From: Actinomycetaceae bacterium
Lineage (GTDB): Bacteria > Actinomycetota > Actinomycetes > Actinomycetales > Actinomycetaceae
DNA: 64,000 nt
Assembly: GCA_030537615.1 (NCBI GenBank)
Contig: JAUNVP010000007.1
Location: 52,227-116,226 of the forward strand
Direction of reading: 5' to 3'
The notes below the pieces were generated by a model. That model did not search any database. It had not been told where the DNA came from and was given only the letters and a program-made list of their open reading frames with translations. Positions 1 through 64,000 of this stretch are shown here, in pieces (position 1 is the first letter of the stretch; the number at the start of each line of letters is the position of its first letter). The position numbers and the translations under genes are program-made.

Positions 1-45
1 CCGTAGTGAAAACGCCGAGGTCTATCGTATTGTCAGGAGGTTACC

Positions 46-1293
46 GTGTCGAAAGCACCACGTTCAGCCTCTGCGAAGCGTGACTGGGGGAGTGACGATA
101 CCGGATGCACTATTCTCCACGTCGATATGGATTCGTTTTATGCCTCGGTGGAGGTCCTTCTCGATCCACGGCTCGAAGGTCGGCCTCTCATCGTGGGAGG
201 TCGGAGTAATCGCGGTGTCGTGACGTCCGCAACCTACGATGTTCGTGCTCTGGGAGTGAGTGCGGGGATGCCCATCATGCGAGCACGTCAATTGGCGCCG
301 CAAGCAGTCGTCGTTGGTGGTCGGCGTGACATGTATGTTGAGTACTCTCGAAAAGTTATGGGGATTCTCGAATCGATCACCCCCGTTGTGGAAAAACTGA
401 GTATTGACGAAGCTTTTCTTGATGTCGCCGGATCACTGCGAAGGCTCGGAACTCCGGTGACGATCGGGAAACTCATTCGTCGACGAATTCACGATGAGGT
501 CGGTTTAGTTGCATCGGTCGGGATCGCGGGTGTGAAATCGGTGGCCAAGATTGCCTCTTCACACGCTAAACCCGACGGTCTCCTGTTGATCCCTCGGGAC
601 GCGACTGTTCCCTTTCTTCACTGCCTACCGGTGGGAGCGTTGTGGGGGGTCGGGGGGCGTACAGAGCAGATTCTTGAACGCGCCGGAATTGATACGGTGG
701 CAGATCTCGCCCATTGTTCTCTCACCCGGCTCGATCAACTCCTCGGAGTGGCTAGCTCGCGACGTTTGTATGATTTGGCGTGGGGCAAGGATCCGCGTGC
801 TGTTACTGTCCATCGACCGGAAAAGTCAATCGGTACCGAAACCACGTTTGGTAGCGATGTGACGGAGAGGCCTACGTTGCGTGCGGTTCTACTCGAACAG
901 TCTCATGAATGCGCGAAACGTCTGCGGGAGGCAGATTTGGTTGGGTGGACTATCGCCATTAAGGTGCGAGCGGCCGATTTCACGACGGTTAATCGCTCAG
1001 TCACTCTCCCCGGTCCCACTGACACCGGCCGCGACATCGCTCAAGCGGCGCACGAACTATTCCACAAGTACGGTATCCCGTCGGGAGGAGTGCGATTGAT
1101 CGGAGTGCGGGTCGAGAATCTGCAATCGAGGTCGCAGGGTGTTCCGGTGGCTCTCGACGATGATCTGCGCACCGAGTCAACCGAACGCACGATGGATGCA
1201 GTACATTCAAAATACGGATTATCGTCGCTGAAGCCAGCGTCTCTTTTGCGTCCCGACCAGCAAGGACGCCCCGAGAAGAATTCTCCCGAATAG
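46..1293 (+). CDS. dinB: DNA polymerase IV (Y-family translesion polymerase)
   Basis: 415 aa. N-terminal 'ILHVDMDSFYASVE' UmuC/DinB catalytic motif and Y-family architecture throughout. GTG start preceded by an AGGAGG ribosome-binding site. Confidence 0.9.
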   Translation: MSKAPRSASAKRDWGSDDTGCTILHVDMDSFYASVEVLLDPRLEGRPLIVGGRSNRGVVTSATYDVRALGVSAGMPIMRARQLAPQAVVVGGRRDMYVEYSRKVMGILESITPVVEKLSIDEAFLDVAGSLRRLGTPVTIGKLIRRRIHDEVGLVASVGIAGVKSVAKIASSHAKPDGLLLIPRDATVPFLHCLPVGALWGVGGRTEQILERAGIDTVADLAHCSLTRLDQLLGVASSRRLYDLAWGKDPRAVTVHRPEKSIGTETTFGSDVTERPTLRAVLLEQSHECAKRLREADLVGWTIAIKVRAADFTTVNRSVTLPGPTDTGRDIAQAAHELFHKYGIPSGGVRLIGVRVENLQSRSQGVPVALDDDLRTESTERTMDAVHSKYGLSSLKPASLLRPDQQGRPEKNSPE

Positions 1294-1340
1294 GAAAATT
1301 CCGCGTCACGATTTAGACTGGACGCAGAAAGCTGTCCGTC

Positions 1341-1766
1341 ATGATGGTAGCCCGGAAACCGACTGGTGTAACGGAGGTGAAAACAGTGGCGTTATCCGAA
1401 CAAGATCGACAAATCCTTGAACAACTCGAACGGGAGTTGCGGCGAGAAGATCCGCATTTGGCGTCCACTCTATCCTCGCAACATCGGACGCCGGTACGGG
1501 GAAAAAAATCCTATTCGCCGCGACGCGTTGGACTGGGAGTCGCGCTTGCTTTGGCGGGGCTCGTGCTTCCGATCGTAGGAATCTCGATTGGACTTCTATG
1601 GGTCACCGTGCTTCTAGGAGTCGCTGGCTTCGCACTGATGGTGACCGGCGTGCTGTTTATTGCTGTACCAACGGTTGAAAACGGTGGTGTGACGCGTCCG
1701 TCCAAACCTCAGTCCAGCTTTATGGAACGGCAACAACAGAAGTGGGACGAGCGTAAGAACCGTTAG
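1341..1766 (+). CDS. small membrane protein, DUF3040-like
   Basis: N-terminal 'LSEQDRQILEQLERELRRED' motif followed by two hydrophobic helices. True start may be the internal GTG (VKTV...). Confidence 0.5.
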   Translation: MMVARKPTGVTEVKTVALSEQDRQILEQLERELRREDPHLASTLSSQHRTPVRGKKSYSPRRVGLGVALALAGLVLPIVGISIGLLWVTVLLGVAGFALMVTGVLFIAVPTVENGGVTRPSKPQSSFMERQQQKWDERKNR

Positions 1767-1840
1767 GTGCGGTACAACAAGGTGTGGAGTAATGAATGAG
1801 GGGGAAGGTGAGAACCTTCCCCCTCATTCATTACTCTGGT

Positions 1841-3079
1841 TTATTTCTTGATGACGAACCCCTTGGGTGCGACCGTGATACCCGATTCGGTGACGGTCAG
1901 GCCCCGTGCCCGATCGCGTTCGAGATCGAGTCCAACTTCAGCGCCTTCCTCGACGATGACATTCTTATCGAGAATGGCACGTGATACAACGGCGTTACGT
2001 CCGATGCGGCAGCCGTCCATGAGGACGGAGTCCTCGACCTTAGCCCACGAGTGAATGTAGACACCGGGTGAAAGGACTGAGCGCACAACCTCGCCACCGG
2101 AAATAATGACACCGGGGGAGACGAGGGAGTCAATCGCATGTCCCAACCGAGTGCCGGTATCTCCGTAAACGAATTTCGCTGGCGGCAAGTGTCCAGGAAT
2201 CTGAGTTAAGGTTGGCCAGCGCAGGTTGTAGAGGTTGAACACGGGATGGACAGAGATGAGATCCATATTCGCTTCGTAGAAAGCGTCGAGAGTACCAACG
2301 TCTCTCCAGTAGTCCGCGTCGCGTTCAGTTGAGCCGGGTACTACGTTATCGATGAAGTCGTAGATGCCGCAGCCACCATTTTCGACAAACCAGGGCACGA
2401 TGTCTCCGCCCATGTCGTGCTTGGAATCCTCATTTTGCGCGTCAACGCGGAGTGCTTCAACTAGTGCATCAGTTGTAAATACATAGTTGCCCATGGAAGC
2501 GAGGAATGAGTTCGGGTCATCCGGCAATCCCTCGGTTGTCGGTGGTTTCTCGATGAATTCCTCGATACGTCCATCCTTAGCCTTGATGACGCCGAAGGCG
2601 GGAGAAAGTTCGAGCGGTTGGCGAATTCCGGCCACCGTGCAAGGAAGTCCGGACTCAATATGGTGATCGACCATTTGCGAGAAGTCCATGCGGTAAATGT
2701 TGTCGGCTCCGACGATGACCACATAGTCGGGTTTTTCATCATCAACGATGTTAAGAGACTGATAGATGGCATCGGCAGATCCAAGGTACCAGTGCGGTCC
2801 GCGGCGTTGCTGAGCAGGCACGGGAGCCACATAGTTGCCCAGGAGCGTCGACATACGCCAGGTCTTGGTGATGTGACGGTCAAGCGAATGCGACTTGTAC
2901 TGGGTGAGTACAACGATCCTCAGGTAACCCGAGTTCGTGATGTTTGATAGAGCAAAGTCAATGAGACGAAAGTGGCCGCCAAATGGGACAGCTGGTTTTG
3001 CTCGATCATCGGTTAGTGGCATCAGGCGCTTGCCTTCGCCGCCGGCTAAAACAATTGCAAGAACATGTGGTGTTGTCAT
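1841..3079 (-). CDS. glgC: glucose-1-phosphate adenylyltransferase
   Basis: 412 aa. '[17 protein letters not shown]' nucleotidyl-transferase motif and C-terminal left-handed beta-helix repeats. Divergent from the glycosyltransferase gene, as in the actinobacterial glgC/glgA(glgM) pair. Confidence 0.9.
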
Positions 3080-3175
3080 GTCTTAAGAATAACTGTGATG
3101 AACCTATCTCGTGTGCGCATTGGGTCGGCTAGTGTATTGATCAGTGGTCTTTATTTAACACTGGGAGGTTAATTC

Positions 3176-4405
3176 ATGCGCGTCGATCTACTCACGCGAG
3201 AATATCCGCCGAATATTTACGGTGGAGCAGGCGTTCACGTCAACGAACTAGCGAGGGTGCTGCGCAGGCTGATAGATGTGCGCGTGCATGCCTTCGATGG
3301 GCCACGCGAACCCGGGACACCGGGTGCCGATGATGGCGTGGTCGGATACAGCTATTTGCCGGAATTAGACAACGCTAACGCGGCGCTCAAAACGTTTGGT
3401 GTTGATCTGCTTATGGCCCAGGGAGTCGAGGGTACTGACCTCGTCCACTCGCACACCTGGTACGCCAACTTCGGTGGACACTTGGCGCACCTACTGCACG
3501 AAGTACCCCACGTCATTTCAGCCCATTCACTTGAACCCTTGCGCCCGTGGAAAGCTGAGCAACTTGCCGGTGGATACAACCTGTCCTCCTTCGCAGAAAA
3601 AACTGCCTACGAGGGAGCGCAGGGAATCATTGCAGTATCGAACGGTATGAGAGATGACATTTTGCGCTCCTATCCGGCGATTGATCCGGACAAGGTGTAC
3701 GTCGTCCACAACGGTATCGATCTGACGGACTGGAACAAGCCAACAACCGATGAACAGCGTGAGGCCGCCGCGCAAACTCTCAAGAAGTTTGGGATTGACC
3801 CGTCTATTCCTACGGTTGTATTCGTCGGTCGAATCACGCGGCAAAAAGGATTGCCGCACCTCCTGCGCGCTTTGCGGGACATTCCTAAAGACTCCCAAAT
3901 CGTTTTGTGTGCTGGAGCACCGGATACGAAGGAGATCATGCAGGAGGTCGAAGCTCTGGTTGCCGATCTCAAATCTGAGCGTGATCATGTCCACTTCATT
4001 ACCGAGATGTTGCCTCGCGACCAGCTCGTTGCCATTCTTGATGCCGCAACGGTATTCGTCACGCCGTCTGTTTACGAGCCTCTCGGAATCGTCAATCTCG
4101 AAGCAATGGCCGTTGATCTGCCGGTCGTCGGAACCGCAACCGGAGGCATCCCCGATGTCATTGTTGATGGTGAGACGGGCTATCTCGTTCCGATCGAGCA
4201 AAAGGACGACGGTACGGGAACGCCGCTCAACCCAGAGAAGTTCCACGCCGATCTCGCAGAACGTCTCAGTGCGCTACTGACCGACACGGACCTGGCCGCC
4301 CGGATGGGGAAGGCGGGACGTCAACGTGTCGAAGACAAATTCGCGTGGTCTACCATCGGCGAAAAGACCGTTGAAGTATATCGGGACGTACTCGCTAAGA
4401 ACTAG
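3176..4405 (+). CDS. glgA: GT4-family glycosyltransferase, actinobacterial GlgA/GlgM type (glycogen / alpha-maltose-1-phosphate synthase)
   Basis: 409 aa GT-B fold with E-x7-E region ('EPLGIVNLEAMA'). Divergently paired with glgC. Confidence 0.75.
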   Translation: MRVDLLTREYPPNIYGGAGVHVNELARVLRRLIDVRVHAFDGPREPGTPGADDGVVGYSYLPELDNANAALKTFGVDLLMAQGVEGTDLVHSHTWYANFGGHLAHLLHEVPHVISAHSLEPLRPWKAEQLAGGYNLSSFAEKTAYEGAQGIIAVSNGMRDDILRSYPAIDPDKVYVVHNGIDLTDWNKPTTDEQREAAAQTLKKFGIDPSIPTVVFVGRITRQKGLPHLLRALRDIPKDSQIVLCAGAPDTKEIMQEVEALVADLKSERDHVHFITEMLPRDQLVAILDAATVFVTPSVYEPLGIVNLEAMAVDLPVVGTATGGIPDVIVDGETGYLVPIEQKDDGTGTPLNPEKFHADLAERLSALLTDTDLAARMGKAGRQRVEDKFAWSTIGEKTVEVYRDVLAKN

Positions 4406-4417
4406 CTTCTCCCGTTA

Positions 4418-4450
4418 CTGGGGGCGCACTCGATTCGGGTGCGCCCCCAG
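4418..4450 (+). terminator. intrinsic terminator hairpin after glgA
   Basis: 12-bp perfect stem ctgggggcgcac / gtgcgcccccag with a 9-nt loop. Confidence 0.6.
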
Positions 4451-4495
4451 TGGTTCCAATAGGTAACTGCTCATGTTGCACGATAGTATCGAGAT

Positions 4496-5293
4496 ATGGA
4501 ACACGTTGTGCACTTGGAGAATGTTGATGTTCGCCGCGGAGGTAAGCCGATTCTTACGGCGGTGGATTGGACGGTCAATCCCGGAGAAAATTGGGTGATT
4601 CTTGGGCCCAATGGAGCGGGGAAAACCACGCTCGTCAAGCTACTGACCGGCCGGGTATTCCCCTCGTACACTCCCGGGCGTGAATCGACAGCGCATATTC
4701 TCGGATATCGCTTGGGGCGCGTAGATCTAAGCGAGTTGCGCACTGTAGTTGGCATGTCATCTGCCGGGGAAGAGCAGTTCTTACCACACGATGAAAAAGT
4801 ATTCGATCTTCTCCTATCGACCCTGTACGGAAAAACAGTCCGAGGACGCGAAGAATACGAAGACGAAGATCAGAGCCGAGCATCGGATTTGCTCCATATT
4901 TTCGGCATTGGACAACTTGCCGAGCGCCGCTTCGCCACTCTGTCAGAAGGCGAGCGTCAACGAGTTCAAATCGCTCGCGCACTGATGGCCGATCCGCAGA
5001 TTCTTATTCTCGATGAGCCAACTGCTGGCCTCGATATGGGGGCACGCGAGCTACTGATGATTGCGTTGGAAGAAATTGCCCGTGACCGCCGCGCTCCCGC
5101 ACTCATTCTTGTTACGCACCATGTCGAGGAAATCCCCAGAGGATTTACTCACGCTGCGGTCATGAATGCCGGGTCCATCGTCTCCGCCGGGCCGATCGAG
5201 GACATTCTCGTCGACGACGTGATCTCGTCAGGATTTGGACTCCCACTGGTTGTTGGCTCAGATCACGGCCGCTGGTGGGCACGCGCAGAATAA
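4496..5293 (+). CDS. stand-alone ABC transporter ATP-binding protein
   Basis: Walker A 'GPNGAGKTT', signature 'LSEGERQRV', Walker B 'ILILDEPTAGLD'. No permease gene adjacent. Confidence 0.8.
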   Translation: MEHVVHLENVDVRRGGKPILTAVDWTVNPGENWVILGPNGAGKTTLVKLLTGRVFPSYTPGRESTAHILGYRLGRVDLSELRTVVGMSSAGEEQFLPHDEKVFDLLLSTLYGKTVRGREEYEDEDQSRASDLLHIFGIGQLAERRFATLSEGERQRVQIARALMADPQILILDEPTAGLDMGARELLMIALEEIARDRRAPALILVTHHVEEIPRGFTHAAVMNAGSIVSAGPIEDILVDDVISSGFGLPLVVGSDHGRWWARAE

Positions 5294-5302
5294 GATACCC
5301 GC

Positions 5303-5785
5303 ATGAGTGTTTTCTGGTGGATCGCAATTGCGATTGGATTAGGCGTTATCGAGGTTCTATCGGCCGATTTGATTTTCCTCATGCTCGCCTTCGCCGCGCT
5401 GGTAGCGGCAGGCGGCTCTGCGTTCGGTCTCAGCTTCACGATGCAGATGGTGGTATTTACAATCGCGGCTCTCGTTTTGCTTCTTACCGTGAGGCCGTGG
5501 GGTAAAAGGATTTTGACGCGCCACACACCGAACATTCAAACCAATGCGCAGGCATTGCCTGGGCGAACCGCTCTAGTCACCGAGCTCGTCACCCCCTCGG
5601 GTGGCCGAGTTCGCCTGGATGGTGAAGTCTGGTCGGCCCGTTCGGCGACCAGTGAAAACTTTGCCGCCGGAACACGCGTTTTCGTCGAAGCTATCGATGG
5701 GGCGACAGCGGTTGTCACTCGCGCAGACATTCCACCATCACCACAGGGGGACCCGCACTCGGGTGGGCTCCGTCCGACAACGTAA
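5303..5785 (+). CDS. NfeD-family membrane protein (short form, OB-fold C-terminus)
   Basis: Three N-terminal hydrophobic helices followed by a small beta-rich C-terminus. Lies immediately upstream of the SPFH gene, the canonical NfeD-stomatin pairing. Confidence 0.65.
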   Translation: MSVFWWIAIAIGLGVIEVLSADLIFLMLAFAALVAAGGSAFGLSFTMQMVVFTIAALVLLLTVRPWGKRILTRHTPNIQTNAQALPGRTALVTELVTPSGGRVRLDGEVWSARSATSENFAAGTRVFVEAIDGATAVVTRADIPPSPQGDPHSGGLRPTT

Positions 5786-5800
5786 GACGAGGAATCATTT

Positions 5801-6694
5801 ATGTTCGGCTTCTTAGACGTCTTTCCATCAGTCATCGGTTTACTTCTTCTCATATTTGCCGTTGTTACCGTCGTGAGGGCAGTGCGAATCGTCCCTCAAT
5901 CTCGGGCACTGGTTGTCGAGCGACTGGGCAAATTTCATTCGGAGATGTTTGCCGGTTTGCACTTGATCATTCCGTTCATTGATCGCATCGCCTCCCAGGT
6001 CGATTTGCGCGAGCAGGTGACGTCGTTCCCACCCCAGCCGGTGATCACTGCCGACAACGTGGTGGTATCTATTGACTCGGTGATCTACCATCAGGTCACC
6101 GACCCGAAGGCCGTCACCTACGAAATCGCCAACTACATTCAGGCCATTGAACAACTGACCGTGACGACGCTTCGTAATGTCATCGGTTCGATGGATCTTG
6201 AACAAACGCTTACGTCGCGCGATCAGATTAACGCTCAGCTTCGTGGCGTCCTCGATGAGGCGACTGGTCGCTGGGGCATCCGTGTGAACCGAGTGGAACT
6301 CAAGGCGATTGATCCGCCACCGACCATTCAGCAAGCGATGGAACAGCAGCTTCGTGCTGAGCGCGATAAGCGCGCCGCGATTCTCACCGCGGAAGGGGTG
6401 CGACAGTCGCAGATTCTCCAAGCTGAGGGTGAAAAACAGTCGAGCGTGTTGCGCGCAGAAGGTGTTGCTAAGGCTAAAATTCTTGAGGCCGAAGCTGAAG
6501 CCAAAGCGATTGAGCAGGTGTTCGAAGCAATCCATGCGGGCGATGCTGATCCCAAACTCCTGGCCTACAAGTATCTACAGATGCTACCGAAGCTCTCCGA
6601 GGGCGAAGGCTCGAAAGTATGGGTCGTCCCCACCGAACTCACTGCCGCACTCAAGTCGATTTCAACCGGCTTTACCGGCGAGCAAGGAAACTAA
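5801..6694 (+). CDS. SPFH/band-7 (stomatin/QmcA-like) protein
   Basis: Single N-terminal TM, then an SPFH core ('VVERLGKF...IPFID...') and a coiled-coil 'AEGEKQS..AEGVAKAKILEAEAEAKAIEQ' tail. Confidence 0.85.
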   Translation: MFGFLDVFPSVIGLLLLIFAVVTVVRAVRIVPQSRALVVERLGKFHSEMFAGLHLIIPFIDRIASQVDLREQVTSFPPQPVITADNVVVSIDSVIYHQVTDPKAVTYEIANYIQAIEQLTVTTLRNVIGSMDLEQTLTSRDQINAQLRGVLDEATGRWGIRVNRVELKAIDPPPTIQQAMEQQLRAERDKRAAILTAEGVRQSQILQAEGEKQSSVLRAEGVAKAKILEAEAEAKAIEQVFEAIHAGDADPKLLAYKYLQMLPKLSEGEGSKVWVVPTELTAALKSISTGFTGEQGN

Positions 6695-6697
6695 GAC

Positions 6698-8032
6698 ATG
6701 GACGCCCAGCAAGAGCACGTACTTCGAGAAATCGCCGAACAAGGCATCCGATTCATCCGGCTGTGGTTCACGGACGTATCCGGTGTGCTCAAAGCTGTGG
6801 CGATCGATCCGGGAGAACTCGAGTCGGCATTTAGCGAGGGCATTGGATTTGACGGGTCGTCGATTGAAGGTTTGACTCGGGTGTACGAGTCGGACATGCT
6901 CCTTAAACCCGATGCGACGACGTTTGCCCTCCTACCGCGTAGATCGGGCGACGAACTCGTTGCTCGAATGTTCTGCGATGTCCTCACCCCCGACGGCCAG
7001 CCGGCTCTATCCGACCCTCGAGGAGTGCTTGAACGCACCCTCGCGAAAGCCGCCGAAATCGGGTTCACCGTCATGGTTCATCCTGAAGTCGAGTTTTACC
7101 TGCTGAAGGCAACTGACGATCCGCTCGCGATTGAGCCGGTAGACAATGCCGGCTACTTCGACCACGTTGCTCGTGATGGCTCCAATGATTTTCGTCGGCG
7201 GGCCGTGCGCACGCTTGAAGATATGGGAATTTCAGTCGAGTTCTCACATCATGAGGGCGGGCCCGGGCAAAATGAAATTGATCTGCGGGCAACTGAGGCT
7301 CTGCGTGGCGCGGACAACATCATGACTCTGCGCACGGTCGTCGAAGAAATCGCGCTGTCAGAAAACCAAGTCGCCACCTTTATGCCCAAGCCGTTTGTTG
7401 ACTACCCCGGCTCGGGTATGCACATGCACATTTCCCTCTTTGAAGGCGAATCGAATGCCTTCTTCGATGCGGCGGGGCAGTACCAGCTATCGAAAACAGG
7501 ACGTCACTTTATTGCTGGGCTCTTGAAACATGCGCGGGAAATCAGCGCGGTCACGAATCAACACGTCAACTCCTACAAGCGTCTGTGGGGCGGGGGAGAG
7601 GCCCCGAGCTACGTGTGTTGGGGGCACAACAACCGGTCGGCGTTAGTACGCGTTCCGCTCTACAAGCCGGATAAAGGGAAATCGGCGCGGATTGAATATC
7701 GCGGCATGGATTCCGCGGCTAATCCGTATCTGGCGATTGCCTGTCTCGTCGCTGCGGGATTAGCGGGTATCGAAGGGAAATACGAGCTTCCCGACGAGGC
7801 TGAGGACGATGTCTGGCAGTTGACCGATTTCGAACGCAAAGCTCTCGGCATCAGCGCTTTGCCACATTCCCTCAAAGATGCAATCGATTCCTTGCGTGAA
7901 TCTGACCTGGTGGCACAGACACTGGGAGAAGAAGCTTTTGATTTTGTCATTCGCGATAAGAATCAAGAGTGGCGGCAATATCGTGCTCAAGTCACTCCCT
8001 GGGAGAGACTGAAATCCATTAGGTTGATGTAG
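6698..8032 (+). CDS. glnA2: glutamine synthetase, GlnA2-type (444 aa)
   Basis: GS catalytic-domain motifs ('HHEGGPGQNEID', 'MHMHISLF', 'NPYL'). Its length and position directly upstream of glnE match actinobacterial glnA2. Confidence 0.8.
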   Translation: MDAQQEHVLREIAEQGIRFIRLWFTDVSGVLKAVAIDPGELESAFSEGIGFDGSSIEGLTRVYESDMLLKPDATTFALLPRRSGDELVARMFCDVLTPDGQPALSDPRGVLERTLAKAAEIGFTVMVHPEVEFYLLKATDDPLAIEPVDNAGYFDHVARDGSNDFRRRAVRTLEDMGISVEFSHHEGGPGQNEIDLRATEALRGADNIMTLRTVVEEIALSENQVATFMPKPFVDYPGSGMHMHISLFEGESNAFFDAAGQYQLSKTGRHFIAGLLKHAREISAVTNQHVNSYKRLWGGGEAPSYVCWGHNNRSALVRVPLYKPDKGKSARIEYRGMDSAANPYLAIACLVAAGLAGIEGKYELPDEAEDDVWQLTDFERKALGISALPHSLKDAIDSLRESDLVAQTLGEEAFDFVIRDKNQEWRQYRAQVTPWERLKSIRLM

Positions 8033-8034
8033 CC

Positions 8035-11016
8035 ATGTCCGGCGACGCAATTTCCCAGACCGCGTCCATTCAAATTGGTTTTGCCGACTTCGGCCGGACC
8101 GGCACGCTCATTAAGCAGCTTCTGTCTGCGTGCCAACTCGACACGCAACCCCGCGAAGCGATGTCTTGGTTTGAGTCCTCAGCAGATCCCGATGCCGCCC
8201 TCCTGACCGCGATTCGTTTGGCTGAAACGGACGCGGACTTGACTCGGCGAGTGTTGTCGAATGAGGAGAATCGGACGCGATTTATTGCGGTGAGCGGTGC
8301 TTCCGTTGCCCTCGCAACCTACCTCGAGTCCCATCCGAATCTTGCCGAATTCGACCTCCCACCGCTACCGCCACCGCGAGAAGCGTGGGGGAGCCGAGGG
8401 GAAGGCTGGGACGGCCAGTTTGATAGGGCTGAGCCCATGATTGCGTGGTTGCGTGCGCAGAGTGTTGATTCAACGGATTCTCTTCGCGCCGCATATTGGC
8501 GAGCTTTACTTCTTATCGCAGCCGAGGATGTCACGGCCTGCGATCGCGTTGCGCGAATGGATCTGCTGACCCGCCAGATCACCGATCTCGTCGATGCCAC
8601 CCTTCAGTTGGCCTACGAACTCGCCTGCGCAACTGTATCGAGGGCCGAAGCAGTAGAGTTCGCCGTCATCGCTATGGGGAAAACCGGGGGCCAAGAACTC
8701 AACTACATTTCCGATGTCGATGTCATCTACCTGATGAACAGCAGAGACGACTCTTTGCCCGACCTCGAATTGTCGGCGATCGCCTCTCAAATTGCCACTG
8801 CCATTGCACTTGCCTGCTCAGGGCCGGGAAATGAACCCCCGCTCTGGACGCTCGATGCTGGCTTACGTCCGGAAGGGCGCGATGGCGCCCTTGTCCGCAC
8901 TATCGAATCGTGTGCTACCTACTACCGGCAGTGGGCGAAAAACTGGGAGTTTCAAGCTCTGATGAAAGCACGACCGTGTGCCGGGGACGCCGCGCTGGGA
9001 GAACGTTTCCTCGCTCTCGTCGATCCGCTTGTATGGCGGGCTGCCACTGCTGATGGCTTCGTCGATAATGTGCGGGACATGCGACAGACCGTCGAGGCGA
9101 ATATCCCGTTGCGGCGGGCGAATCGAGAAATCAAACTTGGTCGCGGAGGATTACGGGACGTCGAATTCACTGTCCAGCTCCTTCAGCTTGTACACGGCAG
9201 AACTGATGAAACGCTACGCGTGCGCAATACCCTGTTGGCCATTGAGCTTCTCTCGGCGGGAGGATACATTGCGCGTACTGATGCGGTGGCTCTCGCCGAT
9301 TGCTATCGGTTCCTCAGAACAGTTGAACACCGCGCCCAGCTTTCACGGATGCGCCGAACCCATCTGATGCCAACCGCCGCGAGTGAACTTCGCAAACTGG
9401 CCCGAGCAATTGACCCGTCGGAATATCCGACGGCGGAAAGTTTGGAACGGCGCTGGCAGGAGATTCGCGACCGGGTGCGCAATCTTCACGAAGCAGTGTT
9501 CTATCGGCCTCTCGTGGAAGCTACTGCTCAACTGTCATCCGATCACATTCTGATGACTCAAGAATCGATCGTCGACCGATTGGCGGCATTCGGCTACCGA
9601 GATCCCGCGGGTGCCTTGCGACACGTGGAAGCGCTGACGCAAGGAACCACCCGACGAGCGACCATTCAACGACACCTTCTGCCAGTTATGCTCGGTTGGT
9701 TAGCAAACGGAGCCGATCCCGATATGGGACTCCTAAACTTTCGTCGACTCTCAGATGAGATCGGCTCATCACACTGGTATCTCGCGCTTTTGCGGGATTC
9801 AGCGGTGGCGGCGCGGCGTTTGTGTGACATTCTTCCTACCTCGACGTTCACCGTCGACGCCCTCATGGCCCAACCTGAATGTGTTAAGTGGCTTGATACC
9901 AACTCGATGCTTGCGCCGCGGGACTTTGCCGTCCTCAACAAAGAATGTGCCGCGCTACTCGATCGACATGAATTCGATGACCGCGCTATCGACCGGATTC
10001 GCTATGTCCGCAATCGAGAAGTGACGCGAGCGGCTATTGCTGATGTGACGCTCGGGCTGGATCCAGACCGAGCACAGACGATGCTGACGCCGGCAACCGA
10101 TGCGGCACTGCTTGGTGCCCTCGATATTGCGCTCGCCACTCACGCTGGAAGTGCAACGGGATTTTCCATGGCTATTGTCGCGATGGGGCGATATGGAGGG
10201 CGAGAGGCTTCCTACGGTTCCGATGCCGATATTATGTTCGTCCACGATCCCGGTTCGCTCAATGCAAGCGAAGCGCAAGAACTTGCCACAACGGTTGCCA
10301 AACACGTCGTTTCACTCCTCACGGGATACGGGACGACACCGAGTATCTCCGTCGATATTGACCTTCGCCCCGAGGGGAAAAACGGTCCGCTGTCACGTAC
10401 TCTGCGCGGCTACGTTGACTACTGGAATTCGTGGGCGGCGACGTGGGAAAAACAAGCTCTTCTTCGGGCTCGCCCGATCGGCGATACTCCGCTGGACCAG
10501 GCCTTTATCGAGGCCGCAGATACAGTTCGATACGCGGAGAGTTTTGACGCCACGATGCTCAAAGATATTCGTCTGCTCAAAGCACGAATGGAAAACGAAC
10601 GACTCCCGCGTGGTATCAAGCCCAGTCACCACGTCAAATTGGGCCCCGGCGGCCTCTCCGATGTCGAATGGCTCATTCAAGTTGAACAGATGCGACATGG
10701 TCACACTATTCCCGCAGCGCGCACAACCTCGACTCTTGTTGCGCTCGACGCCCTTGAAAACGCGGGTGTATTTTCGGCCCGAGAGGCACAGATCCTCCGA
10801 AATGCCTGGAACGTAGCGACAAACATCCGGGCGGGCAACGTATTGGCCACCGGCCGCACCCACGGTCTCGACATTTTGCCTCGCAATCAGCAAGTTGCTT
10901 CAATGGTGGCGGCGATTCTCGGCTACGATCCGAGAAAACCAACACTGTTGAGTGATGACTACCTTCGGCTGGCGCGTCATGCCCGACGCGTCTTTAGTGA
11001 ACGAATGAACATTTAA
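8035..11016 (+). CDS. glnE: bifunctional glutamine synthetase adenylyltransferase / adenylyl-removing enzyme
   Basis: 993 aa with two nucleotidyltransferase domains ('GKTGGQELNYISDVDVIY' and 'GRYGGREASYGSDADIMFV'). Confidence 0.9.
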   Translation: MSGDAISQTASIQIGFADFGRTGTLIKQLLSACQLDTQPREAMSWFESSADPDAALLTAIRLAETDADLTRRVLSNEENRTRFIAVSGASVALATYLESHPNLAEFDLPPLPPPREAWGSRGEGWDGQFDRAEPMIAWLRAQSVDSTDSLRAAYWRALLLIAAEDVTACDRVARMDLLTRQITDLVDATLQLAYELACATVSRAEAVEFAVIAMGKTGGQELNYISDVDVIYLMNSRDDSLPDLELSAIASQIATAIALACSGPGNEPPLWTLDAGLRPEGRDGALVRTIESCATYYRQWAKNWEFQALMKARPCAGDAALGERFLALVDPLVWRAATADGFVDNVRDMRQTVEANIPLRRANREIKLGRGGLRDVEFTVQLLQLVHGRTDETLRVRNTLLAIELLSAGGYIARTDAVALADCYRFLRTVEHRAQLSRMRRTHLMPTAASELRKLARAIDPSEYPTAESLERRWQEIRDRVRNLHEAVFYRPLVEATAQLSSDHILMTQESIVDRLAAFGYRDPAGALRHVEALTQGTTRRATIQRHLLPVMLGWLANGADPDMGLLNFRRLSDEIGSSHWYLALLRDSAVAARRLCDILPTSTFTVDALMAQPECVKWLDTNSMLAPRDFAVLNKECAALLDRHEFDDRAIDRIRYVRNREVTRAAIADVTLGLDPDRAQTMLTPATDAALLGALDIALATHAGSATGFSMAIVAMGRYGGREASYGSDADIMFVHDPGSLNASEAQELATTVAKHVVSLLTGYGTTPSISVDIDLRPEGKNGPLSRTLRGYVDYWNSWAATWEKQALLRARPIGDTPLDQAFIEAADTVRYAESFDATMLKDIRLLKARMENERLPRGIKPSHHVKLGPGGLSDVEWLIQVEQMRHGHTIPAARTTSTLVALDALENAGVFSAREAQILRNAWNVATNIRAGNVLATGRTHGLDILPRNQQVASMVAAILGYDPRKPTLLSDDYLRLARHARRVFSERMNI

Positions 11017-11024
11017 GGAGTACG

Positions 11025-11747
11025 ATGCGTCTCGTCCTTGTCAGGCACGGTCAGACACCGTCCAACATTATTCGAGCTCTTGATACGGCTAAGCCAGGAG
11101 CTGACCTCGATGAGGTCGGACGCGCACAGGTAGCTGACATGGCCGAGAATTTTGTGGGCAACGTCGGGGCGCCTCCGACCCATATCGTCGTTTCTCCGCT
11201 GGCTCGCACACGCCAAACTGCAGCGCCGTTGGAAGAGAAATTCGGTATTCGCGCGACGGTCGCCGAGGGCATACGTGAACTAATCGCTGGCGATCTGGAA
11301 ATGATGAATACCCGCGACGCTGTGCAAACCTACCTCGATACTGCGATGGCGTGGGTTCGCGGCGATCTTGATGTCACGATGCCAGGAGGTGAGGACGGGT
11401 GGCAAACCCGAGCGCGCTTCGGCTCGGTTATTTCCCACGTGTGTTCGCAAGCGTGGGAAGAGTGCGGTGACGACGCGGTGGTCGCACTGGTCGCGCACGG
11501 CGCCCTCTGCCGCGTTATCGCCACCGCGCTCAGCGAAGACATCTCCGTTGGCCTGGTTGCAACCTACCCGATGCACAATGCGTCAACCACCGTCTTGGAG
11601 TGGAAGGGCGGGGACAGACCGTGGATCGGGTCGGAGAAGAACTGGACAGCGCTGACGTGGGGCGGGGAGCCAATCGACGCGTATGATCCTGCCACCATGT
11701 CCGATGATCCAATTGTTTCGGGTCTGCGAGCTGAACCGGAGGCGTAA
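11025..11747 (+). CDS. histidine phosphatase (phosphoglycerate mutase-like) family protein
   Basis: N-terminal 'LVLVRHGQT' RHG motif. Confidence 0.75.
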   Translation: MRLVLVRHGQTPSNIIRALDTAKPGADLDEVGRAQVADMAENFVGNVGAPPTHIVVSPLARTRQTAAPLEEKFGIRATVAEGIRELIAGDLEMMNTRDAVQTYLDTAMAWVRGDLDVTMPGGEDGWQTRARFGSVISHVCSQAWEECGDDAVVALVAHGALCRVIATALSEDISVGLVATYPMHNASTTVLEWKGGDRPWIGSEKNWTALTWGGEPIDAYDPATMSDDPIVSGLRAEPEA

Positions 11748-11756
11748 GTCAGCCGC

Positions 11757-12533
11757 TTAGAGCACCTTCGAGAAGAAGTCGCGAGTCCGTGCATGCTGCG
11801 GATTTCCCATGACCTCGCTGGGGAGTCCCTGTTCGACGATCACACCCTCATCCATAAAGACGAGGTGATCGCCAACTTCGCGGGCAAACCCGGTTTCGTG
11901 GGTGACGACAATCATCGTCATTCCTTCGTTGGCGAGATCACGCATGACCGCGAGAACTTCTCCGACAAGCTCAGGATCCAGAGCAGAGGTTGGCTCGTCG
12001 AACAGCATGAGATCGGGTTCCATCGCCATGGCTCGGGCAATCGCCACGCGCTGTTGCTGCCCTCCCGAAAGCTGAGCCGGATAGTGTTCGGCGCGATCTG
12101 AGAGGCCAACTTTTTCGAGTAGAACGTGGGCCTGCTGGCGTGCGGAGGTCTTATCTATTCCCTTGACGTGCACCGGTGCTTCGATGACGTTTTCGAGCGC
12201 GGTCATATGAGGAAAGAGATTGAAACGCTGGAATACCATACCGATGCGAGCACGTTGGGCAGACACCTGCTTGTCACGTAGCTCGTGGAGAATGACACGG
12301 TCACCCTTGCGTTCTTCCCGCATTCCCATGAGTTCACCCTCGAGGTAAATGCGTCCCGCTGAAATCGTTTCGAGGCCATTAATACAGCGCAAAAGCGTCG
12401 ATTTACCCGAACCGGAGGGGCCGAGCAAAACACACACTTCGCCCGGGTTGACGGTCATGTCTACTCCGCGTAGGACGTGCAAGTCGCCGAAAAGCTTATG
12501 GACGCCCTCGATTGAGATCATTGGCTGTGTCAT
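11757..12533 (-). CDS. polar amino-acid ABC transporter ATP-binding protein
   Basis: Walker A 'GPSGSGKST', '[14 protein letters not shown]', Walker B '[12 protein letters not shown]'. GlnQ/HisP-like. Confidence 0.9.
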
Positions 12534-13489
12534 GGTGTTACATCCAGGAAAGGGTCATCGTGAACGGTATTAGCGGAGAGGATAGCCTGCTGACGCTCAG
12601 AAAGCGAACGCTTGGACTTGCCCTTTCCAGTAGCTTTCGGGCTGTCTCCGGCAAATCCACGGCCGAAGTACCGTTCGAGGTACATTTGCCCGACCATGAG
12701 GATTGAGGTGATGACGAGATACCAAATGGCAGCGTCAAGCAGAAGCGGTACGGGGGCAAACAGCTGCTGTCCTTTATCCTTTGCCGCAAACGTTAGCTCA
12801 AGAATGAAGGGAATCGCCGCCACGAGAGAGGTGGTCTTGAGCATGGAAATTGTCTCATTGCCGAGTGGCGGAATAATGACCCTCATGGCCTGGGGGAGGA
12901 CGATTCGGCGCATGATCTTGCCGCGCCCCATGCCCAGTGCTGTTGCGGCTTCCCACTGTCCCTTATCGACCGAGTTGAGCCCGGAGCGGATAATCTCTGA
13001 CAGGTAGGCGCCTTCGTTTAGCGACAGGCCGACGATTGCCATCCAAAACGGGGTGAAGTATTCGGCAGTCGTGAACTTCACGAACTCGGGGCCAAACGGA
13101 ATACCGATGGAAAGCTGAGGGTAGAGGGTGGGGAGAAGTGACCAGAAAATAAGCTGGGTGTAGATCGGGGTTCCGCGGAAGAACCAAATATAGAACCACG
13201 CGACTCCGCCAAGAATGGGATTAGGGGACTGGCGCATGACGGCCATGGTGATGGCAAGGATAGTTCCGATCAGCATGGCTCCGACGGTCAAAATGAGAGT
13301 AAACGCCACCCCGACCATAATCGTTTTGGAAAACAGCCACTGCCACACGACGGGCCACTGGAAGTTCTCATTGGTGATGAGAGAGTTGAGAGCCATTGCC
13401 GCAAGTACGGCAACGATCGCGGCCGATGCCCAGCGCCCCGGCCGGGGGACCGGCCGGGGCTGAATCAGTTCAATACCGGACGTACTCAT
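12530..13489 (-). CDS. amino-acid ABC transporter permease
   Basis: Multi-TM protein with an EAA-like loop. Overlaps the ATPase start by 4 nt. Confidence 0.85.
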
Positions 13490-13492
13490 CGA

Positions 13493-14422
13493 CTACTGTC
13501 CAGGATTGACTTCAGAAGTCGACAGGGCGGCTGAGTCAGCGCCGTAGATAGCGAGGATCTCCTTCAAGATTCCTTCGTCCATGAGGTACTGCATTGCCTT
13601 GTGAACAGCTTCAGTCAGTTCGGTGTCAGCCTTATTGATGGCAATGCCCTGCGGCTCGGACTCGATGACGTCGCCGGCTTGCTCAAGCTCATCGGACTTC
13701 TTGGAGATGGCGTATCCGGTAACAGTCGAGTCGGATAGAACCGCATCGTATTGGCCGCCAATCAGCTTGGTTACGGAATCAGTGTTGAGATCGTGCGGCA
13801 TGACGGTAATCTTCTCTTTACCATCGGCAACGCATTTCTCCGACAGCTCATTGGCGTAGTCGTGCTGGTAGGTGCCAGTTTGAACACCAATGGTCGTACC
13901 GCACGGATCGTCGGGATTGAACTCGTTCGGATTTCCCTTCTTGACCGCGTAGGACGAGCCAACTTCGACGTAGGAAACCATATTCACCTGGTCGAGACGT
14001 TCAGCAGTAATCGTGAATGAGGAAGCGCCGATATCGAATTTCGACCCGAGCGAAGGGATGATCGTCGGGAACTCAGCATGCTGAGTTTCGCCTTCCTCAA
14101 GACCCATGACTTTAGCGAGAGCCTTGACGATCTCAATGTCGTATCCGACGGGCGTATGCCCATCAGCGGCCCGGAATTCGGCAGGAGCATAGTCAGTGGA
14201 TGCTCCGTTGCGCAGGACACCGCGGTCTTTCACTTCCTGCGGAACGAGGTTAGCAATTTCTTCAACCGTTTCGATTCCGCTGGTGTCGTAACCAGCGACG
14301 ACCTCTTCATTCGAGGCATTCGTATCGTCTGCGTTTTGCGGGGCGGGTTCAGGATCGGAGCACGCTGCCAGCGAGAGCGTGGCGAGTGCTGCGATAGCAG
14401 CGAGTGCGACGGGCTTTTTCAT
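13493..14422 (-). CDS. amino-acid ABC transporter substrate-binding lipoprotein
   Basis: Start trimmed to the internal 'MKKPVALAAIAALATLSLAACSD' lipobox signal. Family-3 SBP-like body. Confidence 0.8.
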   Translation of the reverse strand: MKKPVALAAIAALATLSLAACSDPEPAPQNADDTNASNEEVVAGYDTSGIETVEEIANLVPQEVKDRGVLRNGASTDYAPAEFRAADGHTPVGYDIEIVKALAKVMGLEEGETQHAEFPTIIPSLGSKFDIGASSFTITAERLDQVNMVSYVEVGSSYAVKKGNPNEFNPDDPCGTTIGVQTGTYQHDYANELSEKCVADGKEKITVMPHDLNTDSVTKLIGGQYDAVLSDSTVTGYAISKKSDELEQAGDVIESEPQGIAINKADTELTEAVHKAMQYLMDEGILKEILAIYGADSAALSTSEVNPGQ

Positions 14423-14570
14423 GATGGAATCCTTCCATGCGATCAACGTGAAACCAGTATGCAACGCGAATGAATGATTATGCAAATAGATGAATGAATA
14501 TGTGGTGTGATCTTGTCCGCATTCCCTGATTTCCTCGAATTCCTGCAGTTTGCCCAGTGAATAAACTAAT

Positions 14571-14597
14571 CCCCTCGTCCGTCAGGTGGACGAGGGG
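14571..14597 (-). terminator. intrinsic terminator for the DUF4191 gene
   Basis: cccctcgtcc / ggacgagggg stem with a 7-nt loop, followed on the minus strand by a T-rich run. Confidence 0.55.
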
Positions 14598-14612
14598 ATA
14601 GAAAGAGAGGTT

Positions 14613-15323
14613 TTAGCGACCGCGGAGGGCGCGACGAGAAATCTTTGCCCGCGACGGATCAATTCCCTTTGGAATGGGAGCGGCTTGCTTCGCCGCCAAT
14701 GCTTGCAGGCGATTAACGACCAGTGGTACTTCGTTACTGCGCAAAGTCTTTGGGAGTTTGCGGAGCGCTTTTTCGAGATCCTCAAGCCGGATTTGCCCGT
14801 CGTCTTGTCCGACATGGAGTACGTGAACAGGAACGTTCGTAACGACGCGTTGCGCCAGTTTGCGTTCTTTATTCACCAAGTCTTTGACTCGGTTCGTCGG
14901 CCCTTCGGTAATGAGGACGACACCGGGCCGCCCGATCAATCGCCACACGAGATCGCGATGAGTATTGGCCGCAATCGGCTGTTCTTCAACGGTCCAGCCG
15001 CGCTTAATCTGTGATACCACGCCATAGACCGCACCCATGGTGCCTTCGATTTGGCGATACATCGCCTTTTTGACCAGGGCTGCGAGGATGATCATCGGAA
15101 TGAGTGCAGCTGTCGAAATGCTTAAGATCACCAAGAAAATGATGTTCATCTTGACCCATAGGCCAAGACCAACGACGAGTGCCGTTCCAAGGACAGTGGC
15201 GGCTAGGAGGATCCATCCGATAGCCGGGTAGGAGCGCTTAGTAATCCGGTAAGCGTCCGCAAAGTTGTGATACCACCGACGCTTAGCGGGGGCTTTCTTC
15301 TCAGATTTGTCTTTTTTAGCCAT
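14613..15323 (-). CDS. DUF4191-like membrane protein
   Basis: Lys-rich N-terminus 'MAKKDKSEKKAPAKRRWYHNFADAY' followed by two TM helices. Resembles a conserved actinobacterial hypothetical. Confidence 0.5.
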   Translation of the reverse strand: MAKKDKSEKKAPAKRRWYHNFADAYRITKRSYPAIGWILLAATVLGTALVVGLGLWVKMNIIFLVILSISTAALIPMIILAALVKKAMYRQIEGTMGAVYGVVSQIKRGWTVEEQPIAANTHRDLVWRLIGRPGVVLITEGPTNRVKDLVNKERKLAQRVVTNVPVHVLHVGQDDGQIRLEDLEKALRKLPKTLRSNEVPLVVNRLQALAAKQAAPIPKGIDPSRAKISRRALRGR

Positions 15324-15335
15324 GATGTGTCCAGA

Positions 15336-16649
15336 CTACCTGTTTTCATTACGGGAACGTAAAGTCAATCCTAGTCCAACTGCGGCCACGACCGATGCTG
15401 CCAGCGCGGTGGTTGCAAAGGCGGGGGTATCTCCGTAGTTCTGGGAAATCCAACCATTGACCCCGGCACCAAGTGAGACGCCGATGGTGACGGCTGACTG
15501 CATCGAGGTCATGGCGATAGCAATTCCGCGTTTGGGTGCAAGCGCTTCAGTGATGGAAAACGCCGTAACCATCGAGGGGCCGATGAACAACCCGCATGCC
15601 GTCAAAGTCATGGCGGTAAGCCACAGGTTCGGCATCGGTATGGTTAAAGCCATGACAATCGACATTCCGGCGCCTCCGACGAGTAGCCGAGTTGGTAGAG
15701 AAATTCGCTCGGGAATCGTGACGGTGAGGATCGCCATGACAGCTGAGCCAAGTCCCATAGCCGCATACACCAATCCTGCGGTTGTTGGGACACCGGCTAT
15801 CTCGGCTCGCGCTGTGACGGCTGTTTGGGCCGCGCCGAAGTAGGTGCCAATCGCCATCATGGTGATAATCGTCGGTGCCACCGACCTCAGGACGGCAAAA
15901 ACGTGCGGGCCTTCGGTCTTGGATTCCCTATCTGCTTTCGTGGACTTCGGTGCATCGAGCGCGAAAAGCACACCCGCAGTTGCGACGAGCACAAAAGCCA
16001 GGCCGAGGGGGGCCGAGGGCGCAGCGGCAGATGCGGCCATTCCCACCAGGGCCGGACCGAGTACAAAGACCAGTTCATCGGCCATCGACTCGTACGACAG
16101 TGCCGCATTGAGTTCGCGCGGAATCGAGGTCTGAGCGATCCAGCGCGACCTCATGAATGAGCCAATCGGTATCGAGGTGACACCAACCAACATGCATACC
16201 AGGTAGAGCGGAAGACCAGAGAGACCAGAATGGGCGGAGAAAAATAGGCCGAGCAGAGCCAAGGCATTGATTGGGGTGAGGATTTTTAAGGGAATATCCT
16301 GGCCCGATGAGTCTGCCCACTTGCCAATCAGCGGGCCGACAATAGCGGTCGATAGTGCGACGGCAGCCGTAGCAAAACCGCCCTCAGCAATCGAACCTGT
16401 CGAGGCTGATACGGCAGTGATCGTACCCAGAGGAATCATGGCGTACGGGGCGCGTGCTGCAAAGGCGACAATCAGCGCCTTCCAGCCGGCAATGCGCGGC
16501 AAAACGCGATAGTGCGTCAGCGCGCGAAAAGGTGAGGTCTGCATTTTCGTTGCTTCCCAAGAGACGTACCCATCAGGGTCTCCATCGTTCCAACCGGCCG
16601 GTGAGAAGATTCCGGCACTCGCAACCAGGTTGCGGGGTTCATACCTCAT
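15336..16649 (-). CDS. MFS transporter
   Basis: 437 aa with ~12 predicted TM helices and the loop motifs typical of the major facilitator superfamily. Confidence 0.75.
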   Translation of the reverse strand: MRYEPRNLVASAGIFSPAGWNDGDPDGYVSWEATKMQTSPFRALTHYRVLPRIAGWKALIVAFAARAPYAMIPLGTITAVSASTGSIAEGGFATAAVALSTAIVGPLIGKWADSSGQDIPLKILTPINALALLGLFFSAHSGLSGLPLYLVCMLVGVTSIPIGSFMRSRWIAQTSIPRELNAALSYESMADELVFVLGPALVGMAASAAAPSAPLGLAFVLVATAGVLFALDAPKSTKADRESKTEGPHVFAVLRSVAPTIITMMAIGTYFGAAQTAVTARAEIAGVPTTAGLVYAAMGLGSAVMAILTVTIPERISLPTRLLVGGAGMSIVMALTIPMPNLWLTAMTLTACGLFIGPSMVTAFSITEALAPKRGIAIAMTSMQSAVTIGVSLGAGVNGWISQNYGDTPAFATTALAASVVAAVGLGLTLRSRNENR

Positions 16650-16733
16650 GAAGAGCAGATAGGTGGCCCACCATTACGTGTAAGCATTACTTACTGTACA
16701 CGGGGTGAGGGGTGGTCCTCTACAGGCACTATT

Positions 16734-18236
16734 GTGAGATCGCAGACCATGTTATCCACAGGTTGTCGGTCATCGGTGGCGCTGTCGTCAAGCGAGTGTT
16801 TGAGTAAAGACATGGGCGCAAGAGAGTATCAGATCACCGAACCGTTGACCATGACGGCCAATGGTCCACTGTGGCGCGGTCTGAACCGTGAGGGACAACC
16901 GTGTCTCGTGCGTTTTATCTCTCGGGCAGACCGGGAGAGATACCGCGAGCGGCTCCAAACACTACTATCGATACGCAGTGATTTCGTCATGCAAGTGAAT
17001 GACATTATCGAGGACGGTAACCGGGTTGCGCTGATTTGCGAAGAATTGGATGGGATTGCGCTGTCGCATGTGCAAGCTCAAGCCAGTGCACTGACAATCC
17101 GAAAAGCCGAGCGCATTATGCTCGATATAGCTCGCGGTCTTGAAGCTATGCACGCACACGGGATCGCCCACGGGGACGTATCTGCAGCAAATATCATCGT
17201 TGGAGATCGAGCCACGCTCGTCGACCTCATCGACAGTGGCGACGGCACCGATCCGTACCGCGCGCCCGAGCGGTTGGCGAACCACCAGCTCAGCGTCGAA
17301 GATATGTGCCGGTGTGACGTGTGGGCGTGGGGATATATCGCCCACGAACTCGGTGTATCACTACCTCTGGCTGATCGAGCATTGGCGAATGACCCAATGG
17401 TTCGGCCAACGATGAGCGAAATCATCGCTAGCTTTGACGGGCGTGATCATGGTGAAATGCCACCATCCGACAACGTGGGCGACGCAGCTCGTGCTGATCG
17501 GCTGTTGCGCTTGGAAGCAGATCGAGAACGGACTCATCACCAGCGCGCGCCCGGACGTCATCGCAGGAGTAAACGACAGTCTTCACGCTCGTTGTTTCTA
17601 GCGCTTGTTCTGATGGTTGGAATTGGGACTGCGGGTCTGCTGAAAGTGCTCCCGATTACCGGTCCAAGTTTCGTCGGAGTTCGTGCAGATGCCGACACGG
17701 ATCGTTCGACAGCGGTCAGCCTCACAGAGTCGGATGCCGCTCACTATGCATCACATCCCGAGGCTCCCCATGACCCGAACGATGATCGAACGGAGGAGAC
17801 TATTTCTAGACGGTCGCTACCGGCAACTGAGGAAACACCTCCAACGTGTCCGACAGATACGGATGCAACCACTATTCTCGCTGACCTGTCCGCCCGTCGA
17901 GCACAAGCAATCACGCAGCAGGACGAAAAATCGCTGGACACGATTTTCAGTGCCGAATCTGCGGCACTCGTGGTCGATACCCAACTGGTCCAATCACTGC
18001 GTGAACACGGCATTGAAATCCGCGGTCTACGTAGCTCGATTTCCGATGTCAGTGTTGTCGATTGCGCCGATATCGTCACGGTAATCGCCACCGTGACTCG
18101 ACAAGCCTACACGCGTTGCCATACCGGCGTATGCGAGGAGGTCGACGCCTCACAGCCTCGTACAATGGAGTTCAAATTCAGTGGGCCACCATGGCGAGTG
18201 GTTTCCATTTCTACTACGGGAATGACACAGGAATAA
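16734..18236 (+). CDS. membrane-anchored protein-kinase-like protein (possible pseudokinase) with an extracytoplasmic C-terminal domain
   Basis: Kinase-fold landmarks are present ('HAHGIAHGDVSAANIIV', 'YRAPERL', 'DVWAWGYIAHEL'), but the beta3 Lys is Arg ('LVRF') and the catalytic-loop Lys is Ser. A Pro/Arg-rich linker, one TM ('LFLALVLMVGIGTAGLL') and a ~190 aa C-terminal domain follow. True start is probably the internal M (MGAREYQ...). Confidence 0.55.
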   Translation: MRSQTMLSTGCRSSVALSSSECLSKDMGAREYQITEPLTMTANGPLWRGLNREGQPCLVRFISRADRERYRERLQTLLSIRSDFVMQVNDIIEDGNRVALICEELDGIALSHVQAQASALTIRKAERIMLDIARGLEAMHAHGIAHGDVSAANIIVGDRATLVDLIDSGDGTDPYRAPERLANHQLSVEDMCRCDVWAWGYIAHELGVSLPLADRALANDPMVRPTMSEIIASFDGRDHGEMPPSDNVGDAARADRLLRLEADRERTHHQRAPGRHRRSKRQSSRSLFLALVLMVGIGTAGLLKVLPITGPSFVGVRADADTDRSTAVSLTESDAAHYASHPEAPHDPNDDRTEETISRRSLPATEETPPTCPTDTDATTILADLSARRAQAITQQDEKSLDTIFSAESAALVVDTQLVQSLREHGIEIRGLRSSISDVSVVDCADIVTVIATVTRQAYTRCHTGVCEEVDASQPRTMEFKFSGPPWRVVSISTTGMTQE

Positions 18237-18284
18237 GCAATTATTCACGCGGCTGATTCGCATTCCTGAGTACCACGGGACATA

Positions 18285-18320
18285 ACACGGCGGGGGCCGC
18301 TTTCGCGACCCCCGCCGTGT
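18285..18320. terminator. bidirectional terminator between convergent kinase-like and E2 genes
   Basis: 12-bp perfect stem acacggcggggg / cccccgccgtgt. Confidence 0.6.
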
Positions 18321-18353
18321 GCTACAGGAGATAACGGGTGTTACCCGTGGACA

Positions 18354-19997
18354 CTACAGTCCAAGTTCGGCCTCAAACGCGCCCTCTTCGAGGCGCTGCT
18401 TGACCGTCATGAGGTAACGGGCGGCATCGGCACCGTCGACCAGCTGGTGGTCATACGACAGGGCCAAGTACACCATTGAGCGAATGCCAATGGTTTCGTT
18501 GCCGTCCGCGTCCTTCACGACGACGGGGCGCTTGACGATGGTTCCCACGCCGAGGATACCGACCTCGGGGGAGTTGAGAACCGGAGTATCGAACAGCGCG
18601 CCACCGGAGCCAGTGTTAGTGATGGTGAACGTCGAGCCGGACAGCTCGTCGGCACCAATCTTCGAATCGCGGGTGCGAGCCGCGAGATCGTTGATGGCCT
18701 TCGCGATACCCGAGATCGTCAGATCACCAGCATTCTTGATCACCGGAACGAGCAGACCGCGCGGGGTATCGACAGCAATGCCAATGTGCTCATGGTCGAA
18801 GTAGGTTACTTCCTTGCCGTTGATCGCAGCGTTCAGCTTCGGATGCATCTTGAGTGCTTCCGTTGCGGCCTTGACAAAGAAGGGGAGGAAGGTGAGCTTC
18901 GTGCCCTCGCGCTCAAGGAATCCATTCTTCGCGCGAGCGCGGAGCTGGGCAACCTTGGTGACGTCGACCTCGACAACCGTCGTGAGCTGTGCGGACTCCT
19001 GGAGGGAGGCGTGCATGCGCTTAGCAATCGTCTGACGCAGGCGAGTCATCTTCTGGGTGGTGCCGCGCAGCGTGGTGTCCACCTCGACCGTGCGCGCCGG
19101 GGTAGCGGGGGCTGCAGCGGCGGCAGGTTTGGCGGCAGCAGCCTTCTTCGCTTCCTCAGCCTTGCGAGCAGCTTCGAGGATGTCCTCGCGGCGAATGCGA
19201 CCACCAATACCGGTGCCCACAACACTCGCTAGATCAACGCCCTTATCCTTGGCGAGCTTGCGAACGATCGGGGTGACGTAAGATCCCGATGCTGCAGCCT
19301 GCGGTGCAGGTGCGGGCTTCGGTTCTTTCTTGGGTGCTTCGGCCTTTGGTTCTTCCTTGGGCTCGGGCTTGGGCTCTTCCTTCGGCTCTTCAGCCTTGGC
19401 GGGAGCGGCTCCAGGCTTACCGGTAAAGATAACAGCGATGACGGTATCAACATCAACGGTGTCGTCTTCGTCGGCCTTGATTTCTGCGAGGAAACCGGAA
19501 ACCGGGGAAGGAACTTCGGAATCAACCTTGTCGGTTGAGACTTCCAGCAGCGGCTCATCGGCTTCGACTTCGTCACCCACTGACTTCAGCCACGAAGTGA
19601 TGGTGCCTTCGGTGACTGACTCACCGAGAGCGGGCATACGCACCTCAACGGTCTCACCAGCATCGCCACCAGAAGGTGCAGGCTCTTCGGACTTCGGCTC
19701 TTCCTTGGGCTCGTCGGCAGGAGCTTCTGTCGGCTGATCGGCGCCGCTATCAGCTTCGCCCTCGTCACCGACGAGGCACAGCTCGGTGCCGACCTCAACG
19801 GTTTCATCTTCTTCGACGAGGATCTTCGTAATTACGCCCGCCACAGGCGATGGAACCTCAGAATCAACCTTGTCGGTCGAGACTTCAACGATGGGCTCAT
19901 CGACCTCGACGGTGTCACCCACCTGCTTTAGCCAACTAGTGACTGTCCCCTCGGTGACTGATTCACCGAGAGCTGGCATTGTTACAGCTTGTGCCAT
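18354..19997 (-). CDS. sucB: dihydrolipoamide acyltransferase E2 (two lipoyl domains, PSBD, catalytic domain)
   Basis: Two '[15 protein letters not shown]' lipoyl-lysine motifs, Ala/Pro/Glu/Lys linkers, and a C-terminal 'DHQLVDGA' catalytic motif. Confidence 0.85.
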
Positions 19998-20021
19998 TGT
20001 GTCTCCTTCAGTAGATGGGTG

Positions 20022-21398
20022 TTAGTTATGTGAGTGAAGCGGCTTGCCGGCCAGAGCCAGTGCGGCCTCACCAATTGATTCGTTTTGTGTTGGGTGCGCA
20101 TGAATAAGGTTAGCAACATCCTCTGGGTAGGCTTCCCAGTTCACCATGAGCTCACCTTCTCCGACCTGTTCGCCCATGCGAGCGCCGATGGCGTGGAAAC
20201 CAACAATTGGTCCGTCCTCAACGCTGACCAGCTTGACGAAGCCGGTGGTGTCGAGAATCTGCGACTTTCCGTTACCTGCGAGGTTGAACTCGACCGCCTT
20301 GACCTTGTCTGCGCCGTATTCTTCCTTAGCCTGTTTCTCGGTGAGGCCAACCGAGGCGATTTCTGGCTCACAGAAGGTGACGCGCGGAATCCCCGACTCA
20401 ACAATGGTCGGGGGATTAAGTCCGGCGATTTCTTCAGCCACGAAGATTCCCTGGAGGAACCCGCGGTGGGCGAGCTGGAGGCCGGGGACAATGTCGCCAA
20501 CGGCGTAGATATTGCCCACTCCGGTGTGGAGGCGCTCATTGGTCAGCACGAATCCACGATCCATGGGGATACCCTGATCCTCGTAGCCGAGATTCGCCGT
20601 GGCCGGGCCGCGACCGATAGCGACGAGGAGCAGGTCAGCCTCGTAGGTCTTACCGTCATTGGTTTCGACGGTGACTCCCTCGTCGTCCTGCTTCACTGAC
20701 TTGAACATGGTCTTGGTCTTGAACGTGATCTTCCGCTTGCGGAAAGCCCGCTCGAGGTTCTTGGAAATGGCTTCGTCCTCATTAGGAACCAGGTGAGGAA
20801 GACCTTCAATGATGGTTACTTCAGTGCCGAACGATGCCCAGACAGAGGCGAACTCAACGCCAATAACTCCGCCTCCGAGCACGATTGCCTTAGATGGCAC
20901 CCAGTTCATCTGGAGTGCTTGTTCTGAGGTAATGACGCGGCCATCAATCTCGAGGCCCGGGAGAGTTTTTGAGTAGGAACCAGAAGCGAGCAGAATATTC
21001 TTTCCGCGGTATTCTTTGCCGTCAACGGTGACGGTGTCTTTTGCGGTGAGCTTGCCCCAACCTTCGATGTAGTCGATCTTGCGGGATTTTACGAGCCCCT
21101 GTAGTCCCTTGTAGAGCTTGTTCACGACATCATCGCGGTAGTCACTCACGCGATTCATATCGACACCGCCGAATTCAGCATGAATTCCGAAGAACTCAGA
21201 GTTCTTGACAGATTCAGCAACTTCAGCCGCGTGTAGATATGCCTTCGTGGGGATACAGCCGCGGTGTAGGCAGGTACCGCCCAACTTGTCGCCTTCGATA
21301 AGAGCGATCTTTAAACCTAGTTGGGCACCACGAAGGGCGGCAGCGTAGCCGCCCGAACCGGCACCAAGAATGACAATGTCGTACATTTCTTCACTCAC
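20022..21398 (-). CDS. lpdA: dihydrolipoyl dehydrogenase (E3)
   Basis: 'YDIVILGAGSGGYAAA' FAD site, 'GGTCLHRGCIPTK' redox-active disulfide, and a C-terminal 'HAHPT' motif. Confidence 0.9.
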   Translation of the reverse strand: MSEEMYDIVILGAGSGGYAAALRGAQLGLKIALIEGDKLGGTCLHRGCIPTKAYLHAAEVAESVKNSEFFGIHAEFGGVDMNRVSDYRDDVVNKLYKGLQGLVKSRKIDYIEGWGKLTAKDTVTVDGKEYRGKNILLASGSYSKTLPGLEIDGRVITSEQALQMNWVPSKAIVLGGGVIGVEFASVWASFGTEVTIIEGLPHLVPNEDEAISKNLERAFRKRKITFKTKTMFKSVKQDDEGVTVETNDGKTYEADLLLVAIGRGPATANLGYEDQGIPMDRGFVLTNERLHTGVGNIYAVGDIVPGLQLAHRGFLQGIFVAEEIAGLNPPTIVESGIPRVTFCEPEIASVGLTEKQAKEEYGADKVKAVEFNLAGNGKSQILDTTGFVKLVSVEDGPIVGFHAIGARMGEQVGEGELMVNWEAYPEDVANLIHAHPTQNESIGEAALALAGKPLHSHN

Positions 21399-21554
21399 GT
21401 GATTCTCCTTGTGCAGCGTTGCGAGACCTGACGGTCACACTTAGGCCCATTGTCCCACTGATTTGCCTTGTTCGCTTGAGGAAGTTGGCGATATCTCACG
21501 GATAGAATGTGCCATTGTCAACATGCGTTTAGTGTCTGCCATCGGGGCTAAAAA

Positions 21555-21602
21555 GATCACCCAATCGAAGTTAAAAAGATCATGAACTTCGATTGGGTGA
21601 TC
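21555..21602 (-). terminator. strong intrinsic terminator downstream of pepA
   Basis: 18-bp perfect inverted repeat gatcacccaatcgaagtt / aacttcgattgggtgatc with a 12-nt loop, followed on the minus strand by TTTTT. Confidence 0.7.
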
Positions 21603-21611
21603 GTCAATTCG

Positions 21612-23075
21612 CTAGAGGAGGGATTCAACCCATTCGACGAGCGTCAGCAGGCTCATGCCGGTTGCCCCCTTAGCATTCGCGCCCCACGCGGCTTCATCGT
21701 TGTAGGACGGTCCGGCAATGTCGAGGTGCGCCCACGGTTTATCGGCAACAAACTCTTGAAGGAATACACCGGCAACGAGCATGCCGCCCCAACGCGTACC
21801 CTTGTTCGCAATGTCAGCCACGTTCGACTTGAGCGATTCGCGCAGATACAGCGGTAGGGGAGCAGGCCACATGGCCTCTCCGACCTCATTAGCGCAACTG
21901 ACGATGACGTCTCGCACTTCGGCGGTTCCCATGACGCCGGCGGTGCGAGCACCGAGTCCGACCATCTGTGCGCCGGTGAGCGTTGCGACATCGACGATGG
22001 CATCGGTATCAGTTTCAGCGGCAAGCGCGAGTGCGTCAGCCATGACGAGGCGGCCTTCAGCATCGGTGTTGAGCACTTCGACCGTCATTCCGTTGCGGAT
22101 CGTAATGACGTCAGACGGGCGTTGTGCATGACCACCGGGCATGTTCTCTGCCAGAGCCAAATAGGTGGTGATCCCCACCTGTAGACCGAGTTTCGCGGCG
22201 GCGATCGTGGCATTGAGTACGGTGGCGGCACCCGTCATATCGGACTTCATCGTCTCCATCGAATCCGACGGTTTGAGTGAGAGGCCACCCGAATCGAACG
22301 TAATCCCTTTTCCGACAAAACTGATGTGACGTTGAGCGTTATCCGGAGCGTAGGTCAGCTTCACGAGTCGGGGGCCGCGGTCAGATCCAGCTCCGACCGC
22401 GAGAATCCCACCGCAGTTTTCTTTATGGAGACGATCTTCATCCCAAACCTCAACGGCGATGGGAAGGCCGTCTACAGCGTCGGCAACGTACTCAACAAAC
22501 GTTTCGGGATAGAGGTCGTTCGGAGCTCGGTTGACCAAATCCATGATGGACATCTGGGCGTTCGCCAGAGCGTGGATACGGGCGACAGCTTCGTCTTCAT
22601 CGATTGACTCGGGAGCAACAATGACCAGTTCGTCGAGACCGGGGGCGTCCGAGTCCCGATAGTCTGAAAACTGGTAGGAGCCGACGAGTGCTCCAACACC
22701 CGCGGAAACAACCTCGTCGAAGGTTTCATAGGTGCCGGCGAGAGTGACGCGAGTGGCTTTCGCCCCGCGCACGCCGATTGCCGCATAGTGTCGGTGGCGG
22801 CCGGTACCACTCATTTCGATACCGTCGTCGAGGCTGGTGCGACGCGTCTTCAGCATGGTCGGAGTCTCGGTGCCTACGAGAGTTACTTTGCGTGCCTGAG
22901 TGCCGCACGACGGGAGTACGGTGGTCGCGCCGGCATCCGTTTGTGGATCGAGCTCGGTGATCGCCTGGTCGAGTGTGTCGGTTGCTACTGACGCGCCCTC
23001 ATCGTTCACGTAAGCCACGAGCAGATCGGTTGAAATTTCTACTGGATTCGTTTGAGTTAGTGTAATCGTAGTCAT
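21612..23075 (-). CDS. pepA: leucyl aminopeptidase (M17)
   Basis: M17 family 'NTDAEGRL' active-site motif and catalytic-domain conservation. Confidence 0.9.
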   Translation of the reverse strand: MTTITLTQTNPVEISTDLLVAYVNDEGASVATDTLDQAITELDPQTDAGATTVLPSCGTQARKVTLVGTETPTMLKTRRTSLDDGIEMSGTGRHRHYAAIGVRGAKATRVTLAGTYETFDEVVSAGVGALVGSYQFSDYRDSDAPGLDELVIVAPESIDEDEAVARIHALANAQMSIMDLVNRAPNDLYPETFVEYVADAVDGLPIAVEVWDEDRLHKENCGGILAVGAGSDRGPRLVKLTYAPDNAQRHISFVGKGITFDSGGLSLKPSDSMETMKSDMTGAATVLNATIAAAKLGLQVGITTYLALAENMPGGHAQRPSDVITIRNGMTVEVLNTDAEGRLVMADALALAAETDTDAIVDVATLTGAQMVGLGARTAGVMGTAEVRDVIVSCANEVGEAMWPAPLPLYLRESLKSNVADIANKGTRWGGMLVAGVFLQEFVADKPWAHLDIAGPSYNDEAAWGANAKGATGMSLLTLVEWVESLL

Positions 23076-23165
23076 GAGCTCATCGTAGCGAATAGTCCTG
23101 GCGGGCTCGATTTAGGATCTGCTTCGTGCGTGAGTGAGTACACCTAGAGCTGATGCGTTGCATTC

Positions 23166-23693
23166 GTGCGAGCCGGTAGAATTACGGTGCTAGACAACTG
23201 TCTGATGCGAGGGGTTGGAACGATGAGTGGACATGAGGCCGCAGGATCGCGGATTCAGTCTGCAGACGATCGTCGCGGAGCATCACACGGGCTCGGTCGC
23301 ATCGTGATCGGCCTCTTTTGGATCGCCGCCGCGCTCTTTCTTTTCACGTCAGTGTCGGACTACATGCATTTTCCCACTGAGCCAATCGGTCCGCGGTTAG
23401 TCTCTGTGCTCGCTGCCGTTGGGTATGTCGTCGGTGCGATCGCTTTAACTCACAACGGGCGGCGCATGCGCATGATCGGCTGGACGGCCGTGGGCTTCGA
23501 GTTGGCAGGTGCTTTCATCACTGGCATGGTAGGAATCGGTGTGGATGATATCGGTGCGATACGGAGTGTTTGGGGGAATTTCGGCGCGCAATATCTCTAT
23601 GTACCGCTTATTCTGCCGATTATCGGCTTAGGGTGGCTGTGGTGGTCGAATCCCCGCCGAATCGTGGAGATTTCTGAAATCCTTGATCGCTAA
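23166..23693 (+). CDS. hypothetical integral membrane protein (4 TM)
   Basis: Hydrophobicity pattern only. No recognisable motif. Confidence 0.35.
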   Translation: MRAGRITVLDNCLMRGVGTMSGHEAAGSRIQSADDRRGASHGLGRIVIGLFWIAAALFLFTSVSDYMHFPTEPIGPRLVSVLAAVGYVVGAIALTHNGRRMRMIGWTAVGFELAGAFITGMVGIGVDDIGAIRSVWGNFGAQYLYVPLILPIIGLGWLWWSNPRRIVEISEILDR

Positions 23694-23802
23694 GTAGTTC
23701 GTTCTACGCTTGTCGACCGTGAGGTCTTTCGTTACGAGATGTCCATTCGAGTCAAAGAGCTTACGGTAGAAGCTAACCAAGCGAATACTAGGGGCGAAGT
23801 GT

Positions 23803-24291
23803 TTAAACCCCGCCCACAAATCCCAGTTGGCGCCACGCTTCGTAGAGGCCAATGGCGGCAGAATTGGCGAGGTTGAGGGAACGGATGTCCGCGAGCATGG
23901 GGATGCGGACAAGATCGGCGAGACGAGGGTCGTCCATCACTTCTTGGGGGAGGCCGGTGGGCTCGGGGCCAAAGAGAAGCCCGTCACCGTCGCCGTAAGA
24001 AATCTCCGTGTGAAATGTTGACGCATGCCCGGTGAAAGCATAAACCTTCCCCGGCACCTGCTCGAAAACCTCATCGAGCGTATCGTGAGTGGTGACATGC
24101 GCGAGGTCGTGGTAGTCGAGACCAGCTCTCTTGAGTTTCGTGTCATCGGTCATGTCGAATAGGGGATTGACGACGTGAAGCATCGATCCCGTGCATGCCG
24201 ATAATCGAATTGCCGCTCCCGTATTTCCGGGAATGCGAGGCTCAAAAAAGATGACGTGAAGCACCCGACCAGTGTAGTTCGGGCACCTCAC
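23803..24291 (-). CDS. trmL: tRNA (cytidine/uridine-2'-O)-methyltransferase, SpoU/TrmL family
   Basis: 162 aa SPOUT-class fold ('HVIFFEPRIPGNTGAAIRL', 'LLFGPEPTGLP'). Confidence 0.8.
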   Translation of the reverse strand: MRCPNYTGRVLHVIFFEPRIPGNTGAAIRLSACTGSMLHVVNPLFDMTDDTKLKRAGLDYHDLAHVTTHDTLDEVFEQVPGKVYAFTGHASTFHTEISYGDGDGLLFGPEPTGLPQEVMDDPRLADLVRIPMLADIRSLNLANSAAIGLYEAWRQLGFVGGV

Positions 24292-24313
24292 GTCACCAAA
24301 GTTGTCGCTACCG

Positions 24314-24847
24314 TCAGGTCTGCTGGAACTCGAGTGTTAGTGATCCGCGCGCGATGGTGTGGAACAGGGCGGTGAATGAAGCCACCGTAATTGATGCGTC
24401 GTCGTCAAGGTTGAGAGTGTCCGTGTCGAGTGCGTGAACCGTGAACACGTAGCGGTGCGGACGATCACCTTTCGGTGGGGCAGCACCGTAGTAGGCAGCC
24501 TGGCCGGAATCTCCCTTGAGATGGAAGGCCGCTCCGTCAAGTTCGAGGTCGGAGGTGCCTGCGCCCTCGGGAAGAGAAGTTTGGTCGGCTGGAAGGTCAA
24601 TAATGCACCAGTGCCAAAAACCTGCCGGAGTCGGTGCGTCAGGATCGAAGCAAGTGACCATAAATGAGCGAGTTTCCTCGGGGAAACCGCTCCATGATAG
24701 CTGGGGAGATACGGAACCGCCGGCGGCTGTTTGGGGCTCCTTCATCGCGGAGCCGTCCTCACCGGTCGAACTTGTCACAGAAAATAGAGGGACGGGAGGG
24801 AGTACCTCGTCCGGATGAGGGGCAAGTGGTCGTTTGTTGAGGTCCAC
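24314..24847 (-). CDS. YbhB/YbcL-family phosphatidylethanolamine-binding (Raf-kinase-inhibitor-like) protein
   Basis: PEBP motifs ('CFDPDAPT', 'HRYVFTVHALD'). Confidence 0.75.
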   Translation of the reverse strand: MDLNKRPLAPHPDEVLPPVPLFSVTSSTGEDGSAMKEPQTAAGGSVSPQLSWSGFPEETRSFMVTCFDPDAPTPAGFWHWCIIDLPADQTSLPEGAGTSDLELDGAAFHLKGDSGQAAYYGAAPPKGDRPHRYVFTVHALDTDTLNLDDDASITVASFTALFHTIARGSLTLEFQQT

Positions 24848-24971
24848 GGCCTACTCCTTTGCACAGTCGGGAACATCTCACATTTACTGTATCGGCAATC
24901 GGTGCTGACGTGCAGAGGGAGTTGCGATTTTCTGCTGAGGATTTCAATTGTCGGAACCATAGAATAAGCTA

Positions 24972-24987
24972 TCGAACACACGTTCGA
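24972..24987 (+). promoter_or_regulatory. LexA SOS box (TCGAAC-N4-GTTCGA)
   Basis: Perfect TCGAACACACGTTCGA palindrome 31 nt upstream of the imuA' start. Matches the actinobacterial/Gram-positive LexA operator consensus. Confidence 0.8.
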
Positions 24988-25017
24988 AATAGTTGGGGGA
25001 GAAAGCGATGAGAGAAA

Positions 25018-25524
25018 ATGAATCGCGTCGCTACCGTGGTGCGACTTTCAGGGGGACACACAAAAACTGAGCGATTGGAGGCCGCGCGTCGCAGCCTCGC
25101 GGACATTGAAAACACGATAGGTGTTCAACCGGTATCGAATAATCTGCGCGGACAGGTATGGCACGTGAGTGGAGGGAACGAACAGTTATTTCGAGCTCTT
25201 GCGTCCGTACAGAACACCGGGCAGTGGATTGGGTTCGCCGGGCTGCCTTATCCAGGATGGTGTGCGGCTCAAGAAGCCGGAATAGATCTGCGTCGAGTTC
25301 TTGTTGTCGAAGAGGTGGATCCGTATCCGGCGCGTGTGCTCGCCACACTTATTGATGGGCTCGACATTGTTGTCTGCGGAGATAGTGGTCTTGAACGTCG
25401 TCACTATCGTTCCCTCGGAGGACGTGCGCGCTCACGCGGTTGTCTCGTCATAACTACTCACCCGTGGATTGGGGTTTCCAAACCCTGGCTACGCGGCAAC
25501 GTTCGGCATTTGGAGGCCGTATGA
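25018..25524 (+). CDS. imuA: ImuA'-like (inactive RecA-fold) mutasome accessory protein
   Basis: 168 aa. SOS box upstream, 4-nt ATGA overlap with imuB, and a weak RecA-like core ('WIGFAGLPYPGWCAAQEAGIDLRRVLVV'). The call rests mainly on context. Confidence 0.55.
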   Translation: MNRVATVVRLSGGHTKTERLEAARRSLADIENTIGVQPVSNNLRGQVWHVSGGNEQLFRALASVQNTGQWIGFAGLPYPGWCAAQEAGIDLRRVLVVEEVDPYPARVLATLIDGLDIVVCGDSGLERRHYRSLGGRARSRGCLVITTHPWIGVSKPWLRGNVRHLEAV

Positions 25525-27182
25525 AACGCGTTGTACTCGTGTGGTTTCCCGATTGGGAAACCAATGCGCTCGTCATCGATTGCCCACCGGGAACTCCCGC
25601 TGTATCAGTTGGTCAAGGGCGCGTATTACACGCCACCATACGGGCCCGCTCTTACGGTATTCGTGCGGGAATGCGGGTTTCCCTGGCCCAACACCTGTGC
25701 GCCGATCTCGTGACTGTTCCCTATGATGAAGCGCGCAGTGCACGGTCTTTTTACGCGGTTCTCGATGCGTTAGATGAAGTTTCGGCCCACGTATGTGCCA
25801 TTGCGCCGGGAATCGCATGGATGCCGGCATCGGCTGCTCGGTGGTTCGGTAGTGAAGAAATCCTCTGCGAGAGAGCTCTCGACGCAGTCGCGCTTCATAC
25901 GGGAAGTGAATGCAGTATCGGAATTGGTTCGGGGCTACTGGGTGCGTGGGCTGCGGCGCGCCGCGGTGAAATCGCCACGGATGACAGCGCTATCCGTCAG
26001 CTTAAGATCGCCGACCTTGTTCCACTCATTCCCGGAGATCGCGTCGCAGAAGTTGTGGATTCTCTTCGCGTGTTGGGAATCGTGTCGGTAGGCGACCTTA
26101 TCGATTTTGGTCCCGCCACCGTCGCGTCGCGTTTCGGTGACGTCGGGTTAGCGCTTGAACGCTTGCTGACGCGGGACGTTCCCCTGCAAATTGACAGTGC
26201 TGTCGTCGAGGACGACCTCAGTGAAACCATCGAATTTGCGTCGCCTGTTAGTGATACTGCGATCGTCGTCGGGCATTTTATTTCAGTTGCGACAGCAATC
26301 GTCAAAGGAATGGTTAATAGGCAAGTGTCATCAGCAGCTATCCGTATCAGCGCGACAATGACTACTCCGCGTGCAGAAGTAACGCGAGAGCGGCTGTGGT
26401 CGTTGACAGATTTCCCTACGCCACGCGATATAACCGACCGGGTGCGTTGGCAAACCCAAGGGTGGATTGACGCTATCAATCGGACTTCTTTGCCCGAATA
26501 CGATATTGACTCACAGGACGTGTACGGTCTGACGTCACTAACTGTCACCGTCATTGATCCTTTCCCCATCGACGCACTGGCAGCGCGATTGTGGGGCCAG
26601 CGCAGTGAAGAAGACACCCGAGCGTCAACAACAGCGTTTCGGCTACAGGCCCTTCTCGGTGTCGATCGCGTGCAGCGTCCCCGTATCATTGATGGCTTTG
26701 ACCCCGTTACGCGAGTGCTCTTAGAAACGTGGGGAACGGTCAGTGAACAGCAAGCATGGGAAAGATGGGAGCTTCCTCCGCGGTGGCGTGACCACGCAAC
26801 CTACTCGTCACGGCAACAGTGGAACGGGCGCATGCGCGGCGAATCGCCCGCCACAGTTTTCGATGAGGGCGTTCTCGCTACGTTGCTTGATGCACAAGGC
26901 CAGCCTGTCACAATCGAAACGACAGGTGCTCTCTGTGTCTCTCCCACCCGTCTCATGCTTAACGATGGCCACCCGCTACTGCATTCAATCGGTTTACGTG
27001 CGGGAGAATCGTACCCCGTCGAACGGGTGCGCGGTCCGTGGCCGATTCTTGGACGCTGGTGGGAGGACGACAGCGGGATTCGAGGAACGAGAGCATGGCT
27101 CACGGTGATTCCTCGGGACTCGGTTGCTCTTCTTCTTGCCTGGAAAAGCGGTCAATGGACAGTGGTTGCACTATGGTACTGA
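25521..27182 (+). CDS. imuB: ImuB (catalytically dead Y-family polymerase-like mutasome subunit)
   Basis: Start trimmed to 'MKRVVLVWFPDWETNAL'. Y-family palm-like N-terminus without the acidic catalytic triad. Sits upstream of dnaE2. Confidence 0.8.
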   Translation: MKRVVLVWFPDWETNALVIDCPPGTPAVSVGQGRVLHATIRARSYGIRAGMRVSLAQHLCADLVTVPYDEARSARSFYAVLDALDEVSAHVCAIAPGIAWMPASAARWFGSEEILCERALDAVALHTGSECSIGIGSGLLGAWAAARRGEIATDDSAIRQLKIADLVPLIPGDRVAEVVDSLRVLGIVSVGDLIDFGPATVASRFGDVGLALERLLTRDVPLQIDSAVVEDDLSETIEFASPVSDTAIVVGHFISVATAIVKGMVNRQVSSAAIRISATMTTPRAEVTRERLWSLTDFPTPRDITDRVRWQTQGWIDAINRTSLPEYDIDSQDVYGLTSLTVTVIDPFPIDALAARLWGQRSEEDTRASTTAFRLQALLGVDRVQRPRIIDGFDPVTRVLLETWGTVSEQQAWERWELPPRWRDHATYSSRQQWNGRMRGESPATVFDEGVLATLLDAQGQPVTIETTGALCVSPTRLMLNDGHPLLHSIGLRAGESYPVERVRGPWPILGRWWEDDSGIRGTRAWLTVIPRDSVALLLAWKSGQWTVVALWY

Positions 27183-27297
27183 ACAATTGGCTACCCTACG
27201 GAGATGTGTTGAGGTGGTAGGGCTCACTGATGAAAAACTCGCGTGAGGTCTCGCATGTGGTAATAGTCGTAAGTTGGGATAATTTTGGAGGGCGATA

Positions 27298-27927
27298 GTG
27301 GCGAAACTGTATTTCCGCTACGGGGCGATGAACTCAGGAAAATCAACCGCACTGCTTCAAGCCGCATATAACTACGAAGAACGCGGGCAACGCGTCGTCC
27401 TCGCTAAACCGTCAATCGACACCAAGGGAGATGCACATATCGTTTCCCGTCTCGGAGTTACTCGCACAGTTGATCTGCTCGTCGCAGCCGGTGAGAACTT
27501 CCGCGACGCATTCCACCAGGTGGCATCCGGAGATGATCCCGATGCGCTCGTCCCGCACGTGGATACTCTCCCCGTCGCCGCGCTCCTCATCGACGAAGCA
27601 CAGTTCTTCACGCCCGAACAGATTGATGACATGTTCCGCGTAGCAATCCTCGACGACGTGCCGGTTTTGGCCTACGGAATACGAACAGACTTCCAAACGG
27701 TCGCTTTCCCCGGTGCTCGTCGCTTACTCGAAATCGCTCATTCGATTGAAGAACTGAAAACAATCTGCCGATGCGGACGTAAAGCGGTTTTCAATGGTCG
27801 AAAAGTTGATGGCAGATTCGTGTTTGACGGTGATCAGGTAGCCATAGACGGCGTCGATGTCACGTACGAATCACTGTGCGGGGCCTGTTACCTCGATGAG
27901 TCCGGGGGAGAGCTCGAACCTCGATGA
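27298..27927 (+). CDS. tdk: thymidine kinase
   Basis: P-loop 'GAMNSGKST' and a C-terminal zinc ribbon 'CRCG...CGAC'. GTG start. Confidence 0.9.
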   Translation: MAKLYFRYGAMNSGKSTALLQAAYNYEERGQRVVLAKPSIDTKGDAHIVSRLGVTRTVDLLVAAGENFRDAFHQVASGDDPDALVPHVDTLPVAALLIDEAQFFTPEQIDDMFRVAILDDVPVLAYGIRTDFQTVAFPGARRLLEIAHSIEELKTICRCGRKAVFNGRKVDGRFVFDGDQVAIDGVDVTYESLCGACYLDESGGELEPR

Positions 27928-30900
27928 CAGAACTCACTGCCCTCGAACGCACCCTGGCGACGATGAACGATGATGACATTATCGCTCTCGTCGGTCCAGC
28001 AACGTATGGGCAAGGCTTGACGAGCTATGAAAGAAACGACGTCATCAGCCTCGAGTTCAATGAATCACGCGATCGTATGATCGCGAAAGTGCGCGGCGCA
28101 GGAATGACCTACACATGCTGGTTTGGCCAAGCGGGAAATCGAGTCCGCGACCTCGAACTCACCTGTGCGTGTACAACGGGCGTGTACTGCAAACACGCAA
28201 TAGCAGCGCTGTGGAAAGCGCGCACCGAGGTGCGTCGTCCAGAAGAAAGCTGGCGCACACTGCTCACGCCTTTTCTCCACGTAGCGGTCGAGGGACAACC
28301 GCTCGCACTCGTTCTCGAAACAGCGGGTAATCAGTTTTCTCTCTCGCCACGTCGAGCTGGCGCTCGCGGGAAGTGGGTGAGTCAGCGCGCCTCGTGGGCC
28401 GATCTCACCTCCACTCAATGGGCCTCTGTGACCGACGGGATCCGCAGTGACCATCTAACGGTCGTGCGGTCGATCTGGAACCAATCACGCCGCTCAATGA
28501 CGTGGCATAGTCCAAATACAGTTCCTCTGTCCTCGCTCGGAGCTCAAGCGCTGGAACTTCTTCTACACGCGCAGCAATCGGGTGTTCAATTGCTCCTTAA
28601 TCCGGGAGAACGGGAACTGACGGTCAACCCGGCGCCACTGTCTTTTCACCTCGCGCATGATGTCACGGATAGCGGTGCTGATCTGACCGTTGTACTGACG
28701 GACGGCAAGAACGAATACAGTCGTTATGCGCTACTCGACATGACCCCACCGTTGGCCCTGCTACAAGAAACACTCTCTCCCATTGCCCCAGGAAACGAAG
28801 CGATGCTTGATGTCGCCATCAAACATCGTCGGATTCACGTCCCGACAGAGGATCTGTCCGACTTCTACATGAACTATGCGCCACAGATGGGAGAGTGCAT
28901 CGATGTTCACGCTCGTCCCCTCGACGGCCCGCATCTGATCGGAACCGTCAGTTCCGATGGTGATGAACTGGTCATTAAATGGTCTGTTGCCTATCGCAGC
29001 GAGCAGTCACAAACTCTTCTTCCTGTCGACGATGCGCTCGTGCGCTGGCGCCAGGACCGTTCGGTAATCACGAGTGTGTTGAGGCGGATATCCCAAGCAT
29101 GTGAACCATACATCCCGGCAGCGGCTGTCGGGCGGAGTGATCGGCTACGAGGAGATGCCATTCCCGAGTTTTTGAACCGAGCTCGGGCAGTTGAAACGAC
29201 AATCGACGAACTCGAATGGGTCTTTGATGAAGAGGTCAATCAGATCGCGGTCAGTCACGCCCCGATGACAATCGAAGCGAGCGCAATCGATATCGATGAC
29301 CCCGACTGGTTTGACCTCAAACTCACCATCACGGTGGGTGGTGAACAGATTCCGATTAAGGATGTCATCCTGGCGGTAGCTGCGGGACGCACGTGGGTTT
29401 GCTCGCCGGAGGGCGTGTGGGTGCAGATCGATTCCGAACAGATTGAGACACTACTGTCTATCATCGCCGAGCAAGGGGCTGATGATGATGGCGATCTAAT
29501 TCGTCTTCCGGGAAAGCGGATGGGAGTGCTCAACCAGCTCGAGGATCTTGGCGCGGAACTGTCGGGGACAAGTCCGTGGCTCGATCGTTTCCGCACCTTG
29601 ACTGCTGTCGACGAGGTGCGTGAGCTCCCACAACCGCACGGAACAACGCTACGCGATTACCAAAGGGCGGGAGTTGCTTGGCTGGATACTGTGACATCGC
29701 ACGGTTTTGGAGCAATTCTGGCCGACGATATGGGACTGGGGAAAACGCTCCAAATCTTGACGCTGATTCAGGCGAAGAAAGACCGTGGGGAACTCACCAA
29801 AGGCGTTTTAGTTTGTGCTCCGACCTCTGTGGTCTCGACATGGGTCAATGAAGCACACCGGTTCTTCCCCGATTTGTCGATTGAACATGTCCGTGGGAGC
29901 TCAAAGAAGCGCGAATATCAAGTGGAAGAACTACTCGAGACGCATGACATCATCGTGACATCGTGGACGCTACTGCGACTGGACGCGGACGAATACGGGC
30001 AACTCGAGCTTGACGGGGCTATTTTTGATGAAGCGCAGGCGATGAAGAATCCGGCGACTCATCAAAATCAAGCTGCCAGGAATCTCGGCGCACAGTGGGC
30101 CATCGCGGCTACCGGCACGCCAATCGAAAATACTGTGACGGATTTGTGGGCGATCATGAATGTCGTGAATCCGGGACTTCTTCCCGGACTTAAACGTTTT
30201 AATCACCACTATCGCCGCCCCATTGAAACCGATGGTGACCACCGCACTCTTGAGCGTCTTCACAAGCTGACCGAACCATTTATGCGCAGACGAACGAAAG
30301 ATCTTGTCGCAACGGAGCTTCCTGACAAGATTGAACAGACAATCAGTATCGAACTCGATCCGGCTCATCAGCGGGCGTATGATCGCTATCTCAACGATCA
30401 ACGCGGTCGAGTGCTCGGCTTGCTTGAGAATCCGCGAGAAAATGCCACTTCAATCCTCGCAGCGTTGACAAAGCTACGCATGCTCGCCCTCGATCCGGCG
30501 CTGATTAACGCTGATTGGGAGGGGGGAGATTCGGCAAAAACGCAGCTCCTTGTCGATCATCTGATTTCTCTCACCGGACGCGGGCACCGAGCACTCGTGT
30601 TTTCCCAGTTCACCAGTTATCTCAAACGGCTTGCCCGAGCAGTTAACGATGCGGGGATCACCTCGACTTATCTTGACGGTACAACCCGTAATCGCGATCA
30701 CGTGATCGCGCGATTCAAAGAGGGCGATGCCCAAGTATTCCTCATTTCCCTTAAAGCGGGAGGCACAGGACTGACCCTCACTGAAGCCGACTACGTCTAC
30801 GTCATGGATCCGTGGTGGAATCCGGCGGTCGAAACTCAAGCCATCGATCGAGCGCATCGGATCGGTCAACAAAAAACAGTGAATGTGTATCGCCTCTGTG

Positions 30901-31022
30901 CCGCCAACACGATTGAGCATAAGGTCATGGCGCTTCAAGAACACAAGCGTTCGATTGTCGATCGAGTAATGACGTCGACGACTCAGCTCAGCACGAGTGA
31001 ACTAGCAGATCTCCTCTCCTAG
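27924..31022 (+). CDS. SNF2-family DNA-dependent ATPase/helicase with N-terminal SWIM zinc finger
   Basis: SWIM 'CACTTGVYCKHAIAALW'. SNF2 motifs 'LADDMGLGKTLQ', 'DEAQAMKN', 'TGTPIEN', and a C-terminal 'GGTGLTLTEADYVYVMDPWWNPAVETQAIDRAHRIGQ'. Overlaps the tdk stop by 4 nt. Confidence 0.85.
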   Translation: MTELTALERTLATMNDDDIIALVGPATYGQGLTSYERNDVISLEFNESRDRMIAKVRGAGMTYTCWFGQAGNRVRDLELTCACTTGVYCKHAIAALWKARTEVRRPEESWRTLLTPFLHVAVEGQPLALVLETAGNQFSLSPRRAGARGKWVSQRASWADLTSTQWASVTDGIRSDHLTVVRSIWNQSRRSMTWHSPNTVPLSSLGAQALELLLHAQQSGVQLLLNPGERELTVNPAPLSFHLAHDVTDSGADLTVVLTDGKNEYSRYALLDMTPPLALLQETLSPIAPGNEAMLDVAIKHRRIHVPTEDLSDFYMNYAPQMGECIDVHARPLDGPHLIGTVSSDGDELVIKWSVAYRSEQSQTLLPVDDALVRWRQDRSVITSVLRRISQACEPYIPAAAVGRSDRLRGDAIPEFLNRARAVETTIDELEWVFDEEVNQIAVSHAPMTIEASAIDIDDPDWFDLKLTITVGGEQIPIKDVILAVAAGRTWVCSPEGVWVQIDSEQIETLLSIIAEQGADDDGDLIRLPGKRMGVLNQLEDLGAELSGTSPWLDRFRTLTAVDEVRELPQPHGTTLRDYQRAGVAWLDTVTSHGFGAILADDMGLGKTLQILTLIQAKKDRGELTKGVLVCAPTSVVSTWVNEAHRFFPDLSIEHVRGSSKKREYQVEELLETHDIIVTSWTLLRLDADEYGQLELDGAIFDEAQAMKNPATHQNQAARNLGAQWAIAATGTPIENTVTDLWAIMNVVNPGLLPGLKRFNHHYRRPIETDGDHRTLERLHKLTEPFMRRRTKDLVATELPDKIEQTISIELDPAHQRAYDRYLNDQRGRVLGLLENPRENATSILAALTKLRMLALDPALINADWEGGDSAKTQLLVDHLISLTGRGHRALVFSQFTSYLKRLARAVNDAGITSTYLDGTTRNRDHVIARFKEGDAQVFLISLKAGGTGLTLTEADYVYVMDPWWNPAVETQAIDRAHRIGQQKTVNVYRLCAANTIEHKVMALQEHKRSIVDRVMTSTTQLSTSELADLLS

Positions 31023-31026
31023 AGAG

Positions 31027-31042
31027 TCGAACGTATGTTCGA
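31027..31042 (+). promoter_or_regulatory. LexA SOS box (TCGAAC-N4-GTTCGA)
   Basis: Perfect TCGAACGTATGTTCGA, 4 nt after the SNF2 stop and 13 nt before the dnaE2 start. Confidence 0.8.
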
Positions 31043-31054
31043 TAAACTGGGGAG

Positions 31055-34000
31055 GTGTTGCCCTACGCCGAACTTCACGCGCACAGCGCCTACAGTTTTC
31101 TCCACGGCGCAGATTTACCTCAAGTCCTTGTTCGACGCGCTTACGAACTCGGTCTTGAGGCAATCGCCGTCCTCGACTATGACGGTATGTATTCAGCGGT
31201 CCAAACGGCTACCGCCGCCCGTGAGCTGGGGATGCGAACCGTGCAGGGAACTGAACTGCGCTTGGATAATCACACCCATCTGCCGATACTTGCACGGAGC
31301 GTCGCGGGATATTACGACCTGTGTGCTGCAGTCTCGGAGTTCCAACTGGCGCACGAAGAAAAGACCGAAACAATTTTTGGGCTTGAGGAGCTCGCGCAAT
31401 ACTCAAACGGCCAGTGGATGATACTGACCGGGTCGAGTCGCGGGCCTGTGCGCGCCGCGCTTGCCACGGGGAAACTCGAAGCCGCCGAGCGGGAGATCGC
31501 CCGGCTGAAAGACTTGTTCGGCTCCGATCGCGTCCTCATTGAAACAACTGTGACAACACCTGAAGAGGAGGACGAACTGGTCCACGTGCTCGCGGACATG
31601 GCTCGTCGGACACGCACTCGCTTGGTGGCGACAACGGCGGCACGATCGGCCTCTTCTCGATCGGTTCTGCGGGCACACGTTGTGCGGGCTATTCAACTTG
31701 GTGGAACTCTGAGCGAAGTCGAACCCTATCTCGAAGCCTATCCGCCGATTCTGCGCTCGGCCGAAGAGATGCAACGTATTCATCGTCACTATCCTGAGGC
31801 AGTGGAGGAGGCTGCTGTTGTTGCGGATGAGTGCAGTTTTGATCTGCGACTGATTGCTCCTGATTTACCGCCGTGTCAGACCCCGCCGGGATATACCGAA
31901 GAAACGTGGTTGCGAGAATGTGCCTATCGGGGAGCACGTGAGCGATACGGCACCCGTGAGGAGTATCCGAAAGCGTGGGAAATCATAGATCGCGAGCTTG
32001 CGATTATTATTCGCTTGGGATTTGCCGGGTATTTTCTCATTGTCAAAGAAATCGTGGATTACTGTCATGAGGAGAGAATCCTGTGTCAGGGGCGTGGGTC
32101 AGCAGCTAATTCGGCTGTCTGCTACGCGTTAGGAATCACGGCAGTTGACGCTGTGCGGCACCGCATGCTGTTCGAACGATTTTTATCTCCTGACCGGAGC
32201 GGTCCACCGGATATTGATATCGATATCGAATCTGATCGCCGAGAACTTGTTATCCAACACATCTATACCAAGTACGGTCGACGGTACGCCGCGCAGGTTG
32301 CTAACGTCATTTCCTATCGTCCCAAGTCCGCCATTCGTGATGTAGCAAAAGCTTTTGGGTATCCCGAAGAACTTGCCCGGCAGTGGGGGAAGGGAATCTC
32401 TCGCGTTCCCGCGGATCCTCGTGTCATGTCTATGGCCGCTTCGTTACAACATCTTCCGCGGCATTTGGGGATTCATCCAGGTGGCATCGTGCTCACTCGT
32501 CAACCTGTTTCTCACCTATGTCCCGTTCAGTGGGGGACAAAGAAAGGCCGAACCGTTCTTCAATGGGATAAAGATGACTGCGCCGAGGCGGGGTTCGTGA
32601 AATTCGATCTTCTCGGTCTCGGAATGCTCACAGCGCTACGAAAGATGTTTGATTCATTAGCGGCTCGAGGGATTGGGGCCCCCGATGGGAAACCGTACGA
32701 TTTGTACAACCTTCCGCAGGATGATCCTCTCGTCTACAACCTGCTGTGCGCGGCCGATACGGTCGGAGTGTTCCAAGTGGAGTCACGCGCCCAAATGAAT
32801 ACACTTCCACGGTTACAGCCTCGCTGTTTTTACGACCTCGTGGTAGAAGTTGCGCTCATTCGTCCCGGACCTATTCAAGGTCAGGCGGTTAATCCGTATC
32901 TTCGCCGCAGACGAGGGCGTGAAAAAGTCACCTACCCGCATCCGCTACTCAAGCCCGCGTTGGAAAAAACTCTGGGCGTCCCTCTGTTCCAAGAACAGCT
33001 CATGCAGATTGCTACCGATGCCGCGGGATTTACCGCCTCGCAAGCAGATAAGCTCCGTAAAGCGATGGGATCCAAGCGCAGTGATGAGCGAATGAAACAA
33101 CTGCGTCCGCAACTGTTCGCTGGGCTCGCAAAGAACGGGATTACCGGTAGCGCGGCAGAGGAGATTGTCGATAGTCTCAATGCTTTTGCCGACTTCGGAT
33201 TTCCCGAATCGCACGCGTTTTCTTTTGCCTATATCGTCTACGCCTCGGCGTGGATGAAAGTGCATTACCCAGAAGATTTTTACGCGGCAATCTTGTCCTC
33301 GCAACCGATGGGATTTTATTCGTCGGCATCTCTCGTTGAGGATGCGCGCCGCCACGGAATATGCGTTGGGTGCGTCAGCGTCCTCTATTCTCAAGTGGAG
33401 ACAGCAGTGGAAAAACATGACGATGGCGGGCTTCGGCAGAAGGTAAAGCCGCCGGTTCAACCGGATCCAACGCTATGTATCCGATTGGGATTGAATACCG
33501 TTAAAGGACTCGATCACTCCGCGTGTCAACGCATCGTCGATGCGCGGAGAAAACGCCAGTACAGTTCTTTGGCTGATCTGGGAGCACGCGCCCGCCTGAC
33601 AACAGGCGATCTTGAGAAACTGGCGCTTGCCGGAGCTCTTGATGATTTGGTGAGTAGTCGACGTGAGGGCATGTGGAGTGCCCCACTTGTGGCGCAACAA
33701 TCGGGGGAGCAGATGACTCTACCGGGAATCGAGTGGCCTGCTCCTGCCGACTTCCCGTCGTTGACTGCCGTAGAAGAAATTCAAACTGACTACGCTATGA
33801 CCGGACTCAGTGTTCAACGGCATCCGATGGAACTGGTTCGCCGTACACTCGGTGCGAAGGTCAAGACATGTGATGAAGTGCCTTTGGTTGAGAGAGGACG
33901 GCGCATCCGCGTTGCGGGAATCATTACTCACCGTCAGCGACCTCATACGGCTGCGGGCACGGTATTTCTTTCACTCGAGGACGAAACGGGTTTAGCTAAT

Positions 34001-34171
34001 ATTATTTGTCAAAAGAATGTGTGGAAACGCTTTCGGCCTATCGCGATGACGGCGTCGGCCATCATCGTCAGAGGAGTGGTTGAAACCGAAGACGGTTCAC
34101 ACGCGATCGTTGCCGATAAGCTAGAGCTCTGTCAGGTTCCGGTATCGTCTCGGTCGCGAGACTTTCGGTAG
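31055..34171 (+). CDS. dnaE2: error-prone DNA polymerase DnaE2 (C-family)
   Basis: PHP domain 'ELHAHSAYSFLHGA' and pol III alpha core ('FDLLGLGMLT'). ~1038 aa. GTG start overlapping a GGAGG ribosome-binding site. Confidence 0.9.
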   Translation: MLPYAELHAHSAYSFLHGADLPQVLVRRAYELGLEAIAVLDYDGMYSAVQTATAARELGMRTVQGTELRLDNHTHLPILARSVAGYYDLCAAVSEFQLAHEEKTETIFGLEELAQYSNGQWMILTGSSRGPVRAALATGKLEAAEREIARLKDLFGSDRVLIETTVTTPEEEDELVHVLADMARRTRTRLVATTAARSASSRSVLRAHVVRAIQLGGTLSEVEPYLEAYPPILRSAEEMQRIHRHYPEAVEEAAVVADECSFDLRLIAPDLPPCQTPPGYTEETWLRECAYRGARERYGTREEYPKAWEIIDRELAIIIRLGFAGYFLIVKEIVDYCHEERILCQGRGSAANSAVCYALGITAVDAVRHRMLFERFLSPDRSGPPDIDIDIESDRRELVIQHIYTKYGRRYAAQVANVISYRPKSAIRDVAKAFGYPEELARQWGKGISRVPADPRVMSMAASLQHLPRHLGIHPGGIVLTRQPVSHLCPVQWGTKKGRTVLQWDKDDCAEAGFVKFDLLGLGMLTALRKMFDSLAARGIGAPDGKPYDLYNLPQDDPLVYNLLCAADTVGVFQVESRAQMNTLPRLQPRCFYDLVVEVALIRPGPIQGQAVNPYLRRRRGREKVTYPHPLLKPALEKTLGVPLFQEQLMQIATDAAGFTASQADKLRKAMGSKRSDERMKQLRPQLFAGLAKNGITGSAAEEIVDSLNAFADFGFPESHAFSFAYIVYASAWMKVHYPEDFYAAILSSQPMGFYSSASLVEDARRHGICVGCVSVLYSQVETAVEKHDDGGLRQKVKPPVQPDPTLCIRLGLNTVKGLDHSACQRIVDARRKRQYSSLADLGARARLTTGDLEKLALAGALDDLVSSRREGMWSAPLVAQQSGEQMTLPGIEWPAPADFPSLTAVEEIQTDYAMTGLSVQRHPMELVRRTLGAKVKTCDEVPLVERGRRIRVAGIITHRQRPHTAAGTVFLSLEDETGLANIICQKNVWKRFRPIAMTASAIIVRGVVETEDGSHAIVADKLELCQVPVSSRSRDFR

Positions 34172-34182
34172 CGAGGAGAAAA

Positions 34183-34671
34183 GTGGCCATAGAAATCGAG
34201 CGGAAGTTCCTCATCGTCTCGGATGGGTGGAAGAAACATATTGCGCGTACCGAAGAATTGGCGCAGGGGTATTTGGCCGCATCGCCACGTTGTCTCGTGC
34301 GGGTACGAGCGTCGCAAGACCGTGGTTGGTTGACGGTTAAAGGAGGTCAAATCGGTGATACTGACACTTTGACCCGTCTCGAGTTTGAATACGAAATCCC
34401 CTGTGAACACGCTCGCGATATGTTGGGTGCTTTCGCGCTGAGTTCAGTCGCAAAGACTCGTTATACACTCGATTTACCGCAGTATCAGTGGACGGTCGAT
34501 GTCTTTCACGGTGCCAATGACGGATTAGTAATTCTTGAAATCGAAGGCCCCGATGTTGAGATGTTGGGCGATAAAGATTTGCCCGAATGGGTGGGGGAGG
34601 ACGTCAGTGCAGATCCACGAATGTCCAATGCGGCACTGTCGCACAATCCCTACTCGCAGTGGGGAAACTAG
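34183..34671 (+). CDS. CYTH-domain (triphosphate tunnel metalloenzyme) protein
   Basis: N-terminal 'EIERKFL' ExExK signature, 162 aa. Sits 11 nt downstream of dnaE2. Confidence 0.7.
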   Translation: MAIEIERKFLIVSDGWKKHIARTEELAQGYLAASPRCLVRVRASQDRGWLTVKGGQIGDTDTLTRLEFEYEIPCEHARDMLGAFALSSVAKTRYTLDLPQYQWTVDVFHGANDGLVILEIEGPDVEMLGDKDLPEWVGEDVSADPRMSNAALSHNPYSQWGN

Positions 34672-36008
34672 TTGCTTCCTTTGACGACTTCTTTAGCGGA
34701 CGGAAGTGGTCCTTCATAGGGCGGATCGTCTTCGTGTAGTTGCTGATAGATTGCCCAGATCGATGCGAGGAGCGGAATCGAGATGACGGCTCCAAGCAGT
34801 CCCGCGATGAGGGTGCCACCGGCAACGCCGATACCGACGACAACCGGGTGAAGTGAAACTTGTGATCCCATAATGAGCGGCTGGAGCACATGTCCCTCGA
34901 ATTGTCCGATGAGGGCAATTCCGATACCGACGAGGAGCATTTTCCATACGCCGTCAGCAGCTAACGCGACAATCATGGCGACGAACATGGCGGCGGGTGC
35001 GCCAATCAGTGGAATAAAAGCACCAATGAAGACGAGCACTCCCAGTGGTGCTGCGAGTGGGATTCCCAGTAGAGACAGATAGATAAAAGCAAAGAGCCCA
35101 TCGGTCGAAGCGACGATCATGACACCGCGGGCATAGCCGGCAAATGTGAACCATCCAGCAGCCGCCGCACGGTGAACGGATTCGCGATGACGAGCGGGAA
35201 AACGATTGAGCGTCCAGCGCCACATTTTCTCGCCCGAATGGAGAAAGAATATAGTTGTGAAGAGCGCTAGAGCGAGGATCGTCATTCCGATGGCCACGGT
35301 TGAAATATTGTTCAGTGCTTCTTGGAGAAGTGCTCCGGCATTCGATTCGATATAGTGGCGTGCTTGATCGAGAGTCTGATTGAGCCACTGGTAGACCTCA
35401 TCGGATGACAGCTCTACGCGAAGCGGCCCGGTCTTGAGAAAATCGATGATCTTGTCGACCCCGTTGCCAAACTGATCCGAGAGGGTGTTCCACTGTCCAG
35501 TCACCGAGGCAATAACGTAGGTGATCAGACCTCCGAATGCTGCGATTGAGGCAAGAAGTGCTATGGCGACACCGATCCAGCGAGGCATGACGCGTTCGAG
35601 AAGTCCGACGAGTGGATTGAGGACGGAGGTAATCACGAGCGCGAGGAAAACGGCGACGAATACTGCGGCGACTTGAGAGACCGCCCAGAGCGCGAAAGAT
35701 GTCACGACAAGGATGCCGATCGTCATCCACGCTGCCGTTCCTGATTTCTTCAGCCAGGGAGGAATGTCGTCGTTTCCGTTTTTCCGGTTTGTTTCCACGA
35801 ATCGATGGGGGATCGACCGTGATGATGCTTTGAGACGAGTGCGCGGTTGTGATCGATTGAAGGTCGGCTGGCTGTAAGCAAGACGATGGTCATGCTCGCG
35901 GTCATCAGTTGCCTGCATGAGCCGCTTGCTTTGGGTTGCCAATTTACGGCCGCGGCGGCGAGCTTGATCTACAAAGCGACCAAAACGATTGCGGTTGGTA
36001 TGTCTCAC
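34668..36008 (-). CDS. AI-2E family (PerM/YdiK-like) transporter
   Basis: 8-TM core with a conserved C-terminal region. The Arg-rich N-terminal ~90 aa may be an over-extension of the ORF. Confidence 0.75.
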   Translation of the reverse strand: MRHTNRNRFGRFVDQARRRGRKLATQSKRLMQATDDREHDHRLAYSQPTFNRSQPRTRLKASSRSIPHRFVETNRKNGNDDIPPWLKKSGTAAWMTIGILVVTSFALWAVSQVAAVFVAVFLALVITSVLNPLVGLLERVMPRWIGVAIALLASIAAFGGLITYVIASVTGQWNTLSDQFGNGVDKIIDFLKTGPLRVELSSDEVYQWLNQTLDQARHYIESNAGALLQEALNNISTVAIGMTILALALFTTIFFLHSGEKMWRWTLNRFPARHRESVHRAAAAGWFTFAGYARGVMIVASTDGLFAFIYLSLLGIPLAAPLGVLVFIGAFIPLIGAPAAMFVAMIVALAADGVWKMLLVGIGIALIGQFEGHVLQPLIMGSQVSLHPVVVGIGVAGGTLIAGLLGAVISIPLLASIWAIYQQLHEDDPPYEGPLPSAKEVVKGSN

Positions 36009-36047
36009 ATCTCTAGCCTACTGTGATAGCGCGGAAATATATGTCAT

Positions 36048-36821
36048 CTATTTCGTCGTGGTGTCTGCCTGGTAATTGAGGATAATGTCAATGAGCTGAT
36101 CGGGAGTGTGTGCAATGCTGTGTGCGTCGGCGAACTCTTCGAGCGCGGTTCCGGCCCAGGTGACTCCGACGGTGGTCAGATTATTGGCTCGACCGCCGTC
36201 AATATCGTGGTGGCGATCCCCAATCATGATTGCGTTGTGTGTGCTCAGACCACGTTGTCGTAGCCGAGCGAGTACGTCAGCGATAACTGACGCTTTGGTT
36301 TGTAGCGGTTCGTCTTCACGAGAGCCGGCTATTTCAGTGAAGAATGCGGCAAGCTCCAACCGGTTTAAGATCGGGCCGATCAAACGTTCAATTTTTGACG
36401 TCGCTACTGCAAGAATGATCCGCTCTTGCGACAAAGTAGTGAGGGCCTCGCGTATTCCGTTAAACACAGGAACGTCGTACATGCGGGCGGTGTAGTGGGT
36501 GCGGTAAACTGCGATCGCTTCTGGGATATCGTCCTCCGCTAAGCCCGCAAAGTCGCGGAAACTGACGAACAGAGGTGGGCCGACCCAGCGTTGTAACTGG
36601 GCGGAAGTCTGCGGCGGTAAACCGAGTTCCGCAAGCGTTCGACTCACGCACCTCGTGATGAGTGGCGCGGAATCGGTTATGGTCCCATCTACGTCGAAAA
36701 CGGCGATAGTGTCCGTCACTATGTTCCTTTCGTCCCATCTGTGGTGATCGCTGCTACTATAAACTGCTACGGTAGATAGCGGTTGATTTTGCCGGTATTC
36801 TGCCATCATTTTGTAAATCAC
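36048..36821 (-). CDS. HAD-superfamily hydrolase
   Basis: 'IAVFDVDGTITDS' motif I. 'VATSK' and 'GDRHHD' motifs also present. Confidence 0.7.
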   Translation of the reverse strand: MIYKMMAEYRQNQPLSTVAVYSSSDHHRWDERNIVTDTIAVFDVDGTITDSAPLITRCVSRTLAELGLPPQTSAQLQRWVGPPLFVSFRDFAGLAEDDIPEAIAVYRTHYTARMYDVPVFNGIREALTTLSQERIILAVATSKIERLIGPILNRLELAAFFTEIAGSREDEPLQTKASVIADVLARLRQRGLSTHNAIMIGDRHHDIDGGRANNLTTVGVTWAGTALEEFADAHSIAHTPDQLIDIILNYQADTTTK

Positions 36822-36865
36822 AAAACGATGTGAAACTAAACTATTTCAACTTTACAATTTTCACA
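36811..36865. promoter_or_regulatory. divergent promoter/operator region with inverted repeats upstream of marR
   Basis: AT-rich region. TTGTAAATCACA ... TGTGA ... TTTACAATTTTCACA inverted and direct repeats lie between the divergent HAD and MarR genes. Confidence 0.3.
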
Positions 36866-36905
36866 GACCCTTCTCACCTGCTAGTTTAAGCATGTTGTCT
36901 GGTAT

Positions 36906-37403
36906 TTGAAGGGGCACTCATGCGGAGGGATGCTGATGTCTGACTCTCAAAGAGAAAGGGCGTGGAAAGCACACGCGGAATATAACATCCGACTCAATGC
37001 AATTGCGGAGCATCGAATGAAGGCAGAAGTCGGTTTGGCAATGGCCGATTTTTCGATTCTGTCCATTTTGAACGTCTCTCCAAATCAATCCCTCCGGATG
37101 GGAACACTCGCGGAAGTGCTCGCGTATTCTCCTTCTCGACTGTCCTATTTGGTGAGTTCGCTCGTCGACCGAAAACTGGTGAAAAAGACCACATCATCGA
37201 GTGACGGCCGAGGTTACGTCGCGACCCTCACACCGACAGGGCGAGTGCTGTGGGACCGAGCTGATGAGATCCAGCACGAGGTCTTCACCGAGTACATCGT
37301 GCCCATGTTGTCGAAAGAGGACCATGAGAATCTCATCGGAATTTTCAACCGTATAGCGGATCATCTCGAGTTCGAAATGCCCGGAGAAGAAAGCGATGAG
37401 TAG
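36906..37403 (+). CDS. MarR-family transcriptional regulator
   Basis: Winged-helix region 'LRMGTLAEVLAYSPSRLSYLVSSLVDRKLVKK'. Confidence 0.8.
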   Translation: MKGHSCGGMLMSDSQRERAWKAHAEYNIRLNAIAEHRMKAEVGLAMADFSILSILNVSPNQSLRMGTLAEVLAYSPSRLSYLVSSLVDRKLVKKTTSSSDGRGYVATLTPTGRVLWDRADEIQHEVFTEYIVPMLSKEDHENLIGIFNRIADHLEFEMPGEESDE

Positions 37404-37478
37404 CGGATTGGAAAGCTAACGATTCTTCGTGCTAAAGTTTTCTTCGTTGCCGACGAACGAAAGTTCTGGCAACCACCT

Positions 37479-37567
37479 GCGCGGGTGGCGGAATAGGTAG
37501 ACGCGCTAGCTTGAGGTGCTAGTTCCTAATTTAAACGGGAGTGGGGGTTCAAGTCCCCCTCCGCGCA
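37479..37567 (+). tRNA. tRNA-Leu (anticodon GAG)
   Basis: 7-bp acceptor stem GCGCGGG/TCCGCGC (one G-U pair). Anticodon stem CTAGC/GCTAG with loop TTGAGGT. Long variable arm. T-arm GGGGG-TTCAAGT-CCCCC. Discriminator A. CCA not encoded. Confidence 0.85.
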
Positions 37568-37573
37568 CAATAG

Positions 37574-37600
37574 AAAAGCCCCGGTTTGCCGGGGCTTTTC
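37574..37600. terminator. bidirectional intrinsic terminator (tRNA-Leu / tal)
   Basis: aaaaGCCCCGG-tttg-CCGGGGCtttt. Confidence 0.75.
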
Positions 37601-37609
37601 CTTTGCCGT

Positions 37610-38713
37610 TTAGCGATTCTTCAAGGCGATTTCAACGTTGTCGAGGAGCTGATTCCAAGCCACCTCAAACTTCTCAACACCCTCATCTAAAAGCGTGCGT
37701 GAGATCGCGTCAAAGTCAATGCCGAGTTCTTCCAACTTCTCGAATCGAGCTCTCGAATCGTCGTATGAGCCGTGAACTGCGTCGCCGTGAAGCTTCGACT
37801 CAGATGCTACGGCGCGCAGCGTTTTCTCCGGCATGGTGTTGACGGTATTAGCAACAGCAAGTTCGTCGACGTACAGGGTGGGGGACAGCGCGGGATCTTT
37901 TACTCCGGTCGATGCCCACAGCGGCCGTTGCCGGTGAGCTCCGGCGCTCTCGAGCGCCGACCAGCGATCGGACTTCAATGATTCTTCAAATGCCTGGTAA
38001 GCGAGTCGCGCATTGGCGAGGCCAAGCGTAGAGCGGAGTTCTTTGGCTGCGTCTCCACCGACCTCGTCGAGACGTGCATCGACCATCGTGTCGATACGCG
38101 AAACAAAGAAGCTTGCCACAGAGTGAATGGTGCTGATGTCGATCCCACGTTCGAGAGCCTGTTCCAATCCGGTCATGTACGCGTCAATAACCTCGCGATA
38201 CTGTGCAACGGAAAAGATCAGAGTGACGTTGACACAGATACCCGACGCTATGGCTTCGGTAACCGCAGGAAGTGAACCGGCTGTTGCAGGAATCTTAATC
38301 ATGGCATTGGGACGATCAACCCGTGCCCACAGGTCTTTCACCTGCGCTATGGTCGCACTCGTATCGGCAGATAGGCGAGGATCAACTTCGATCGACACTC
38401 GTCCATCCGCTCCGCCAGTGGATTCATAGACCGGCCTGAGGACGTCGCAGGCTGCGCGTACATCGTCGATAATCATCGTAAATACCGCGTTGTCCACATC
38501 AGTATGAGCTTCGGCAAGCTGCGCCACTTGCTCGGCGTAGTCGGTGCCGTCACCAATTGCCGCAGAGAAGATAGCCGGGTTGGTGGTGACGCCAACGACG
38601 CAATCGTGGTTGATTCGCTCCTGCAAATCTCCCGTACGAAGACGATTGCGAGAAAGATCATCAAGCCAAATCGAAACGCCCATATCCGACAGGGCTTGCA
38701 ACTTACTGCACAT
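37610..38713 (-). CDS. tal: transaldolase
   Basis: 'GVSIWLDDLSR', 'VVGVTTNPAIF' and 'IKIPAT' motifs. 367 aa, the actinobacterial long form. Confidence 0.9.
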   Translation of the reverse strand: MCSKLQALSDMGVSIWLDDLSRNRLRTGDLQERINHDCVVGVTTNPAIFSAAIGDGTDYAEQVAQLAEAHTDVDNAVFTMIIDDVRAACDVLRPVYESTGGADGRVSIEVDPRLSADTSATIAQVKDLWARVDRPNAMIKIPATAGSLPAVTEAIASGICVNVTLIFSVAQYREVIDAYMTGLEQALERGIDISTIHSVASFFVSRIDTMVDARLDEVGGDAAKELRSTLGLANARLAYQAFEESLKSDRWSALESAGAHRQRPLWASTGVKDPALSPTLYVDELAVANTVNTMPEKTLRAVASESKLHGDAVHGSYDDSRARFEKLEELGIDFDAISRTLLDEGVEKFEVAWNQLLDNVEIALKNR

Positions 38714-38753
38714 GTATCCTCCTTGACTAACTGTGCTTAGTAGCTATGCTAAG

Positions 38754-39533
38754 TCATCGCCTGATCCAGAACACCATCGGTTGCCACGGTTGTGGTGACT
38801 GGCAAGCATCGGAACTGGGAGGCGCGATGACGGCGATATCATCCCGCGCTTTCATCCGGTGGAGAGGGCCGAATCCAAGATACGATGGGCCCTTGCCGCC
38901 TTTCGGCTTAGGATAGTGCGAACGAAGCTGGCGGACGGTGATACATCCGTGAAATTTCCGATCGTCAAGCAGTAAACGCATCATGAGAGCGTGATCCGGG
39001 TGATTCAGTTCGTTCTTAAGAGCAGCAATGTCCCGGGGCCACTGTGAGCGATGCTGGCTTCCTCGTCGAGCCCACACAATAATGGGAACCGGCCTTTTGA
39101 TCCAGATGTTGTCATCGTCGACCGAAAAACCGGTGGGAGCCCCGCACGCAATCCATCCGCGTTCGCGAAAATTTTGGTGTACCAGTCGGTACCGACGTCG
39201 ATGAGATAGCGGCGCGTAAATCGACAGGGCAAGACCACCGATGATGCCGATGATCGCTGTCAATGCGAGAATTCGGAACAATACGGTGAAGAGTGTGCTC
39301 GATGCAGAGACCGATAGCCAGCCGGTAAGAATGGCTGCTAGGGAAGGTCCGTGCTGACCGGCGACTACGATCCCGTTCATGAAGGAAGCAACAACACCGA
39401 TTCCGAGCAGTAGTGCTCCCATACGGGCGAGGTCATTGCGAATAATGACTCGGGAGCGAAACTGTGTGAAATCCTGCAACTGCTCGTCAAGTGCATTGGC
39501 TTCATCGAATAGCGCAGATACATCGTTGCCCAT
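38754..39533 (-). CDS. hypothetical membrane protein (two TM regions plus a cytoplasmic domain)
   Basis: Hydrophobic segments. No enzymatic motif recognised. Confidence 0.4.
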   Translation of the reverse strand: MGNDVSALFDEANALDEQLQDFTQFRSRVIIRNDLARMGALLLGIGVVASFMNGIVVAGQHGPSLAAILTGWLSVSASSTLFTVLFRILALTAIIGIIGGLALSIYAPLSHRRRYRLVHQNFRERGWIACGAPTGFSVDDDNIWIKRPVPIIVWARRGSQHRSQWPRDIAALKNELNHPDHALMMRLLLDDRKFHGCITVRQLRSHYPKPKGGKGPSYLGFGPLHRMKARDDIAVIAPPSSDACQSPQPWQPMVFWIRR

Positions 39534-39632
39534 GCTTGAAGCCTACCGGAGCCGCCATAGGCGGGGACAGTTGCAGACGCACACGGTAATCTCGGCTGTG
39601 GTGAGAACTGTCAAACGTCGTAAGGTTGGATC

Positions 39633-40343
39633 ATGCATATCGATATCTGGTCGGACGTTGCCTGTCCGTGGTGTTATCTCGGAGTGAGACATGTGCGCCA
39701 AGCCCTCAGAGAGTTCCCGCTGCGCGATGAAGTGACTGTGCGCATTCACGCGTACTTTCTCAATCCAGAATTGAGCACGACAGTAGATCAGTCTGAAGCC
39801 GAGTTCTTGTCTGAACGAAAAGGAATGGCAATTGCTGATGTTCAACATGCACTTGATTCGCTGAGTGACCTTGGGCGTGCAGAGGGAATCGCTTTTTCTT
39901 GGGACGAGGTCGTGGTGGCACCAACCACGAACGCCCATAAGCTCATCTGCTTGGCCCGTGAAATTGACGTGGAGCAAGACACTACTCACGGGCCTGATAC
40001 TCTCGAAATGAGGGTTCACGAAGGCTTGCAGCGAGCCCGGTTTGAAATGGGGATGGATGTCTCGCATCCAGAATCACTCATCGCCTTAGGCCAAGATTTT
40101 GACATCCCTGGCCAGCGCGTCTTAACCGCGCTTGAGAGTCAGGAATACGGTTCGGAAATCTTTTCCGATTTCCAAATCGGAGTTCAAATCGGTGTCAATG
40201 CCGTTCCCGTCTTTGTTTTTGATAACGCCCTCCAGATGGCCGGAGCGCAACCCACAGTGGCATTTGACAACGCTCTTGTCACCGCATGGAACCACTCTCA
40301 CCCCTCTCAACCGATACCAACCAGTGAAGGACAGCAACAGTGA
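39633..40343 (+). CDS. DsbA/FrnE-like thiol-disulfide oxidoreductase
   Basis: N-terminal 'DVACPWCYLG' CxxC thioredoxin-fold motif. Confidence 0.8.
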   Translation: MHIDIWSDVACPWCYLGVRHVRQALREFPLRDEVTVRIHAYFLNPELSTTVDQSEAEFLSERKGMAIADVQHALDSLSDLGRAEGIAFSWDEVVVAPTTNAHKLICLAREIDVEQDTTHGPDTLEMRVHEGLQRARFEMGMDVSHPESLIALGQDFDIPGQRVLTALESQEYGSEIFSDFQIGVQIGVNAVPVFVFDNALQMAGAQPTVAFDNALVTAWNHSHPSQPIPTSEGQQQ

Positions 40344-41416
40344 GTCAGACACGAATCGACGCGGACAACTTCTACCTGCGCCTGCCGCAGGAAAGCGATA
40401 TCGACGTGATTACTCGCGCCTGCCAAGATGAACTAATTCAACGGTTCACGACAGTACCAAAGCCCTACACTGAGGACTCCGCACGCTGGTGGATTAACCA
40501 CGTTGCTGAGCAGGACGAACACGAGCGAACGTGGCTCGCATTCACTCCGGACAATGAGCTGATCGGTGTAGTCGGCTTGGAGGGATTCCGCGAAAAGCGA
40601 CGCGAAACCTCGATCGGGTACTGGGGAGCTCCCGATTTTCGCGGTAGAGGGCTGATGGAGCAGGTATGCCGAGTAGCGATTGAGGACGGATGGCGCACTC
40701 TACCGATTGATCGAATCACATGGTCGGCTCACGTAGGAAACGTTTCTTCATGGGTACTCGCCTGGAAGCTGGGCTTCACCTTCGAAGGGATTCACCGCGG
40801 TGTCCGCGAGACCTCGACTCGGATTGTCGATATGTGGCATGCAAGCCTCCTGCGCGGCGACTCAATGAGTCCGAACTGCGACGTGAGAGAACCGCAGCGA
40901 TTCTCTGCCGGGTTCGCAACTGGGGAAGCCGCCGAGCGTCCCTACGATTCACGTCGCCCTCAGGCACTTGTCCATCAGTTCCACGAAGTGTACGGTTTGC
41001 CGATCAAGCTCGGGCAACGTCCCGATGTCGATATTGATCGCGTCCACATGCGCATGGGACTGATCTCCGAGGAATACGCAGAACTCGTTGGCGCAGTCTA
41101 CGGACGCGGCGCCCGCGACATCATTGAGCGCGCCCAGACTGAGGCCGTGGCTGGTGATGATGGTACTCGCGACACGATTGAGTCTGCCGATGCGCTCGCC
41201 GATCTCATTTACGTCGTCTATGGAATGGCTTTGGAAACCGGTATCGACCTCGATGCTGTTCTCGACGAAGTCCAAGCATCCAACTTGTCTAAACTTGGTG
41301 CGGATGGAAAACCCATCTATCGAGAAGACGGGAAAGTTCTCAAAGGCCCCGGGTTTTTTAACCCGCACATTGCCCGCGCACTCGGACTAGAGGAAGAGGA
41401 AAACGGTAATTCATGA
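40340..41416 (+). CDS. fusion protein: GNAT N-acetyltransferase domain plus MazG/HisE-like all-alpha NTP pyrophosphohydrolase domain
   Basis: N-terminal RimJ/RimL-like GNAT core ('IGYWGAPDFRGRGLM'). C-terminal 'LISEEYAELVGA' EExxE motif and 'DLDAVLDEV' helix typical of MazG-like enzymes. ATGA overlaps on both sides. Confidence 0.6.
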   Translation: MSQTRIDADNFYLRLPQESDIDVITRACQDELIQRFTTVPKPYTEDSARWWINHVAEQDEHERTWLAFTPDNELIGVVGLEGFREKRRETSIGYWGAPDFRGRGLMEQVCRVAIEDGWRTLPIDRITWSAHVGNVSSWVLAWKLGFTFEGIHRGVRETSTRIVDMWHASLLRGDSMSPNCDVREPQRFSAGFATGEAAERPYDSRRPQALVHQFHEVYGLPIKLGQRPDVDIDRVHMRMGLISEEYAELVGAVYGRGARDIIERAQTEAVAGDDGTRDTIESADALADLIYVVYGMALETGIDLDAVLDEVQASNLSKLGADGKPIYREDGKVLKGPGFFNPHIARALGLEEEENGNS

Positions 41417-43326
41417 CCATCGAACAGAGCTTTCCCAATTTCGACACCCTCACCCCCGAGAACTGCCGGGCGCGTGCGCTCGAAGCAATCGAGGAACACC
41501 GCGAGACACTCATGACCCTCGGCACTGTGCCCCCGACCGTGGAGGATTTCCTCGTTCCCTATGATCGGGCATACGCGCGTTTTACTCGTCAACTGCGTCC
41601 GTTACTTAATCTCACTGCCGCTGTGGGCGGTGCTAAGTGGGAAGAAGCCTACCGTGACGTAACTGGACCACTGACCTCACATCTCTCGTGGGTGAGGACG
41701 AACACGACGCTTTACGAGCAGTTCGCCACCGTGGATCGGATCGACCTCGATCCGGAAAGCGCCTATCTGATCGACACGCAACTCACAGAATTTCGGCTCG
41801 GAGGTATCGACCTGAGTGAAGAAGAACGCCGAAAACTTGAGCAACTTGATCTTGAACTGAGTGAACTGACAACCGAGTATTCGCAGCGTGTGGCACGAAT
41901 GTTGAGCGGCACGGTTACGGTGCGCGACACCACCTATACGCTCAACAACTTCACTAACCAACTCGCTCTCGCTTCTCTTTCAGATCCTGAAGCTCGCGCT
42001 GAACTCCTCGCTCTCTCACTCAACCGCGGATTTGGCGATTGCGCTGAAACTGATACGCGAGAGATACTCCTTCGCATCGCCAACGTGCGAGTCAAGCGTG
42101 CACACCTGCTCGGCTATCCCACCCACGCACACACCGTTATCGAAAAAGAAACAGCGCCCGCAGTCGACACAGTGACGCAGCTTCTTCGAGACGTTGCAAC
42201 CCGAGCGCTGGACAAACTCGAAATCGATGCAAAGCATCTGCGCACGGTAGCCCACGCCGACGGCCTATCAACTTTACGAGCCAGCGATTGGCTTTACTAC
42301 GAATCGCGTCTCAAGCAGAGCGAACTTGGGCTCGGCGACGATGAACTGTTCCCCTACCTCGAACTGTGGCGAGTCGTCGAAAACGGCGTATTTTACGCCG
42401 CCCACGAACTGTTCGGAATCACCATGATCCGACGCGAAGACCTGAAGGCCTGGGACCTGAGTTGTCGCGTGTACGAAGTCCGAGATGAACAGAACCAACT
42501 TCTCGGCCTGTTCATCGCCGACTACTTCACTCGCGATGGAAAGAACGGCGGCGCATGGATGACTGATTTCATCGCGTCATGCGAGGACACCAATTACCAG
42601 TCCATTATCATTAACTGCGCGAACTTCGCGCCCCCCAAAGCGGGTGAGCGCAAGTATCTCGTGTGGGACGAAGTGATTACCCTATTCCACGAGTTTGGCC
42701 ACGCCCTCCACGGTTTTCTCTCACAAACTCGGTACTCCCTTACCTCAGGAACCTCCGTTCCACGAGATTTCGTTGAGCTCCCTAGCCAGTTAAACGAAAT
42801 GTGGGCCTATCATCCACGGGTTATCGACAGTTACATGCGTGATGATCGTGGGCACAAAGCCCCGGCGGCGATCATCGACAAAATCGCCAGGCTCAAGTTC
42901 TTCGGACAAGCCTTTGCAACCGTCGAATACTGTGCCGCCGCACTTCTCGACCAAGCGTGGCACGGCCTCACGCGAAGCGTCGAACAAACCGTTGAAGAGT
43001 TCGAGATGCAGGCTCTCGAAACAGCGGGAGTAGCCACTGAACTCGTTCCACCCAGGTATCGATCGACCTACTTCCCGCATATTTTCACCATCGGATACGA
43101 TGCCGGGTACTACTCGTATATGTGGTCTGAAGCGCTCGTTGGTGAATGTGAAGAGTGGTTTGAAAAGCACTATCCCGACAGTGGCGGATTAGACCGTCAG
43201 GCGGGCCGTCGCTATGCGCACGAGATACTTTCACGCGGGAACTCTCGAGATCCGCATGAATCGTTCATTGCCCTCATTGGGCACGAGGCTCGTCCCGAAG
43301 CAATTTTCCGCCGCCGGGGACTGTAA
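41413..43326 (+). CDS. dcp: M3-family peptidyl-dipeptidase (Dcp/oligopeptidase A-like)
   Basis: 'HEFGHALHG' zinc HExxH motif plus downstream Glu. 637 aa. Confidence 0.85.
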   Translation: MTIEQSFPNFDTLTPENCRARALEAIEEHRETLMTLGTVPPTVEDFLVPYDRAYARFTRQLRPLLNLTAAVGGAKWEEAYRDVTGPLTSHLSWVRTNTTLYEQFATVDRIDLDPESAYLIDTQLTEFRLGGIDLSEEERRKLEQLDLELSELTTEYSQRVARMLSGTVTVRDTTYTLNNFTNQLALASLSDPEARAELLALSLNRGFGDCAETDTREILLRIANVRVKRAHLLGYPTHAHTVIEKETAPAVDTVTQLLRDVATRALDKLEIDAKHLRTVAHADGLSTLRASDWLYYESRLKQSELGLGDDELFPYLELWRVVENGVFYAAHELFGITMIRREDLKAWDLSCRVYEVRDEQNQLLGLFIADYFTRDGKNGGAWMTDFIASCEDTNYQSIIINCANFAPPKAGERKYLVWDEVITLFHEFGHALHGFLSQTRYSLTSGTSVPRDFVELPSQLNEMWAYHPRVIDSYMRDDRGHKAPAAIIDKIARLKFFGQAFATVEYCAAALLDQAWHGLTRSVEQTVEEFEMQALETAGVATELVPPRYRSTYFPHIFTIGYDAGYYSYMWSEALVGECEEWFEKHYPDSGGLDRQAGRRYAHEILSRGNSRDPHESFIALIGHEARPEAIFRRRGL

Positions 43327-43335
43327 GCTAGGTCC

Positions 43336-43611
43336 ATGGGTACAAATCCTCAAGATGCACTGAACCGACTGATCGCCGCTTTTGAAGCGCACGCTCAGGC
43401 CGCTCGGGCCGCAGAAATATCAGATTCGACGATCGTGGAGGCCGCTGAAGCCCGTCTGCGCGATGCGTTTTTTACCTACGACGACGTGCTATTCAACAAC
43501 TACGGAGTCGATCTACCTTTTGACATGATCGAAGATGATGATTTCGACGACGAGGATGATGACGACGACATCGAGTTCTTTGATCTCGATGACGATGACA
43601 TCGACGACTAA
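43336..43611 (+). CDS. small acidic protein with poly-Asp/Glu C-terminus
   Basis: 91 aa. Helical N-terminal half, then a '[25 protein letters not shown]' tail. Confidence 0.4.
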   Translation: MGTNPQDALNRLIAAFEAHAQAARAAEISDSTIVEAAEARLRDAFFTYDDVLFNNYGVDLPFDMIEDDDFDDEDDDDDIEFFDLDDDDIDD

Positions 43612-44585
43612 ACTTCCACAGCGAACGTTTCGGGGTATCCTAACTGCGGTTGGGATACCTCAGTTAATGCCTCGACCAACGGTTGCGGTAACTCGAAGGT
43701 TGTTCCAGCAAGGATTTGGGTGATCTGCTGGGTGGTCCGCGGCCCGACGAGCGCACAGTGAACGCGATTTTGTTGGGTGAGCCAAGACAAGGCGACATCG
43801 GTTGGGGTCACGTCCAAGCCCTGAGCGGTAGCGGCAACGGCCTCCACAACTTTCGCAGAGCGGTCAGTTAGATACGGAGCGACAAATGCGGCCAGTTGCG
43901 GTGAGGCTGCACGCGAATCCGCGGGTGTCGAATGCCGGTATTTTCCCGTTAATACCCCGCGCGCCAGTGCTGACCAGGCAAAGAAACCGATCGAATGACG
44001 TTCCAACGCGGGCAGTAACTCACGTTCAACTCCGCGCTGGAGGAGTGAGTATTCGGCCTCAACGACGGCCATAGGCGACGAGAGATGGTGACTTAAATAG
44101 TAAATCTCCGCTGTATCCCACGCCGAGAGATTGGACACTCCGAAGTATCTGACGCGTCCGCTCCGTAAAGCCATATCGAGGGCGGAAAGAGTCTCTTCGA
44201 CAGGGGTATTGTGATCACGACGCTCAAGCAAAAACACGTCAATATAGTCTGTCTGCAACCGGGCCAAAGAACGATCTATTGATTGAAGCAAGGCGTTGCG
44301 AGAATTTGAAAAAGTGAGCCCAGTGCCGGTTTCACGATAGCCACCTTTAGTGACGAGAACCGTTTGATTGCGATCAAAAGTCGTGGTCAACAACTCTCCG
44401 ATAACGGATTCCGCTTGGCCCTCGCCATAGGTCGGTGCCGTGTCGATGAGGTTTCCCCCGGCATCGTGGAAACGGCGCCACAGGCTTTCTGCTTCGCTCA
44501 GCATCGTGTCCCGCCCCCAGGTGAGAGTTCCGAGCCCAAGCTCAGACACGGTGAGACCGGTATTTCCCATACGTCGATGTTGCAT
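43608..44585 (-). CDS. aldo/keto reductase
   Basis: AKR fold with catalytic Tyr region ('[12 protein letters not shown]'). Confidence 0.85.
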
Positions 44586-44630
44586 GTCTCATACAGTATC
44601 GCGATTCAGTTCGAAGTAGGGTTTTCTACT

Positions 44631-45482
44631 ATGAGCTGGTTAGAAGCAATAATCCTTGGCCTCGTGCAAGGCCTGACCGAATTCCTCCCGATTTCCTCCT
44701 CAGCTCACCTGCGCATCGTTGGTGAGTTACTCGGAATGAATGACCCGGGAGCGGCATTTACGGCAATTACCCAGATCGGTACTGAAAGTGCTGTTGTCAT
44801 CTACTTCTGGCGAGATATCCTCCGCATCCTGTCCCAGTGGTTTAAAGCAATGCCGTGGGTCACAGCGGAACGACGCGTTTCCCAGGCGGATCCGGATGTC
44901 CGCATGGGATGGATGATTATTGTCGGATCGATTCCGATTGGCGTGCTTGGCCTGCTTCTGGAGGACTGGATTGATTTCCAGTTCCGCAATCTGTGGATTA
45001 CCGTCACCATGCTTGCTTTCTTCGCAATTCTTCTTGGAGCTGCCGACCGGTTTGCCCCGCGGTTCAAAACCCTCGATCGAATGTCATGGAAAGATGCGAT
45101 CCTGTACGGCTTCGCTCAAGCAATGGCACTGATCCCGGGAGTTTCGCGTTCCGGTGGCACCATTACGATGGGACGCGTCATGGGATATACGAGAGAGGCA
45201 GCGGCCCGGTACTCGTTCCTCCTCGCCATGCCAGCCGTATTTGCCTCCGGCTTCTACAAACTATTCAAGGTCCTGACGGGAGGCGATAGCGTCTACGCCG
45301 GACCAACCCTCGTCGCCACGCTCATTGCCTTTGTTGTTGGCTATGCCGTTATCGTGTGGTTCCTCAAGATCGTGTCCACTCGCTCCTACCAGCCATTTGT
45401 GGTGTACCGTCTCGTTATCGCGGCCGCCATCGCCGTGCTATTAGGGATGGGCGTACTCACAGCGGTGCCGGTAGCCGCATAG
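44631..45482 (+). CDS. uppP: undecaprenyl-diphosphate phosphatase
   Basis: Start trimmed to '[27 protein letters not shown]' (BacA signature). The upstream part of the six-frame ORF overlaps the AKR gene. Confidence 0.9.
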
Positions 45483-45513
45483 GATAGGATCCAATCGACG
45501 TACAAGGAGGATC

Positions 45514-46185
45514 GTGACCCTACCCGCAGCCATTCTGTTCGACATGGACGGAACTTTCGTTGATACCGAAAAATACTGGCAAGCAGCCGAAATCCACTAT
45601 TTCCAGTCGATCGGAGTTCCCTGGGAAGCTGGTATGGGAGATGAACTAGCGGGCCGTTCACTTGTCGAGTCAATCGGTATCATGAGTGCCAAAAGCGGCG
45701 TCGACCTCGATGTTGATCACACGGTGACAACGCTTGTTGATAGCGTTCATGACATGGTTGTCGAAAACGGAGTTCCGTGGCTTCCCGGGTCTCTTGAACT
45801 CGTCGACCTCTGTCGCACGACGGGGATTTCGACTGCATTGGTCACATCGTCGTATCGAAAGTTCGCGCAAGCTGTCGTTGACCGTGCTCCCACAGACACC
45901 TTTGATGTCGTCATTGCCGGCGACGAAGTCACTCATCCAAAGCCCGATCCGGAACCTTATCTGAAGGCTGCTCATGCGCTGGGAGTACCTCCCTCACAGT
46001 GCATCGTTTTCGAAGATTCGCCCTCGGGGGTTCAAGCGGGAATAGCTGCGGGAGCATTAACGTTCGCCCTGCCCGGTTTCAATCCCGTACCCGATTCACT
46101 CGGCGCGAAGAAAATTGAGTCGCTGACTCACGTTGACGAGCAGTGGCTACGGAACGCGTGGACTCAGTGGAGCACAACGGGCTAA
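45514..46185 (+). CDS. HAD-family hydrolase (beta-phosphoglucomutase-like subfamily)
   Basis: 'AILFDMDGTFVDTE' motif I and 'VFEDSPSGVQAG' motif IV. Confidence 0.8.
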   Translation: MTLPAAILFDMDGTFVDTEKYWQAAEIHYFQSIGVPWEAGMGDELAGRSLVESIGIMSAKSGVDLDVDHTVTTLVDSVHDMVVENGVPWLPGSLELVDLCRTTGISTALVTSSYRKFAQAVVDRAPTDTFDVVIAGDEVTHPKPDPEPYLKAAHALGVPPSQCIVFEDSPSGVQAGIAAGALTFALPGFNPVPDSLGAKKIESLTHVDEQWLRNAWTQWSTTG

Positions 46186-46214
46186 CCGGACAGCTGGTGC
46201 AGTGTCTCTATCGA

Positions 46215-47069
46215 CTAGGCGATATTGGAACGTTTAATCTCCAGTAGTTCAACCAATCCGGCCTCAGAAATCTCGGGGGTGTCATCGGAGTAGAGCGGAC
46301 AGTATTGGGAGACTCCGCACCACTTGCACAGCGGCTGTTTCTTGGGCGGGAACATGTGTGTGCGTGCGGCGTGTTCGATCTCGCTCCACAAGCCAACGAG
46401 AAAATGTTCAAATGCGTCGATTTGTTCCCGTGTCGGATCAAAGGTGAGGGTGCGTCCATCTCCAAGGAAAACGAGTTGCGTACGGGCGGGTAAACCTTCT
46501 CCCGACTTGTCGAGTAAAAGCGCATAGAAGCGCATCTGGAAGAGCTTGTCCTCGATGAATCGAGGCCGAGGGGACTTTCCGGTTTTGTAATCGACTACGC
46601 GAAGAGCACCGTTGGGTGCCTTATCCACTCGATCAATAAACCCGCGTAGCGCAATTCTGTCAGTGATTTCAACGTTGATGAGTTGCTCACGCGCATACGG
46701 TTGCAACCGGGTCGGATTCTCCATGGCAAAGTACTGGTTGACGAGAGCCCGTACTTGCGCCTTCCACCGTTCTTTCAGCGCCGGATCCGGGAAAATTGCC
46801 TCGAACTCGTCCTTACCCTCAAAGAGCTTGGCGTACGCCGGTTCAATGAGGTCGTTAGCGGCCCCCGGAGTGCGTTCGTGTGCTGGCAGATCGTAGAGAT
46901 TCTCTAGCACTGCATGAACGAGTGTGCCCCGCGTTGTCGCTTCGTTCGGTGGTTCTCGAAATCCGTCTACTTGGATCAGACGGAACTTCATCGGACACTG
47001 AATCCACGTCGAAGCTGACGTCGCTGACAGTGCTTTTTTGACCGATTGTTGAGGTGTTTGAGCGGGCAT
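46215..47069 (-). CDS. RecB-family PD-(D/E)XK nuclease with C-terminal Cys cluster (Cas4/AddB-like)
   Basis: 'VDYKTGK' PD-(D/E)XK-like core and 'CKWCGVSQYC' three-Cys motif. Position upstream of trmI/arc, as in mycobacterial synteny. Confidence 0.65.
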   Translation of the reverse strand: MPAQTPQQSVKKALSATSASTWIQCPMKFRLIQVDGFREPPNEATTRGTLVHAVLENLYDLPAHERTPGAANDLIEPAYAKLFEGKDEFEAIFPDPALKERWKAQVRALVNQYFAMENPTRLQPYAREQLINVEITDRIALRGFIDRVDKAPNGALRVVDYKTGKSPRPRFIEDKLFQMRFYALLLDKSGEGLPARTQLVFLGDGRTLTFDPTREQIDAFEHFLVGLWSEIEHAARTHMFPPKKQPLCKWCGVSQYCPLYSDDTPEISEAGLVELLEIKRSNIA

Positions 47070-47185
47070 AACCCTACCGTATCGGTGACGGGGGACAAGT
47101 GCGAATAGAATCCGGATGGCTCCGATGTGTGGCGTGTACTACTTGCCATCGGCACTGAGGACAACCTGACAGTAGACTAGGGCCG

Positions 47186-48265
47186 ATGAGTAGCATGGAG
47201 TATGAAACGCCCAGGACGGCAGGTCGCTCGTTCGGACAAGCGCAGCGGCGCGGCCCGCTCAAGCGGGGAGACTTTGTCCAAATCACGGATCCGAAAGGAC
47301 GTCTCCATACCGTCACGTTGGAGCCTGGACAAGTATTCCAATGCTCACGAGGTCGCATTCCCCACGATGCCCTCATTGGAAGTCCGGCGTCCGTCACGGT
47401 CAAGGACGGGGATAAGCAGTTCCAAATTGTTCGCCCACTACTTGCTGACTATGTCATGTCAATGCCGCGTGGAGCAGCCATCATCTATCCGAAAGATGCT
47501 GCACAAATCGTTACGTTTGGCGATATATTCCCCGGTGCTCGCGTGCTCGAAGCCGGCGTCGGTTCCGGAGCTCTGTCTCTCTTCCTGCTCTCTGCGATTG
47601 GCACGACCGGCGAGCTGATATCAATCGAGCGTCGGGACGACTTTGCGGCGATTGCACAGGGTAACGTCGATTTATGGTTCGGTGGACGTCACCCGGCCTG
47701 GTCCGTTCGCATCGGAGAATTCAACGACGCCGCTCAAGCTCGTCGGGCCGAAAGCATTGATCGTGTCGTACTCGACATGCTGACTCCGTGGGAATGTCTC
47801 GACAGTGTGGCACGAGTCTTATCCCCTGGTGGAGTGCTCACCATCTACGTGGCGACAGTCACTCAGCTATCTCGGGTGAGAGAAGAGATCGTCTCGCGCG
47901 ACCGTTTTACGCCACCCCAGGTGTGGGAAAGCTTCATTCGTCCGTGGCATCTGGAAGGTCTCGCTGTGCGACCACAGCACCGGATGGTGGCACACACCGG
48001 CTTCATTCTCACCACGCGTACGCTAGCCACGGGACACGAACCTCAGCAGCGGGTTTCAAGGCCAGCCAAAGCCGCTGAAAACCTCCGGGGACAGTGGGAT
48101 GACGAAAACCAGTGGGGTGACGACCCCCAGCTCAATCGAGCGATATCGGCGAAGAAAGTCCGTCGGAGCGTTCGTGATGTCGTCGAGAAATCAAAGAATC
48201 TATTGAAGGATAGCGAGCGGACTGCCGCGGAACAGGACGCTCAGGAGGACAACGTTGAGTTCTAG
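47186..48265 (+). CDS. trmI: tRNA (adenine58-N1)-methyltransferase TrmI-like, with a charged C-terminal extension
   Basis: Rossmann 'VLEAGVGSGALS' SAM site. ~280 aa core plus ~80 aa of Lys/Glu/Asp-rich tail. Confidence 0.75.
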   Translation: MSSMEYETPRTAGRSFGQAQRRGPLKRGDFVQITDPKGRLHTVTLEPGQVFQCSRGRIPHDALIGSPASVTVKDGDKQFQIVRPLLADYVMSMPRGAAIIYPKDAAQIVTFGDIFPGARVLEAGVGSGALSLFLLSAIGTTGELISIERRDDFAAIAQGNVDLWFGGRHPAWSVRIGEFNDAAQARRAESIDRVVLDMLTPWECLDSVARVLSPGGVLTIYVATVTQLSRVREEIVSRDRFTPPQVWESFIRPWHLEGLAVRPQHRMVAHTGFILTTRTLATGHEPQQRVSRPAKAAENLRGQWDDENQWGDDPQLNRAISAKKVRRSVRDVVEKSKNLLKDSERTAAEQDAQEDNVEF

Positions 48266-49826
48266 TTTCACCGAGTCACAAATCGAAGACCTCAAACGCA
48301 CAGTAATTTCTCTCGAAGGAAAAAATGAGCGTTTAGCTGAAGCTCTCAAAGCCGCTCGAAACGAACTTGTCTCGATGCGGGAAAAAGTTGGGCAAGTCCT
48401 CAAGCCTCCCGCTCAAATTGGAGTATTTCTCCAATCCTTTGAGGACGTGCGAGAGGCGGAAGTCGCACTGGGAGGTCGCCTCATGCGATTGTCGGTTGCG
48501 CCGGAAGTCGATTTACTGGGACTCGCGCCGGGAGAATCGGTGCGAGTGAATGAGCAAATGATTGTTGCCGATCGACTACCGACGCTTCGAACCGGCCAAC
48601 TGGGAGCGGTTGTTGAACTCGTTGGCGCAGATCGAGCTCTACTGCAGATCGATGGCCAGTCATCGCGACTATTCCTGCTCGGGGGAGCACTGCGTCATGG
48701 GGGAGTGAAACCGGGTGATTCCCTCCTCGTTGATACGCGTAGTGGTATCGCACTCGAACGCATCACCCGATCGGACGTTGAACAGCTTCTCACTCCGGAG
48801 ATCCCCAACGTTACCTACAAAGACATTGGTGGACTCGGCGAACAAATCACGAAGGTTCGCGATGCGGTGGAATTGCCGTTTGTTCACCCCGACCTTTACC
48901 GCGACTACGGTCTGCGTGCCCCGAAAGGTATCCTCCTGTACGGACCTCCCGGATGCGGTAAAACTCTCATCGCTAAGGCAGTCGCTCATTCTCTCGCTCG
49001 CGCTAAGGGAAGGGCACAGCCCTACTTCCTTTCCGTTAAAGGGCCCGAACTGTTGAACAAGTTTGTCGGCGAGACCGAACGGCATATTCGGTCAATTTTT
49101 GCCCGCGCCCGCACTCTGGCAAAAAGAGATGTCCCCGTGGTGATTTTCTTCGACGAGATGGAAGCGATGTTCCGCACCCGCGGTACCGGGATTTCCTCCG
49201 ACGTGGAGACGATGATTGTTCCCCAAATGCTGGCAGAGATGGACGGTGTTGAAACCCTCGATAACGTCATTATTATCGGAGCATCGAACCGTGAAGACAT
49301 GATTGATCCTGCACTTCTGCGGCCTGGACGTCTCGACGTTCGCATCCGTATAGAGCGGCCTGATCGATCCGGGGCACGAGAAATTTTCTCAAAGTACCTC
49401 ACCACCTCGGTTCCGTTGTCCAACGAGACTCTCGCTCAGTATGGGAGCGCGGATGACGCAGTTGCGCGGATGACGGATACTCTCATCGAGCACATGTACA
49501 CGGATTCTCCGACGACAGCATTGTTCAAGCTGATTCTTGCCACGGGAGTGACACGGACAATTTTCGTATCCGATCTCATTTCCGGCGCCATGATCGCGGC
49601 GATTGTGGAACGGGCGAAGAAGTTTGCGGTCAAAGATACATTGCGTGGGAAGGCCGGGCTCACACTCGAACATTTGGAATTGGCGTTTAACGAGGAGATG
49701 AACGAAACGATGGATCTGGCGGCCACGACAACCCCGCAGGAGTGGGCGCGAATCACTGGAATGCGCGGTGATGACGTGGTGTCGGTGACGGCACTGCGCG
49801 ATGTGGAGGGACCGTTCCATGTCTAG
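48255..49826 (+). CDS. arc: proteasome-associated AAA ATPase ARC/Mpa homologue
   Basis: N-terminal coiled coil and OB domains. AAA 'GPPGCGKT' and 'IIFFDEME' motifs. C-terminus '...VEGPFHV' lacks a GQYL tail. Confidence 0.9.
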   Translation: MSSSFTESQIEDLKRTVISLEGKNERLAEALKAARNELVSMREKVGQVLKPPAQIGVFLQSFEDVREAEVALGGRLMRLSVAPEVDLLGLAPGESVRVNEQMIVADRLPTLRTGQLGAVVELVGADRALLQIDGQSSRLFLLGGALRHGGVKPGDSLLVDTRSGIALERITRSDVEQLLTPEIPNVTYKDIGGLGEQITKVRDAVELPFVHPDLYRDYGLRAPKGILLYGPPGCGKTLIAKAVAHSLARAKGRAQPYFLSVKGPELLNKFVGETERHIRSIFARARTLAKRDVPVVIFFDEMEAMFRTRGTGISSDVETMIVPQMLAEMDGVETLDNVIIIGASNREDMIDPALLRPGRLDVRIRIERPDRSGAREIFSKYLTTSVPLSNETLAQYGSADDAVARMTDTLIEHMYTDSPTTALFKLILATGVTRTIFVSDLISGAMIAAIVERAKKFAVKDTLRGKAGLTLEHLELAFNEEMNETMDLAATTTPQEWARITGMRGDDVVSVTALRDVEGPFHV

Positions 49827-51381
49827 CAGAGTGATGGGAAGTGAGACGGAGTTCGGAATTACCCAGGTCGGGGTACCGAACGCCAACCCAATCGTGCTGT
49901 CTGCACTCACCGTCGAGGCCTATGCCCGAAGCATGAATTCTGAGCATCTGGTGCATTGGGACTACACCGGGGAAGATCCCCTCAACGACGCTCGAGGATA
50001 CCGCCTTGCACGGGCTAATGCCCATCCGTCAATGTTGACTGACGATCCCTATCGACTCGCCCCGTCAGGAGGTGTGAGTTTTGAGGATCCTCCGACGGAA
50101 TACGAGCGTCGCACTCAGCGCACAACGTCGATCGTTCTTCCCAACGGAGGGCGCTTCTACGTCGATCACGCGCATCCGGAGTATTCTTCGCCAGAGACAA
50201 CGAATGCGCTCGATGCGGTATTGTACGATCGGGCGGGCGATCGCATAGCTCAACTGGCGATGGAAGCCGCCGCGCAGACCACAGAAATTGCGCTATATAA
50301 GAACAATACTGACGGCAAAGGGGCTTCCTACGGAACCCACGAGAACTATCAGGTGAGTCGAACAGTTGACCTCGACGACATTATCAGCGTCCTCACTCCG
50401 TTTTTCGTAACTCGCCCAATCATTTGCGGTTCGGGCCGTGTAGGGATCGGGCAACATGGTGAGGTCGCGGGATACCAGATTTCACAGCGTGCGGATTTTA
50501 TTGAGAACGAGGTCGGCCTAGAAACGACGTTTAACCGTCCGATTATCAACACTCGCGATGAACCTCACGCGGACGCACGGACGTATCGCAGGCTCCACGT
50601 CATTAATGGTGATGCGAACCAGTTTGATGTCTCGACTTTCTTACGTTTGGGGACGACTGCTCTCGTGCTTCGGGCACTCGAGCAGGGCAACCACCTATCG
50701 TGGGATAGCCTCATGCTTGACCAGGATCCAGTGCGTACGGCGTGGACCGTATCGCATGACCTGAGTTTTACGCAACGTATCGACACGCGTTCGGGCAGAG
50801 CCTTGACGGCGATCGAGATGCAACGGGCATACCGTGACCGTATCGGCGAAACTCTATCGAATTTTTCTCCGGTGGAGCAGATGGTCCTCGACCTATGGGA
50901 TGAGGTACTGGCCGGCCTCACGTCGGATCGCGATAGCATCGCGCATCTGGTTGAGTGGGTTGGAAAATATGTCTTGTTCGAACGCCAGCGTGAGCGGCTC
51001 CAGACCGACTGGAATGATCCTCGGCTGCTAGCTATGGATCTGCAATGGGCCGATCTGCGCCCCGATAAGTCTCTCGTGGCGAAACTGGCTCAGGCGGGAC
51101 GTGTCCATCGACTCGTTACTGACGCTGACGTGGAACGCGCCGTAAGTCAGCCTCCAGTCGATACTCGCGCATACGTGCGAGGACGAGCAATCGAGCGTTT
51201 AGGAACCGTAGAAAAAGCATCGTGGACATCGATCGTTGTCGCCGATGCGAGTTCTGAGCGACTTTGTCGTATCCCTCTACCGGACCCGACAGATGCTTCT
51301 CTCAGAGGTGAAATAGACTTGATTGAACATGGGACGACGCGAGAACTCATCTCGCATATCAGCCAAGGCAAAAAGGAGTGA
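49801..51381 (+). CDS. dop: Pup deamidase/depupylase
   Basis: 'GSETEFGI' glutamine-synthetase-like N-terminus. 526 aa, the longer Dop form. Immediately upstream of pup. Confidence 0.8.
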
Positions 51382-51560
51382 CCGTGACTCAGCAGTATGC
51401 ACCGGGTGGAAAATCGCACGATGACAGCGAGGAGGACACCGCGGGGCAAGTTCACGTACAACAATCGAATCTTGACGACCTTCTCGACGATATCGATACC
51501 GTTTTAGAAACTGACGCCCAATCTTTTGTGCAGAGTTTCGTTCAAAAAGGCGGAGAATAA
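51378..51560 (+). CDS. pup: prokaryotic ubiquitin-like protein Pup (C-terminal GGE)
   Basis: ~60 aa, acidic and disordered. Ends '...FVQKGGE'. Starts at GTG 51378 or GTG 51384, and overlaps the dop stop. Confidence 0.8.
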
Positions 51561-51581
51561 TCCGCTAGGGAGAAACCGAGT

Positions 51582-52970
51582 GTGAATCGACGAATATTTG
51601 GAATAGAAACGGAATACGGTCTGCTGTGTGCGGACGCAGGAGATGAACCGGTCAGCGTCGAATTAGCGGCTCGTATCCTCTTCAAACCTCTGGTCGAAAG
51701 TGGGCGCAGTTCGAATGTGTACTGGCGCAATGGCGGTCGGATCTACCTCGATGTGGGAGCTCATCCCGAATATGCCACGGCCGAATGCGATCGGGTTGAG
51801 GATCTTCTACTCCAGGATCGGGCCGGCGACTATCTGTTTGCGGATTTGGCTCGCCGAGCGGATGAAGCATTAGCCAACTGTGGAACCGGTGGGAAAATCC
51901 ACCTGTTCCGCAATAATGAGGACTTCGAAGGACACTCTTTCGGATGTCATGAAAACTACCTGTTGCGGCGCAGGAGTAACTTCCGCCAGGTCGTCGATGC
52001 CCTTGTGTCATTTTTCGTCACTCGCCAGATCCTCACGGGAGCGGGTCATATTCACCGAGATGGAAAACCCCGCTTCGGGTACTCATCCCGGGCCATTCAT
52101 ATGAGTGATGCGGTTTCTTCTGCAACGACGAGAAGCCGTCCGATTATCAATACTCGTGATGAGCCGTTAGCGGACGCGAGTGAGTATCGTCGCTTGCACG
52201 TCATTGTCGGAGATACGAACGTCTCAGAATCATCGACTGCTCTCAAAGTAGTCATGACCGACCTGCTACTTTCCGCCGTTGAGAATGGAGTGCGTATTGA
52301 GGATCTCGCATTGAAGGATCCTCTGGCGTCCATTCGTGCGATTGATGACGAGCTAGGGTCAAATATCGTTGTCGAGTTGGAGAACGGACGGACCATGACC
52401 GTTGTCGCCCTCCAACGAGAATTGCGACGCCGCGTTCTAGATCATGTTGATCTCGATAGTGCCTCTCCTCTCGTTCACCGCATGGTCGACCTGTGGGATC
52501 GGGGGCTGGTAGCTGTCGAAACCGGAGAGCACGGACTGATCAATACGGAACTGGACTGGGCGATTAAACGCGACCTCATTGTTCGCTTTATGGAGCGTTC
52601 CGGAGCTGATCTGTTGGATCCGCGGGTGAGTCGCCTGGAACTGGCCTATCACGACATCACCGGAAAAACTGTGGCCGAGCGCCTTGAAGAAAGCGGAGCT
52701 ATGGTCCGCTTGACCGCGGAGGCCGATACGCGTCGGGCGATGGATACTCCGCCGGCTTCGACGCGCGCACACCTCCGCGGCCAATTGATCGCGGCCGCCG
52801 AGCAGCATCGGAGAGATTTTAAGGCCGAGTGGAAAGAAATTGGTCTATTTTCCGGGGAACAATGGACGAGCGTTATCCTGCCGGACCCGTTTGCCACTGA
52901 AGATCCCAGAATCGATGAGATGATCGAGAAAATACAAACCGACAACCGTGGACCTAGAGTATTCGCGTGA
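51582..52970 (+). CDS. pafA: Pup-protein ligase
   Basis: 'GIETEYGL' N-terminus. 462 aa, the PafA size class. Confidence 0.85.
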   Translation: MNRRIFGIETEYGLLCADAGDEPVSVELAARILFKPLVESGRSSNVYWRNGGRIYLDVGAHPEYATAECDRVEDLLLQDRAGDYLFADLARRADEALANCGTGGKIHLFRNNEDFEGHSFGCHENYLLRRRSNFRQVVDALVSFFVTRQILTGAGHIHRDGKPRFGYSSRAIHMSDAVSSATTRSRPIINTRDEPLADASEYRRLHVIVGDTNVSESSTALKVVMTDLLLSAVENGVRIEDLALKDPLASIRAIDDELGSNIVVELENGRTMTVVALQRELRRRVLDHVDLDSASPLVHRMVDLWDRGLVAVETGEHGLINTELDWAIKRDLIVRFMERSGADLLDPRVSRLELAYHDITGKTVAERLEESGAMVRLTAEADTRRAMDTPPASTRAHLRGQLIAAAEQHRRDFKAEWKEIGLFSGEQWTSVILPDPFATEDPRIDEMIEKIQTDNRGPRVFA

Positions 52971-53953
52971 TGAGACGAAGAAAGAAACCATCGCAGGGCG
53001 CGCGGCCCGACGCGTACGCGATGCCATCGCGAACGATGCAGCGCAAGACACTGCGCAGACGAGTGACTCGATGGTGGCGAGAAGCAGTTGTCCTTCTGGT
53101 CATTATCGTCGTTTCGGTTACCGCGGTCATCGTTATCAATAACCGTGAAAAGAATCCAGGAGTGGTAACCGAGGATTCGTGGTTCGACAGGATTCACGTA
53201 TCCGGACGCGTAGGTCGGATTCCTGCTCTCGCGCTGTCTGAACCGGTATCGGTCACATCGGCGAAAGTACGGGAGATCGAAAAGGGGAGTGGCCGCGAAA
53301 TAACGGCGGAATCTCCACTCATTGTGTCCATCACATCATTTTCGGGTGAAGACGGTACGCTCATTTCTCCCGATGCACGTTCGGTCACGATGGTGGGTGA
53401 AGCGAGTGAAAAGGATTTCGACTCGACCCTCGTCAAGGGCGTGGTCGGAAAAACCGAGGGATCCCGGGTCCTCTTCGTGCGTCCCGTGGGAGCTAAAGAC
53501 AAACGAACAACGGAAATCAACGTCATCGATATTCTCCACTCGGCGGCTTCGGGTACCGAGGTGGAGGACCCGGGAGGTCCGCTGACGGTTGAGATCACCG
53601 ATGCTGGTCCCCGGTTGTCACACGCTGACGAAGACCCACCGACCGAGCTCACTGTTCAAACTCTCATCGAAGGAGACGGTCAACAGGTCCGTCCCGAAGA
53701 CAGTGTGCTCGTTCAATATGTGAGCGCAAATTGGGACGATTGGGTGGAACGGGGATCGACGTGGTCAACTGGAATTCCGGAGTCGATTGACTTGGCGGAA
53801 ACAATGCCGGGCGTGAGAAATGCTCTCGTTGATCAGCGGGTCGGCACCCGCTTGGCAATCACCATTCCGCCGCAGCTCGCGCAAGGGGATTCCACGCTCA
53901 TGATGGTGGTGGATATTTTAGGTACTCAGCCGCGTCGTAGTGACGACGAATAG
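52967..53953 (+). CDS. membrane-anchored FKBP-type peptidyl-prolyl cis-trans isomerase (tandem FKBP-like domains)
   Basis: N-terminal TM helix. C-terminal 'VLVQYVSANWDDW...IPPQLAQG' FKBP pattern. 4-nt overlap with pafA. Confidence 0.65.
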   Translation: MMRRRKKPSQGARPDAYAMPSRTMQRKTLRRRVTRWWREAVVLLVIIVVSVTAVIVINNREKNPGVVTEDSWFDRIHVSGRVGRIPALALSEPVSVTSAKVREIEKGSGREITAESPLIVSITSFSGEDGTLISPDARSVTMVGEASEKDFDSTLVKGVVGKTEGSRVLFVRPVGAKDKRTTEINVIDILHSAASGTEVEDPGGPLTVEITDAGPRLSHADEDPPTELTVQTLIEGDGQQVRPEDSVLVQYVSANWDDWVERGSTWSTGIPESIDLAETMPGVRNALVDQRVGTRLAITIPPQLAQGDSTLMMVVDILGTQPRRSDDE

Positions 53954-53962
53954 GGAGGAAAA

Positions 53963-54751
53963 ATGAGTGTGACGGTACGGATCATTCCGTGTTTGGACGT
54001 TGCCGATGGGCGCGTTGTCAAGGGGGTCAACTTCACCAATCTCCGAGACGCTGGCGATCCTGTCGAACTCGCCCACACGTACGGGCAAGCTGGGGCAGAT
54101 GAATTGACGTTTCTCGATATTTCCGCTTCCAAGGAGGGGCGTGGTACGACGCTGGATGTTGTTTCACGTACCGCAGAACAGGTATTTATTCCTTTGACAG
54201 TTGGTGGCGGTGTCCGTACAGCCGAAGACGTCAACCAACTTCTTCTCGCGGGGGCCGACAAAGTCAGTGTCAATACGGCGGCCATTGATAATCCCGATCT
54301 GATTGATCAAGTGGCCAACCGATTTGGCAATCAAGTGCTCGTTTTGTCGGTTGATGCTCGCCGCTGTCCGAACGGAGTATCGACCCCCTCGGGATTCGAG
54401 GTCACTACCCACGGAGGAACTCGCTCGACAGGTATTGACGCCATCGGTTGGGCACGAGACGCGCAGGCACGCGGGGTTGGTGAGATTCTTCTCAACTCGA
54501 TGGACGCCGACGGTGTACAGCAGGGATTCGATCTTGAGATGCTGGCGGCAATTCAGGAACATGTCACCGTCCCGGTGATCGCCTCCGGCGGCGCAGGGAC
54601 TGTTGAACATTTCGTTGAGGCTGCTCGTGCGGGGGCCGATGCGATCCTGGCGGCGTCGGTATTCCATTTTGGAACCGTATCGATCAGCGACGTCAAAAGC
54701 GCGTTAAAGGATGCGGGCTTCGAGGTGAGAACGGGGCGAGCGAGTGACTGA
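53963..54751 (+). CDS. hisF: imidazole glycerol phosphate synthase cyclase subunit
   Basis: '[16 protein letters not shown]' TIM-barrel HisF signature. Confidence 0.95.
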
Positions 54752-55124
54752 GATCGACACCGTCGACGAGGTTATCGCACGCCTCAAACACGATGAAGCC
54801 GGCCTGGTTTGCGCTGTTATTCAGCAGGCAAACACGATGAAAATACTGATGGTCGGATGGATGAACGATGAGGCCGTGCGCCGCACACTCACCGAGGGAC
54901 GAGTCACCTTCTGGTCCCGCTCCCGCCAAGAATACTGGCGCAAAGGCGACACCTCTGGACACTACCAGTACGTCCAACGCGCCTTCATTGACTGCGATGG
55001 TGATGCTCTTTTGATCCAGGTCGATCAGGTTGGCGCGGCTTGCCATACGGGGCAATACTCGTGTTTTGATGAGGGCGGCCAACTGCCGAGTACAATAACG
55101 CACCCAATCGCAGAGGAACTATGA
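54744..55124 (+). CDS. hisI: phosphoribosyl-AMP cyclohydrolase
   Basis: 126 aa with 'CHTGQYSCF' zinc-site motif. Confidence 0.9.
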
Positions 55125-56680
55125 GCGAGTTTTCATCCCCCGGCAATCTCGAATGGGGTCAGACCTGGCCGACCCTGAGCCACTTCACTGTTCTAGCCCA
55201 GGATCGACGCGTCATCCCGGTGGCGCGCCGCATCATCGCCGATGAGATCACCCCGGTTGGGCTCTACCGGAAAGTGACTGAGTCCGAGGACATTCACTTC
55301 ATTCTCGAATCGGCTGAGCACGACGGTGCGTGGTCTCGCTGGTCGTTCGTCGGAGCGGGGGCGCGTGCCGCCCTGATTTCCGATTCCCAGGGCGCTCGGT
55401 GGGTGGGAGAAGCTCCCGTCAACGTGCTACAGAACGGACCGATTACCGATGTCATCACGTCGGCACTGACTGAGTTACGCGCACCCCATATCGACGGGCT
55501 GCCACCGTTGACGGGCGCCCTCGTCGGTACTCTTGGCTGGGCGCTATCAGCCGAGTGGGAGCCGCACGTGCGCGATGTTGTGAAGCACGAAGAGGGCCTG
55601 CCCGACGTGGCCTTGCTGATGGCGTCCAATGTCTACGCCCTCGATCACAAGGACGGTTCTGTTTGGCTTATTGCTAACGCGTGGAACATCAATAACCGTG
55701 CGGATGGAGTTGAGGATGCCTACGCCGATGCCGTCCGCCGACTTGATGAAATGGAAGCCGTCCTTTCGGACTCCTTTGTCCCCCGTATCATGGGCAGAGG
55801 AACATCCGCGAAACTCGATATCCAGATCCGAACCGGGCAATCCGATTTTGAAACTGGCGTCCGTGGTTGTCAGCAATCGATCTATGACGGTGATGCTTTC
55901 CAGATCGTGCTGTCGACCCGCACCGATATCCCGATCTCGGTTGAGCCGATTGAAATCTATCGAGCGTTACGGACGGTCAATCCCTCGCCGTACATGTATT
56001 GTTTTGCGCTTCCTGCCGGTAACGGAGAGTATTTCCATGTGGTTGGGTCCTCTCCAGAGACACTCGTCAAAGTGAGCGGAGATCGAGCGTGGTCTTTCCC
56101 GATTGCCGGCTCTCGACCACGCGGGAGCAATCCGGCTGAGGATCTCGCGTTAGAAGAGGACCTTCTCGCCGATGAGAAAGAGATCGCGGAACATATTATG
56201 CTCGTCGATCTTGCGCGCAACGACCTGTCGAAAGTGTGTGACCCGGCATCGGTCAACGTCGAGACTTTGATGGAAGTCAAGCGGTTTTCCCACATTATGC
56301 ACGTCTCGTCAACCGTGACTGGACGAGTCGATCCGGATGTTAATCGCATGGACGTCCTCTCAGCAGTGTTCCCAGCGGGTACCTTGTCGGGTGCGCCTAA
56401 GCCGAAGGCCATCGAGATCATCGAGATGCGAGAATCCCTCCCACGCGGTGTGTACGGGGGAGTGGTCGGCTACTTTGACCTCAGTGGTGACGCTGATTTC
56501 GCCATTGCTATTCGCACCGCGGTTATTCGTCACTCGATCGCATCGATCCAAGCCGGTGCTGGCATCGTCGCTGACTCCCAACCGGCGAAAGAATGGGAAG
56601 AAACACAGAACAAGGCGGCTGCGATGGTGCGAGCTATTCAACTCGCACACGATCGTGACCCACTGGTCGAGCATCGCTGA
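55121..56680 (+). CDS. trpE: anthranilate synthase component I
   Basis: Chorismate-binding domain ('GAGIVADS', 'RTGQSDFE'). 4-nt overlap with hisI. Confidence 0.9.
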   Translation: MSEFSSPGNLEWGQTWPTLSHFTVLAQDRRVIPVARRIIADEITPVGLYRKVTESEDIHFILESAEHDGAWSRWSFVGAGARAALISDSQGARWVGEAPVNVLQNGPITDVITSALTELRAPHIDGLPPLTGALVGTLGWALSAEWEPHVRDVVKHEEGLPDVALLMASNVYALDHKDGSVWLIANAWNINNRADGVEDAYADAVRRLDEMEAVLSDSFVPRIMGRGTSAKLDIQIRTGQSDFETGVRGCQQSIYDGDAFQIVLSTRTDIPISVEPIEIYRALRTVNPSPYMYCFALPAGNGEYFHVVGSSPETLVKVSGDRAWSFPIAGSRPRGSNPAEDLALEEDLLADEKEIAEHIMLVDLARNDLSKVCDPASVNVETLMEVKRFSHIMHVSSTVTGRVDPDVNRMDVLSAVFPAGTLSGAPKPKAIEIIEMRESLPRGVYGGVVGYFDLSGDADFAIAIRTAVIRHSIASIQAGAGIVADSQPAKEWEETQNKAAAMVRAIQLAHDRDPLVEHR

Positions 56681-56768
56681 CCTGCTCATGTTTTGATCAG
56701 ACGCAGATTCGATTTGGTGATCGGGGCCACCACATGACTAGACTCAATCGGGGTGGAAGGAGACCTGC

Positions 56769-57641
56769 ATGAGTGTGCTCGACTCTATCGTTCAAGGAGT
56801 GCGTGAAGACCTGGCAACACGGGAAGCGCGTGTTCCCCTGGATGAGATCAAGAAGCGCGCGAAGAGTGCCCCTGCGCCCCTCGATGCGGTAGGCGCGTTG
56901 CGTAAAGGGCCCGGAGCGGTCAATATCATTGCCGAAGTGAAACGATCCTCACCCTCGAAAGGAACGCTGGCTGAGATTCCCAACCCGGGAGCTTTAGCGC
57001 GTGAGTACGAGGCGGGAGGGGCATCAGTCATTTCTTGTTTGACTGAAAAGCGTCGTTTCAATGGCTCTTTAGCCGACTTCGACGAAGTTCGTCGATCGGT
57101 CGAGATCCCCCTGTTGCGCAAGGATTTCATTATTTCGCCCTATCAGATTCATGAGTCGCGCGCACACGGGGCCGATATGGTTCTGCTCATCGTCGCGTGC
57201 TTGGATCAGGCGCAGTTGGAGAGCTTCATCGAACGCACGGAATCGCTCGGCATGACTGCCCTCGTCGAGGCTCACTCACGCCTAGAAGTCTGTCGCGCTC
57301 TCGACGCCGGCGCGAAAGTCATCGGTGTCAACGCTCGGGATCTCACGACGCTCTCAGTCGATCGTTCGAATTTTGCGCAGGTTGTCGACGTAGTTCCCGG
57401 TGATGTTGTCGCCGTGGCTGAGTCCGGTGTGCGCGGGGCTCATGACGTATTTGAATACGCCCAGGCCGGAGCCGATGCGGTTCTCGTCGGGGAAGCTCTC
57501 GTGAAGTCGGGCAACCCACGCGATCGCGTCGCCGATATGGTGGCTGCAGGGCAGCATCCCGCCTTGCAATCCGATCGCAAAGCGCGCGTTAAGCGCACGG
57601 TCATTGAACAGCAGCTTGAACAGTACAGGCGAGGTAACTAA
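56769..57641 (+). CDS. trpC: indole-3-glycerol phosphate synthase
   Basis: '[12 protein letters not shown]' and 'LRKDFI' motifs. Confidence 0.9.
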
Positions 57642-58850
57642 ATGCAGGAGCAGGGACCATACTTTGGTGAGTTCGGAGGCGTCTACGTCGCTGAGTCTCT
57701 GATGGCGGCACTCGAAGAACTAACGGAAAAGTGGTCGCAGCTCAAGCAAGATCCGGATTTTCTTTCCGAACTTCACGACCTGGGACGGAACTATTCAGGC
57801 CGCCCCTCACTCTTGACCGAAGCAACACGATTTGCTGAGGGGCTCGGGATCCGAGTCTTCCTCAAACGTGAAGATCTCAATCACACCGGCTCCCACAAGA
57901 TCAATAACGTTCTTGGCCAAGCGCTACTGACCAAACGCATCGGTAAGACCCGGGTGATTGCCGAGACCGGGGCCGGCCAGCACGGTGTGGCAACCGCGAC
58001 AGCAGCGGCTCTGCTCGGTCTCGACTGTACGATTTACATGGGTGCTGAAGATACTCGGCGCCAGGCTCTCAACGTCGCACGGATGCGGTTACTCGGGGCG
58101 GAGGTTATTCCCGTCACGCAGGGGTCGCAGACCTTGAAAGATGCGATTAATGAAGCCTTCCGCGATTGGGTGACGAATGTCGAGACGACAAACTACATCT
58201 TTGGAACGGCAGCCGGCCCCCACCCGTTCCCGGCACTCGTCCGCGACCTCCAGCGCGTGATTGGCGATGAAGCGCGCGAACAGATTCTGCGGCAAACCGG
58301 AGAGCTACCCGCCATGGTGTGTGCGTGCGTCGGCGGCGGCTCCAATGCGATCGGAACTTTCACAGCTTTCATCGATGACACCGATGTGCAGTTGCTCGGG
58401 TGCGAGGCAGCCGGCGACGGCGTTGAAACCGGGCGGCACGCGGCCTCGATCACAGCTGGATCAGTCGGTGTATTACACGGCGCAAAGACGTTTATCCTCC
58501 AAGGCGAGGACGGACAGACCCAGGCATCCCATTCGATTTCCGCCGGCCTAGACTATCCCGGAGTCGGCCCCCAACACGCCTATCTGGCGGCGTCTCATCG
58601 AGCACACTACATCCCGGTTACCGATAGGGCTGCAATGGAGGCTTTCGAGCGGTTATCCCGCACGGAGGGGATCATTCCAGCCATCGAGTCCGCCCACGCT
58701 CTAGCTGGCGCTATTGCATGGGCGAAGGACAATGGGAACGAGAATGATCCTCCGATCGTCATCGTGTGTCTGTCTGGTCGTGGCGACAAAGATGTGGCGA
58801 CAGCTGCGAAATGGTTTGATCTTCTCGATGAGAGTGAGGACGCAGAATGA
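57642..58850 (+). CDS. trpB: tryptophan synthase beta chain
   Basis: 'HTGSHKINN' PLP-lysine motif. Confidence 0.95.
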
Positions 58851-59638
58851 GCCTCGGGGCAACATGCATTGAGAAAGCACTCGCGCGATCTGAGGCCGCT
58901 CTCATCGGCTATCTTCCCGTCGGATTCCCCACGGTCGATCAGTCGATCGAGGCCGGAAAGGTTCTCGCTGACGAAGGGTTCGACATGATCGAACTCGGTT
59001 TCCCCTACTCTGATCCCGGGATGGATGGTCCGGTCATTCAGCGGGCAACGGAACAAGCTTTGCACGCAGGGGTGCATTTGACCGACCTTCTGCGGGCAAC
59101 CGAAGAATTGTCGAACTACGGCATTACCGTGTCGTCGATGACGTATTGGAATCCCGTGTTCTGGTACGGGGTCGAACAGTTCGCGCGTGACTTTGCCTCC
59201 GCCGGTGGAGCTGGACTCATTACGCCAGATCTTCCACCGGAGGAGGGTAGCGAATGGGAAGCGGCAGCCGAGACATATGATCTCGACCGCATTTACCTCG
59301 TTGCGCCATCGTCCCCCGAACATCGCTTGAGGAAAATCGTTAATCACCATCGAGGTTGGATTTACGCGGCCTCGACAATGGGGGTGACGGGCACCCGGAC
59401 GAGCGTCGACGATGCGGCCCGTGAACTGGTGGCACGCACTCGTGCGGCTGGAGCCGACTACGTGTGCGTTGGTCTTGGTGTTTCTACTGGAGCTCAGGCT
59501 CGAGAGATTGCTGCATACGCGGACGGTGTCATTGTCGGTTCAGCGCTCGTACGCCAGCTGTTTGCTGAAGCCGACGGACTTTCGGGTCTTCGCGCACTCG
59601 CTGCAGAATTGCGAAGCGGCGCCGTACGTTCTTCATGA
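58847..59638 (+). CDS. trpA: tryptophan synthase alpha chain
   Basis: TIM-barrel TrpA motifs ('ELGFPYSDP'). Confidence 0.9.
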
Positions 59639-60528
59639 TTTTTTCTCTACCCGATACACTGCATCATATGAATTTGGTTTCCGCCTCGACGGTATTCGCG
59701 TCGATTCCTTCCCCTCCTCAAAACGTGTGGCATCTTGGCCCGCTTCCTCTTCGTGCCTACGGCATCTTGATTGGTATTGGGATGTTGGTTGCGGTCTATA
59801 TCACGCGCAAACGCTACGCGGCCCGCGGCGGAGATCCGGAGTTGGTCTACGACGTCGCTCTGTGGGCAATTCCTTTTGGGATAGTCGGAGCTCGGGTGTA
59901 CCACATGATCACCTCACCACAGGGATACAGTTCCGGGGCTGACTTCTGGGAGACATTCAAGATATGGCACGGCGGCATGGCCATTATGGGTGGGATCTCG
60001 ATGGGAGTGCTCGGTGGATGGATTGCCCTGCGGATGAAGAAAGCACGGGTGGCTCCTTTCGTCGACTCGGTTGCACCCGCCCTCCTCATCGCTCAAGCGA
60101 TCGGACGGCTGGGGAACTGGTTCAACCAGGAACTATTTGGCGGGCCGACAACGCTCCCGTGGGGACTTGAAATCGCTCCTCACCGGCTCCCCCCTGGATA
60201 TCCCGAAGGCACGCTATTCCATCCGACCTTCTTGTACGAGCTACTGTGGAACTTGACGATGGCAATCGTCATTCTTGTTCTCGATAAGCGCATCAAGTTC
60301 AAGGGTGGTCAGCTGATTTGGATGTATATTGCCGCGTACGGAGTTGGTCGTTTTATTGTTGAGAACATCCGAATTGATGTCGCGAAAGTTGTATTGGGAC
60401 TGCGACTCAACGCGTGGATGGCGCTACTCATTGTGATCGTTGGCATCGTTGGCTTCATAATTGCGGGAAAACGCGGTGCGTCAACTATCGTTGAGAGTAA
60501 AGAAACTGAAGAAGAGAACATAGAGTAG
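59635..60528 (+). CDS. lgt: prolipoprotein diacylglyceryl transferase
   Basis: Lgt signature 'GRLGNWFNQELFG'. Confidence 0.9.
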   Translation: MIFSLPDTLHHMNLVSASTVFASIPSPPQNVWHLGPLPLRAYGILIGIGMLVAVYITRKRYAARGGDPELVYDVALWAIPFGIVGARVYHMITSPQGYSSGADFWETFKIWHGGMAIMGGISMGVLGGWIALRMKKARVAPFVDSVAPALLIAQAIGRLGNWFNQELFGGPTTLPWGLEIAPHRLPPGYPEGTLFHPTFLYELLWNLTMAIVILVLDKRIKFKGGQLIWMYIAAYGVGRFIVENIRIDVAKVVLGLRLNAWMALLIVIVGIVGFIIAGKRGASTIVESKETEEENIE

Positions 60529-60532
60529 AAGT

Positions 60533-61984
60533 ATGCGTAGAGCTAAGATCGTCTGCACCATTGGTCCCGCTACGGATAGTCCGGACCAAATCCAAACTCT
60601 CGTTGATGCCGGAATGGACGTTGCGCGCATCAATCGTAGCCACGGAACAGTGGAAGCCCATGAAGAAGTCGTGCGTCTCGTTCGTAAGGCTTCCCGCGCA
60701 TCGGGACGCGCGATCGCCGTCCTCGTCGACCTGCAGGGGCCAAAAATTCGTCTCGAAAAGTTCGAAAACGGCCCTCATATGCTCGAGGTCGGAGACACCT
60801 TCACTATCACCACTCGCGATGTGCCCGGGACGAAGGATTTAGTCGGAACGACCTTCAAGGGGCTACCGGGAGACTGCCGTCCCGGAGATCGTCTGCTTAT
60901 CGACGATGGAAACGTCGCGGTGCGGGTGATTGAAGTTGATGACACGGATGTAAAAACTCGCGTCGAGGTTCCCGGCATGGTGTCGAATAACAAGGGCATC
61001 AACCTTCCGGGTGTCGCGGTGTCGGTTCCCGCGTTATCTCAAAAGGACAAAGACGATCTGCGTTGGGCACTGAAGATCGGCGCTGACTTCATCGCGCTGT
61101 CATTCGTGCGCGACGCAAAGGATATCGACGACGTCCACGAGATCATGGAAGAAGTCGGTGTCTACCGGCCGGTCATCGCCAAGATTGAAAAGCCGCAGGC
61201 GGTTGAAAATCTGCTGGAAATTGTTGAAGCTTTCGATGGCATTATGGTGGCTCGCGGCGACCTCGGTGTGGAAATGCCACTCGAGACAGTTCCGCTAGTC
61301 CAAAAGCGTGCCATTGAACTCGCTCGTCGCCAGTCGAAGCCAGTGATTGTTGCCACTCAGGTGATGGATTCGATGATGAAGAATCCGCGGCCGACCCGTG
61401 CCGAAGCATCGGACTGCGCGAACGCGATTCTGGACGGTGCCGACGCGGTTATGCTCTCGGGTGAGACATCAGTTGGGGCTTACCCGATTGAGGCGGTTCG
61501 CACCATGGCGCGCATTATCGAGAATGTCGAGGAAAACGGTGGCGAACGTATCGCTCCGATCGGTGCGTTTAACGTAGCCCGGTCATCGGTGATTACCCAG
61601 GCCGGTGCGACAATCGGCGAACGGCTTGATGTCAAGTTCCTCGTGACGTTCACCCAGTCAGGATCAACGGCGCGACAAATGTCTCGCCTACGCAGCCCCA
61701 TCCCGCTATTGGCTTTCACACCGCTGGAAACCACCCGGAACCAACTGGCATTGTCGTGGGGTGTGCAGACCTACCGCGTGCCCGAAGTGAAGCACACTGA
61801 CGACATGGTGTGGCAGGTTGATCAAGTGTTGCGCTTGTCGGACTTGGCGAAAGAGGGCGACGATTTGGTTATTGTCGCTGGAATGCCGCCAGGGACTCCG
61901 GGGTCAACGAACTCGCTGCGTATTCACACAATTGGTGATGACGTTGACTACACAATCGGCGGGGGAGCAGGCGGAAACCTCTAA
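60533..61984 (+). CDS. pyk: pyruvate kinase
   Basis: 'KIVCTIGP', 'MVARGDLGVE' and 'SGETSVG' motifs. Confidence 0.95.
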   Translation: MRRAKIVCTIGPATDSPDQIQTLVDAGMDVARINRSHGTVEAHEEVVRLVRKASRASGRAIAVLVDLQGPKIRLEKFENGPHMLEVGDTFTITTRDVPGTKDLVGTTFKGLPGDCRPGDRLLIDDGNVAVRVIEVDDTDVKTRVEVPGMVSNNKGINLPGVAVSVPALSQKDKDDLRWALKIGADFIALSFVRDAKDIDDVHEIMEEVGVYRPVIAKIEKPQAVENLLEIVEAFDGIMVARGDLGVEMPLETVPLVQKRAIELARRQSKPVIVATQVMDSMMKNPRPTRAEASDCANAILDGADAVMLSGETSVGAYPIEAVRTMARIIENVEENGGERIAPIGAFNVARSSVITQAGATIGERLDVKFLVTFTQSGSTARQMSRLRSPIPLLAFTPLETTRNQLALSWGVQTYRVPEVKHTDDMVWQVDQVLRLSDLAKEGDDLVIVAGMPPGTPGSTNSLRIHTIGDDVDYTIGGGAGGNL

Positions 61985-62357
61985 CGAAGTCTGACTATTC
62001 ATCAGACTTGTCGGCACGGTTGGTTTATCGACCATTCACACCGGTTGCCACCGTTTGCACTGCGCTCGTGTTTTGACGCAGTAGCGGCCTGTCGCACAAC
62101 ATGCGTTTTCTATCTCTTGCAACGCGTACCGCAATGTGCAATAGTATTGCTTTCGCGTGAAGACGTAGAGCATACGCGATCGACTAAGCCCACGGTTGGG
62201 CTTACAAAGATCCGTCACGCTGACCGCAACAACACACGTTGCTCACCGATTTTCGGTTGCCTCCAGCGGACGCAGTAGCGCGAAGAACGAATGAAAAGGT
62301 GCAAAGCTCGCCTGCACAACCACCGTGCATAGCTTTGCCAGAAGGAAGGAGATGGAC

Positions 62358-62561
62358 ATGAGGAAGTTGAGCGTCCATGACATGAATACGGGCAAGCAGG
62401 CCCGTAACCTCTTGGAGGTGAACCTGTCTGAAGCAGTTCGTCCCTGGTTTAAGGATCTAGAGTCCGATCAGGTTAACCGGGCAATAGCCGCGCTGTCGAA
62501 CCCGGCGAAGCGGTCGAACGCAGCCCGTTACCTCGGCATTGAGGTTGTGCCCTGCGCATAG
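62358..62561 (+). CDS. small hypothetical protein (~68 aa)
   Basis: Start chosen 6 nt after the strong ribosome-binding site AAGGAAGGAG. Followed by an intrinsic terminator. No recognisable motif. Confidence 0.4.
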   Translation: MRKLSVHDMNTGKQARNLLEVNLSEAVRPWFKDLESDQVNRAIAALSNPAKRSNAARYLGIEVVPCA

Positions 62562-62573
62562 CTTGAACTGAGA

Positions 62574-62610
62574 GCCCCGGCTAATGAGCATTCATCTGCC
62601 GGGGTTTTTT
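62574..62610 (+). terminator. intrinsic terminator
   Basis: CCCCGGC ... GCCGGGG stem followed by TTTTTT. Confidence 0.65.
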
Positions 62611-62637
62611 CGTTAGACGTTGTCACCCAGTCTTGTA

Positions 62638-62829
62638 TTAGGTGCCGGGAGGGCGACCTCGACGAGGAATCGCGCCGGTATTTTTGGGAAGCCGACCGTT
62701 GCGACGCAGTGCATCGCGGAGCAACACCTCTATTTGTGCATTGACACTGCGTAGATCGTCTGCCGCCCACTGTGCAATAGCGTCGTGGACGGCAGGATCC
62801 AGCCGAAGAGAGACAGCTTTTCGAGCCAT
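62638..62829 (-). CDS. ribbon-helix-helix (Arc/CopG-type) DNA-binding protein
   Basis: 63 aa. N-terminal 'KAVSLRLDPAVHDAIAQWA' beta-strand/helix pattern typical of RHH antitoxin/repressor folds. Basic C-terminal tail. Confidence 0.5.
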   Translation of the reverse strand: MARKAVSLRLDPAVHDAIAQWAADDLRSVNAQIEVLLRDALRRNGRLPKNTGAIPRRGRPPGT

Positions 62830-62832
62830 GTT

Positions 62833-63849
62833 TTAGGTATATAGTCCGCCGGTATTAATGACGGGCTGAGTATGCGAGTCTGAGCAGAGCACGACGAGGA
62901 GGTTGGACACCATGGCAGCTCGACGTTCTGGATCGAGATCGACAATGTCTTTTTCTTCTAGCGAATCGAGCGCCGATTCGACCATGGATACCGCACCATC
63001 AACAATGGTTTCTCGGGCGTCAACGATTGCCGCGGCCTGCTGGCGTTGCAGCATGGCTTGAGCTATTTCGGGAGCATAGGACAGGCTGGAAATACGAGCT
63101 TCGATAATCTCTAACCCCGCTACTGCGGCTCTTGCGGCGATTTCGTCGGCAAGTTCAGCCGAAACTTCGTCGGTCGAACCGCGAAGGGATACTCGGCCAT
63201 CGACGGGGGAGTCGTAGGGATGCTGGGTGGCAACGTGACGTAGCGCGGCCTCAGCCTGGGAATGAATGAATTCCTGGAACTGTTCGACTGCAAATGCCGC
63301 CTTCGCGGTATCGGCTACTTGCCAGACGATAATGGCGGCAATATTGATCGGGTTGCCATTGTAGTCATTGACCTTGGTTTCATTCGTTTCAAAGTTCCGC
63401 GCTTTAACGGAGATCTTCTTCGCGGAAGTGAATGGCGGCACCAGTGAGATGCCAACGCGGCGAAGTGTCCCCGTATAGGTTCCAAAGAATGTCAGTACTC
63501 TCGAATCACCGGGTGCCTGCACTTTAACCATCGTCAGCACGAGGGATAGGACGAGTATGCAAACCACTAAGGAGGTAAGAATAATCGGTGCGGATGCCGT
63601 TCCCTTACCGGCCTCTTCCAACAAGATCTGAGTAACAATCGCCCAAATCGTACCGATCATAATCGCGATGGTAGCGATAATGACAAGGACGGCTGGGAGT
63701 GTACCCAGTGACCACACCGGGGACTTTTCCTCGATCGTGACTCGGGTGCCCTCATGTCCAACTGGTGTACGCGACACGACTTCCGGTGCGATGCTTTCGC
63801 CGTCATTGGGATTGAGAGAGCCTGCCGGTCCCTGGGGTGTTTCAGCCAT
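62833..63849 (-). CDS. SPFH/band-7 domain membrane protein (two TM helices)
   Basis: Two hydrophobic helices, then an SPFH core ('RVLTFFGTYTGTLRRVGISLVPPF...') and a C-terminal Ala/Gln-rich helix. Stop lies 3 nt from the RHH start. Confidence 0.75.
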   Translation of the reverse strand: MAETPQGPAGSLNPNDGESIAPEVVSRTPVGHEGTRVTIEEKSPVWSLGTLPAVLVIIATIAIMIGTIWAIVTQILLEEAGKGTASAPIILTSLVVCILVLSLVLTMVKVQAPGDSRVLTFFGTYTGTLRRVGISLVPPFTSAKKISVKARNFETNETKVNDYNGNPINIAAIIVWQVADTAKAAFAVEQFQEFIHSQAEAALRHVATQHPYDSPVDGRVSLRGSTDEVSAELADEIAARAAVAGLEIIEARISSLSYAPEIAQAMLQRQQAAAIVDARETIVDGAVSMVESALDSLEEKDIVDLDPERRAAMVSNLLVVLCSDSHTQPVINTGGLYT

Positions 63850-64000
63850 ATCTCGACCTTCTTTTGCTCACGAATTAATCTGATATCAAATTAATATCAC
63901 ATTAGCTTGTGGGCGAAAAGAGTAAAAGAGAGAGCCTATGCACGTTGTGGTGGGTCCTGTTTGTTGGACTGTGTTTATGAGTGTAGTTGGTGGGTGGTTG

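Follow-up and report, generated by a model that had tools for sequence, protein, structure and literature searches.

The translesion genes of the Actinomycetaceae bacterium analyzed in this study probably form two ordinary LexA-repressed units, imuA'-imuB and dnaE2, in a highly syntenic part of the Actinomycetaceae chromosome, in which three additional genes are neighbors rather than obligate parts. The window, i.e., the whole stretch of DNA analyzed, covers 64,000 nt (GCA_030537615.1, contig JAUNVP010000007.1, positions 52,227-116,226, forward strand). It was compared with approximately 170 related loci. Many of the metagenome contigs are redundant, and the Actinomycetaceae loci with ImuB were counted as 10 lineages at 70% ImuB identity. 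Open reading frames and profiles revealed six plus-strand genes in the order imuA', imuB, tdk, SWIM/SNF2 ATPase, dnaE2, and CYTH. Gene families were called by profile scores, and all six assignments exceed curated cut-offs. The imuA'/imuB and tdk/SNF2 pairs each overlap by 4 nt (ATGA); the gaps are 115 nt between imuB and tdk, 32 nt between the SNF2 gene and dnaE2, and 11 nt between dnaE2 and CYTH. These identities and tight junctions confirm the preliminary description of the locus, which had also regarded the composition as uncharacterized; a literature search returned no paper describing it. The features are as follows.

24960..24965, plus strand: putative -10 element TAGAAT of the imuA' promoter, 6 nt upstream of box 1, read from the sequence
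24972..24987, no strand assigned: SOS box 1, LexA-type operator TCGAACACACGTTCGA, a perfect match and one of only two in 64 kb
25018..25524, plus strand: imuA' (168 aa), NCBIfam NF058630, 83.3 bits (cut-off 65)
25521..27182, plus strand: imuB (553 aa), catalytically dead Y-family polymerase homolog, Pfam IMS 50.4 bits
27183..27297, plus strand: imuB-tdk spacer, 115 nt, with a conserved 3' 50 nt and a negative terminator scan
27298..27927, plus strand: tdk, thymidine kinase (209 aa), NF003300 248.7 bits (cut-off 195), Pfam TK 115.6 bits
27924..31022, plus strand: SWIM/SNF2 ATPase (1032 aa) of the HelZ/YwqA architectural type, SNF2-rel_dom 193.6 bits, Helicase_C, SWIM 20.5 bits (cut-off 19.6)
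31027..31042, no strand assigned: SOS box 2, LexA-type operator TCGAACGTATGTTCGA, a perfect TCGAAC-N4-GTTCGA match
31043..31048, plus strand: putative -10 element TAAACT of the dnaE2 promoter, abutting box 2 and 6 nt before GTG 31055
31055..34171, plus strand: dnaE2 (imuC), error-prone polymerase (1038 aa), NF004225 1263 bits (cut-off 939)
34183..34671, plus strand: CYTH/triphosphate-tunnel protein (162 aa), PF01928 39.4 bits

The two mutasome units and their operators

The family NF058630 is named "DnaE2-dependent mutagenesis accessory factor ImuA'", and Pfam MT3502_N was also found in the imuA' gene call. The imuB start at ATG 25521 was chosen by homology and an independent gene call; the longest open reading frame would start at TTG 25440. 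DinB models scored far under their cut-offs on ImuB. In the profile alignment, the invariant P96-G97-I of ImuB lies over the catalytic S-I-D-E of DinB; ImuB is predicted to be catalytically dead because the catalytic D-E is lost. The place of the clamp motif is occupied by an invariant L357-W358-G359. PHP, DNA_pol3_alpha, finger, HHH_6, and OB domains were found in DnaE2.

The pattern TCGAACNNNNGTTCGA has exactly two matches in the 64 kb (24972-24987 and 31027-31042), compared with a mean of 0.05 in shuffled sequence, in which 0 of 100 shuffles reached two. Box 1 ends 31 nt before the imuA' start codon and box 2 ends 13 nt before the dnaE2 start, in agreement with the perfect LexA operators noted previously at these distances. 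In seven lineages, both boxes retain their positions and the TANNNT hexamer beside each. A counterpart of box 1 occupies the same position in Gleimia, Actinomyces, and MAG relatives, with a TANNNT hexamer 1-9 nt upstream in all seven related lineages compared. Box 2 is kept directly upstream of dnaE2 in every lineage whose junction was read; it is accompanied by TANNNT in 7 of 7 lineages, in 6 of which the called start codon lies 6 nt further on. The promoters and leaderless starts proposed in this study were all called from the spacing of such hexamers rather than from mapped 5' ends.

The first unit would be transcribed from a promoter whose -10 element, TAGAAT, closely precedes box 1; LexA bound there would thus cover the transcription start. 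This unit would encode ImuA' and a clamp-binding ImuB. The second unit would use the TAAACT element abutting box 2; the spacing between TAAACT and GTG is the geometry of a leaderless dnaE2 mRNA, which probably starts at GTG 31055. The CYTH gene, with its own Shine-Dalgarno sequence (GAGGAG) inside the 11-nt gap, is most likely carried on the dnaE2 transcript. After DNA damage, RecA-stimulated cleavage of LexA would free both promoters, and ImuA'-ImuB-DnaE2 would then perform error-prone lesion bypass. This course from damage through LexA cleavage to lesion bypass is established for the mycobacterial system.

The locus resembles the mycobacterial split mutasome, which likewise combines DnaE2 with a catalytically dead ImuB and with ImuA' instead of ImuA, and which also has two separate TCGAAC-N4-GTTCGA-type operators, one per unit. 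In M. tuberculosis, LexA-regulated imuA'-imuB (Rv3395c-Rv3394c) and the separately LexA-regulated dnaE2 (Rv3370c) are found at separate loci (PMC3901139), whereas the units here lie on one strand about 3.9 kb apart; the interval holds tdk and the SWIM/SNF2 gene, and dnaE2 is followed by CYTH. The Rv3395c start site is inside its own SOS box (PMC3381160), and the geometry here suggests the same. The canonical imuA-imuB-imuC (dnaE2) "adaptive mutagenesis" cassette has many rearranged forms according to the account of Erill et al. (2006) given in PMC3901139, a review that states that almost all cassette configurations exist. Like that cassette, the present locus is a LexA-controlled translesion synthesis cassette, but it has ImuA' for ImuA and contains interposed genes unrelated to translesion synthesis. 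Actinomyces naeslundii is listed with a lone imuC (PMC3901139); in contrast, imuA'-imuB lies 4-5 kb upstream of dnaE2 in all Actinomyces-type loci read here.

The SWIM/SNF2 and CYTH proteins

The SNF2 protein shares with HelZ (M. tuberculosis Rv2101), B. subtilis YwqA, and the pneumococcal pilus-repressing Snf2 an N-terminal SWIM CxCxnCxH module, a C-terminal SNF2 motor, and a total length of approximately 1000-1100 aa. This helicase family is widespread in Actinomycetota, where homologs match over the full length; the N-terminal 560 aa are common to 348 cluster representatives, most of them of about 1000-1200 aa. The top partial NCBIfam matches were the pneumococcal pilus-regulating Snf2 and the SCO1167 family, and the scores stayed below NCBIfam equivalog cut-offs (374 against 1100; 370 against 1200). 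Unlike the window protein, HelZ, YwqA, and pneumococcal Snf2 are in no report placed beside imuB or dnaE2, and in M. tuberculosis the SOS box close to helZ is that of the 13E12-repeat gene Rv2100. YwqA is poorly characterized and associated with RNA polymerase (PMC7385302).

It is very improbable that this ATPase is part of an anti-phage defense system (ZorD- or DpdE-like) present in the locus by chance. The PADLOC DpdE and ZorD models do match residues ~460-1030, and the top solved Foldseek match to the full SNF2 model is ZorD (8qy7). However, the matches fall mainly over the generic SNF2 motor (NCBIfam ZorD, 239 against a cut-off of 1500), the domain search detected no nuclease domain in the protein, and neither ZorABC nor Dpd partner genes occur in any gene-called locus. 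The chromosomal site is also fixed family-wide, unlike that of a mobile defense island.

The CYTH protein carries the ExExK motif as EIERKF at its N-terminus, and its nearest solved chains are 3typ and 2fbl (NE1496). It resembles these NeuTTM-type CYTH inorganic triphosphatases in length (153-162 aa), N-terminal motif, and end-to-end alignment; however, identity is low (E ~1e-9), the link to dnaE2 is confined to the window's lineage, and the activity is putative.

Conservation of the locus and the question of a single module

In 9 of the 10 Actinomycetaceae lineages (~75 contigs), among them uncultured Actinomycetaceae as well as Gleimia hominis and several Actinomyces species, the locus reads imuA'-imuB-(tdk)-SNF2-...-dnaE2 and has its boxes at the same two sites, with SNF2 identity down to 38%; the order is therefore not an accident of one strain. 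The gene tdk fills the slot after imuB in 7 of the 10 ImuB lineages, and the main Actinomyces cluster has no tdk at the locus. Only the window and an 81%-identical relative (L086), i.e., 1 of 10 lineages, have CYTH after dnaE2. A chance juxtaposition restricted to the window's strain would agree with the confinement of the full, CYTH-containing set to these two relatives, but its probability is negligible, and for the core order it is refuted by the recurrence in relatives' loci.

A single damage-inducible module of all six genes, in which tdk would provide salvage, SNF2 a translocase or remodeler, and CYTH a triphosphatase alongside ImuA'-ImuB-DnaE2, is unlikely; in such a module the SNF2 protein might, for example, work ahead of the mutasome on stalled forks or RNA polymerase, clearing or remodeling them. 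The tight one-strand junctions without a terminator, the two perfect operators bracketing the array, and the imuB-(tdk)-SNF2 adjacency in 9 of 10 lineages argue for it, as does the CYTH gap, whose 11 nt leave no room for a promoter. Same-strand imuB-SNF2 adjacency persists even where protein identity has fallen to 38%, and in most lineages the gap measures only 37-155 nt; a functional link would also produce such long-lived adjacency, which counts against the two-unit reading. So do the junctions of Gleimia hominis (-1, 21, and -4 nt; the 21 nt are its imuB-tdk spacer), which leave little room for a promoter besides the SOS one. In most relatives the SNF2 gene is preceded by a promoter-like signal that is missing in the window, Gleimia, and L090 lineages; its loss in the window's lineage could represent recruitment into the SOS unit. 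However, unrelated flanking genes are equally syntenic: PEBP was in place in 65/65 cases, SpoU in 55/56, orf175 in 46/49, and HAD in 39/43, compared with 60/69 for SNF2 and 52/56 for DnaE2 in the same control, and the positions of the PEBP, SpoU, HAD, and MarR genes are no less constant than that of SNF2. The genes also drop out independently. Actinomyces sp. B33 has SNF2 at the same site without imuA', imuB, or dnaE2 there, and in the L156-L169 group imuA'-imuB, tdk, and dnaE2 are all present, but PAP2 (minus strand), SatD, MFS, and DUF222-HNH genes stand where SNF2 would be. An opposite-strand PAP2 gene parts tdk from imuB in one lineage, and the SNF2-dnaE2 slot elsewhere holds an opposite-strand alcohol dehydrogenase gene, or a DUF2975 gene and an HTH gene. 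Within 10 kb of the SNF2 homologs at about 45 other Actinomycetota loci, neither ImuA' nor ImuB matched, nor was there a close match to DnaE2 (at L047 a DnaE-type match reaches 26%), and a full TCGAAC-N4-GTTCGA operator was absent around the homolog's gene start. None of the clamp-binding patterns searched for matched the window's SNF2 protein.

The signal mentioned above is a box-free TAGACT-N6-ATG, found directly before SNF2 in every Actinomyces-type locus and also in Actinomyces sp. B33; with the variants TAGAGT and TAAACT, it covers all loci outside the window-Gleimia group (~67 contigs, five ImuB lineages). It fits a LexA-independent leaderless promoter, and the purine-rich 6 nt before the SNF2 ATG could alternatively be a weak ribosome-binding site on read-through RNA. 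Given the equal synteny of flanking genes, the independent dropout, the SNF2 homologs elsewhere without imuB or box, and this separate signal in most relatives, the earlier proposal that tdk, SNF2, and CYTH form a functional module with the mutasome was not borne out.

Expression of tdk and the SNF2 gene

The imuB-tdk spacer is about 94% identical to that of L086 in its 3' part and about 55% in its 5' part. The conserved 3' 50 nt contain TAAGTT (27270-27275), GATAAT (27278-27283), and a Shine-Dalgarno sequence, GGAGGG (27287-27292), and represent a candidate promoter. Full insulation, in which the imuA' transcript ends after imuB, tdk-SNF2 is constitutive from the 115-nt spacer, and only CYTH is possibly damage-responsive, would be consistent with these elements, with the independent SNF2 signal in most relatives, and with the fast divergence of the 5' half, as expected for non-functional spacer. 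This possibility is nevertheless quite improbable: the scan for intrinsic terminators (hairpin plus T-run) found none in the spacer, its fold energy is no better than that of shuffles (z-score 0.20), and the Gleimia spacer is only 21 nt long.

In the preferred reading of two LexA-repressed units with neighboring genes, tdk would be the lineage's housekeeping thymidine-salvage gene and the SWIM/SNF2 protein its HelZ/YwqA-type translocase, for which the nearest studied relatives point to a role in transcription or with RNA polymerase. In most relatives, SNF2 would be driven by its own LexA-independent leaderless promoter. In the window, tdk and SNF2 are probably transcribed together from a weak promoter in the 3' spacer and by read-through from the SOS promoter, because the SNF2 signal is absent, the two genes overlap, and no terminator follows imuB. 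Read-through induction of tdk-SNF2 is therefore plausible in the window's lineage, and would yield some damage induction of these genes as a side effect of their position.

Canonical mutasome genes and two perfect operators

An ORF scan combined with profile searches found six ORFs in the window, all on the + strand and arranged head to tail; the public contig carries an identical gene call.

ORFs of the array (coordinates, strand, product, supporting search)
25018-25524, +, ImuA' (NCBIfam NF058630, 83.3 bits, cut-off 65)
25521-27182, +, ImuB (Pfam IMS domain, 50.4 bits)
27298-27927, +, tdk product, a standard thymidine kinase (NF003300, 248.7 bits, cut-off 195)
27924-31022, +, SWIM, SNF2-related and Helicase_C protein of 1032 aa, hereafter SNF2 (profile searches)
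31055-34171, +, DnaE2 (ImuC), error-prone C-family polymerase (NF004225, 1263 bits, cut-off 939)
34183-34671, +, CYTH protein (PF01928, 39.4 bits, cut-off 23.2)

The successive junctions measure -4, 115, -4, 32 and 11 nt. Perfect TCGAAC-N4-GTTCGA operators, the putative SOS boxes, occur twice in the 64 kb (24972-24987 upstream of imuA' and 31027-31042 upstream of dnaE2) against 0.05 expected, and both keep their positions in relatives. The genes, junctions and two perfect operators reported in the preliminary description were confirmed by profile searches, sequence reading and motif count. GC content is flat across the block (53-57%), so nothing suggests that an island was gained recently. At 37455-37466, 13 nt upstream of the sole tRNA gene of the window, a tRNA-Leu (anticodon GAG; 37479-37568), stands a bare GAAC-N4-GTTC core, GAACGAAAGTTC. 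The TC/GA bases that would flank this core are missing, and it is probably a chance occurrence, since the window contains four such cores against 1.8 expected.

Judged from sequence, the mutasome part of the array (ImuA', ImuB, DnaE2 and the operators) is of the canonical actinobacterial type. In an eight-sequence ImuB profile, the invariant P96-G97-I aligns over the catalytic S-I-D-E of DNA polymerase IV (7yll), and DinB equivalog models score at most 38 bits on ImuB against cut-offs above 250. The replacement of the catalytic Ser-Ile-Asp-Glu by Pro-Gly-Ile indicates that the ImuB of the window is probably catalytically dead, as ImuB proteins are. The beta-clamp-binding motif of M. tuberculosis ImuB is QLPLWG-like; here, L357-W358-G359 is invariant across eight lineages at the place expected for the clamp motif, and the preceding residues differ (AARLWG). 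The mycobacterial mutasome consists of two separately LexA-controlled units, as in the window, and the LexA-controlled imuA(')-imuB-dnaE2 cassette is well known and often split or rearranged (PMC3901139).

Promoters were called by the geometry of TANNNT hexamers, because the sigma-70 consensus is unsuited to actinobacterial promoters; a scan with that consensus gave fewer matches than in shuffles, none of them intergenic. Upstream of imuA', a TANNNT hexamer stands 1-9 nt before the box in relatives, and the window has TAGAAT at 24960-24965. With this geometry the imuA' transcript would start inside the operator; the transcript start of Rv3395c in M. tuberculosis has been mapped inside its operator (PMC3381160). 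Upstream of dnaE2, the box is directly followed by TANNNT in all seven lineages compared, with the called start 6 nt further on in six of them; the window reads TAAACT (31043-31048), GGGGAG and GTG (31055). With promoters deduced from sequence, this is the geometry of a putative actinobacterial leaderless mRNA. Within 24995-25070, a strong Shine-Dalgarno (SD) sequence GGGGGAG (24995-25001) is separated by 6 nt from the ATG (25008) of a 20-codon ORF that is not in the imuA' frame, and the annotated imuA' ATG (25018) is 16 nt from the same SD. Two relatives' loci, L086 and L004, show this SD-ATG geometry 10 nt ahead of the called imuA' start; it may represent an upstream ORF or translational coupling.

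Gene order in relatives

Gene order was tested through the individual contexts of helicase homologues whose identity ranges from 81% to 38%. Gleimia hominis carries imuA'-imuB-tdk-SNF2-dnaE2 without CYTH, its successive junctions measuring -1, 21, -4 and 39 nt. In two uncultured relatives the array begins as in the window, and the 81%-identical one (L086) also has CYTH. Three Actinomyces-type contigs show imuA'-imuB-SNF2; in two, an alcohol dehydrogenase gene on the opposite strand comes next, followed by dnaE2, and the third ends in a truncated gene that is a DnaE2 match by tblastn. In another relative, DUF2975 and HTH genes stand between imuA'-imuB-tdk-SNF2 and dnaE2.

The family-level survey, made up mostly of metagenome contigs, drew on an ImuB-centred metagenome scan that gave 80 further loci, annotated by tblastn. 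These contigs are redundant; clustering of ImuB at 70% identity gives 10 lineages. Nine of the 10 lineages have SNF2 between imuB and dnaE2, seven have tdk in the slot, and CYTH follows dnaE2 in one. With SNF2 in the slot in nine lineages, the core order is a family-level feature and not a one-strain accident, so the proposed linkage extends beyond one lineage. The CYTH-dnaE2 link is recent and local. In one metagenome contig (L106, 5957-15604), a 1130-aa ORF without a Pfam match and glycosyltransferase genes take the place of both SNF2 and dnaE2 after imuA'-imuB. L121 and L168, its close relatives, have the usual order; the L106 contig may have been rearranged, or it may be a chimeric assembly. 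The imuB-SNF2 distance in these two relatives is about 900 nt (L121, 5797-6653; L168, 11561-12481) with no assignable ORF there, and SNF2 is still preceded by TAGACT/TAGAGT-N6-ATG.

Actinomyces naeslundii has been listed with a lone imuC (PMC3901139, section 6, citing Erill et al. 2006). This description does not fit the Actinomyces-type loci as read here: imuA'-imuB lies 4-5 kb upstream of dnaE2 in all those examined. The two parts are separated by SNF2 and the opposite-strand dehydrogenase gene, which may explain why imuA'-imuB was missed earlier in Actinomyces. Comparative mutasome papers leave SNF2, tdk and CYTH neighbours unmentioned, and a search of the searchable literature for imuB, dnaE2 and SNF2 together returned no description of this composition, in line with the view that it had not been characterised. 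The new elements are the family-wide tdk and SWIM-SNF2 genes between two mutasome units, junctions that are fused in a single sub-lineage, and the CYTH gene after dnaE2.

Identity and predicted transcription of the extra genes

The SNF2 protein contains a SWIM CxCxnCxH zinc module and an intact motor (SNF2-rel_dom, 193.6 bits; Helicase_C, 80.7 bits) with invariant motifs (Walker A GxGKT, DEAQ/DExx); among solved structures, the Sulfolobus SNF2 core matches it best (E 1e-74). Among the matches listed, residues ~1-1030 share 31-35% identity with proteins of Georgenia, a Mycobacterium sp. MAG, Nocardioides and others, and the N-terminal 560 aa match 348 cluster representatives, mostly of ~1000-1200 aa. 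By these comparisons, it is a predicted local member of the widespread SWIM-SNF2 family of HelZ/YwqA type. YwqA has been described as poorly characterised and RNA-polymerase-associated (PMC7385302), and the best partial NCBIfam score belongs to the pneumococcal Snf2 that represses pilus genes; by analogy, the studied relatives would point to transcription rather than repair. In M. tuberculosis, the SOS box near helZ belongs to the 13E12-repeat gene Rv2100 (PMC3381160), a paper containing no discussion of helZ as a LexA target, and the main text of the S. venezuelae LexA regulon study makes no mention of SNF2. A Zorya or Dpd defence role was also considered. The full SNF2 model finds ZorD as its best solved match, followed by generic remodellers, and its motor region is hit by the PADLOC models of DpdE and ZorD; the NCBIfam ZorD model scores 239 against a cut-off of 1500. 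This role was rejected, as the gene tables of nine loci contain no ZorA/B/C or dpd partners. The CYTH protein begins with VAIEIERKF, which holds the ExExK motif, and its nearest solved chains are the NeuTTM-type 2fbl and 3typ, the former of which is an inorganic triphosphatase.

TAGACT-N6-ATG (or a TAGAGT/TAAACT variant) precedes SNF2 in every locus outside the group formed by the window and Gleimia, that is, in ~67 contigs of five ImuB lineages plus L088, L099, L121 and L168, within an otherwise divergent spacer.

TAGACT-N6-ATG before SNF2, example positions in relatives' loci
L005, L007, L088: 9989-10003
L089: 6135-6149

The TANNNT of this motif occupies positions -12 to -7 counted from the start-codon A, with no box alongside, and the motif looks like a conserved leaderless promoter of SNF2. 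In the Actinomycetaceae, both dnaE2 and SNF2 appear to be served by leaderless promoters; such promoters would shield the two genes from transcription running in from upstream. The motif is absent before SNF2 in the window, L086, L004, L090 and Gleimia. In the window, L086 and Gleimia, tdk and SNF2 overlap by 4 nt, and elsewhere in this group tdk lies just upstream. With the motif absent and tdk so placed, SNF2 expression would depend on transcription entering tdk.

A terminator scan of the 115-nt imuB-tdk spacer found no terminator-like feature, and its fold is unremarkable (z = 0.20 in the window, -1.14 in L086). Between the window and L086, the last ~50 nt of the spacer are ~94% identical and the first half ~55%; the conserved 3' part holds -10-like TAAGTT and GATAAT sequences and a Shine-Dalgarno sequence. 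The divergent 5' halves share a small hairpin with a GAAAAAC loop (window 27223-27247; L086 about 7758-7792), which has no T-run and no significant folding energy. The tdk-SNF2 pair would have basal expression from a candidate spacer promoter, supplemented by read-through from the LexA-controlled promoter of imuA'; in Gleimia, read-through would be the simplest source, because the spacer is only 21 nt. CYTH, 11 nt past dnaE2 with its own SD, very probably shares the dnaE2 transcript. Some damage induction of tdk, SNF2 and CYTH is therefore plausible in the window's lineage, and the comparative controls make it more likely a by-product of position than of shared function.

Dedicated module or passenger genes

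The preliminary description interpreted the array as one SOS-inducible module coupling nucleotide salvage, remodelling and error-prone synthesis. The family-wide recurrence of the order stands in its favor, but the comparative controls oppose a dedicated six-gene module. In the same ImuB-centred loci, the unrelated flanking genes are at least as constant as SNF2 (60/69) and DnaE2 (52/56): PEBP was found in 65/65, SpoU in 55/56, orf175 in 46/49 and HAD in 39/43. Synteny extends over the whole 15-20 kb region, so that being adjacent says little by itself about function, and the claimed linkage of the extra genes does not rise above this general synteny; SNF2, tdk and CYTH are each absent independently in some lineages. 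The two sides also part company at the site itself. Actinomyces sp. B33 has orf175-SpoU-SNF2-HAD-MarR with TAGACT-N6-ATG kept, and no PEBP, imuA', imuB or dnaE2 there. Conversely, the L156-L169 group of loci retains imuA'-imuB, tdk and dnaE2 with no SNF2 in the slot, which is filled by an opposite-strand PAP2 phosphatase gene together with SatD, MFS, DHDPS and DUF222-HNH genes; tdk and imuB cannot be co-transcribed in this lineage. Several lineages accept unrelated genes between SNF2 and dnaE2, indicating a permissive slot.

A genome profile scan with the SNF2 alignment gave at least 80 loci, with three Actinomycetaceae genomes among the matches listed. Also among these, ~45 loci are full-length or near full-length SNF2 homologues of other Actinomycetota (among them Georgenia, a Mycobacterium sp. 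MAG, Nocardioides, Promicromonospora, Arthrobacter, Microbacterium, Kocuria and Rothia). Within 10 kb, these ~45 listed loci show neither ImuA' nor ImuB nor a close DnaE2 match (L047 has a 26% DnaE-type match); none carries a full TCGAAC-N4-GTTCGA near the homologue, and only three have the bare GAAC-N4-GTTC core nearby. No match to a clamp-binding motif (Q-x-x-L-x-x-F or QLxLF-like) was found in the window SNF2. Together with the box-free TAGACT-N6-ATG before SNF2 in most relatives, these observations make a functional six-gene module unlikely. The reading we favor, and consider reasonably probable, is that of two ordinary SOS units with passenger genes that undergo position-dependent partial co-induction in the window's lineage. 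A narrower alternative, in which the sub-lineage of the window and Gleimia recruited a HelZ-type SWIM/SNF2 translocase into the LexA regulon, with tdk and CYTH adjusting nucleotide or polyphosphate pools, rests on the lost SNF2 promoter signal, the overlapping or abutting tdk and the position downstream of imuA'-imuB; we regard it as quite improbable.

In the lineage without SNF2, a DUF222 and HNH gene of ~900 aa (L162 7948-10659; also L156 13614-16268) ends 8 nt before dnaE2 with no box between them, and dnaE2 may be co-transcribed with it. The DUF222-HNH pair may correspond to the M. tuberculosis 13E12 repeat family. Several members of that family are LexA targets in M. tuberculosis (PMC3381160).

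In sum, the array bears on the open question of mutasome composition, and the controls mostly oppose a dedicated role for the extra genes. A helicase kept beside the mutasome throughout a bacterial family offers a lead that can be tested cheaply; it is a weak one, because SNF2 behaves as a passenger would within a syntenic block. The strongest form of the module hypothesis can be addressed in Gleimia hominis, which has been cultured, and the mutasome is relevant to damage-induced drug resistance in actinobacteria. If true, the recruitment of SNF2 would be a bacterial counterpart of the coupling between SNF2 proteins and translesion synthesis seen in eukaryotic Rad5/HLTF.
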